Source: Nitrospinota bacterium
GTDB taxonomy: Bacteria > JADFOP01
Direction of reading: 5' to 3'
Length of the DNA: 43,380 nucleotides
Assembly: GCA_022562795.1 (NCBI GenBank)
Contig: JADFOP010000001.1
Location: forward strand, 84,691 to 128,070
Shown: one piece after another, positions 1 through 43,380 of the stretch
Numbering within the stretch: position 1 is the first letter of the stretch
Layout: the number at the start of each line of letters is the position of its first letter
Notes under the pieces: generated by a model
Database searches by the model: none
What the model was told of the DNA's origin: nothing
What the model saw: the letters and a program-made list of their open reading frames with translations, nothing else
Translations under genes and position numbers: made by a program

Positions 1-251
1 AAGCGGTTGAGAGCCTCCAGGTGCACGAGTGAATACCGCTTCTTGAAGATATTGGTGAAGCCCCTCTTGGGCACCCGTCGCTGGAGGGGCATCTGGCCGC
101 CCTCGAACCAGGGCGGGATGCTGGCGCCGCTGCGGGACTTTTGGCCTTTAGTGCCGCGCCCGCAGGTTTTGCCCTTGCCGCTGCCCGGCCCCCGGCCGAC
201 CCTCATCGGGGAGCGCTTCGCGCCAGGAGGGGGCTTCAGACGACCCAGCAT
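1..251 (-). CDS. rplO: 50S ribosomal protein L15 (uL15), 3' end outside the window
   Basis: Manual translation [42 protein letters not shown]; the ATG overlaps the rpmD stop (TGATG); expected position in the spc operon. Confidence 0.96.
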
Positions 252-433
252 CACTCCATCACCTCGACGTCAACCATGTGAATGACCTTGTTTACCATGC
301 CACGAATCTCACGAGTATCGCCCCGAATGACGGTTTGGTGGAGCTTCTTCAACCCAAGGCCCCGGAGCACCTTCTCTTGCTTCTCCGGCCGCCCGATGGG
401 GCTTCGCCGCAATGTAATTTTGAGCCGTCCCAA
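251..433 (-). CDS. rpmD: 50S ribosomal protein L30 (uL30)
   Basis: [28 protein letters not shown]...IRGMVNKV. Start set at TTG 433 after GAGG; GTG 439 is an alternative. Confidence 0.95.
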
Positions 434-458
434 AGCCACAGCCCTCGATTGCCTCACG

Positions 459-968
459 CTACGAGCGTAGCCGCTCGATGGGTATGCCCCGTTCGGCGGC
501 GACGGTCTCAGCGTTTCGCATCGACTGCAGACCCTGCATGGTCGCCTTGACCATGTTGTTGGGATTGTTGGAACCCAAGCTCTTGGTCAAGATATCCCGG
601 ACCCCCAGACAGTCGAGAACCGCCCGCACGGGACCGCCCGCGATGACCCCCGTACCCTTGGAGGCTGGCTTCAGCAGAACCTGGCCTGCCGAGAACCTAC
701 CTATCACGGCGTGGGGGATGGTCCCGCCTACCAGCGGAATCTCCACAATAGACCTCTTGGCCTTCTCAATCCCCTTCCGGATGGCTTCTGGCACTTCATT
801 GGCCTTGCCCATGGCCACGCCCACCCGGCCTGCCTGGTCGCCAACAGCCACGAGGGCGGTGAAGCGAAAGCGTCTGCCACCCTTGACGACCTTGGCCACC
901 CGATTGATGTAGATTATCTTATCGATCAGCTCTGCGTGTTCGGCCTCGGACTTACGGTTGCGCGCCAT
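459..968 (-). CDS. rpsE: 30S ribosomal protein S5 (uS5)
   Basis: [24 protein letters not shown] and [11 protein letters not shown] at 968 after GGGAGG. Confidence 0.97.
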
Positions 969-979
969 AACCACCCTCC

Positions 980-1354
980 CTAGAAGGTGAGGCCCTTCTC
1001 GCGGGCCGCATCGGCTAATGCCTTGACCCTGCCATGGTATAGAAAACCGTTGCGGTCGAAAACGACGGTCGTGATTCCCTGGGCGGCGGCCTTCTCCGCG
1101 ATTATGCGCCCGACGGTCTTGGCTGCAGCAACGTTTCCGCCCCAAGTCTGCTCAGCCCGGAAGGCCTCTTCCCTGGAGGAGGCCGCAGCGAGGGTCCTGC
1201 CGGCGTTGTCGTCGATGAGCTGAGCGTAAATGTTCTTTGCGCTACGAAATACGGTCAGCCGTGGGCGTTCCGAAGTGCCGCGCACCTTCTTGCCGACCCT
1301 TTTGGCGCGGGCGAGTCTGGCCTCGCGTTTGGCTTTCGCACGATCATACGCCAC
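980..1354 (-). CDS. rplR: 50S ribosomal protein L18 (uL18)
   Basis: [20 protein letters not shown] and [22 protein letters not shown]. Confidence 0.97.
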
Positions 1355-1372
1355 GGCGTCTACCTCATCTCC

Positions 1373-1909
1373 CTAGACGGCGGTCTTGCCCACCTTCCGC
1401 CGGAGGATCTCGCCCACGTACCGGATCCCCTTGCCCTTGTATGGTTCCGGCTTCCGGAAGGCCCGAATCTCCGCCGCCACCTGACCCACCATTTGCTTGT
1501 CGATGCCCCGGACGATAATGATATCACGCCCCGAGAGCTCAAACTCGATGGTATCTGGGGCCTCATAAACAATCGGATGGGAATAGCCCAGATGCAGGGT
1601 AAGGGTCGTCTCCTCGAGCATCGCCCGGTAGCCCATGCCATGAATCTCAAGCCGCTTCTCAAAGCCCTTCGTCACGCCTTCGACCATGTTCGCCACCAGG
1701 CTGCGGGTCAGGCCGTGGAGGGCTCGGTGGGTCCGCTCGTCGGAGGGCCGCTCGACCCTAAGGACACTGTCATCGCGGGCAATACGAATATCGCGGTGAA
1801 TGGCTTGGTTGAGAGTGCCCTTGGGACCTTTCACGGTGACGCTCCCAGGCTCAAGGGAAACCTCTACCCCTTCGGGAATCTCGATGGGCCGCAATCCTAC
1901 GCGGGACAT
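1373..1909 (-). CDS. rplF: 50S ribosomal protein L6 (uL6)
   Basis: MSRVGLRPI...[12 protein letters not shown]. Confidence 0.98.
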
Positions 1910-1924
1910 TCCGGGCTCCTTCCC

Positions 1925-2329
1925 TTACCAGATCTCGCACATCACCTCGCCACCGATCCGCTGGCGGCGACACTCGCGGTCGGCCATGAGGCCGCGGGAG
2001 GTGGTGAGGATAGCAGTTCCCAAGCCGTTTAGGACCCGGGGTACCTCATCGGCCTTGACGTATCTGCGCCTGCCGGGTTTGCTGATGCGCTTGATGCCGC
2101 GGATGACGTTTTGCCCCCCACCCTCGTCGATGTACTTGAACTCTATGTGCAACATATCGTGCTTGTCCCCCTGGATGGCCTTGAAATCCTTGATGTAGCC
2201 CTCATCCTTTAGAATTTCGGCGACGCGCATCTTGAGCTTACTCTTAGGGATGGCCACATAGGTGTGCTTGGCCATAATGGCGTTTCGGATTCGAGTGAGC
2301 ATATCCGCAATGGGGTCGGTCATAACCAT
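1925..2329 (-). CDS. rpsH: 30S ribosomal protein S8 (uS8)
   Basis: [33 protein letters not shown]. Confidence 0.98.
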
Positions 2330-2359
2330 TCGCCGGCAGTCCTCTCTAGATAAGTCGCC

Positions 2360-2545
2360 TTACCAGCTCGCCTTGATCACGCCAGGGATCTCGCCCCGAA
2401 GGGCCCTCATTCGAAAGCATATGCGACACATCTGGAATTTCCTAAGAAAAGCCCTCGCCCTCCCGCACAGGGGACATCGGTTGTAGCGGCGGACCTTGAA
2501 CTTGGGTTCCCGCCTGGCCTTGGCAATTAGCGATTTCTTTGCCAC
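2360..2545 (-). CDS. rpsN: 30S ribosomal protein S14, short zinc-binding (type Z) form
   Basis: 61 aa with RCPLCGR...CRICFR and [11 protein letters not shown]. Confidence 0.97.
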
Positions 2546-2565
2546 CATTTTCTCCTGCGGAGAGC

Positions 2566-3105
2566 TCAGGTGCGGAACGGCATCCCCATGAGTGCCAGCA
2601 GGGCCTCGCCCTCCTCGTCGGTTTCCGCAGTGGTCACGATTGTGATGCCCAGCCCGTGAAACTGGGCAATTTTGTCGTACTCGATCTCGGGGAAGATAAT
2701 CTGCTCCTTGATTCCCAGGCAGTAATTACCCCGGCCATCGAACCCGCGGGTGTTGACGCCTCGGAAGTCCCGCACACGGGGGAGGGAGGCGTTGATCAGT
2801 CGGTCCAAAAACTCATACATCCGCACCTGCCGGAGGGTCACTTTACACCCTATAGGCATCCCCGTACGGAGTTTGAAATTGGCGATGGACTTCTTGGCCC
2901 GGGTGAGGACTGGTTGCTGACCGGTGATGGCCGCCAGCTCCTCCACGACGGTATCGAGGAGCTTGACATCTTGGATGGCCTCGCCCACTCCCACATTGAC
3001 AACGACCTTGTCCACTTTCGGCACTTGCATGAGATTTCGGTACCCGAACCGACGAACAAGTTCGGGGACGACCTCATTTTGATAGCGCTCTTTAAGTCGG
3101 GCCAT
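2566..3105 (-). CDS. rplE: 50S ribosomal protein L5 (uL5)
   Basis: [31 protein letters not shown]; start moved to ATG 3105. Confidence 0.97.
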
Positions 3106-3118
3106 TGCTGCCGATCCC

Positions 3119-3436
3119 CTATTCAAGTGCCTCGCCGCATCGGGCGCACGCACGTACTCGCCTACCCCCCTCGAGGGTCTTGGTTTTCATACGCACGGGT
3201 CGGTCGCAGCTGGAACAGATCACCCCTACGTTAGAGCTATTGATGGTCCCCTCTATTTCCAGAATACCCCCTTGCTGGGAGTGCTGGCCGGGCTTCGTGT
3301 GGCGCTTGACCATCATGAGTTTCTCGACCATAACCCGGTTCTTGCCCTTCACAAGCCTTAGCACCTTGCCGCGCTTGCCTTTCTCTTTGCCCGTCAGAAC
3401 CTCAACGAGGTCGTCCTTCTTAACCATCCACGCCAT
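3119..3436 (-). CDS. rplX: 50S ribosomal protein L24 (uL24), form with two CxxC motifs
   Basis: KOW motif [19 protein letters not shown] and CARC. Confidence 0.96.
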
Positions 3437-3437
3437 C

Positions 3438-3806
3438 TCATAGCACCTCTGGGGCCAGAGAGATTATCTTCATGAACTTTTTGGCTCGCAGCTCTCTAGC
3501 TATGGGGCCAAATATGCGGGTGCCTAGGGGCTCGCCAACATCATTGATAAGCACGGCGGCATTGTCATCGAACCTGATGTACGAGCCGTCGGGCCGGCCC
3601 ACCTCCTTGGCGGTCCTCACGATCACTGCCCTTTTCACCTCTCCCTTGGAGACGGCGCTATTTGGTACGGCTTCCTTCACGGTCACTACGATGACGTCAC
3701 CCACCCGCGCATACCGCTTCCGGGTGCCTCCAAGAACTCGAATGCACAAGGCTCGTCTGGCCCCGGAGTTGTCCGCAATGTCTACAACCGACTCTTGCTG
3801 AATCAC
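3438..3806 (-). CDS. rplN: 50S ribosomal protein L14 (uL14)
   Basis: [30 protein letters not shown]. Confidence 0.98.
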
Positions 3807-3818
3807 AGATCCAGCTCC

Positions 3819-4121
3819 TCATTCAACGGTATCCTCTTCGGGGGGTGCTTCAGCGACGGGGGCAGTCTCTCTCTTACCTAGAATTTCCACAACCCTCCAG
3901 CGCTTTCGCTTCGATAGCGGCCGCGTCTCCTGGATGCGCACACGGTCGCCCGGACGACAGGAATTGACCTCATCGTGGGCCAGGTACTTCTTGGAGCGCC
4001 GGATCACCCTCTCATAGACGGGATGGCGGAACCTCCGCTCCACGGAAACTACGACCGTTTTGTCCATCTGGTCGCTTACAACCCGACCGATCAGTCTTTT
4101 GCGTTTTGGCTGCAAGGTCAT
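3819..4121 (-). CDS. rpsQ: 30S ribosomal protein S17 (uS17) with a short acidic C-terminal tail
   Basis: [32 protein letters not shown] 4121 after TAAGGA. Confidence 0.96.
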
Positions 4122-4125
4122 GTCC

Positions 4126-4326
4126 TTATTGCCCGTCCGCAAGCTCACGCTCGCGGAGGAGCGTCTGGATCCGGGCGATGGTGCGGCGAGCCCCCTTCGC
4201 CAGCATTTTATTCTCCAGCTGACCAGTCACCATCTGTAGCCGTAGGTTGAAAACCTCTTCCTCCAGTTCGCGAAGGTTGGTCTTCAGCTCCTCGTCTGTC
4301 CGCTCTCGAAGCTCCGAAGCTTTCAT
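4126..4326 (-). CDS. rpmC: 50S ribosomal protein L29 (uL29)
   Basis: [31 protein letters not shown]. Confidence 0.97.
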
Positions 4327-4339
4327 ACGAACTTCCGCT

Positions 4340-4747
4340 CTAACGTAAAGTGACGAACTGCGTCTTGACCGGCAACTTGTGGCCCGCCAGACGCATGGCC
4401 TCTCTGGCTACCGGCTCAGGAACCCCCTCCATCTCGTAGAGGATCCGGCCCGGCTTTACCACTGCGACCCACGTCTCCGGTGAGCCCTTGCCTTTACCCA
4501 TACGGGTCTCGGCGGGCTTCTTGGTGACGGGCTTATCAGGGAAAATCCGCAGCCAGATTTTCCCGCCCCTCTTTACGTGGCGCGTCATCGCCACTCGAGC
4601 CGCCTCAATCTGACGGTTGGTCACCCAACCAGGGCTCACAGCCTTCATGCCATACGAGCCGAAGTTCAGTTCCGTTCCGCCCTTTGCCCGGCCCCTGAGG
4701 CGACCCTTTTGGCGTTTGCGGTACTTAACCTTCCTTGGGCTCAGCAC
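4340..4747 (-). CDS. rplP: 50S ribosomal protein L16 (uL16)
   Basis: [11 protein letters not shown] and [12 protein letters not shown]. Confidence 0.98.
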
Positions 4748-4759
4748 GGCGCTCGCTCC

Positions 4760-5410
4760 TTACTCCACTCGCTGCGATGACTTGAGCGGAAGTGCTTCTC
4801 CCTTAAATATCCAGACCTTTACGCCGATTGCCCCATATAAGGTCTTGGCCTCGGCGAACCCGTAGTCGATGTCGGCCCCGAGAGTGTGCAGAGGGACACG
4901 GCCCTCCCGGTACCACTCGCGCCTGGCCATTTCAGTGCCGCCGAGCCGCCCTGCGCAGGCGATGCGAATGCCCTTCGCCCCAAGGCGCATTGCCTGGGTC
5001 ACGGCCCGCTTCATCGCCCGGCGGAAGGCCACCCGCCGCACCAGCTGCATTGCGACATTCTCCGCCACAAGCTGAGCATCGACCTCAGCTTTCCGAATCT
5101 CCTGAATGTTAATGGTTATCTGGCTATCGGTCAGCTTCGCAATGTCCTTCTTAAGCCGATCAACCTCGGCGCCCCTCTTGCCAATAATGATCCCCGGCCG
5201 AGCCGTGTAGATGTTGACTCGGATCTTGTCGCTCGTCCTCTCAATTTCTACGCGGGAGATCCCCCCGTGGGAGAGCTCCTCCTTAATGAAATTCCTTATT
5301 TTGATGTCCTCGTGGAGGAGCTCAGCGTAGTTCTTCTTGGCGAACCAGTTGGACGACCACGTCTTCGTAATCCCCAACCGAAACCCGATGGGATGAACCT
5401 TTTGACCCAC
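4760..5410 (-). CDS. rpsC: 30S ribosomal protein S3 (uS3)
   Basis: [15 protein letters not shown] motif [16 protein letters not shown]. Confidence 0.98.
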
Positions 5411-5422
5411 GTTCGCCTCCTC

Positions 5423-5761
5423 TTACTCCTCAGGGCGGAGCACCACCGTGATGTGGGAGGTTCGTTTGCGGATACGGGTTGTCCGGCCGCGTGCCCGAGG
5501 GCGCCAGCGCTTCGCGATCGGCCCCCCGTTGACGAAGGCCTCTGTAATCCGCAGGTTGTCCACATCCACGTCGTCGTCGCGATGCCGGGCATTGGCCACC
5601 GCGCTCTTGATGAGCTTCTCCAGAAACCGGGCCGGCTTCTTGGGTGCGTGGCCCAGAATGATCAATGCCTCGTTTACGGTCTTGCCCCGAATCAGGTCGA
5701 TGACCTGACGGGTCTTTTGCGGTGAGGACCGTACGTAATTGAGCGAAGCCTTTGCTTCCAT
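5423..5761 (-). CDS. rplV: 50S ribosomal protein L22 (uL22)
   Basis: SPQKTRQVIDLIRG, KRWRPRARGR, KRTSHITV. Confidence 0.98.
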   Translation of the reverse strand: MEAKASLNYVRSSPQKTRQVIDLIRGKTVNEALIILGHAPKKPARFLEKLIKSAVANARHRDDDVDVDNLRITEAFVNGGPIAKRWRPRARGRTTRIRKRTSHITVVLRPEE

Positions 5762-5776
5762 AGATTATCCCAGCCG

Positions 5777-6061
5777 CTACTTGAGCGATACGGTCCGCCT
5801 GGTATGGCCGGAGTGGCCGCGAAAGGTGCGGGTTGGGCTGAATTCGCCCAGTTTGTGCCCCACCATGTTCTCCGTCACGTAGACCGGTATGAATTTATTG
5901 CCGTTATGGACGGCGATCGTGTGGCCGACAAAGTCCGGCACTATGGTACTCCGACGCGACCAGGTTCTAATGATTTTTTTCTCCCCCGTAGCGTTCATAC
6001 GCTGGAGGCGCTTCAGAAGGCGCTCATCGACGAAGGGCCCTTTTTTAACGGATCGAGGCAT
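5777..6061 (-). CDS. rpsS: 30S ribosomal protein S19 (uS19)
   Basis: [31 protein letters not shown]. Confidence 0.98.
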
Positions 6062-6075
6062 TACACACCGCTCCT

Positions 6076-6903
6076 CTATCTGGCCCGGCGGCGTCGGATG
6101 ATGTACCGATCACTGGGCTTCTGACGCCTGGTCTTGTAGCCCTTGGTAGGCTTGCCCCACGGTGTGGAGGGGTGACGTCCGCCGGAACTCTTGCCCTCGC
6201 CTCCGCCGTGGGGGTGGTCCACAGGGTTCATGGCCACGCCTCGCACACGAGGGCGCCGGCCCAACCATCGTGATCGGCCGGCTTTTCCAAGGGAAATGTT
6301 CTCGTGATCGGGGTTCCCCACTTGGCCGACAGTCGCCCTGCAGTCTAGGTGGATCATCCGGACCTCACCGGAGCTTAGCCTAAGCTGGGCGTAGTTCCCC
6401 TCTTTGGCCATGAGCTGAGCGCCCGTGCCGGCACCCCGTATGAGCTGGCCGCCTCGGCCTTTGGTCAACTCGACGTTGTGCACGATGGTCCCCAAGGGGA
6501 TGAAGCGCAGCGGCATAGCATTGCCCGGCTTGATGTCGGCCGACGGCCCGCTGAGCACCTCGTCGCCCACTTTTAGGTTCAACGGGGCGATGATGTAGCG
6601 CTTCTCCCCGTCTGCGTAATGAAGCAGGGCGATTCGGGCAGACCGGTTGGGGTCGTATTCCAACGCGGCTACCCGCGCGGGCACATCCGTCTTGTCCCGC
6701 TTGAAGTCGATCATCCGGTACACGCGCTTGTGCCCGCCACCGCGGTGGCGGGACGTAATGCGTCCAGCGTTGTTGCGCCCGCCCCGCTTGCGCAACCCCT
6801 TGGTGAGGCGTTTTTCCGGCTTTTTCCGAGTTAGGTCATCCGTCGTCAGGACCGACATAAATCGCCGGCCGGGGCTCGTTGGCTTGAAATGCTTAATCCC
6901 CAT
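6076..6903 (-). CDS. rplB: 50S ribosomal protein L2 (uL2)
   Basis: [13 protein letters not shown] and [17 protein letters not shown]. Confidence 0.99.
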
Positions 6904-6912
6904 GCTTCACCC

Positions 6913-7203
6913 CTAGACGCCTTCGAAGAACTCAATCTTATCGCCGGATTTCAGGCTCACCACCGCCTTTTTCCAATCGGGCCGCTTGCCCACCTTCATC
7001 CTCATCCGTCGTTTTTTGCCCTGCATGTTGCTCGTGTGAACATCGAGCACCGTGACGTTGAAGATATTCTGCACGGCCTCTTTAATCTGCCGCTTGGTCG
7101 CCCCCGGTGCAACTTTGAAGGCCACCTTGTTGAGGGTCTCCTTCTGGTTGGTCGTCTTCTCCGTCAAAATCGGGTTGCGAATGATGCGGTATAGCTTATC
7201 CAA
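6913..7203 (-). CDS. rplW: 50S ribosomal protein L23 (uL23)
   Basis: PILTEKT, IKEAVQNIFNV, WKKAVVSL; TTG start overlapping the end of rplD. Confidence 0.97.
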   Translation of the reverse strand: MDKLYRIIRNPILTEKTTNQKETLNKVAFKVAPGATKRQIKEAVQNIFNVTVLDVHTSNMQGKKRRMRMKVGKRPDWKKAVVSLKSGDKIEFFEGV

Positions 7204-7825
7204 GGCTTAAGCGCTCCTCAACCCTGGCCACGGCGTCCTCGCCCACAAGCAGGAGCCGCTCGTGCCTCAAGATGTCGTAGACATTCAGTCCCTCCACCCG
7301 CACGGCCGAGACATTTGGAAGGTTGCGGGCCGAGCGCTCTAAAATGAGGTTTGCCTCGGCCAGGACCACCAAAACGGACCCCTCGATGCCCAGTTTCTCA
7401 AGGACAGCGGCAAAGGCTTTCGTCTTAGGCTCCTCCATCTCGATGGCATCAACCACGACAATAGCGCCCTCGCTGAGGCGGAGGCTCAGGGCTCCGCGCA
7501 GGGCCGCCCGGCGAACCTTCTTTGGCACGCGCTGGCTGAACGAACGGGGTTTGGGTGGAAAGATGACCCCACCGCCCCGCCAGAGGGGCGTTCGACGGGT
7601 TCCCACCCTGGCCCGGCCTAAGCCTTTCTGACGCCAAGGCTTAGCCGAGGTGCCTGAAACCTCGCCACGGCTCTTCGCCGATGCGGTCCCCCGGCGACGG
7701 GCGGCCAGCTGAGCCACGACGACCTCGTGGAGAAGATGCTCCTTGACGGGAGCTCCAAAAACCTCCTCCATTACGGCTCGGCGCCCCACCACCTCGTTGT
7801 CCACGTTTCTAAGCTCCAACTCCAC
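7196..7825 (-). CDS. rplD: 50S ribosomal protein L4 (uL4)
   Basis: KSRGEVSG, KPWRQKGLGRARVG, PLWRGGGVIFPPKPR. Confidence 0.98.
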   Translation of the reverse strand: MELELRNVDNEVVGRRAVMEEVFGAPVKEHLLHEVVVAQLAARRRGTASAKSRGEVSGTSAKPWRQKGLGRARVGTRRTPLWRGGGVIFPPKPRSFSQRVPKKVRRAALRGALSLRLSEGAIVVVDAIEMEEPKTKAFAAVLEKLGIEGSVLVVLAEANLILERSARNLPNVSAVRVEGLNVYDILRHERLLLVGEDAVARVEERLSLG

Positions 7826-7848
7826 AGTGAACCCCTTGTCCCAGCCTC

Positions 7849-8697
7849 TTAAACTTTGGCCTTGGCCCGCCGGGTCGCCTTGAGGCTCTTGCGGACCATA
7901 ACGTAACCACCATTGGGACCGGGCACGGCCCCACGGACCATCAGTAGGTTTTTCTCCGGGACGACCCGCACCACCTTAAGATTCTGGACAGTCACGCGGG
8001 AGTTGCCCATCTGGCCCGGCATCTTAGTGCCTTTGAAGACCCGCGATGGATCGGAAGCCGCACCGATTGAGCCTCCGTGGCGAAAGTGCTCATGGGTCCC
8101 GTGGGTGGCCTTTGCCCCTTTGAATCCGTGCCGTTTCATCACCCCGGAGAAGCCTTTACCCTTGGAAATACCGATGACATCAACCAGTTCGTCAGCATCA
8201 AAAGCCTCACAGGTTACGATGCCACCCGGGGCGGCATCCGGCAGAGGCTCCTCCAGACGTATCTCGCGAAGCAGGCGGGTGGGCTCGACGCCGTGAGCGG
8301 TGAAGTGGCCCTTTCTGGGCATGGAAACCAGCTTTGGTCGAACGTCCCCAAAGCCCAACTGGAGGGCGTCGTAGCCGTCCCGCTCGCGGGTCTTTACCTG
8401 GACCACCACGCAAGGGCCGGCCTCAATAATGGTCACCGGCAACCGGTTGCCGTCGGCGGAAAAAATCTGGGTCATCCCCACCTTCCTGCCCAGAATTCCC
8501 GGGGCGGCCACGAAAGCATCCTCCGGCTCAGCGGGGGGCGGCTCGTCTTCGGGGACTTCCACCTCCTCTTCGGCATCGGCCTTCACTTCGGTTTCAGCTT
8601 CGGCATCGGCCTTCACTTCGGTTTCAGCTTCGGCATCGGCCTTCGCCTCGGTTTCAGCTTCGGCCTCGGGGGCCTCTTGACCCTTCTCTTCGCTCAC
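7849..8697 (-). CDS. rplC: 50S ribosomal protein L3 (uL3) with a ~62-aa acidic N-terminal extension; alternative internal start at 8511
   Basis: GILGRKVGMTQIF, SKGKGFSGVMKRHGF, KGTKMPGQMG. The upstream GTG follows the rpsJ stop with AAGGA; the internal GTG at 8511 follows GGAGG. Confidence 0.96.
   Translation of the reverse strand: MSEEKGQEAPEAEAETEAKADAEAETEVKADAEAETEVKADAEEEVEVPEDEPPPAEPEDAFVAAPGILGRKVGMTQIFSADGNRLPVTIIEAGPCVVVQVKTRERDGYDALQLGFGDVRPKLVSMPRKGHFTAHGVEPTRLLREIRLEEPLPDAAPGGIVTCEAFDADELVDVIGISKGKGFSGVMKRHGFKGAKATHGTHEHFRHGGSIGAASDPSRVFKGTKMPGQMGNSRVTVQNLKVVRVVPEKNLLMVRGAVPGPNGGYVMVRKSLKATRRAKAKV
8568..8664. repeat. 30-bp tandem repeat, about 3.2 copies, in the 5' extension of rplC (unit encodes EAETEVKADA)
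   Basis: Unit cttcggcatcggccttcacttcggtttcag: two exact copies plus one with 2 substitutions, then a partial copy. Confidence 0.95.
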
Positions 8698-8708
8698 AGC
8701 CTTTTTCC

Positions 8709-9014
8709 TTATAGCCGAATCTCGATATCGACTCCTGCGGATAGGTCGAGCTGCATCAGGGCGTCAATCGTTTGGGGTGTGGGGTTGAGGATGTCGAGCA
8801 TCCGCTTGTAGGTCCGCACCTCGAACTGCTCACGGCTCTTCTTGTCCACGTGGGGTGAGCGCAGCACGGTAAATCGGTTCTTCACCGTGGGCAACGGGAT
8901 TGGCCCTACGACTTTCGCCCCGGTCCGCTTAGCCGTATCAACTATCTCCCCCACAGACTGATCCAGAACCCGGTGGTCGTAGGCCTTCAGCCGTATGCGG
9001 ATTTTCTGGTTCAC
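8709..9014 (-). CDS. rpsJ: 30S ribosomal protein S10 (uS10)
   Basis: [32 protein letters not shown]. Confidence 0.99.
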
Positions 9015-9047
9015 GACTTTTCGTCCTCCCTCCCCCGTCCCGGTTTT

Positions 9048-10241
9048 TTACTCTAGGATTTTGGATATGACGCCGGCGCCGACGGTCCGGCCGCCCTCTC
9101 GGATGGCGAACCTCAGGCCCTCCTCCATGGCGATGGGCGTTATCAGCTCACCCACCACAGAGACGTTGTCGCCCGGCATCACCATCTCGACACCCTCGGG
9201 CAACTTAACAATGCCCGTTACGTCGGTCGTTCGAAAGTAAAACTGCGGGCGGTACCCGCTGAAGAAAGGCGTGTGACGCCCCCCCTCCTCCTTCGTCAAG
9301 ACGTAGATCTCGCCGGAGAAATGCGTGTGGGGTTTGATCGAGCCGGGAGCGCTCACGACCTGGCCGCGCTCCACATCCTCGCGCTTAAGCCCGCGCAGCA
9401 ATACACCGATGTTGTCTCCCGCCTCGCCGCGGTCGAGAAGCTTGCGGAACATCTCGACACCCGTGGCCACGGTCTTGACCGTCTCTTTGAGACCAACGAT
9501 CTCCACCTCATCGCCGACGGTCACCACGCCGCGGTCCACACGACCCGTCGCAACCGTCCCGCGCCCGGAGATAGAGAAGACATCCTCGACGGGCATCAAA
9601 AACGGCTTGTCCACGTCCCGCTCCGGAACGGGAATGTAGGTGTCGATCGCATCGAGCAGCTCAAAGATGCTCGCACAGTCCGGGTCCTCCGGGTCTCCGC
9701 TCTCAAGAGCCTTCAGCGCGCTGCCCGGGATCACCGGTATATCGTCGCCAGGAAAATCATACTGGCTCAACAGCTCGCGGATCTCGAGCTCCACCAACTC
9801 CACCAACTCCGGGTCGTCAACCTGGTCGACCTTGTTCAGGTAGACCACCAACGACGGCACCCCAACCTGGCGGGCCAAAAGAATGTGCTCGCGTGTCTGA
9901 GGCATCGGCCCGTCAGAGGCGCTCACCACGACGACCGCACCATCCATCTGAGCCGCCCCCGTAATCATGTTCTTTACGTAGTCGGCGTGACCAGGACAAT
10001 CCACATGGGCGTAGTGGCGAGTCTCGGTCTCATACTCCACGTGGGCCGTCGCAATCGTGATGCCACGCTCGCGCTCCTCGGGAGCCTTATCAATCTCGTC
10101 GAACGAAACGTAGGAGGCCAGACCCTTCTTCTCAAGCAACAGCGTAATGGCCGCCGTCAACGTCGTCTTGCCGTGGTCGACGTGCCCAATGGTCCCCACG
10201 TTCACGTGGGGCTTCGTCCTTACAAACTTCTCCTTCGCCAT
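9048..10241 (-). CDS. tuf: Elongation factor Tu (str-operon copy)
   Basis: [31 protein letters not shown]. Confidence 0.99.
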
Positions 10242-10315
10242 TCGACGACCTCCTCAGCGACGACCGCTAACGTGTTCTGAGCGTGGGGCCCTTCCCCCCC
10301 AGAAAACACGGACTA

Positions 10316-12406
10316 TCACGCAACTGTCCTCTTTGTATCTAACCCGACCAACTCGGAAATGGGATCGGGGACTTCATCGTATAAAGCAAACTGCATGGTG
10401 TGAGTCGCCCTGCCTTGGGAGGCTGAGCGCAACACCGTGGCGTAGCCAAACATCTCCGCCAGGGGGACCTTGGCCTTCACAACCTTGGCACCCGCCCTAC
10501 TGTCCGTGCCCGTAATCTTGCCACGGCGGGCGCTGAGATCTCCCAGGACTTCGCCCAAGAATTCCTCGGGGACAACGACCTCCACGTCCATGATGGGCTC
10601 GAGAAGGATGGCGCCAGCCCGGTTAGCACCATCCTTAAACGCCGCAGAGGCGGCGATCTTGAAGGCCAGCTCTGAGGAATCCACCTCGTGGTAGGAACCG
10701 TCAACCACGCGGACCAGTACGTCGGTTACTGGGAAACCTGCGATCACACCGGACTCCGTGGCTTCCTTGATACCCGTCTTGACGGCACGGACATATTCCC
10801 GCGGGATAGCTCCACCTACCGTGGCGTCTTCGAAAATGAATCCCTCGCCCCGGCCTAGCGGCTCCAGCTCGATTAGTACGTGACCGTATTGGCCCCGCCC
10901 TCCTGTCTGACGGACGTATCGGCCCTCGCCACGGGCCGCTTTTGAGATGGTCTCACGATATGCGACCTGGGGCCGAGATACACTGGCCGAGACGTTGAAT
11001 TCGCGCAGCAGCCGTTCCACGAGAATTTCCAGGTGGAGTTCTCCCATACCCGCTATAATGACCTGGTTAGTTTCGTCATCGACCCGCGAGATGAAGGTTG
11101 GGTCCTCTCTGGTCAGCTTGGCGAGACTCGAAGCGAGCCGGTCGTGGTCCGCCTTGGTCTTAGGCTCTATGGCGAGCTGCACTACAGGCTCGGGGAAATC
11201 CATAGCCTCTAGTGCGATAGGGTGTTTCTTCTCACAGAGGGTCTCGCCCGTGGTGGTGTTCTTGAGCCCAATGGCCGCAGCTATATCCCCTGCACGCACC
11301 ACCTCAATTTCCTCTCTCCGGTTTGCGTGCATCCGCAACAGCCTTCCGACGCGCTCACTCCGAGCCCGGGTTGGGTTGTAGACGCTCTGGCCGACACCCA
11401 GCTCGCCCGAATAGACCCGTATGAAAGAAAGCTGACCCACGTAGGGGTCGGTCATGATTTTGAATACAAGACCGCTGAAGGGGGCATCGTCCTCAGCCGA
11501 GCGGCTTTCCTCTGCACCCGTCTCTGGATTGATGCCTTGGACGGGGGGCACATCAAGGGGTGAGGGGAGGTAGCGCACCACGGCATCCAAGAGCGGCTGG
11601 ATACCCTTGTTTTTGAAGGCTGCTCCGCAAATAACCGGATGGGTTTTAAGCTCCAGGGTGGCTTGGCGCACAGCCGCCTCAATGGCTTCCGCCCCTAGAG
11701 TCCCGGTTTCAAGGTACTGTTCCATGAGCGTTTCGTCGAGGTCGGCCACCTGCTCCACAAGCCGCTCGCGCCACGCTTCGGCCTCGGCGATGGCTTCCTT
11801 CGGGATCGGCTCGGTGTGAAAGGTCGCCCCGAGGGTCTCGTCGTCCCAGAGCAATGCTTCCATGCGGACTAAATCAATGATGCCCTGGAAGCTCTCCTCG
11901 CTGCCGAGGGGCAGCTGCAAGAGAACCGGGTTTGCGTCGAGGCGATCACGCATCTGCTCAATGCACCTGAAGAGATCGGCCCCCACTCGGTCTAGCTTGT
12001 TGACGAAGGTGATGAGCGGCACGTGGTACTTGGTCGCCTGGCGCCAAACCGTCTCGCTTTGGGGCTCCACCCCGCCGACGGCGCAGAAGATGCCAATCGC
12101 CCCATCGAGGATGCGGAGGCTGCGCTCTACCTCTGCTGTGAAGTCTACGTGGCCAGGGGTGTCAATGATGTTGATCTGGTGGTCCCGCCAGAAACAGGTG
12201 GTGGCGGCAGCGGCAATGGTGATACCACGCTCCTGCTCTTGCTCCATCCAATCCATGACGGTTGAGCCGTCGTGGACCTCGCCCATTTTGTGGGACACAC
12301 CGGTATAGTAAAGGATTCGCTCAGACGTGGTGGTTTTCCCAGCGTCGATATGGGCGATAATCCCGATATTGCGCGTTCGTCCCAATGGGTATTGCCGTGG
12401 TGCCAT
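10316..12406 (-). CDS. fusA: Elongation factor G
   Basis: [35 protein letters not shown]. Confidence 0.99.
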
Positions 12407-12439
12407 TTTTCGTCACGCTTCCTTAGGCGTTGGCGCATC

Positions 12440-12910
12440 TCACCAGCGGTAATGGGCAAAGGCCTTGTTGGCCTCGGCCATTTTGTGGGTATCCTCGCGC
12501 TTCTTCCAACTCAAGCCTGTCCGATTGGAGGCGTCGAGGAGCTCGGCCGCCAATCGGTCCTGCATAGTTCTCTCGCCGCGTTCACGGGCGTGCAGAATTA
12601 TCCACCGGATCGCGAGGGTCATTCGGCGCGAAGGCCGCACCTCCACCGGTATTTGGTAAGTGGAGCCTCCCACCCGTCGGCTCTTGACCTCTAGGGAGGG
12701 CTTGATGTTTTCTACCGCCCGCTTGAAGACGGGCAACGGGTCTTCGCCCGTGCGGCCCCGGATAAGTTCAAACGAGCCGTAAAGGATCCGCTCGGCGAGG
12801 CTCTTTTTACCCTTCCGCATAAGGCTGTTGATGAACTCCGTCACAAGGGTGTCACGGTAGATAGGATCGGGCAAAACGGGCCGTTTTGGCACCCCGCGTC
12901 GACGCGGCAT
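12440..12910 (-). CDS. rpsG: 30S ribosomal protein S7 (uS7)
   Basis: [18 protein letters not shown] and [15 protein letters not shown]. Confidence 0.99.
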
Positions 12911-12945
12911 AACTTACGCTCCACAGCCACCTTGGGAATGGCGGC

Positions 12946-13320
12946 TTAATTTTTCGGTTTCTTCGTCCCGTATTTGGACCGCCCCTGGCGGCGCCCCTCT
13001 ACACCCATCGTGTCGAGCGAGCCGCGGATGACGTGATATCGCACCCCCGGCAAATCCTTCACACGACCGCCCCGTATAAGGACAATGGCGTGCTCTTGTA
13101 GGTTGTGTCCCACCCCAGGGATGTAGGTGGTTACCTCCATCCCGTTGGTCAACCTCACACGAGCAACCTTGCGAAGAGCGGAATTGGGCTTCTTGGGGGT
13201 CGAGGTGTAGACACGGGTACAGACGGCCCGCCGTTGCGGGCACCGCTGCAACGCAGGAGTGTTTGTCTTGCGGCGGGCTTTACGCCGACCTTTACGGACC
13301 AACTGGCTTATAGTTGGCAT
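12946..13320 (-). CDS. rpsL: 30S ribosomal protein S12 (uS12)
   Basis: [29 protein letters not shown]. Confidence 0.99.
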
Positions 13321-13418
13321 ACAATCCTCACCGTCCCCAAGTAGAACTAAAGCCTTTAATTTAAAGCCTCAATTGGACGCCGACGGAATTCAGCCCGAAG
13401 ACGAGTCAAAACTTTCCA

Positions 13419-13447
13419 AATCTATCAACCGGTTGCGAGCGTGTCAA
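13419..13447 (-). promoter_or_regulatory. Sigma70-type promoter for the str/S10/spc genes
   Basis: Minus strand TTGACA, 17 nt, TAGATT with an extended -10 TGn; about 100 nt upstream of rpsL. Confidence 0.8.
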
Positions 13448-13466
13448 GCCCTTTTTCCCACAATGA

Positions 13467-17627
<4,161 letters not shown>

Positions 17628-17689
17628 GGTGCTTCCTCCTTTGGCCTGATTTAAGGAAGACTGGTCTTGCCCTCCTTATATGGAAGGCG

Positions 17690-20600
17690 TTACGGGGACC
17701 CATCTCCAGAGGCCCCGTCTCCATCGTCTGGGGGGCTCCCTATAACTATAAGCTCTACATCGAGAGCAAGGCTCTGGAGCTCCTTAACGAGGACGTTGAA
17801 TGACTCCGGCAAGCTGGCTTCCAGCGAACATTCACCTTTTACGATGGACTCATACATTCGGGTTCGACCGACAACGTCGTCGGACTTCACCGTAATCATT
17901 TCCTGGAGAGTCTTGGCCGCCCCGTACGCCTCGAGGGCCCAAACCTCCATCTCCCCCAACCTCTGGCCGCCGAACTGCGCTTTGCCGCCCAGGGGTTGCT
18001 GGGTCACAAGGGAGTACGGCCCCGTGGAGCGGGCATGAATCTTGTCGTCCACTAAGTGGTGGAGCTTCATCATGTAGATGTAGCCCACGACGACCTGTTG
18101 GTCGAAAGCATCTCCGGTGCGCCCGTCGTAGAGCACCGTTCGACCGCTTTCGGGAAGTTCAGCCTTGTTCAGCAACTCCCGGATGTCAGCCTCTCTCGAC
18201 CCATCGAAGACGGGGGTTGCGAAATGGAGCCCCAGCGAGCGGGCCGCCCAGCCTAGGTGGGTTTCAAGAATCTGGCCCACGTTCATCCGAGAGGGCACCC
18301 CTAGAGGGTTTAAGAGTATCTCAATCGGTGTGCCGTCAGGGAGGTAAGGCATGTCCTCATCGGGAACGATGTAGCTTATCACGCCTTTGTTGCCGTGTCG
18401 GCCAGCCACTTTGTCGCCAACCGAGAGCTTGCGCTTCATCGCCACATAGACCTTGATGAGCTTGATTACCCCAGGAGGCAATTCGTCGCCCCGCTGTAGC
18501 TTCACAATTTTTTCGTTCATCATCGTCTCTAGCAGGTGGACCTGATCCCTGGGACCCTCAATGATCTCGGCAATCTGCTCGTTGATGGCCTCGTCCTTCA
18601 TTGGAGGGTGGTCGAGAAGCCATTCGGTGTCCATGGCCTCAAGCATCTCCTCGGTAATCTTTGAGTTCTTGGAAACGATGGTTTCACCCGTGGTCGGATG
18701 GAGCACCTTCACCTCAGCCTTGCGGCCGACCAGCACCTCCCCGATACGCTTATCCCGCTCTTCATTGACGATGCGAATCTCGTCGGAGAAGTCCTTCCGA
18801 ACCTTGGCGATCTCCTCTTCTTCTATGAATGTGGTTCTGGGATCCTTCTCAACGCCCTTGCGGCTGAAGACCCTGACGTCGACGACGAACCCCTCCACCC
18901 CAGGTGGAACGGTGAGGGAAGAGTCTCGGACATCACCGGCCTTTTCTCCGAAGATGGCTTTCAGCAATTTCTCCTCGGGCGAAAGCATGGTCTCGCCCTT
19001 GGGAGTAACCTTGCCCACGAGAACGTCGCCCGCCCGCACATGTGCACCGATCCGTATGATGCCGCTTTCATCGAGATTCAGGAGCATCTCTTCGCTGACG
19101 TTAGGAATGTCTCGGGTAATCTCCTCCTTGCCCTGCTTTGTATCCCGAGCCTCGACATCAAACTCCTCGATGTGGATCGAGGTGAAGAGGTCCTCTCGGA
19201 CGAGCCTCTCGGAGACGACGATGGCATCCTCGAAGTTGTACCCAGCCCAAGGCATGAAGGCCACCAAGATGTTACGGCCCAGGGCTAGCTCGCCGTGGTC
19301 GGTGGCAGATCCGTCGGCCAGCACGTCGCCGCGAGCTACCCTCTTGCCCTCCGCCACCACGGGCTTCTGGTTAACGCACGTGTTCTGATTCGATCGTTGG
19401 AACTTGGTCAGGTTGTAGATGTCCACCCGGGGGTCTGTTCCATCACTGGCCTTCTCATCAACCCGGACGACGACGCGGGTGGCGTCAACGCTGAGAACCC
19501 TCCCTGGATTTCGAGCCAGTACCAGTGCGCCGGAGTCCCTGGCGGCAATGAACTCCATGCCAGTGCCCACCAAGGGCGCCTCGGTCTTGAGCAGAGGCAC
19601 GGCTTGGCGCTGCATGTTGCTTCCCATAAGGGCACGGTTGGCGTCGTCGTTTTCCAGGAAGGGGATCAGGCTTGCTGCGACGCTCACGAGTTGCATCGGT
19701 GAAACGTCCATGAATTTGACCTGTTCGCGCGGCACAAAGACGAAATCCCCGCTTCGGCGGGCGCTTACCAAGTCGCGCTTGAAGCGGCCTCGCTCGTCGA
19801 TCTCGGCGTTCGCCTGAGCGATTACGTGGTCACCCTCTTCTAAAGCTGTTAGGAAGGCCACCTCGTTAGTGACCCGGCCCCCCTCGACACGGCGGTAGGG
19901 CGACTCGATAAACCCGAACTCATTGACTCGAGCGTAGGTCGAGAGGCTGGCGATGAGACCGATGTTCGGCCCCTCGGGGGTCTCGATGGGGCAGATCCGC
20001 CCGTAGTGGGTCGGGTGGACGTCGCGCACCTCGAAACCGGCCCGCTCCCGTGTAAGCCCGCCTGGGCCAAGAGCGCTTAGGCGACGCTTGTGGGTAATTT
20101 CGCTCAACGGGTTGGTTTGGTCCATAAACTGAGAGAGTTGGCTGGAGCCAAAGAACTCCTTAATTGCCGCCGTTACGGGCTTGGAGTTGATGAGGTCGTG
20201 TGGCATGGTGGCCTCGAGGTCCTGGATGCTCATCCGCTCTCGAATAGCCCGCTCCATGCGGACAAGGCCTATACGGAACTGGTTCTCGATGAGCTCGCCC
20301 ACCGACCGGACACGCCGGTTTCCGAGGTGGTCGATGTCATCAATCTCGCCCTGGCCCATTCGCAGGCCTAGGAGGTAGCGAATCGTCTCAACTACATCCT
20401 CACGACGCAGCTGCCGCTCCTCCAGGGGGAAATCTAGCCCCAGCTTCGAGTTGAGCTTCAAGCGCCCAATCTTCGAGAGGTCATACCGCTTGGGGTTCAT
20501 AAAGAGGTTGTCGAAGAGGTTCTTTGCTGTATCACGCGTGGGAGGGTCACCCGGCCGGAGGCGCTTGTAGATTTCTAACAAAGCCTCCTCCTGGGTGGAG

Positions 20601-21784
20601 GTCTTATCAGTCGCCAGGGAGTCGCGCAAAGAGCGGTCATCCCGCTCAGGGTGGATGTGGAGGATGGAAAAGGCGCGAATTTTCCGATCCCGGACGACCT
20701 CGAGAGTCTCGCCAGTTACCTCTGTGTTGACCTCCAAGAAAATCTCCCCCGTCTCTTCATCGATGACGTCACGAGCGATCGTTTGGCCAATTAGCACTTC
20801 TTCGTGAAGGGGGATATCCCTTGTGCGGGCGGCCCTAAGCTTCTTTAGAGCTACACGGGTTATACGGCGGCCTGCCTTAACAATGACCTCACCATCTTTA
20901 TCAACTATATCCTGCCCAGCTTTTACACCTACGAGAAGGTCGCTGACCTTGATGGTGAACTCATCTTTTATCGATTTGTAAGTAATCTCATCAAATTCAT
21001 AGAATATCTCCATGAGCTCATCGGTGGAGTAGCCCATGGCTCGAAGCAGAGTCGTGGCCGGGAGTTTCCTGCGCCGATCGATGCGGACGTAAATATGGTT
21101 CTTGGCATCCAGCTCAAAGTCTAGCCAACTGCCACGGTACGGAATGACCCGGGCCGAGTACACTACTTTGCCGGTGGTGGTACTCTTGCCTTTGTCGTGG
21201 GCGAAGAAGACCCCCGGCGACCGGTGCATTTGGCTTACGATTACCCGCTCAGTCCCGTTGATGATGAACGTCCCGTTCTCGGTTATAATGGGGATTTCGC
21301 CAAGGTAGACTTTTTGCTCTTTCACGTCCCGAAGACGCAGCTCACCCGTATCCTCTTCCTTCTCGTAGACCACGAGACGCACCATAATCTTCATCGGGTC
21401 GCCGTAGGTCATCCCTCGCTGGCGGCATTCGTCCACCTCATATTTCGGCTTATAAATGAGAGGTTTACCGCACACCTCACACTTCATACGCGGCCCGCCT
21501 AGGCCCTTGTACTCTCCGCATTCGCATTCCCACAAGCCGATTTCGTAGCCCACATACTCCAGGAAGGCGGTCTCGTTGAAATCGCTAATGGGAAAGACGC
21601 TCCGGAAGACCTCATCCAGCCCCCCCAGGGTTCTTTCGCCTTGGGCCCTGTCGTGTTGGAGGAACCGTTGATAGGAGCGCTGCTGGATTTCGATAAGGTT
21701 GGGGACGTCGATTATGGTTGGGATGCGGGCGAAGTTATGCCTCTTGCGCAATCCCGTGTGATGGGTCCTCGTCTTTGTTGCCAT
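17690..21784 (-). CDS. rpoB: RNA polymerase beta subunit
   Basis: [50 protein letters not shown]. Confidence 0.99.
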
Positions 21785-21844
21785 GCACCCTCACCTCAAT
21801 CTAACAAAATATAAATGTCGTAAAAGATGGAATGCAGAGAGACG

Positions 21845-22228
21845 TCATTTAATCTCTGCACCCGCTCCGGCCTCTTCGAGCTTGGCCTTCACCTGTTCGG
21901 CTTCTTCCATAGAAATCTTTTCCTTTACTGGTTTGGGCGCCTCATCAACCAACGCCTTCGCCTCCTTCAAGGAGAGGTTCGTCAGGGCTCGAACTTCTTT
22001 GATGACCGCAATTTTCTTGTCTCCTATCGAAGTTAAGACAACGTTGAACTCCGTCTGCTCGACCTCCTCTTCGACGGTGACACCCGCCGGGGCTCCTGCC
22101 ACGGCCGCGACAGGCGCGGCTGCCGTTACCCCCCACTTGTCTTGGAGCTCCTGGACAAAATCGTTCATCTCCAGGATGCTCATTTTCTCAAGGAATTCGA
22201 TAACACCATCTTTTGTGATTTGGGCCAT
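21845..22228 (-). CDS. rplL: 50S ribosomal protein L7/L12 (bL12)
   Basis: Ala-rich hinge; EQTEFNVVL, KIAVIKEVR, LKEAKALVD. Confidence 0.98.
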   Translation of the reverse strand: MAQITKDGVIEFLEKMSILEMNDFVQELQDKWGVTAAAPVAAVAGAPAGVTVEEEVEQTEFNVVLTSIGDKKIAVIKEVRALTNLSLKEAKALVDEAPKPVKEKISMEEAEQVKAKLEEAGAGAEIK

Positions 22229-22291
22229 TTTTGCCTCCTGACGCCCCCAATGGGCATTGCCTTCCCTCTTGCGAAGGCCAAAGACTTACAA

Positions 22292-22807
22292 TTATTCCGC
22301 CTGCTCGGCGTATGCACTTAGTGTGTCCAGGAAACTTCGTTCCACACCCTGGAGGACCCCAAGAAACTGGACCCCGCCCCCCTGGAGAACGCTCAAGAGT
22401 TGAGCCTGGATAGCCTCAAGGGGAGGCAGCTCAGCCAGGCGTCGGACCGACTCCACATCCAAGGGCCTCCCCTCCAGCAGCCCTCCTTTGATTTCAATTG
22501 TCTTTCGCTCTTTGGCGTATGCCGTAAGGATCTTGGCTGGGGCCACTAAGTTATCGTAGGATAGGGCCACCGACGTTGGCCCTTCAAACAAGTCGGTTGC
22601 TTCCGCCAGGGGAGTATCGACCGCGGCCCGCCGAGCCAGTCTGTTCTTGATTACCCGAAACTCCACCTGCTCGGCCCTCAGCCGGTTGCGGAGTTCGTTC
22701 ATCTGTGCAACGGAGGAGCCTCGGAAATCCACGAATACGGCGGCCTTGGCCCGGTCGAATTTCTCTCTGAGCTCCTCGACGGCTTCTATTTTCGCCGGAT
22801 CAACCAC
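22292..22807 (-). CDS. rplJ: 50S ribosomal protein L10 (uL10)
   Basis: VDFRG, ELRNRLR, VIKNRLARRA, FEGPTSVA; lies between rplA and rplL. Confidence 0.97.
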   Translation of the reverse strand: MVDPAKIEAVEELREKFDRAKAAVFVDFRGSSVAQMNELRNRLRAEQVEFRVIKNRLARRAAVDTPLAEATDLFEGPTSVALSYDNLVAPAKILTAYAKERKTIEIKGGLLEGRPLDVESVRRLAELPPLEAIQAQLLSVLQGGGVQFLGVLQGVERSFLDTLSAYAEQAE

Positions 22808-22851
22808 GGTCTTGCTCCAATCGGAGGGCGGCTTACGTTCTCCGGATCCAC

Positions 22852-23559
22852 CTAGGCCTGAAAGAGATTCATCACCGCGACGGGATCGAGCCGAAGGCCC
22901 GGCCCCATAGTCGATGAAACGTAAATGCTCCTAAAGTATACACCCTTGGCCGAGGCTGGCTTGAGCCTTAGGAGTGTTTCAAATACAGCCTTGGCATTCT
23001 CCAGCAGCGTCTCTACATCGAAGGAGCGCCGCCCGATAGTTACGTGGACGATGCCCACTTTATCGACGCGGAACTCCACCTTTCCGGCCTTGAGCTCCTT
23101 GACGGCCCGGCCCACATCGAAGGTAACAGAGCCTGCCTTGGGGTTGGGCATCAAGCCCCTGGGACCGAGAATCTTTCCGAGCCGGCCCACCTGACTCATC
23201 AGATCCGGGGTCGCCACCGCCCGATCAAACTCCAGCCATCCGTCTTGGATCTTCTTTATATATTCCTCGGAGCCGACGTAGTCTGCTCCCGCCTCTTCGG
23301 CCTCTTTCATTTTTTCACCTTGTGCGAATGCAAGTACCGTGACGTTCTTTCCCACGCCGCCAGGCAACGCAACACTACCGCGAACCATCTGGTCGGCGTG
23401 GCGAGGATTGACGCCGAGGCGAACAGCCAGGTCTACAGACTCATCGAACTTGGCGTAGCCCAAATCTTTGACGAGGATAAGAGCCTCCTCGAGCTCGTAA
23501 CGGCGGTCTCTTTCTACCTCCGCGAGAGCCGCCTGCATGTGTTTACCTCGTCGAGCCAC
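22852..23559 (-). CDS. rplA: 50S ribosomal protein L1 (uL1)
   Basis: [33 protein letters not shown]. Confidence 0.98.
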
Positions 23560-23571
23560 GGTTACTCTACC

Positions 23572-23997
23572 TCAGTCGGTAACATCGATACCGATGCTCC
23601 TGGCCGTGCCAGCGATAATACGTTTGGCGGCTTCTATATCGGTTGTGTTGAGGTCCTGCTCCTTCATTCGGGCAATATTCTCCACCTGAGACCAAGAGAC
23701 CGTTCCCACCTTCTCCCGCTTGGGATCCTCCGAGCCCTTGGCGATCCCTGCCGCCTGCTTGAGCAACACGCTGGCCGGAGGGCTTTTAAGGATAAAGGTG
23801 AAGGACTGGTCGGTGTAGATGGTGACAACGACGGGGATGATGAGGCCCTCGCGATCCTGGGTCTGGGAATTGAAGGCCGTGCAGAACTCCATGATGTTCA
23901 CCCCATGTTGGCCCAATGCAGGCCCCACGGGCGGCGACGGGTTTGCCTGGCCCGCCGGAACCTGAAGTTTCACCAGAGCTTTGACTTTTCGTGCCAC
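23572..23997 (-). CDS. rplK: 50S ribosomal protein L11 (uL11)
   Basis: [25 protein letters not shown]. Confidence 0.99.
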
Positions 23998-24012
23998 CGT
24001 ACGCTCCTCGCC

Positions 24013-24867
24013 TCAGACCTTCTCCACCTGGAGGAACTCCATCTCGACCGGTGTGGCCCTCCCAAAGATGGTCACCATGACCCGTAGCTTGGCTCGAACG
24101 TCGTCCACCTCCTCGATCATCCCCGTAAAGTTGGTAAATGGCCCATCTACTATACGGACGTTCTCTCCTCGCTCGAACAACACCTTGAGCTTAGGTTTTT
24201 CGGCCTCGCCCCGCATCTGCTCGACGATGAACCTGATCTCATCGGTGGCCAGCGGCGTGGGATTCCGCCCTCCTCCAAGAATGCCGGTTACCTTGGGGGT
24301 GTTTTTTATTAGGTACCAGGTGTCGTCGGATAGCTCCATTTCCACCAAGACATAGCCGGGGAAGAACTTCCGGTCGCTAATACGCTTCTTGCCTCCCTTC
24401 ATCTCCACAACCGGCTCTGAAGGCACTATAATTTGAGGAATCCATTCTCTCAGGCCAAGGGCGTTGATCCGCTCTTCCATGCTCGCTTTGACCTTGGCCT
24501 CGTAGCCAGAGTAGGTATGAACAACATACCAGTCTTTGCCTGGGCCCGATGAGAGTACGGGTCCGCCGAGGGTGACCTCCGCTTCTTCCAAAGCTTCCTC
24601 TTGGTCCTCCTCCACCGGGGCTTCTACCGCTTCTTCCAAAGCTTCCTCTTGGTCCATCTCAGCCGAGACTTCTAGCGCCTCTTCCACGGCTTCCTCTTGG
24701 TCCTCCTCAACCTGAGCTACTACGGCAACCTCCTCGAGGTGGGAGTCTTCAGGAGCAAGCTCGTGAGGCGTGTCGGAGGCGACCTCCTCCGCCCAATCCT
24801 TGGAGTCGTCTTCCGCCTCGCCCTCTCGGTCGGCCTCGTCCGTCAAGCTGATCTCTTTCTCACTCAC
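24013..24867 (-). CDS. nusG: Transcription factor NusG with a ~110-aa acidic N-terminal extension
   Basis: NGN domain WYVVHTYSGYE...FFPGYVLVEM and KOW domain VRIVDGPFTNFTG...IFGRATPVE; the GTG start overlaps the secE stop (GTGA). Confidence 0.96.
   Translation of the reverse strand: MSEKEISLTDEADREGEAEDDSKDWAEEVASDTPHELAPEDSHLEEVAVVAQVEEDQEEAVEEALEVSAEMDQEEALEEAVEAPVEEDQEEALEEAEVTLGGPVLSSGPGKDWYVVHTYSGYEAKVKASMEERINALGLREWIPQIIVPSEPVVEMKGGKKRISDRKFFPGYVLVEMELSDDTWYLIKNTPKVTGILGGGRNPTPLATDEIRFIVEQMRGEAEKPKLKVLFERGENVRIVDGPFTNFTGMIEEVDDVRAKLRVMVTIFGRATPVEMEFLQVEKV
24581..24712. repeat. 48-bp-period repeat, three copies, in the nusG 5' extension (DQEEA(L/V)EEA)
   Basis: gcttcttccaaagcttcctcttggtcc at 24581 and 24629, with a variant at 24677. 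Confidence 0.9.
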
Positions 24868-25058
24868 CGTAGAACATTTCCTATAATCCGTTGAAGACCC
24901 GCATCAACCACACCTAGGAAGATCGCCACGAGAATAACAGTTAGGATCACCAAGGCGGTATGGGCGATGGTCTCTTTCCGGGTTGGCCATGTAACCTTCT
25001 TGACCTCTACAAGTACCTCGTTGAGAAACTGGCGAGCGCGCCTCACCCACTCGTTCAT
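24864..25058 (-). CDS. secE: Preprotein translocase subunit SecE (single-TM form)
   Basis: FLNEVLVEVKKVTWPTRKE followed by one hydrophobic helix; directly upstream of nusG. Confidence 0.96.
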   Translation of the reverse strand: MNEWVRRARQFLNEVLVEVKKVTWPTRKETIAHTALVILTVILVAIFLGVVDAGLQRIIGNVLR

Positions 25059-25108
25059 GGCTCAATTCACCGCCTCCCTGCGGCTGATAGCGGGCGGCTC
25101 AAAGGAAG

Positions 25109-25184
25109 TGGCAGGCCAGGAGGGATTCGAACCCCCAACCCCCGGATTTGGAGTCCGGTGCTCTACCGTTCGAGCTACTGGCCT
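25109..25184 (-). tRNA. tRNA-Trp (CCA)
   Basis: AGGCCAG/CTGGCCT acceptor stem, CT-CCA-AA anticodon loop, GGTTCGAATCC, encoded CCA end. Confidence 0.97.
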
Positions 25185-25255
25185 CCTCTCAAGGCGAATG
25201 CGCTACGGAGATACAGAGCGGGGCGGTCCGCCCGCCCGTTGCCTGCCCGGCAGCA

Positions 25256-25405
25256 TCACTTAATCTCTCGGTGAATGACGTGCTGACGACACCACCGACA
25301 ATATTTCTTAAACTCCAGACGATCAGGCGTACTTTGTTTGTTCTTCGTCGTTGAATAGTTTCTCTGCTTGCACTCGGTGCACGCCAACGTAATAATCTCT
25401 CGCAT
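25256..25405 (-). CDS. rpmG: 50S ribosomal protein L33 (bL33), zinc-binding form; absent from the ORF track
   Basis: Manual translation [49 protein letters not shown] (49 aa). Confidence 0.97.
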
Positions 25406-25424
25406 AGCCGCCCGCCCCGGTTTT

Positions 25425-26618
25425 TTACTCTAGGATTTTGGCTATGACGCCGGCGCCGACGGTCCGGCCGCCCTCTCGGATGGCGAACCTCAGGCCCTCT
25501 TCCATGGCGATGGGCGTTATCAGCTCGCCCTCCACAGAGACGTTGTCGCCCGGCATCACCATCTCAACACCCTCTGGCAACTTAACGATACCCGTTACGT
25601 CGGTCGTTCGAAAATAGAACTGCGGGCGATACCCGCTGAAGAAAGGCGTGTGACGCCCCCCCTCCTCCTTCGTCAAGACGTAGACCTCGCCGGAGAAATG
25701 CGTGTGGGGCTTGATCGAGCCGGGAGCGCTCACGACCTGGCCGCGCTCCACATCCTCGCGCTTAAGCCCGCGCAGCAATACACCGATGTTGTCTCCGGCC
25801 TCGCCGCGGTCGAGAAGCTTGCGGAACATCTCGACACCCGTGGCCACAGTCTTGACCGTCTCTTTGAGACCCACGATCTCCACCTCATCGCCGACGGTCA
25901 CCACGCCACGGTCCACACGACCCGTCGCAACCGTCCCGCGACCAGAGATAGAGAAGACATCCTCGACGGGCATCAAAAACGGCTTGTCCACGTCCCGCTC
26001 CGGCACGGGAATGTAGCTGTCGATCGCATCGAGCAGCTCAAAGATGCTCGCACAGTCCGGGTCCTCCGGATCTCCGCTCTCAAGAGCCTTCAGCGCGCTG
26101 CCCTTGATCACCGGTATATCGTCGCCAGGAAAATCATACTGGCTCAACAGCTCGCGGATCTCGAGCTCCACCAACTCCACCAACTCCGGGTCGTCAACCT
26201 GGTCGACCTTGTTCAGGTAGACCACCAACGACGGCACCCCAACCTGGCGGGCCAAAAGAATGTGCTCGCGTGTCTGAGGCATCGGCCCGTCAGAGGCGCT
26301 CACCACGACGACCGCACCATCCATCTGAGCCGCCCCCGTAATCATGTTCTTTACGTAGTCGGCGTGACCAGGACAATCCACATGGGCGTAGTGGCGAGTC
26401 TCGGTCTCATACTCCACGTGGGCCGTCGCAATCGTGATGCCACGCTCGCGCTCCTCGGGGGCCTTATCAATCTCGTCGAACGAAACGTAGGAGGCCAGAC
26501 CCTTCTTCTCAAGCAACAGCGTAATGGCCGCCGTCAACGTCGTCTTGCCGTGGTCGACGTGCCCAATGGTCCCCACGTTCACGTGGGGCTTCGTCCTTAC
26601 AAACTTCTCCTTCGCCAT
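25425..26618 (-). CDS. tuf: Elongation factor Tu (tRNA-linked copy)
   Basis: Differs from the 9048-10241 copy at 5 of 397 residues. Confidence 0.99.
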
Positions 26619-26762
26619 ACGACGACCTCCTCAGCGTAATATCGTTACAAACGCAACAAATGGCCCGACGGGGCTCACGGCCAATGACAACCTCAGTCTT
26701 GCCCTTTCCTCCTCCCCACCAGGACGATACAGGAGCCTATGCCAGATGAGGGTCTACAAACC

Positions 26763-26837
26763 TGGAGCCCATGACCGGGATTGAACCGGTGGCCTCTTCC
26801 TTACCAAGGAAGCGCTCTACCACTGAGCTACATGGGC
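26763..26837 (-). tRNA. tRNA-Thr (GGT)
   Basis: GCCCATG/CATGGGC acceptor stem, anticodon loop TT-GGT-AA, CCA end. Confidence 0.97.
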
Positions 26838-26900
26838 GCGGAAATGTACATGACTTGATGGCCCCGAGATGAAATGAGTCCGCCTCTGCCAGGAAGGGAA

Positions 26901-26975
26901 TGGAGCGGGAAACGGGATTCGAACCCGCGACCCTCAGCTTGGAAGGCTGATGCTCTCCCCCTGAGCTATTCCCGC
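26901..26975 (-). tRNA. tRNA-Gly (TCC)
   Basis: GCGGGAA/TTCCCGC acceptor stem, CT-TCC-AA loop, U73, CCA end. Confidence 0.97.
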
Positions 26976-27021
26976 TCCAACCAAGGACATTCGAGTGTTC
27001 AGCCTTACCGAACTTCAACCC

Positions 27022-27106
<85 letters not shown>

Positions 27107-27150
27107 CCGACACCTCTAAGCAGTAATAAACCGCCGGTTCTGCACACACC

Positions 27151-27226
27151 TGGAGCTGGCGAAGGGACTCGAACCCCCGACCTGCTGATTACAAATCAGC
27201 TGCTCTACCAACTGAGCTACGCCAGC
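27151..27226 (-). tRNA. tRNA-Thr (TGT)
   Basis: GCTGGCG/CGCCAGC acceptor stem, TT-TGT-AA loop, CCA end. Confidence 0.97.
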
Positions 27227-27242
27227 GGCAGAATAATCCATT

Positions 27243-27271
27243 ACCATACACCTCGATAATATAATTGTCAA
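27243..27271 (-). promoter_or_regulatory. Sigma70-type promoter of the tRNA-tuf operon
   Basis: Minus strand TTGACA, 17 nt, TATGGT, ending 16 nt upstream of tRNA-Thr(TGT). Confidence 0.8.
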
Positions 27272-27280
27272 GGCGATTTT

Positions 27281-28033
27281 TCAACCTTTCTCTCGTCTCT
27301 GCCGGCAGACCTCATGGCAGACGATAGCCGCCACAGAGGCGACGTTTAGGGCACCTATCGGTCCGGGTAAAGGCACCGATACGGTCTCATCACACGTGGC
27401 GGTCACCAGAGGCCTCATTCCCTTTCCCTCGCTTCCCAGCACGACCACCACCGCCCTCCTCCAATCAAAGGCATCAACGGCTACGGATGCTTCGGGTGCC
27501 GTACCGACCACCCAGAAGCCTGCTTTTTTCAACTCTTCCAGCGCCCGGACCAGATTGACAACCCTGGCTATGGCGACATGTTCCAAGGCCCCAGCTGCGG
27601 CCTTGGCAACCGCGGGTGTTAGCCCGACGGCCCGGTCTCGTGGGAGCACGACTCCCCCGACCCCGAACGCGCCGGCCACCCTCAGAACCGCCCCGAGGTT
27701 CATCGGGTCGACCACGCCATCAAGAGCAATGAGCCAGGCCAGGCCGGTATCTTCGGGGGCCCGCGCCGCTAGCTCGGAAAGATCACTGTAGCGGTATGGA
27801 GCCACTACAGCGACCACCCCCTGGTGGGAGCCAGGGCAAAGGCGGTCGAGGTGGGCGCGGTCAGAATACTCAACCGGTATTCGCCGCCTCTCGGCCCGAC
27901 GTAAAAGCCCCCCCAGTCCACGGCGGCCCTTGGCGACCACCAGCTTGAAAACTTCACGGTGGCCGCCGGCGATGGCCTCCTCCACCGGGCGAATGCCGCC
28001 CACGACCTCTGAGGCTACGTCCGCACCTTCCAT
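27281..28033 (-). CDS. rlmB: 23S rRNA Gm2251 2'-O-methyltransferase (SPOUT/TrmH family)
   Basis: HQGVVA, LDGVVDPMNLGAVLR, VLGSEGKGM, ALNVASVA; downstream of cysS. Confidence 0.88.
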   Translation of the reverse strand: MEGADVASEVVGGIRPVEEAIAGGHREVFKLVVAKGRRGLGGLLRRAERRRIPVEYSDRAHLDRLCPGSHQGVVAVVAPYRYSDLSELAARAPEDTGLAWLIALDGVVDPMNLGAVLRVAGAFGVGGVVLPRDRAVGLTPAVAKAAAGALEHVAIARVVNLVRALEELKKAGFWVVGTAPEASVAVDAFDWRRAVVVVLGSEGKGMRPLVTATCDETVSVPLPGPIGALNVASVAAIVCHEVCRQRREKG

Positions 28034-29478
28034 ACCGTAGTCCCATCGGGCCTGTCTTCGAGAATTACTCCGCGTTGGGCGAGGTCGTCTCGGATGCCGT
28101 CGGCCCGGGCCCAGTCTTCGGCCTGCCGGGCGGTGTAGCGTTCGGAAATTCGAGCCTCGATGGCCTCGGCGTCTAGGCCTTCGACGCCAATTCGGAAATA
28201 GGCGGAAGGGGCATCGCCGAGAATGCCCAACACCTCTCCCACGCTCTGGATCTGTGTGAGGAATGTTTCGGCGAGCGCCGCCTTCTCATCCTCATCGGCC
28301 GCTGAGTCGAGGAAGGTGTTCAGGGCACCTGTGGCGCGGAAGAGGTTGGCCAGGGCCAGGGCCGAGTTGAAATCGTCGTCCATTGCATCCCGGAAGGCTG
28401 CCTCCATGCCGGCGACCTCCTCCCATTCCGGGTGCTCATCGGCCGGTCGGGCCTCGGCGCGACGGCCTCCCGCATCCCCATGGGCCGCCAAGAGCTCTTC
28501 GCATCGCTCCCGAGAAGTGTAAAAGTAGTCAAGATTCTTCTTGGCGTCGGAGAGGGCTTGCTCGGTGTAGTCGATGGGGCTTCGGTAGTGGTGGGAGAGC
28601 AAGAAGAGCCAGACCACCTCGGGGTGGTGGGACTTAAGGATGTCCTCAATATTCAGGATATTGCCCAACGATTTGCTCATCTTGGCCTTATCGATGTTGA
28701 TGAATCCGTTGTGAATCCAATATCGAACGAAGGGCTTGCCTGTGGCGGCTTCGGACTGGGCAATCTCGTTGTCGTGGTGAGGGAACTGGAGGTCACGACC
28801 CCCTCCGTGGATGTCGAAGGTCTCGCCCAAGTAGTGGCTGCTCATGACTGAGCACTCGATGTGCCAGCCGGGCCGGCCTTCGCCCCAGGGGCTCGGCCAT
28901 GAGGGCTCTCCCGGCTTAGATGCCTTCCAGAGGGCGAAGTCCAGCGGCTCTCTCTTTGCTTGGTGGACCTTCACCCGCGCCCCGGCCACCAACTCCTCTA
29001 TCCGCTTGCCGGAGAGCCGTCCGTAATCGGGGAATTTGGCTACGGAGTAAAAGACGTTATCTTCGGCCACGTAAGCGTAACCCCGCTCGATGAGGCGGCC
29101 GATCATCTCGACCATGCCATCGATGTAATCGCTGGCTTTGGGCTCGGCGTCGGGCCTGAGGAGCCCCAGCCGGTCGAAGTCGCGATGGAAAGCCTCTGTG
29201 TATCGGTCGGCGATGAGGCGGTACGAAACACCTTCTTTCTGCGCCCGCTCGATAATCTTGTCGTCCACGTCGGTAATGTTACGCACATAGGTGACGTCGT
29301 AGCCGATGTAGCGCAGGTACCGGTTAATCATGTCGAAGACGACCAAGGCCCGAGCGTGGCCGATGTGGCAGAGGTCATAGACGGTGACCCCGCAGACATA
29401 CATCCGGACGCGCCCAGGCTCCAGGGGCTCGAATAGTTCCTTGCGCCTCTCCAGAGTGTTGTAGATGGCCAAAGCCAT
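28015..29478 (-). CDS. cysS: Cysteine--tRNA ligase
   Basis: CGVTVYDLCHIGH, PGWHIECS, KMSKSLGN. Confidence 0.98.
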   Translation of the reverse strand: MALAIYNTLERRKELFEPLEPGRVRMYVCGVTVYDLCHIGHARALVVFDMINRYLRYIGYDVTYVRNITDVDDKIIERAQKEGVSYRLIADRYTEAFHRDFDRLGLLRPDAEPKASDYIDGMVEMIGRLIERGYAYVAEDNVFYSVAKFPDYGRLSGKRIEELVAGARVKVHQAKREPLDFALWKASKPGEPSWPSPWGEGRPGWHIECSVMSSHYLGETFDIHGGGRDLQFPHHDNEIAQSEAATGKPFVRYWIHNGFINIDKAKMSKSLGNILNIEDILKSHHPEVVWLFLLSHHYRSPIDYTEQALSDAKKNLDYFYTSRERCEELLAAHGDAGGRRAEARPADEHPEWEEVAGMEAAFRDAMDDDFNSALALANLFRATGALNTFLDSAADEDEKAALAETFLTQIQSVGEVLGILGDAPSAYFRIGVEGLDAEAIEARISERYTARQAEDWARADGIRDDLAQRGVILEDRPDGTTVWKVRT

Positions 29479-29487
29479 GAGGTGGGC

Positions 29488-30003
29488 CTACCTTTTTTTA
29501 CCGGTTGGTGAAGATTCCTTGGATGGTACGGCGGCGAGGGTGGCTGCGGCGTAAGCGGCAATTCCTTCGCCGTGGCCCACGAAGCCGAGGCCCTCTGTAG
29601 TAGTCGCTTTGATGTTGACGAGCGTCGGGTCGATGGCCAGGGTTTCGGCGATATTGGTCTCCATTTCGGGGATAAACTCTTTGATCTTGGGTTCTTGGAG
29701 CACGATGGTCGCATCGACGTTCAGGGGGCGGAGGTTCCGGCGTGCCACAATTTCCCTCACCTCTCGAAGCAGCACCAAGCTGCTCACTCCAGAATAGGAT
29801 GGGTCGTTGTCAGGGAAGTGCCGGCCGATGTCTCCCGCGCCGCAAGCACCCAGCAGGGCATCGCAAATGGCGTGGACGACAACATCGGCGTCTGAATGCC
29901 CCTCAAGACCGAGGTCCGAGGAGATGGCGACTCCCCCCAAGACCAAGGGGCGGCCCCGTGCTAACCGGTGGACGTCGTAGCCCATCCCTACCCGTACGCT
30001 CAT
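29488..30003 (-). CDS. ispF: 2-C-methyl-D-erythritol 2,4-cyclodiphosphate synthase
   Basis: GMGYDVH, GHSDADV, GDIGRHFP, KATTTEGLG. Confidence 0.97.
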   Translation of the reverse strand: MSVRVGMGYDVHRLARGRPLVLGGVAISSDLGLEGHSDADVVVHAICDALLGACGAGDIGRHFPDNDPSYSGVSSLVLLREVREIVARRNLRPLNVDATIVLQEPKIKEFIPEMETNIAETLAIDPTLVNIKATTTEGLGFVGHGEGIAAYAAATLAAVPSKESSPTGKKR

Positions 30004-30005
30004 AC

Positions 30006-30728
30006 TCAGGCGCCCTCCGCTGAGGTCTCTGAGGCTGACTCCGAGCGCTCCAGGGACTTCAATATTTCCTCGGCGAGAGACCAGTCTTCCACTGTGGTCA
30101 CCTTGAGATTGAACTCAGCCCCAGCCACCACCCGCACCGGAAGCCCAAGCCGCTCGACGAGCGTCGAGTCGTCGGTGGCGACAACGCCGTCGCTCCGCGC
30201 GCGCCCGATGGCCTCGACCAGCACTTCACGCCGGAAGGCCTGGGGGGTCTGGAGCCGAAAGAGCCCGTCTCGGGAAATCGTTTCCACGACAGCTCCATCA
30301 GCCACCCGCTTTACGGTGTCGGCTACAGGGATGGCCGCTGCCGCCGCTCCCACGGACCGGGCGGCCTCTACCACGGCGGCCACCATCGCTTGCGTCACGA
30401 ACGGGCGCACACCGTCGTGGACGACAACAAGCTCGGCCTCGGACGGCAGGGACTCAAGCCCCGCTGCCACCGAGTCTTGACGTTCGCCACCTCCTGCCAC
30501 GATGGCCCCGACCTTGGCCAAACCGTAAGGTTCAACGAGCTCGGCCCGTACCTTGGCCACCCAGTCGGCCGGAACGACGACTACCACGGTCTCTAGGAGG
30601 GGTGAGGCAGAAAGCCGCTCGAGGGTGTGGACAAGTAGAGGCCGTCCGCCCAACGGCAGGAACTGCTTGGGCTGAGCCGCCTCCATACGCACCCCCGCCC
30701 CGGCGGCGGGAACAATTGCGGCAATCAT
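30006..30728 (-). CDS. ispD: 2-C-methyl-D-erythritol 4-phosphate cytidylyltransferase
   Basis: PAAGAGVRM, PKQFL, GGERQDSV, HDGVRP, QTPQAF, NLKVTT. Confidence 0.96.
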   Translation of the reverse strand: MIAAIVPAAGAGVRMEAAQPKQFLPLGGRPLLVHTLERLSASPLLETVVVVVPADWVAKVRAELVEPYGLAKVGAIVAGGGERQDSVAAGLESLPSEAELVVVHDGVRPFVTQAMVAAVVEAARSVGAAAAAIPVADTVKRVADGAVVETISRDGLFRLQTPQAFRREVLVEAIGRARSDGVVATDDSTLVERLGLPVRVVAGAEFNLKVTTVEDWSLAEEILKSLERSESASETSAEGA

Positions 30729-30753
30729 GGGTTTGCCCTTGCAAGCAGACGCG

Positions 30754-31764
30754 TTAGACCGCCTCCCGCTCGACCTCCTCCTTAGGACGGGTGAAAATCA
30801 TTCGGCCAGCGGTGGTCTGGAGTACGCTGGTGACCAAGACATCGAGGGATTTTCCGATTAAACGGCGAGCGTTGTCGACCACGACCATTGTGCCGTCGTC
30901 CAGGTAGGCGACCCCCTGGCCGGCCTCCTTGCCTTCCTTGAGGATGTAGACGTTCATCATCTCGCCGGGCAGGACAACGGGCTTGACAGCGTTGGCCAGC
31001 TGGTTGATGTTGAGAACACCAACGCCCTGGAGCTCAGCGACCTTATTGAGGTTAAAATCGTTGGTCAAGACCTTGGCGTCGAGATCCTTGCCCAAGGCCA
31101 CGAGCTTGGCATCCACCTCTTTAATTTTCGGGAAATCTTGGTCGAGGAACTGGATGTCGATCTCCATGTTCTTTTGCATTCGCTGAAGAATGTCCAACCC
31201 CCGTCGGCCTCGGTTGCGCTTCAAGCTATCGGGCGAATCCGCAATCTGCTGGAGCTCTTTCAGGACGAACTGGGGGATGATAAGAGGGCCTTCCAAAAAC
31301 CCCGCCTCGGAGATGTCGGCGACCCTCCCGTCGATGATGACACTGGTATCCAGGATTTTCGTGTTCTTGGAACCGGAGTCCTCAACTATTCGGTCAAGGC
31401 CGGGAATTTCAATCTCGCGGCTCTTGATAACCCCCAGCATGAGTCCCAGGTAGCCTCCTATGAAGAAGACCAGGCTACGGACCAGAAACTGGGCCAGAGG
31501 GTCTTGGCCGGGCCAGCTAGAGAAGGCCATAAGCACCAGGCGAGCCGTGATCAACCCAAGGATGAGGCCTACGAACCCCCCGACAAGCCTGCGGGGCTGA
31601 ACCTGGCTGAGAGTACGCTCCAGGACGCAAATGAGCAACCCAGCGAAGAAGCCCACACCGATGCCGGTAATGATCCCCTCGTAGCCCAGGTACTGTGTGC
31701 CTATGTAGTAGCCCAGCAACGTTGTGCCCACGACTAGGGAAAACCGTAATCCGTATAGTCCCAT
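30754..31764 (-). CDS. Membrane-anchored PIN/TRAM domain protein (YacL-like)
   Basis: About four N-terminal TM helices, PIN motifs LDTSVIIDGR and TNDFNLNKVA, TRAM motif GKEAGQGVAYLDDGTMVVV; ATG 31764 after AAGGGGGA. Confidence 0.92.
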   Translation of the reverse strand: MGLYGLRFSLVVGTTLLGYYIGTQYLGYEGIITGIGVGFFAGLLICVLERTLSQVQPRRLVGGFVGLILGLITARLVLMAFSSWPGQDPLAQFLVRSLVFFIGGYLGLMLGVIKSREIEIPGLDRIVEDSGSKNTKILDTSVIIDGRVADISEAGFLEGPLIIPQFVLKELQQIADSPDSLKRNRGRRGLDILQRMQKNMEIDIQFLDQDFPKIKEVDAKLVALGKDLDAKVLTNDFNLNKVAELQGVGVLNINQLANAVKPVVLPGEMMNVYILKEGKEAGQGVAYLDDGTMVVVDNARRLIGKSLDVLVTSVLQTTAGRMIFTRPKEEVEREAV

Positions 31765-31830
31765 GGGTCTATCCCCCTTTGTGGTCGTGGACGGCAAGGT
31801 TCTCGGAGGCATGGCGCCTTCCGAGACAGC

Positions 31831-32310
31831 TTATTTAGCGACGAGGTTGTCCAGAAGGGTGACGACCGAATCCTTGGATATGCCCCGCACTTGGGAAATC
31901 TCTTCGGAGATGAGTTCGCGCACGTTATCGAGAACCCGTTTCTCGCCGAAAGAGAGGGTCTTGCGGGTCTTGAGTCTGGTCAGGTCGCGGTAAATCTTTG
32001 CGATTTCGAAGACACAGCCGGTCTTAATTGTCTCCATATATTGCTTGGAGCGCCGGTTCCAAGCCTCGGTGCTCCTCGACTCGCGCTGTTTGAGGACTTC
32101 CATCACCTTTTTAACATCGGCTTCTCGAATGACTTCCCGCAGCCCCACCTTGCGGCTGTTGGCTGTCGGCACCATGATGGTCATACCACGTTCGTACATA
32201 TGCAAGATATAGAATGATTCCTCGGTGCCCGACATTTCACGGTTTTGGATGTCCCCAACGACCCCGACACCATGCGACGGATAGACTACCTTGTCGCCCA
32301 CTTTAAACAT
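31831..32310 (-). CDS. carD: CarD/CdnL-family RNA polymerase-binding transcription factor
   Basis: MFKVGDKVVYPSHGVG, IMVP, VGLR, WNRR (conserved wedge Trp), LSFGEK. Confidence 0.93.
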   Translation of the reverse strand: MFKVGDKVVYPSHGVGVVGDIQNREMSGTEESFYILHMYERGMTIMVPTANSRKVGLREVIREADVKKVMEVLKQRESRSTEAWNRRSKQYMETIKTGCVFEIAKIYRDLTRLKTRKTLSFGEKRVLDNVRELISEEISQVRGISKDSVVTLLDNLVAK

Positions 32311-32340
32311 TTTTCCACCCTTCCTACCTCAAAATATCTT

Positions 32341-32369
32341 ACTATAGCAGATAACTATATGAATGTCAA
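32341..32369 (-). promoter_or_regulatory. Sigma70-type promoter of the carD-PIN/TRAM-ispDF-cysS-rlmB unit
   Basis: Minus strand TTGACA, 17 nt, TATAGT with an extended -10 TGC. Confidence 0.85.
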
Positions 32370-32441
32370 AGATTCTTTCTCTGTAATGTGATATGAGGTG
32401 GTCGACCCCTCAAGAGTTGTCATCATAAAGGGTTTGGCTCT

Positions 32442-33806
32442 TTAGCTTTTATCGAAGAGAACGGCAAAGGCATCTTCTAGTGTGGCCACCTCGACAGCCT
32501 TTAGAGCCAGGCCGGGCTGGTCGGAGCCGGTGCGAGGAGGGATGATAGCCTGCTTAAAGCCGAGGGAGGCGGCCTCTTTACATCGAGCTTCCAGCTGGGG
32601 AACCGTCCGCACCTCCCCGGTGAGGCCCACCTCGCCTAGGCATACCGCCTCGAAGGGAACGGGGCGGCTGCGGAAGCTAGAAATGATGGCGCACGCAACC
32701 CCAAGGTCGCTTGCCGGCTCCACGATGCGCACTCCGCCAGCCACGTTGAGATAGATGTCTTGGTCGTGCAACGCAAAGCCTGCCCGCTTCTCGAGGATGG
32801 CCGCCAGGAGTGCGAGCCGATTAGGGTCGAGCCCGGTTGCCATCCGCCTTGGGAGGGCCAGGGAGGAGGGACTAACCAGGGCTTGGACCTCCAGTAGGAT
32901 AGGTCGAGTACCCTCCATGGCCACCACCACCACGCTGCCGGGCTGGTCAACTGGGCGCTGGGCGAGAAACGTCGCCGATGGGTTGAGGACCTCGCGGAGA
33001 CCATCGCCACCCATCTCGAAGACCCCGATCTCGTGGGTCGAGCCGAATCGGTTCTTCGCCCCGCGGAGAATCCGGTAAGGGCTCGCCCCTTCGCCTTCGA
33101 AGGCCAACACCACATCAACCATGTGCTCCAGGACTCGGGGGCCGGCCACGGCGCCGTCCTTGGTCACATGGCCGACGAGGGCCAAAGGCACGCCCAGGCG
33201 CTTGGCGGCGGCGATGAGTTGGGCGGCCACCTCACGGACCTGCCCCACGCTTCCAGGGGCCGAGGTCAGGGTTGAGGTGTAGCAGGTCTGGATGGAGTCT
33301 ATAACGCAGAGGGCGGGCCGGGTGGCCTCCAAGTGGCCCAGGATAGCTTCGACGTTGGTCTCAGCCAAAACCAGGAGATCTTTTTCCATAACCCCCAGCC
33401 GGCGGGCCCTTAGGCTAATCTGTCCCGGGCTCTCTTCGCCCGATACATAGAGGACCGGGGCGCCGCCTGCAGCCAGGCGGCCTGCGGCCTGGAGCAGGAG
33501 GGTCGATTTTCCGACCCCCGGGTCGCCCGCCACGAGAACCACTGAGCCGGCCACGAGACCCCCGCCCAGGACGCGGTCGAACTCGCTGATGCCTGTGCGC
33601 TGGCGAGGCTCCTCGCCTGCGGCCACCGAGTCGATTGGCACGGGCGAAGCGGCGGTAAGGCTCAGGCGCGGACGGACGTCTCGGCCTGAGGCTTCCACCT
33701 CCTCGGCCATGGTGTTCCAGCCGCCGCAATCGGGGCACCGGCCGAGCCACTTGGGCGAGGAGTAGCCGCAGGCTTGACAAACGAACGAGCTTTTTGGTCG
33801 CGCCAT
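32442..33806 (-). CDS. radA: DNA repair protein RadA/Sms
   Basis: C4 zinc finger CQAC...CPDC, Walker A GDPGVGKST, KNRFG motif, Lon-like C-terminal domain. Confidence 0.98.
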   Translation of the reverse strand: MARPKSSFVCQACGYSSPKWLGRCPDCGGWNTMAEEVEASGRDVRPRLSLTAASPVPIDSVAAGEEPRQRTGISEFDRVLGGGLVAGSVVLVAGDPGVGKSTLLLQAAGRLAAGGAPVLYVSGEESPGQISLRARRLGVMEKDLLVLAETNVEAILGHLEATRPALCVIDSIQTCYTSTLTSAPGSVGQVREVAAQLIAAAKRLGVPLALVGHVTKDGAVAGPRVLEHMVDVVLAFEGEGASPYRILRGAKNRFGSTHEIGVFEMGGDGLREVLNPSATFLAQRPVDQPGSVVVVAMEGTRPILLEVQALVSPSSLALPRRMATGLDPNRLALLAAILEKRAGFALHDQDIYLNVAGGVRIVEPASDLGVACAIISSFRSRPVPFEAVCLGEVGLTGEVRTVPQLEARCKEAASLGFKQAIIPPRTGSDQPGLALKAVEVATLEDAFAVLFDKS

Positions 33807-33923
33807 AGATCAAAAGGTGGCCTGGGCCATCGTAAAGGGGCCTCGGGCATTGGCAGTACGTTGGGTGGCCTTATCTAAGTAGCTGAGGATTATGAGGTTA
33901 TCCTTCCTACATAATTCGGGAAG

Positions 33924-35351
33924 CTATGGGGTGAGGTTCAAGACCATCAGGCGAATCTCCGTCATTTCCTCAATGGCGTACTTTAGTCCCTCTCGGCCGA
34001 AGCCCGACTCTTTAACACCCCCGTAAGGCATGTGGTCGACTCGGTATGTGGGGACGTCGTTGACTATGATACCCCCAACCTCCAGGGTCTCGTATGCCCG
34101 GTGGACCGCCGTGAGGTCGTTGGTGAAGATGCCCGCCTGAAGCCCGTAGATTGAGTCGTTGACGGCTCCGACGGCCTCCATGAAATCGCTGTAGGGCTCG
34201 ACGGTTACTACTGGCCCGAAGGCCTCGAGGCAGCTCACCCGCATGTCGGGCTTGACACCTTCGAGGACCGTGGGCTCCATCATAGTGCCCTGGCGCTTGC
34301 CGCCGGTCACGACTGATGCCCCGCCATCGACGGCCTCGTCCACCCACTCCTCGATACGGGCCGCGGCCTGGAGATCGATCAGGGGCCCCACCTCTGTACT
34401 TTCTTCCATGGGGTCGCCGACGACGATTTGGGCAACTTCATTGAGGAAGACGTTCATAAATTCGTCGTAGATGGGCTCGTGGATGAACATGCGCTGGACG
34501 GAGATGCAGATTTGTCCCCCATAGGCGAAGGAGCCCAGCCGGCAGCGCTTGGCCACGAAGGGGATGTCGATGTCGGAGTGGGCGACGACCCCCGCATTAC
34601 CGCCCAGCTCCAGGGTGACCCGCTTCTTAGGCACGAGGCCTTTCAAGTGCCAGCCGACCTCAGGGCTGCCGGTGAACGTAAGCTTCTTGATTCGCTCGTC
34701 TTGGAGGATGCCCTCCGCCACAGGTCCTGAGCAAGGCAGCACGCTGAAAGCCTCCGGCGGCCAGCCCGCCTCGAGGACGATCTCGCCGAGCTTGAGCGAA
34801 GAGAGCGGGGTCTGAGTCGCCGGCTTCATGATCAAGGGGGCGCCCACAGCGATGGCCGGGGCCACCTTGTGGGCCACCAAGTTGAGGGGGAAATTGAAGG
34901 GTGATATCCCCAGCATGGGCCCTACGGGGAAGCGGCGCACCAAGCCGATCCGGTTTTCGTGGCCCTCAACCCAATCGAGGCTCATCAGTTCCCCATCGAT
35001 GCGCTTGGCCTCCTCCATAGCGACCCAGAAAGTGTTGGCGGCCCGGCCGACCTCGCCTCTGGCCTGCTTGATGGGTTTACCCGCCTCAAGCGCGATGGTG
35101 CGGGAGAGCTCCTCGTGACGGGCCTTTATCCCCTCGGAGATGGCCTGGAGAATCTCGGCCCGCTTCCAGCTCGGCAGGGCCCGTGTTGCCGGAAAGGCCC
35201 GGTGGGCTCGCTCCACGGCTTCGAGGGCTTCGTCGCCGCCAGGCCGAGAGACGATTCCTATGGTCTCTTGGTTGTACGGGTTTTTAAGCTCGTAGGTCTC
35301 ACTCGTAGAGCGCCATTCACCCCCTATGAGGCTTGGATACTCCTTTACCAT
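33924..35351 (-). CDS. NAD(P)-dependent aldehyde dehydrogenase (lactaldehyde-DH/ALDH21/GAPN-related branch; substrate unknown)
   Basis: PFNFPLNL, FTGS, LELGGNA, catalytic GQICISVQR, EAFGP, PYGGVKESG; ATG 35351 fits the SD spacing. Confidence 0.93.
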   Translation of the reverse strand: MVKEYPSLIGGEWRSTSETYELKNPYNQETIGIVSRPGGDEALEAVERAHRAFPATRALPSWKRAEILQAISEGIKARHEELSRTIALEAGKPIKQARGEVGRAANTFWVAMEEAKRIDGELMSLDWVEGHENRIGLVRRFPVGPMLGISPFNFPLNLVAHKVAPAIAVGAPLIMKPATQTPLSSLKLGEIVLEAGWPPEAFSVLPCSGPVAEGILQDERIKKLTFTGSPEVGWHLKGLVPKKRVTLELGGNAGVVAHSDIDIPFVAKRCRLGSFAYGGQICISVQRMFIHEPIYDEFMNVFLNEVAQIVVGDPMEESTEVGPLIDLQAAARIEEWVDEAVDGGASVVTGGKRQGTMMEPTVLEGVKPDMRVSCLEAFGPVVTVEPYSDFMEAVGAVNDSIYGLQAGIFTNDLTAVHRAYETLEVGGIIVNDVPTYRVDHMPYGGVKESGFGREGLKYAIEEMTEIRLMVLNLTP

Positions 35352-35526
35352 GGGCACTCCTCTCCTCGGGCTCCATCTATCGGGCCAAGCCGAAAAGCGA
35401 GGGCGATGGCAAGCCCGGGATAGAATAAAACGGTCTGCTGGGCGATGAGGTCTGATAGCTCTTTGACGGACTCAATTTACATCAGCGGGCAAGAAAAATC
35501 CAGGGCCAAACGCCCCCCCTTGGGGC

Positions 35527-36150
35527 CTACTCAACCCACTGGAAGCCGAGCTCCGGGTGGTAGGACTTGAGCCGGGAGGTGTTAATATCATAGAGCCAGC
35601 CGTGGAGCTCCACACGTTGGGCTTCGAGCGCCTCGGCCACCACGGGGTAGCTCAGGAGGTGTTCCCGCTGGAGAACGACATTGAGCTCCACCAGCCGGTC
35701 CCACCGCTCCTCGACGGTCGGTAAGCCCCCTTCCTCGTCCAGGCGTCGCCGGGCCTCCTGGGCGAGGCTCACCCACTGGCGCAACTTAGGCTCCGCCTCG
35801 AGGGCGTCGGTCCCCTCCAGAAGCGCCTTGACTCCACCACAGCCGTAGTGGCCCCAGACAATCACGTGCTTAAGGTCCGGCAGGTGGCCCAGCGCGTACT
35901 CTATAGCCGCCCCGGCGCTGGAGTCGGCCGAGCCCATTGGTGGAACGATGTTGGCGACGTTGCGCACCATGAAGATATCTCCCGGCCGGGCGTCTACTAT
36001 CAGCTCGGGCACGACTCGGGAATCAGAGCAAGCCACAACAAGGGCACGGCATGGCTGGTCGGAAGCCTCGGCCAGGCCCCGAAAGAGCGCCTTCTCCCTC
36101 TCGAAGTACCCGGCCATAAATCGCCGGTGACCGCTCAGCATCCGCTCCAT
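35527..36150 (-). CDS. Beta-class carbonic anhydrase
   Basis: CSDSRV, RNVANIVPP and GHYGCGGV zinc-ligand motifs. Start probably ATG 36150 after AGAGGAAGG; the ORF extends to 36186. Confidence 0.93.
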   Translation of the reverse strand: MERMLSGHRRFMAGYFEREKALFRGLAEASDQPCRALVVACSDSRVVPELIVDARPGDIFMVRNVANIVPPMGSADSSAGAAIEYALGHLPDLKHVIVWGHYGCGGVKALLEGTDALEAEPKLRQWVSLAQEARRRLDEEGGLPTVEERWDRLVELNVVLQREHLLSYPVVAEALEAQRVELHGWLYDINTSRLKSYHPELGFQWVE

Positions 36151-36199
36151 AATGGGCCTTCCTCTCGTCCAGGGGTCCGCCTCCATACCTCACCCGATA

Positions 36200-36228
36200 A
36201 TACTGGACTCGGCCCGGCCCCATGTCAA
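36200..36228 (-). promoter_or_regulatory. Putative promoter for the carbonic anhydrase gene
   Basis: Minus strand TTGACA, 17 nt, CAGTAT. Confidence 0.5.
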
Positions 36229-36256
36229 GAAGGGCGGTCGGGCCGCACTATAGGGG

Positions 36257-36285
36257 TTGCCTTCTTTCGGAGTGTGACGTATACT
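36257..36285 (+). promoter_or_regulatory. Putative sigma70 promoter for the transketolase genes, divergent from carbonic anhydrase
   Basis: TTGCCT, 17 nt, TATACT. Confidence 0.7.
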
Positions 36286-36420
36286 TGCTTACCCAGGGTG
36301 AGGATGGAAATAAACGGGATAGGATGACGCCCGACGCCACCTTGCCTATTCTGCCTACAGTACGAATCAAATAACCATACCTTTTTTGGACCCTCGTTTG
36401 AGCAAAGAGGACCCGCCCCC

Positions 36421-37287
36421 ATGACCACTGGCATGTCGCTCGAAGTGCGAATCAAGGAGCTCGAGGCCATAGCCCGCACCTGCCGGGTGGACGTCATCCG
36501 GATGGTGGCCGAGGCCGGAAGCGGCCACCCGGGCGGGTCGCTTTCGGCCATTGACGTTATCGTGGCGCTCTTCTTTCACAAGATGCGCCACGACCCGGCT
36601 CGGCCCGACGACCCAGGGCGCGACCGGTTCGTCCTCTCAAAGGGCCACGGCGTCTCCGCCCTATACGCCGCACTAGCCCATGCCGGCTACTTCCCCAAGG
36701 AGCAGCTCCTCACCTACCGAAAGCTGGGCTCGCCTCTGCAAGGCCACCCCGACCGGCTCCGATTCTCCCTCATGGAGGGCTCCACGGGGAGCCTGGGCCA
36801 GGGCCTCTCCATCGCCCAGGGGCTCGCCCTTGCCAGCAAACTCGACGGCGACCGGTTCCAGGTCTACTGCATGATAGGCGACGGCGAGAGCCAGGCCGGC
36901 CAGATATGGGAGGCGGCCTTGAGCGCCCCCAAGTTCGACCTCGACACCCTATGTGTCATATGCGACTACAACAAGGTCCAGCTAGACGGGTCCGTCTGGG
37001 AGATAATGGACCTCGAGCCGTTGGCAGACAAATGGCGCGCCTTCAACTGGCACGTCATTGAGATCGACGGACACAGCTTCGAGGAGATTATTCCCGCCCT
37101 GGACGAAGCCGAGGCAACCAAGGGACGTCCCACGATGATTATCGCCCACACGGTTAAGGGCAAGGGGGTCTCCTTCATGGAGGGCCTCAGCGCCTGGCAC
37201 GGAAAGGCCCCAAACCCCGAGCAGGCCGAGGAGGCGATAGCCGAGCTTTTGGGAGAGGCCGAAGGAGGCCGTCATGACGGAGCGTAA
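36421..37287 (+). CDS. Transketolase, N-terminal (TPP-binding) subunit of a split enzyme
   Basis: GSGHPGGSLS, DRFVLSKGH, LQGHP, TGSLGQGLS, GDGE...N TPP motif, HTVKGKG, WHGK. Confidence 0.95.
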   Translation: MTTGMSLEVRIKELEAIARTCRVDVIRMVAEAGSGHPGGSLSAIDVIVALFFHKMRHDPARPDDPGRDRFVLSKGHGVSALYAALAHAGYFPKEQLLTYRKLGSPLQGHPDRLRFSLMEGSTGSLGQGLSIAQGLALASKLDGDRFQVYCMIGDGESQAGQIWEAALSAPKFDLDTLCVICDYNKVQLDGSVWEIMDLEPLADKWRAFNWHVIEIDGHSFEEIIPALDEAEATKGRPTMIIAHTVKGKGVSFMEGLSAWHGKAPNPEQAEEAIAELLGEAEGGRHDGA

Positions 37288-38227
37288 CGAGCGGGCCCCC
37301 AAGGCCACCCGCCTCGCGTTCGGCGAAGCCCTTCTCGAGCTAGGCTCCCGGGACCCCGATGTGGTCGTTCTGGACGCCGACCTCTCGGTCTCCACCCAGA
37401 GCCACTTCTTCGCCAAGGCCCACCCGGAGCGGTTCTTCCAGATGGGGATAGCCGAGTGCAACATGATAGGGACGGGGGCAGGAATGGCCCTGGCGGGAAA
37501 GAAAACCTTCATCTGCACCTTCGCATGTTTTCTCTCAAACCGCTTCGAACAGGTGCGGATGTCCATCGCCTTCACCGGGGCTCCGGTCACGATGGTGGGA
37601 ACCCACGCGGGGGTGGCGATCGGCGAGGACGGCTACAGCCAGATGGGGCAGGAGGATATGGCTCACCTTAGAAGCCTGCCCAACGTCGCCATTGTCCAGC
37701 CCGTGGACGACGTGGAGACCCGCGGGGCGGTCTTTTTCGCTGCAGAGCACGACGGGCCACTCTATCTGCGTCTGACTCGACAGAAGGTCGAGCCGCTGAA
37801 CCCCGACGACTACACGTTCAGCTTCGGCAAGGGTGTTGTTTTGAGGGAGGGTGGCGACGTCACATTGATGGCCTCGGGCGGGGTCGTGGCCAACACTATT
37901 CGGGCCGCCGAGCAGATGGAAGCCGACGGGGTAGCGAGCGCCCGGGTCGTCAACATCCACACAATCAAGCCGCTCGATGAAGAGCTTGTTATGACCTGCG
38001 CGGCCGAGACGGGCCGCATCGTCACCGTAGAGGACCACTCCTTAACGGGCGGGCTTGGAAGCGCCGTATGTGAAGCCCTGAGCGAAACACCCGGGGTGGT
38101 CGTCCACAGGATCGGCCTTGAGGACTACGGCCAGAGCGGCGGCGGCGAAGAGCTCTACACCGCTTACGGCCTCTCGGCCGAGTCTATAGCATCGAGGACG
38201 CAAGCCTTCCTAGAGCGCTCCTCCTGA
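37274..38227 (+). CDS. Transketolase, C-terminal subunit of a split enzyme
   Basis: LDADLSVST, MGIAECNM, GEDGYSQ, GPLYLRLTR, TIKPLD, VEDHSLTGGLGS; overlaps the N-subunit gene. Confidence 0.95.
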   Translation: MTERNERAPKATRLAFGEALLELGSRDPDVVVLDADLSVSTQSHFFAKAHPERFFQMGIAECNMIGTGAGMALAGKKTFICTFACFLSNRFEQVRMSIAFTGAPVTMVGTHAGVAIGEDGYSQMGQEDMAHLRSLPNVAIVQPVDDVETRGAVFFAAEHDGPLYLRLTRQKVEPLNPDDYTFSFGKGVVLREGGDVTLMASGGVVANTIRAAEQMEADGVASARVVNIHTIKPLDEELVMTCAAETGRIVTVEDHSLTGGLGSAVCEALSETPGVVVHRIGLEDYGQSGGGEELYTAYGLSAESIASRTQAFLERSS

Positions 38228-38238
38228 TTAGCGCTCGT

Positions 38239-38275
38239 AGGGGGTGAAAAAGTAACTTTCCCCCTTCTTTCTTTT
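38239..38275 (+). terminator. Probable intrinsic terminator after the transketolase genes
   Basis: GGGG(T)GAAA / TTTCCCCC stem followed by TTCTTTCTTTT. Confidence 0.6.
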
Positions 38276-38284
38276 CCCAAGCTG

Positions 38285-38293
38285 TGGTATTGT
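38285..38293 (+). promoter_or_regulatory. Possible extended -10 promoter for the small secreted-protein gene
   Basis: TGG-TATTGT; no good -35. Confidence 0.4.
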
Positions 38294-38369
38294 TGGATTA
38301 TAAACCCTACGCAAAGAAGACCGCTGGGAAGAGTGGGGACTTTTTCCCACTTGAAGGAGGAGGTGTCTC

Positions 38370-38735
38370 ATGCGTAACGCCATGTACCTTTACCTGGCTC
38401 TATCGTTTGCGGCCGTCTTCGCCCTGGCCTCAGGGCCCGCGCTTGCCCAGGAGAGCAAAAGCTACGGCGAGAAGGTCCACGACCAGGCGACCCGTGGCGC
38501 CGCCAATGTTGTCACCGGATGGATGGATGCTCCAAAGAAGCTCGTCGAAGAGAGCAAGGACGCCGGGACCAATCCCCTCTGGCCGGTGACGGGGGCTGTA
38601 AAAGGAGCGGCCGCAGCCATCGGGCGGACGGCCATCGGTGGAGCTGAGGTCCTGACCGCCCCGGTCCCTCACAATAAGCAAATACTCAATCCCGAAGTCT
38701 TCGATCCAGAGGACGAAGTCACCAAAGCGAAGTAA
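38370..38735 (+). CDS. Small secreted protein resembling the TIGR04073 (exosortase-system-associated) family
   Basis: Strong SD AAGGAGGAGG; signal peptide ending ALA-Q; RGAANVVTGW.D.P, G...G...R...G..EVLT.P.P...P pattern recognised by eye. Confidence 0.8.
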   Translation: MRNAMYLYLALSFAAVFALASGPALAQESKSYGEKVHDQATRGAANVVTGWMDAPKKLVEESKDAGTNPLWPVTGAVKGAAAAIGRTAIGGAEVLTAPVPHNKQILNPEVFDPEDEVTKAK

Positions 38736-38771
38736 CCAGAGACTCACCGGCTCGGTAGCGATTAGGCGAAT

Positions 38772-38807
38772 CCCCGGAGGGTAATACTATCCCTCCGGGG
38801 TTTTTTT
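38772..38807 (+). terminator. Intrinsic terminator
   Basis: Perfect 10-bp stem CCCCGGAGGG/CCCTCCGGGG followed by T7. Confidence 0.93.
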
Positions 38808-38918
38808 GTCTGTGGATGGGCTCGCGTCTACCTTGATGGTCCCTTGAGGTCATAGGGCGAAGGAAATGAAAACCTTTTTCCATAACCAAGTCTGTCGATC
38901 GAGAGATCCATCCCCGCG

Positions 38919-38947
38919 TTGCCGTTGCCTGTAAAGCGTGGTAGCAT
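38919..38947 (+). promoter_or_regulatory. Putative sigma70 promoter for the pdxA-like gene
   Basis: TTGCCG, 17 nt, TAGCAT with an extended -10 TGG. Confidence 0.65.
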
Positions 38948-38992
38948 GGGTAGATAGCCTCCATTTAGACGTTGCCGAAGGAGTCTTTTTCC

Positions 38993-40009
38993 GTGGTCGA
39001 AAGCGCCCGGCCCCTGCTGGCCATCACCATGGGCGATGCTGCGGGCATCGGCCCCGAGATCATCATCAAGGCCCTTACCGAGCGCCGACCGGCCATGGAT
39101 AGCGTAGGCCGGGCGGTGGTTGTGGGGGACCCCGGAGCCCTGGTGCGGGCCGCCCACGTCTGCCGCCGGGTGGTCACTATGAGGCCCGTCGAGCCTCCCT
39201 TCCCATCCTCGTCGGGCCCGGAGACCCTTGACATCCACGCCGTAGGGGCCCTTGACCTCTTGGCCATCCCCTTCGGGCAGGTGAGCCCCGAGGCCGGGAA
39301 GGCGGCGGTCGAGTATCTTGAGCGGGCCATTGACTTGGCCAAGGCAGGGGCTGTCGACGGCATCGTCACAGCGCCGATCAGCAAAGAGGCCATCCACCGT
39401 GCGGGGGTGGACTTTCCCGGCCACACCGAGATTCTCGCCGAGCGGACCGGAACGGAGCTCTTCGGCCTCACCCTTGTCTCCGGCGACCTCACCGTTATCC
39501 ACCTATCGACCCACCTGCCCCTTGCTGAGGCCATCGGGCTCGTCACCAAGGAGCGAGTATACCGCTTCATCGGCCTCGCCCAAGCAACGGGTCGCCAGCT
39601 AGGCTACGAGCGGCCCCGTATTGCCGTTGCGGGCCTCAACCCCCACGCCGGCGAGGGGGGCCTTTTTGGCACGGAAGAGGGGGAGATCATCGCCCCGGCG
39701 GTGGCCGAGGCCCGCGGGATGGGAATTGATGTCGTGGGGCCCATATCGCCCGACGTCGTCTTCCTCCAGGCCCGACGAGGGGTTTACGATATGGTGCTTG
39801 CCATGTACCACGACCAGGGCCACGTGGCCGTCAAGACTCAGGGTTTTGAGGGGGGTGTCAACATGACGGCGGGCCTGCCGATAGTTCGGACCAGTGTCGA
39901 CCACGGCACGGCCTTCGACATAGCCGGGACCGGCCGGGCCGACCCGATGAGCCTCATACAAGCCTTCACCCTGGCGGCCCAAATTTCCCGCCGCAAGTTG
40001 TCTGGTTAA
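38993..40009 (+). CDS. pdxA: PdxA-family dehydrogenase, probably PdxA2 type (4-phospho-threonate/erythronate or 4-hydroxythreonine-4-phosphate)
   Basis: ITMGDAAGIGPEII, TAPISKE, GHTE, GLNPHAGE, MYHDQGH, RTSVDHGTAFDIAG; GTG 38993 after AAGGAG. Confidence 0.92.
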   Translation: MVESARPLLAITMGDAAGIGPEIIIKALTERRPAMDSVGRAVVVGDPGALVRAAHVCRRVVTMRPVEPPFPSSSGPETLDIHAVGALDLLAIPFGQVSPEAGKAAVEYLERAIDLAKAGAVDGIVTAPISKEAIHRAGVDFPGHTEILAERTGTELFGLTLVSGDLTVIHLSTHLPLAEAIGLVTKERVYRFIGLAQATGRQLGYERPRIAVAGLNPHAGEGGLFGTEEGEIIAPAVAEARGMGIDVVGPISPDVVFLQARRGVYDMVLAMYHDQGHVAVKTQGFEGGVNMTAGLPIVRTSVDHGTAFDIAGTGRADPMSLIQAFTLAAQISRRKLSG

Positions 40010-40110
40010 GCCTGACCGCCTCCCAGAGAATACTACAGCCTCGCTCCTACCTTCATACCCTTTCAGAACGTAGATTGTGATGGGGTAGCGCTGGTTGGGA
40101 GCATAGAATA

Positions 40111-41430
40111 CTAGTCGGTTGATTCGGTCAGCGCCTTGGCCCGCTTGCGAATCTCGAGGCCTCGGGCCACGGCGTTCTCGCGCTCGAAGGTCTCCCAGCG
40201 GGGGATGACGGTGATCTGGTGGGCCTCGTCGTAGAAAAAGCGCTCGTCGTCCCAGGTCGGGTCGATACCGACCTTCGTACCCGCCGGCACTTGGACGTTT
40301 TTGTCAATGATGGCCCGGCGAATCTGGCAGCCTCGGCCGATATCGACGTTATCGAAGATGACGCTCTCCTCGATCGAGGCGTAGCTGTGGACGAAGACGT
40401 TGCGGCCGAGCACGCTCCCGGTGACTCGAGAGCCCGAAAGGATGCAGCCCTCCGAGACGATGGAGTTGACAGCATGGCCGCGGCGACCTTCCTCGTCGAA
40501 GACGAACTTGGCCGGGGGATCGTTGTAGTTGGCCGTCCGAAGCGGCCATTGGCGGTTGTAGAGGTTAAAGACCGGATCAGGGGTGCAGAGGTCCATGTTG
40601 GCCTGCCAGTAGGCGAATATGGTCCCGACGTCACGCCAGTAGCCGACCTCCTCGCCCTTTATCCGTCCAGGCACCTGGTTGGACCGGAAGTCGTATGCGT
40701 AAATCGGTCGCTCGGGGTGTATCTTGGGCAGGATGGTGTTGCCAAAGTCGTGGTCGCTCTCGGGGTCCTCGGCATCAGCAGCTAGCTCATCCAGCAGTGC
40801 GCCGGTGTTGAACAGATAGTTGCCCATGGAGGAGAGAATCATCTCCGGCTGGTTTGGAATGGGGACGGCCTCCTCCGGGGATGGTTTTTCCTGGAAGCCG
40901 GTGATTCGCCAGTCCTCATCCACCTGGATGACTCCGAAGAGCGAGGACTGGTCTCGAGGCACCTGCATGGCCGCCACAGTCGCATCGGCGCCTTTGTCGC
41001 GGTGAAACTCTACCATATGGCGTACGTCAATCCGATAAATGTGGTCGGCGCCGAAGACGGCCACGAACTCGGGCTGGTGGCGTTCGATGAAGACGACGTT
41101 TTGCCAGACGGCGTCGGCCGTTCCCCGGTACCACTCCTCACCTATGCGCATCTGGGCCGGCACGGGGATGATGAAGTGGTCCTCCAGCAGGGTGCCGAAC
41201 TGCCAGCCGTCGCGCAGGTGGTTCAGCAGCGACTGGGCCTTGAATTGGGTCAGGACGTAGATGGCGGTGATGTTGGAGTTGACGAAGTTGGACAGGACGA
41301 AGTCGATGATGCGGTACTTGCCGCCGAAGGGGACGGCTGGCTTCGCCCGCTCTTTGGTTAGAGGATGAAGCCGTTCGCCCTTGCCACCGGCCATGATCAT
41401 GGCGACGATGGATGGCTGGGCCACGAGCAC
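40111..41430 (-). CDS. glgC: Glucose-1-phosphate adenylyltransferase
   Basis: MAGGKGERLHPLT, RAKPAVPFGGKYRIIDF, WYRGTADAV, FQEKP, YWRDVGT. Confidence 0.97.
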   Translation of the reverse strand: MLVAQPSIVAMIMAGGKGERLHPLTKERAKPAVPFGGKYRIIDFVLSNFVNSNITAIYVLTQFKAQSLLNHLRDGWQFGTLLEDHFIIPVPAQMRIGEEWYRGTADAVWQNVVFIERHQPEFVAVFGADHIYRIDVRHMVEFHRDKGADATVAAMQVPRDQSSLFGVIQVDEDWRITGFQEKPSPEEAVPIPNQPEMILSSMGNYLFNTGALLDELAADAEDPESDHDFGNTILPKIHPERPIYAYDFRSNQVPGRIKGEEVGYWRDVGTIFAYWQANMDLCTPDPVFNLYNRQWPLRTANYNDPPAKFVFDEEGRRGHAVNSIVSEGCILSGSRVTGSVLGRNVFVHSYASIEESVIFDNVDIGRGCQIRRAIIDKNVQVPAGTKVGIDPTWDDERFFYDEAHQITVIPRWETFERENAVARGLEIRKRAKALTESTD

Positions 41431-41469
41431 GCTCCTCCAGGGACGACGGGTCAGCGAGTACTGTACCCT

Positions 41470-41497
41470 ACGATATCACAGAGGAGAGATTAGTCAA
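41470..41497 (-). promoter_or_regulatory. Putative promoter for glgC
   Basis: Minus strand TTGACT, 16 nt, TATCGT with an extended -10 TGA. Confidence 0.55.
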
Positions 41498-41507
41498 GGA
41501 TCAGCCG

Positions 41508-43380
41508 CTACGTGGCTTCGAAGCGACGGAGCCTGAGGGCGTTGCTCACCACGGTGACGCTCGATAGCCCCATGGCGGCAGCGGCGAAGACGGGGTTTAG
41601 GAGCAGCCCAAAGAAGGGGTAAAGAAGCCCGGCCGCGATGGGGATGAGGGCCGTGTTGTAAGCGAACGCCCAGAATAGGTTCTGGCGGATGTTGCGCATG
41701 GTGGCCTTGGATAGCCGAACGGCGGTCGCGACCCCCCGCACGTCGCCGCTGATGAGGGTCACATCGGATGCCTCCATGGCCACGTCGGTCCCCGTGCCGA
41801 TGGCTATACCAAGGTCGGCCTGGGCGAGGGCGGGGGCGTCGTTGATGCCGTCTCCCACCATTGCGACCACCTTGCCCTGGGATTGAAGCTCGGAGATGAC
41901 GGCGGACTTCTCGTGGGGGAGAACCTCGGCGAACACCTCTTCGATGCCCGCTTGGCGAGCGATGGCCTCTGCGGTAGCGCGGTTGTCGCCAGTGAGCATG
42001 AGGACTTCGAGGCCGAGGCCGTGGAGGGCTGAGACGGCCTCGGGGGCGTGGTCCTTGAGTGTATCTGCTACTGCGATGAGCCCCGCCTGGGCTCGGTCCA
42101 TGGCTACGTACATGGGGGTCTTGCCCTCGGCCGCAAGGGAGTCGGCGCGTTTGGTGAGCCCGTCGAGAGCAATCCCCTCGGCCTCCATGAAGGCGAGGTT
42201 GCCGATCAACAGCCTCCGGCCCTCTACGTTTGCGCGCACACCGAGGCCTGAGACGGCCTCAAAGGACTCAGCCTCGATGAGCTCAAGCCCCTCTTCGTGC
42301 GCCGCCCGCACGATGGCCTCTCCGAGCGGATGCTCGCTTCCCTGCTCGGCGCTCGCCGCCAGGCGGAGCAGCTCCTCGCGGCTCGTCCCTTCGGGCGGCT
42401 CCACGTCGGTCACCGAGGGCTCGCCTACGGTAAGGGTGCCCGTCTTATCTAGGACCACGGCGTTGAGCTTGTAGGCGGTCTCCAGGGCCTCTGCGCCCCG
42501 GATTAGGATTCCGAGCTCGGCGCCCTTGCCCGTGCCCACCATAATGGAAGTCGGGGTGGCGAGCCCAAGGGCGCAGGGGCAGGCGATGATGAGGACCGCC
42601 ACGAACGTCATGAGGGCGTAGTTCAAGGCCGGCTCCGGCCCGAAGGCGTACCAGACGAGGAACGTCAAGGCGGCAAGTACAATGACCGCCTGGACGAAGT
42701 AGCCGGCCACGGTATCGACGAGCCTTTGTATGGGCGGCTTGGAGCCTTGAGCCTCCTCCACCAGCTGTACGATCTGGGCCAGCATCGTCTCACGGCCGAC
42801 TTTGGTCGCCTCGAACTGGAAGGTGCCGACCCTGTTGATGGTCGCCCCGATGACCTCGTCTCCCGGGCCCTTCTCCACGGGGATCGACTCGCCTGTCAAC
42901 ATCGACTCATCCACGGTGGACTGGCCGCTCTTAACGATCCCGTCAACGGGCACCTTCTCTCCGGGGCGGACCTCGACGATGTCGCCCGCACGGAGCTCTT
43001 CGATGGGTATGTCGACCCGCTCGCCGTCACGCACCACGCGGGCGGTCTTGGGGGCGAGGCCCATGAGCCGCTGGATGGCCTCGGAGGCCCGGCCCTTGGC
43101 CCGAACCTCCAGCCACCGGCCGATTAAGACGAGCGTGATGATGGCGGCCGCCGTATCGAAGTAGAGGTCGGGGGCGGCCCCGGTCTGGGAGAAGAAGCCG
43201 GGGGCGAGGATTGCGGCGACGCTGTAGCCATAGGCGGCCGTGGTGCCGGTGGCGATGAGGGTGTTCATATCGGCAGAGAGGTGGCGGAGCCCCTTAAACG
43301 TCCCCGCGTAGAAGGACCAGCCCGACCAGAACTGGACCGGCGTGGCCAGGGCCCAAAGGAGGATGGGATGGCCGAGCCAG
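41508..43380 (-). CDS. copA: Cu(I)-translocating P1B-1 ATPase, 5' end outside the window
   Basis: [35 protein letters not shown] and MGLSS Cu(I) signatures; the frame stays open to the window edge ([10 protein letters not shown]). Confidence 0.95.

Follow-up and report, generated by a model that had tools for sequence, protein, structure and literature searches.

A diverged copy of the beta-prime zinc-binding domain is the probable origin of a four-cysteine insert in a bacterial RpoB

The RNA polymerase (RNAP) beta subunit encoded in the window, the stretch of 43,380 nucleotides analysed here, carries in its beta-1 (protrusion) domain a 28-residue four-cysteine insert that, judging from its sequence, very probably arose as a copy of the zinc-binding domain (ZBD) of the beta-prime subunit and has since diverged from it. 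Descriptions of bacterial RNAP count two structural zinc sites, each of them in beta-prime. With the insert there would be a third module of Cys4 type, which goes back to one of these sites and is found in beta across whole phyla. On the whole it is likely that an old duplication between the two subunits gave rise to it; more tentatively, its short form may serve as a brace or docking surface.

Position of the insert in RpoB

The features discussed are listed in Table 1. The preliminary description of this DNA had reported an insert in RpoB with ZBD-type cysteine spacing and a beta-prime ZBD in the same genome. The insert is present and its translation agrees with the positions given for it, and the beta-prime ZBD also reads as described. 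Both have the spacing C-x-C-x12-C-x2-C, which in RpoB is formed by C87, C89, C102 and C105.

Table 1. Coordinates in the window of the RNAP subunit genes, the RpoB insert, the beta-prime ZBD and carD
Feature	Position	Strand	Basis or remark
rpoB, RNA polymerase beta subunit, 1364 aa	17690..21784	-	Translation and Pfam
Stretch first flagged, G83-K112	21449-21538	-	Holds insert L84-Y111
28-residue four-Cys insert L84-Y111, beta-prime-ZBD-like	21452..21535	-	In beta-1 (protrusion) domain
First knuckle C87-E88-C89 (CxC), putative first Zn ligand pair	21518..21526	-	Translation
Second knuckle C102-E-V-C105 (CxxC), putative second Zn ligand pair	21470..21481	-	Translation
Codon of C87	21524-21526		
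Codon of C89	21518-21520		
Codon of C102	21479-21481		
Codon of C105	21470-21472		
rpoC, RNA polymerase beta-prime subunit, 1386 aa	13467..17627	-	Directly downstream of rpoB
Beta-prime ZBD W68-G89 (C70, C72, C85, C88)	17361..17426	-	In rpoC
carD	31831-32310	-	In window

The Pfam profiles Rpb2_6, Rpb2_2, Rpb2_3, Rpb2_45, Rpb2_7 and Rpb2_1 exceed their cut-off in the window RpoB. The match to Rpb2_1 (protrusion) begins after the insert, at residue 118 (position 68 of the profile), and the insert itself precedes the first match to the lobe profile Rpb2_2 and lies within the protrusion segment. When compared by phmmer with solved structures (46 distinct RpoB sequences at E<=1e-10), the amino terminus of RpoB falls into two matched pieces (three alignments listed). 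The flanks of the insert adjoin in the solved chains, between residues 80|81 in 7xya_C, 79|81 in 7ye1_C and 81|83 in 6j9e_C, so that the unmatched stretch comprises the 28 residues L84-Y111; in E. coli 10ma_I, residue 77 pairs with K112 of the window RpoB. The beta-1 constructs 3mlq_A, 4xax_A and 4kbj_A align to the flank immediately after the insert which, together with the point where Rpb2_1 resumes, bears out the earlier placement of the site in the beta-1 lobe. The insertion is placed where the first long strand of beta-1 ends, ahead of the next conserved segment. An assembly chimera or a sequencing artefact is ruled out, the insert being in frame within a complete rpoB and recurring in more than 100 independent assemblies.

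An AF2 model of RpoB residues 1-236 has pLDDT values of 95-97 for the residue blocks 81-120, compared with 68 for the insert modelled alone. The insert may be a small rigid knob packed on beta-1, and its four cysteines, invariant among relatives, may hold one Zn ion. A Foldseek search with this 236-residue model recovered RpoB chains alone.

Relationship to the beta-prime zinc-binding domain

The insert and the beta-prime subunit of the same genome share 12 identical residues out of 26 in an ungapped BLASTP alignment (E 2e-7, single comparison). Profiles built from 36 distinct short inserts and 28 distinct ZBDs align by hhalign over 28 ungapped columns with a probability of 98.5%, E 2e-15 and 43% identity. 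The control, an unrelated ribbon (the second four-Cys one in the Acidobacteriota-type insert), reaches a probability of 20% over 7 columns against the ZBD and 78% over 11 columns against the short insert; scores of short Cys-rich profiles such as these may be inflated. A search of 177,635 PDB sequences with the insert HMM yielded 89 matches at E<=10. The best 60 are all ZBDs of beta-prime or of cyanobacterial gamma and include no RpoB; the best E value is 1.2e-5, and E. coli beta-prime residues 69-93 score 2e-4. When the whole genome carrying the window was searched in six frames with the insert profile, the beta-prime ZBD (E 3.7e-8) was the only other significant match, the next one having an E value of 0.15. 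In the reverse direction, a 130-aa beta-prime amino terminus searched in six frames against 41 genomes found the RpoB insert as an extra match in four of them (G022, 4e-7; G008, 4.1e-7; G002, 2.7e-4; G034, 5.1e-4), while this single query gave no cross-match at E<=0.001 in the genome of the window or in G005. The 36 inserts scanned one by one against Pfam produced nothing significant, including for PF04997, the family that contains the ZBD.

The two modules share specific positions beyond the ligands. Like the ZBD, which forms the amino-terminal part of PF04997 (RNA_pol_Rpb1_1; about residues 69-93 in E. coli), the insert starts with W-E-C-x-C-G-x-[YF]-K and ends with [VI]-x-C-x-x-C-G-x-E-V. 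They differ in their setting, the ZBD being at the clamp amino terminus of the other subunit while the insert is found within a hairpin of beta-1, and in the loop between the knuckles, which is basic in the ZBD and is replaced in the insert by an invariant L-G-G turn with a net charge near zero. As far as sequences can tell, the likeness of the insert to the ZBD far exceeds chance.

A zinc ribbon acquired independently, which came to resemble the ZBD by convergence on the same ligands, a similar size and similar packing needs, could be an alternative origin. Of the 12 residues identical between the insert and the beta-prime subunit of its genome, 4 are Cys ligands, and single-insert Pfam scans give weak matches to assorted Zn-ribbon families. 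Fold searches also group the isolated insert with generic zinc ribbons and not with beta-prime. These searches used a low-confidence 44-residue model (AF2 pLDDT 68) of a domain too small for the tools: the best Foldseek E value against the PDB is 0.65, with generic zinc ribbons or rubredoxin-like knuckles (TFIIE-alpha, desulforedoxin) as top matches and beta-prime not among the best 50 listed for this small model, and VIA-align against 48,161 chains reaches a maximum Z of 2.9, again with generic Zn ribbons. Convergence is nevertheless highly improbable. The likeness extends to non-ligand positions: a W precedes the first Cys, a G follows CxC, an aromatic residue and K stand two and three positions further on, [VI]-x precedes the third Cys and G-x-E-V follows the fourth. 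Both modules have the rare CxC knuckle and the x12 spacing, the best 60 PDB matches are ZBDs without exception despite the very many zinc fingers in the PDB, and the control ribbon matches the ZBD over one knuckle only. The profile comparison is specific, and the duplication of the beta-prime ZBD into beta, suggested in the preliminary description, is the best explanation; we infer that W68-G89 of beta-prime is the source of the insert.

Distribution, long forms and age

In the pattern survey, about 109 of 120 loci correspond to RpoB with an insert. The motif is found in 80 of 120 genomes of the Nitrospinota-type phylum (the phylum of G005), in all nine families, and in 76 of 81 Dependentiae-type genomes. 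The Aquificota-type phylum of G022 has it in 17 of 101 genomes, where it is confined to families f22 (16/16) and f51 (1/1) and is missing from f49 (0/31), f50 (0/51) and f52 (0/2). The reversed control pattern had no match in the four phyla surveyed. About 30 of the 39 genomes with matches in the RpoB protein search do not have the insert. The earlier statement that Acidobacteriota feature a longer Cys-rich insert at this site holds for records from Holophagae and Thermoanaerobaculia, but in the sampled phylum the strict insert motif occurs in just 5 of 301 genomes.

The long inserts of the Dependentiae type and of the Holophagae/Thermoanaerobaculia type have the same insertion point in RpoB and the same W-x-C-x-C-G start as the short form, but span 60-75 residues with about 8 Cys (two predicted metal sites). 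Their first module aligns to the short insert (alignments A5 and A1, respectively) with a profile probability of 97.2%, and long-form first modules align to the ZBD with probabilities of 96.8% and 93.4%; the short form is the nearest to the ZBD among the three forms. Five Dependentiae-type rows (L033, L043, L085, L086 and L095) are devoid of the inner Cys pairs and retain the first CxC and the last CxxC, which suggests that the long forms contain a nested second ribbon.

The codons of the insert and of the ZBD are identical at 43 of 78 nucleotides, and where the residue is identical, 5 of the 12 codons agree. A recent gene conversion from rpoC is ruled out by this scrambling of synonymous sites. 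In an RpoB tree computed with the insert removed, all eight insert-bearing rows are found on one side of a split with 97% support. The insert requires three changes on this tree compared to a mean of 7.2 in shuffled data (0 of 500 shuffles as low), and a single clade of insert bearers is not rejected (p-AU 0.225).

Homologue searches on a larger scale had a limited yield. A word-indexed search with RpoB residues 72-122 returned 4 close relatives only. HMMER with a 44-column insert profile against 1.84 billion representatives gave 35 matches at E<=0.001, mostly short amino-terminal fragments together with some multi-repeat Cys-rich proteins (P0007, P0011, P0018); none of the 35 combines full RpoB length with one full-length match. 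RpoBs probably cluster at 50% identity under representatives that may have no insert.

We read the insert as an old duplication and insertion between subunits that extends beyond one genome. The beta-prime ZBD, encoded some 4 kb further down the operon, would have been duplicated long ago and inserted in beta-1, and the resulting family would have diversified at one RpoB site in several phyla into short forms and elaborated forms of 60-75 residues. A bolder version, which is unlikely as a whole, postulates one ancient transfer of the ZBD into beta-1 in an ancestor common to the window's phylum, the Nitrospinota-type and Dependentiae-type phyla, one Aquificota-type family and Holophagae/Thermoanaerobaculia, followed by acquisition of the nested second zinc ribbon. 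The outcome would be a second zinc module not seen before and important for function, on which upstream nucleic acid or a factor specific to the lineage docks, and which would also persist in a truncated, non-catalytic gene pair of Streptomyces coding beta-like and beta-prime-like proteins. Presence of the module in the Streptomyces pair would hint at a self-standing function of this sub-assembly.

Conservation and putative role

The residues G, W, C, C, G, L, G, C and C are invariant in 36 inserts. W85, C87, C89 and G90 do not vary in alignments A1 and A4, for which the pattern behind most rows demands them; they are also found in the five genomes from the independent protein search (G002, G008, G034, G022 and G005). 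The CxxC of the second knuckle, which no search demanded, is present at identical spacing in all 38 distinct short-form rows, so that the four-Cys spacing is conserved in relatives as had been expected. The lower basicity claimed for the insert relative to the original ZBD is likewise found. The net charge of the loop between the Cys pairs ranges from -2 to +2 (mean -0.5) in 36 inserts, that of the window being +2, whereas in 28 ZBDs it ranges from +3 to +5 (mean +4.9). The short insert thus lacks the ZBD-type basic loop between its cysteines.

The basic loop of the beta-prime ZBD is the part that enables its contact with nucleic acids. Its replacement by an uncharged L-G-G turn favours a role of the short insert as a structural brace or a protein-docking surface, which could be on the outer side of the beta-1 lobe, over that of a second nucleic-acid clamp; this assignment of function is tentative. 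It is quite unlikely that the insert works as a second ZBD and touches, from the beta side of the cleft, promoter DNA, upstream duplex DNA or nascent RNA. Such a function is that of the ancestor domain and the long forms have a moderately basic first module (net charge +2.7 on average), but the whole short insert is neutral to acidic (mean -1.3; 0 in the window), its inter-knuckle loop is without the charge of the ZBD loop, and this loop is the very part exchanged for L-G-G or for whole extra modules in other lineages.

The preliminary description had also noted carD in the window, where it is indeed found, and had linked the insert to CarD. The insert would then adjoin the docking site for the RID of CarD or Mfd on beta-1 and tune or strengthen their binding. 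Besides the location of the insert in beta-1 and the presence of carD in the same genome, this proposal has in its favour that the RID binds edge strand 4 of the four-stranded beta-1 sheet, the sheet of the insert, as described in a section of PMC3001067. CarD_C is found in 6 of 9 insert-bearing genomes among relatives, and in the phylum of G022 it nearly coincides with the insert (16/16 in f22 and none in the other families), although this represents one lineage contrast. The order of the strands suggests that two strands separate the RID edge from the point where the insert departs from the sheet, which is probably at the other end. Control genomes of the kinds whose solved RpoBs have no insert also have CarD. 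In the phylum of G005, CarD_C (PF21095) is found in 7 of 120 genomes, all from family f48, compared to the 80 with the insert, a disparity that speaks against the functional tie. The insert is present without any CarD_C match in G002 (96% complete, from the class of the window) and in G005 (98% complete). The insert occurs independently of CarD, and a dependence on it is rejected by these two genomes and by most carriers in the phylum of G005. Tuning of CarD or Mfd binding is very unlikely as the role of the insert.

Relation to known RNAP inserts

The insert belongs to the known class of lineage-specific RNAP inserts: it is in frame, lies between conserved blocks and is kept within lineages. 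Like the beta and beta-prime sequence inserts of E. coli and the BEAN and HABAS inserts (PMC11515920), it is a lineage-restricted addition to a universally conserved domain, an addition that is missing in model enzymes and in the solved RNAPs matched here, and its spread follows large clades. According to section 2.2 of PMC11515920, the most recent survey of RNAP insertional domains consulted, beta has five insertion sites, all in uD2-uD5, and most inserts described in that article are BEAN domains. The site in beta-1 is outside these five, while BEAN inserts (CATH 3.90.105.10) are found in uD2/uD3. The RpoB insert is also much smaller than those inserts, is based on four Cys and would derive from a domain of the partner subunit. 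The words zinc, ribbon and cysteine do not occur in the text of PMC11515920, and no BEAN-containing chain segment is among the listed Foldseek and VIA-align matches of the insert model.

In a full-text literature search, no text turned up that describes a bacterial RpoB with a zinc or Cys-rich insert; the search did not extend to Lane & Darst 2010a/b and Iyer et al. 2004, which may catalogue the site. The Nitrospina gracilis genome paper (PMC3578206) names rpoB in its gene table only. The feature can thus be called under-described, as first proposed, within the literature searched, a scope beyond which lie the classic RNAP insert catalogues.

The carriers of the insert include cultivable Nitrospina and Desulfurobacteriaceae as well as amoeba-associated Dependentiae. 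The insert would show clearly that a domain was shuffled between the two large RNAP subunits, could serve as a discrete marker for deep relationships in bacterial phylogeny, and offers structural studies of non-model RNAPs a defined target. Should a factor dock on the module, this would reveal a control of transcription specific to the lineage; if purely structural, the module would be a modest addition to the RNAP insert catalogue.

Duplication of modules between beta and beta-prime was described for SBHM and for the beta-beta-prime modules BBM1 and BBM2 (Iyer et al. 2004, as cited in passages of Cavalier-Smith 2006, PMC1586193). As in those cases, a module of one RNAP subunit is also present in the other, but the insert has a different fold and a different site, and would have arisen much later, in some phyla only.

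The RpoB insert and its site

The minus strand of the window carries the usual gene block tuf-nusG-rplKAJL-rpoB-rpoC-rpsLG-fusA-tuf-S10. Within RpoB, a segment bracketed between ...YVGYEIG83 and 112PKYEVDEC... features four cysteines (C87, C89, C102 and C105). Translation of rpoB and rpoC confirmed its sequence as first reported and the C-x-C-x12-C-x2-C spacing that it has in common with the N-terminal zinc-binding domain (ZBD) of β' from the same genome, which extends from W68 to residue 89.

The RpoB amino terminus matched 46 distinct RpoB sequences of solved structures at E<=1e-10. The three alignments printed (3/3) are split in two, and their ends abut in the solved chains (residues 80 and 81, 79 and 81, 81 and 83) while residues 84-111 are unmatched, showing that the insert has 28 residues. 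It is absent from every solved RpoB among those matched in the PDB. The flank that follows aligns with E. coli β from residue 77 and with the crystallised β1 domain constructs 3mlq_A, 4xax_A and 4kbj_A, which positions the insert in the β1 (protrusion) domain, as proposed in the preliminary description. The Pfam protrusion model picks up again only at residue 118.

Coordinates of the features discussed (window positions unless a locus is given)
Feature	Position	Strand	Remarks
rpoB	17690-21784	-	1364 aa; expected Pfam domains all found
RpoB insert, residues 84-111	21452-21535	-	28 residues; unmatched in solved RpoB chains
rpoC	13467-17627	-	1386 aa; expected Pfam domains all found
β' ZBD	17361-17426	-	
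nusG	24013-24867	-	longest ORF 284 aa
tuf (EF-Tu)	9048-10241	-	397 aa
tuf (EF-Tu)	25425-26618	-	397 aa
PIN-TRAM protein gene	30754-31812	-	
carD	31831-32310		
RadA/Sms-like protein gene	32442-33806	-	
Streptomyces gene pair, locus L183 (G565:C4:509000-524000)	ORFs 4927-7149 and 6728-8704	+	also at loci L112 and L114

Relationship to the β' ZBD

The earlier proposal that the insert is a ZBD duplicated from β' was supported by profile comparison, by searches of the PDB and of the window's own genome, and by a control ribbon. Comparison by hhalign of 36 distinct short inserts (28 residues, like that of the window) with 28 distinct ZBDs from diverse genomes gave a probability of 98.5% (E 2e-15) over 28 ungapped columns with 43% identity. 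The second ribbon of the Acidobacteriota-type insert, used as a control for any four-cysteine module, scored 20% over just 7 columns with the ZBD and 78% over 11 columns with the short insert. The insert HMM yielded 89 matches at E<=10 among 177,635 PDB sequences and the best 60 of these 89 are all ZBDs (top E 1.2e-5; E. coli β' residues 69-93 at 2e-4). In a six-frame search of the window's genome the insert profile retrieved the insert (1.1e-13) and the β' ZBD (3.7e-8), the rest having E>=0.15. The single insert aligns to its own β' by BLASTP with 12/26 identities and no gaps (E 2e-7 for a single comparison), and its phmmer list from the PDB consists mostly of ZBDs of β' or cyanobacterial γ, the best two included (E 0.05-1), and has no RpoB. 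Conversely, the first 130 residues of β', searched in six frames against 41 genomes, recovered the RpoB insert besides β' in four of them (G022, 4e-7; G008, 4.1e-7; G002, 2.7e-4; G034, 5.1e-4) and not in the window's genome or in G005 at E<=0.001. The 36 inserts taken singly had no significant match in Pfam, PF04997 included.

Beyond the ligands, insert and ZBD have in common a W preceding the first cysteine, a G following CxC, an aromatic residue and a K two and three positions after this G, [VI]-x preceding the third cysteine and G-x-E-V following the fourth. In sequence comparisons run in both directions the likeness is thus above chance, and derivation of the insert from the β' ZBD is well supported. 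A recent gene conversion is ruled out by the DNA, in which 43/78 nucleotides are identical and only 5/12 identical residues use the same codon. Codons scrambled to this extent point to an old duplication.

The ZBD fold and zinc binding of the insert are predictions. The AF2 model of the isolated 44-residue insert segment (pLDDT 68) is a domain very small for fold searches: the best Foldseek match had E 0.65, and Z peaked at 2.9 in VIA-align against 48,161 chains. Both searches ranked generic zinc ribbons or rubredoxin-type knuckles highest (TFIIE-alpha, aRF1, MCM, desulforedoxin), β' not being among the rows listed. When the model comprises RpoB residues 1-236 (47 aligned sequences), the pLDDT of the insert is 95-97, which we read as packing on β1 in a defined way.

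Distribution

A protein search covered 41 genomes, the window's few relatives and diverse others. The RpoB match runs unbroken through the insert in G002, G008, G034, G022, G005 and a fragment of G001; at this position the inserts of G024 and G007 are longer, and a split match in ~30 other genomes revealed its absence. The motif [YF]-E-[ILVMF]-G-x-W-x-C-x-C-G was found at 120 loci or more in 185,579 species genomes. Among the 120 listed, ~109 are RpoB with an insert at the site (2 of them frame-broken after the motif), 9 are chance matches (stops or unrelated frames) and 2 belong to a Streptomyces paralogue. According to the titles of the listed records, the short form is found in Nitrospinota/Nitrospina, Desulfurobacteriaceae and other Aquificota, and MAGs; forms of 60-64 residues with ~8 cysteines in Dependentiae/TM6/Babeliales; and forms of 69-70 residues in MAGs. 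A 65-residue form in Holophagae, Thermoanaerobaculia and Sulfomarinibacter agrees with the longer cysteine-rich insert previously mentioned for Acidobacteriota. The expected conservation of the cysteines in relatives also held: the third and fourth, demanded by no search, keep fixed spacing in 38/38 distinct short-form rows.

Genomes with the strict motif in selected phyla (lower bounds; the reversed control pattern had 0 matches throughout)
Phylum	Genomes with motif	Remarks
Window's own	2/3	third genome with fragmented rpoB
Of G005 (Nitrospinota-type)	80/120	46/57 high-quality; all 9 families
Of G022 (Aquificota-type)	17/101	families f22 16/16, f51 1/1, f49 0/31, f50 0/51, f52 0/2
Of G007 (Dependentiae-type)	76/81	all 14 families
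Of G260 (Acidobacteriota; Holophagae-titled record)	5/301	

In two MAG chromosomes (loci L101 and L122) a Dependentiae-type rpoB loses its frame, through stops or a frameshift, inside the insert or shortly after it, which may be an assembly error or a real disruption. Three proteins, P0007 (3013 aa), P0011 (1552 aa) and P0018 (1420 aa), match the insert profile in part 16-22 times over and are probably unrelated cysteine-rich repeat proteins.

Origin and long forms

The N-terminal halves of 28 RpoB sequences, with the insert taken out, were used for a maximum-likelihood tree. A 97% split sets the 8/8 rows with an insert, along with 9 rows lacking one, apart from the others; a clade at 98% unites the window with G002, G008 and G005. 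This tree requires 3 changes of insert state (shuffled mean 7.2; 0/500 shuffles as low). A tree that forces the eight insert rows into one clade is 9.1 log-likelihood units worse, a difference that does not lead to rejection (p-AU 0.225). A single origin is therefore possible, and losses or transfers are equally so.

Of the three forms compared, the short one is closest to the ZBD. The first modules of two long forms (60-75 residues) are homologous to the ZBD (probabilities 96.8% and 93.4%), and a long-form first module likewise to the short form (probability 97.2%). Five Dependentiae-type rows (L033, L043, L085, L086 and L095) are devoid of the two inner cysteine pairs and keep the first CxC and last CxxC. 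This retention of the outer cysteines suggests that long forms combine a ZBD-like module with a second ribbon, nested or appended. It also suggests that Dependentiae-type inserts have one site made by the outer pairs and can do without the inner ribbon.

Two Streptomyces isolates have a β-like/β'-like gene pair on contigs other than that of the housekeeping rpoB; PF00562 occurs once per genome, on another contig than the pair. The first gene product (740 aa) has no Pfam match. It resembles RpoB in two stretches: residues 123-176, which correspond to RpoB 38-94 and include a long cysteine-rich insert in the equivalent position, and residues 456-531, which correspond to the flap region. The second is a 658-aa β'-like protein (PF04997, E 3.6e-31) with its own ZBD, 31% identical to β' residues 34-423, that stops ahead of the catalytic region. 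From these matches the pair looks like a truncated, non-catalytic version of β and β'.

Charge, position and possible function

The insert was anticipated to be less basic than the ZBD, and it is: the inter-knuckle loop has a net charge of +3 to +5 in 28 ZBD sequences versus -2 to +2 (mean -0.5) in short inserts, where L-G-G is invariant. Mean net charge of the whole short module is -1.3 (0 in the window's genome) and that of long-form first modules is ~+2.7. For the short insert we favour a structural or protein-docking role, as a knob that zinc would stabilise on the outside of β1. Contact with nucleic acid is the less favoured option for the short form, and the long forms are somewhat better candidates for it.

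In the β1 domain, helices back an antiparallel sheet of four strands, and the RID of Mfd and CarD extends this sheet at exposed edge strand 4, beside the strand 3-4 loop (Westblade et al. 2010, PMC3001067). The insert departs from this sheet following the first long strand. The lengths of the strands in the AF2 model lead us to infer the order 2-1-3-4; the insert would then be two strands away from the RID edge and sit at the opposite end of the sheet.

A functional tie of the insert to CarD, raised previously, is not supported. In the phylum of G005, CarD_C (PF21095) occurs in 7/120 genomes, of one family only, versus 80/120 for the insert; G002 and G005 carry the insert with no CarD_C match. 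Among the 101 genomes of G022's phylum, both are present in 16/16 genomes of f22 and absent from two large families (0/31 and 0/51), and one f51 genome has the insert without CarD_C. In view of the counts in G005's phylum, this co-occurrence is a single lineage contrast that reflects history, not dependence. CarD_C is found in 3/4 further insert-bearing genomes.

Standing among RNA polymerase inserts

The insert, confirmed in RpoB, belongs among the lineage-specific RNA polymerase inserts and is of concern to the structural and evolutionary biology of this enzyme. Sequences of most carrier groups date from after 2010, which would explain an omission of the site from the 2010 catalogue. Full-text literature searches gave no description of it; the site may be tabulated by Lane & Darst 2010 or Iyer et al. 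2004. Passages of Cavalier-Smith 2006 (PMC1586193) that discuss inserts from Iyer et al. 2004 do not mention this one. A 2024 survey of insertional domains (PMC11515920) lists five lineage-specific sites in β, within domains uD2-uD5, and assigns most inserts to the BEAN fold; a text search found zinc, ribbon and cysteine nowhere in it.

Other genes of the window

The NGN domain of the nusG product begins only at residue 111, which would fit a true start downstream of that of the longest ORF or else ~100 extra residues at the N-terminus of NusG. Two full-length tuf copies bracket the rpoBC-str region. The neighbours of carD code for a PIN-TRAM protein and a RadA/Sms-like protein, the latter featuring an N-terminal zinc ribbon.
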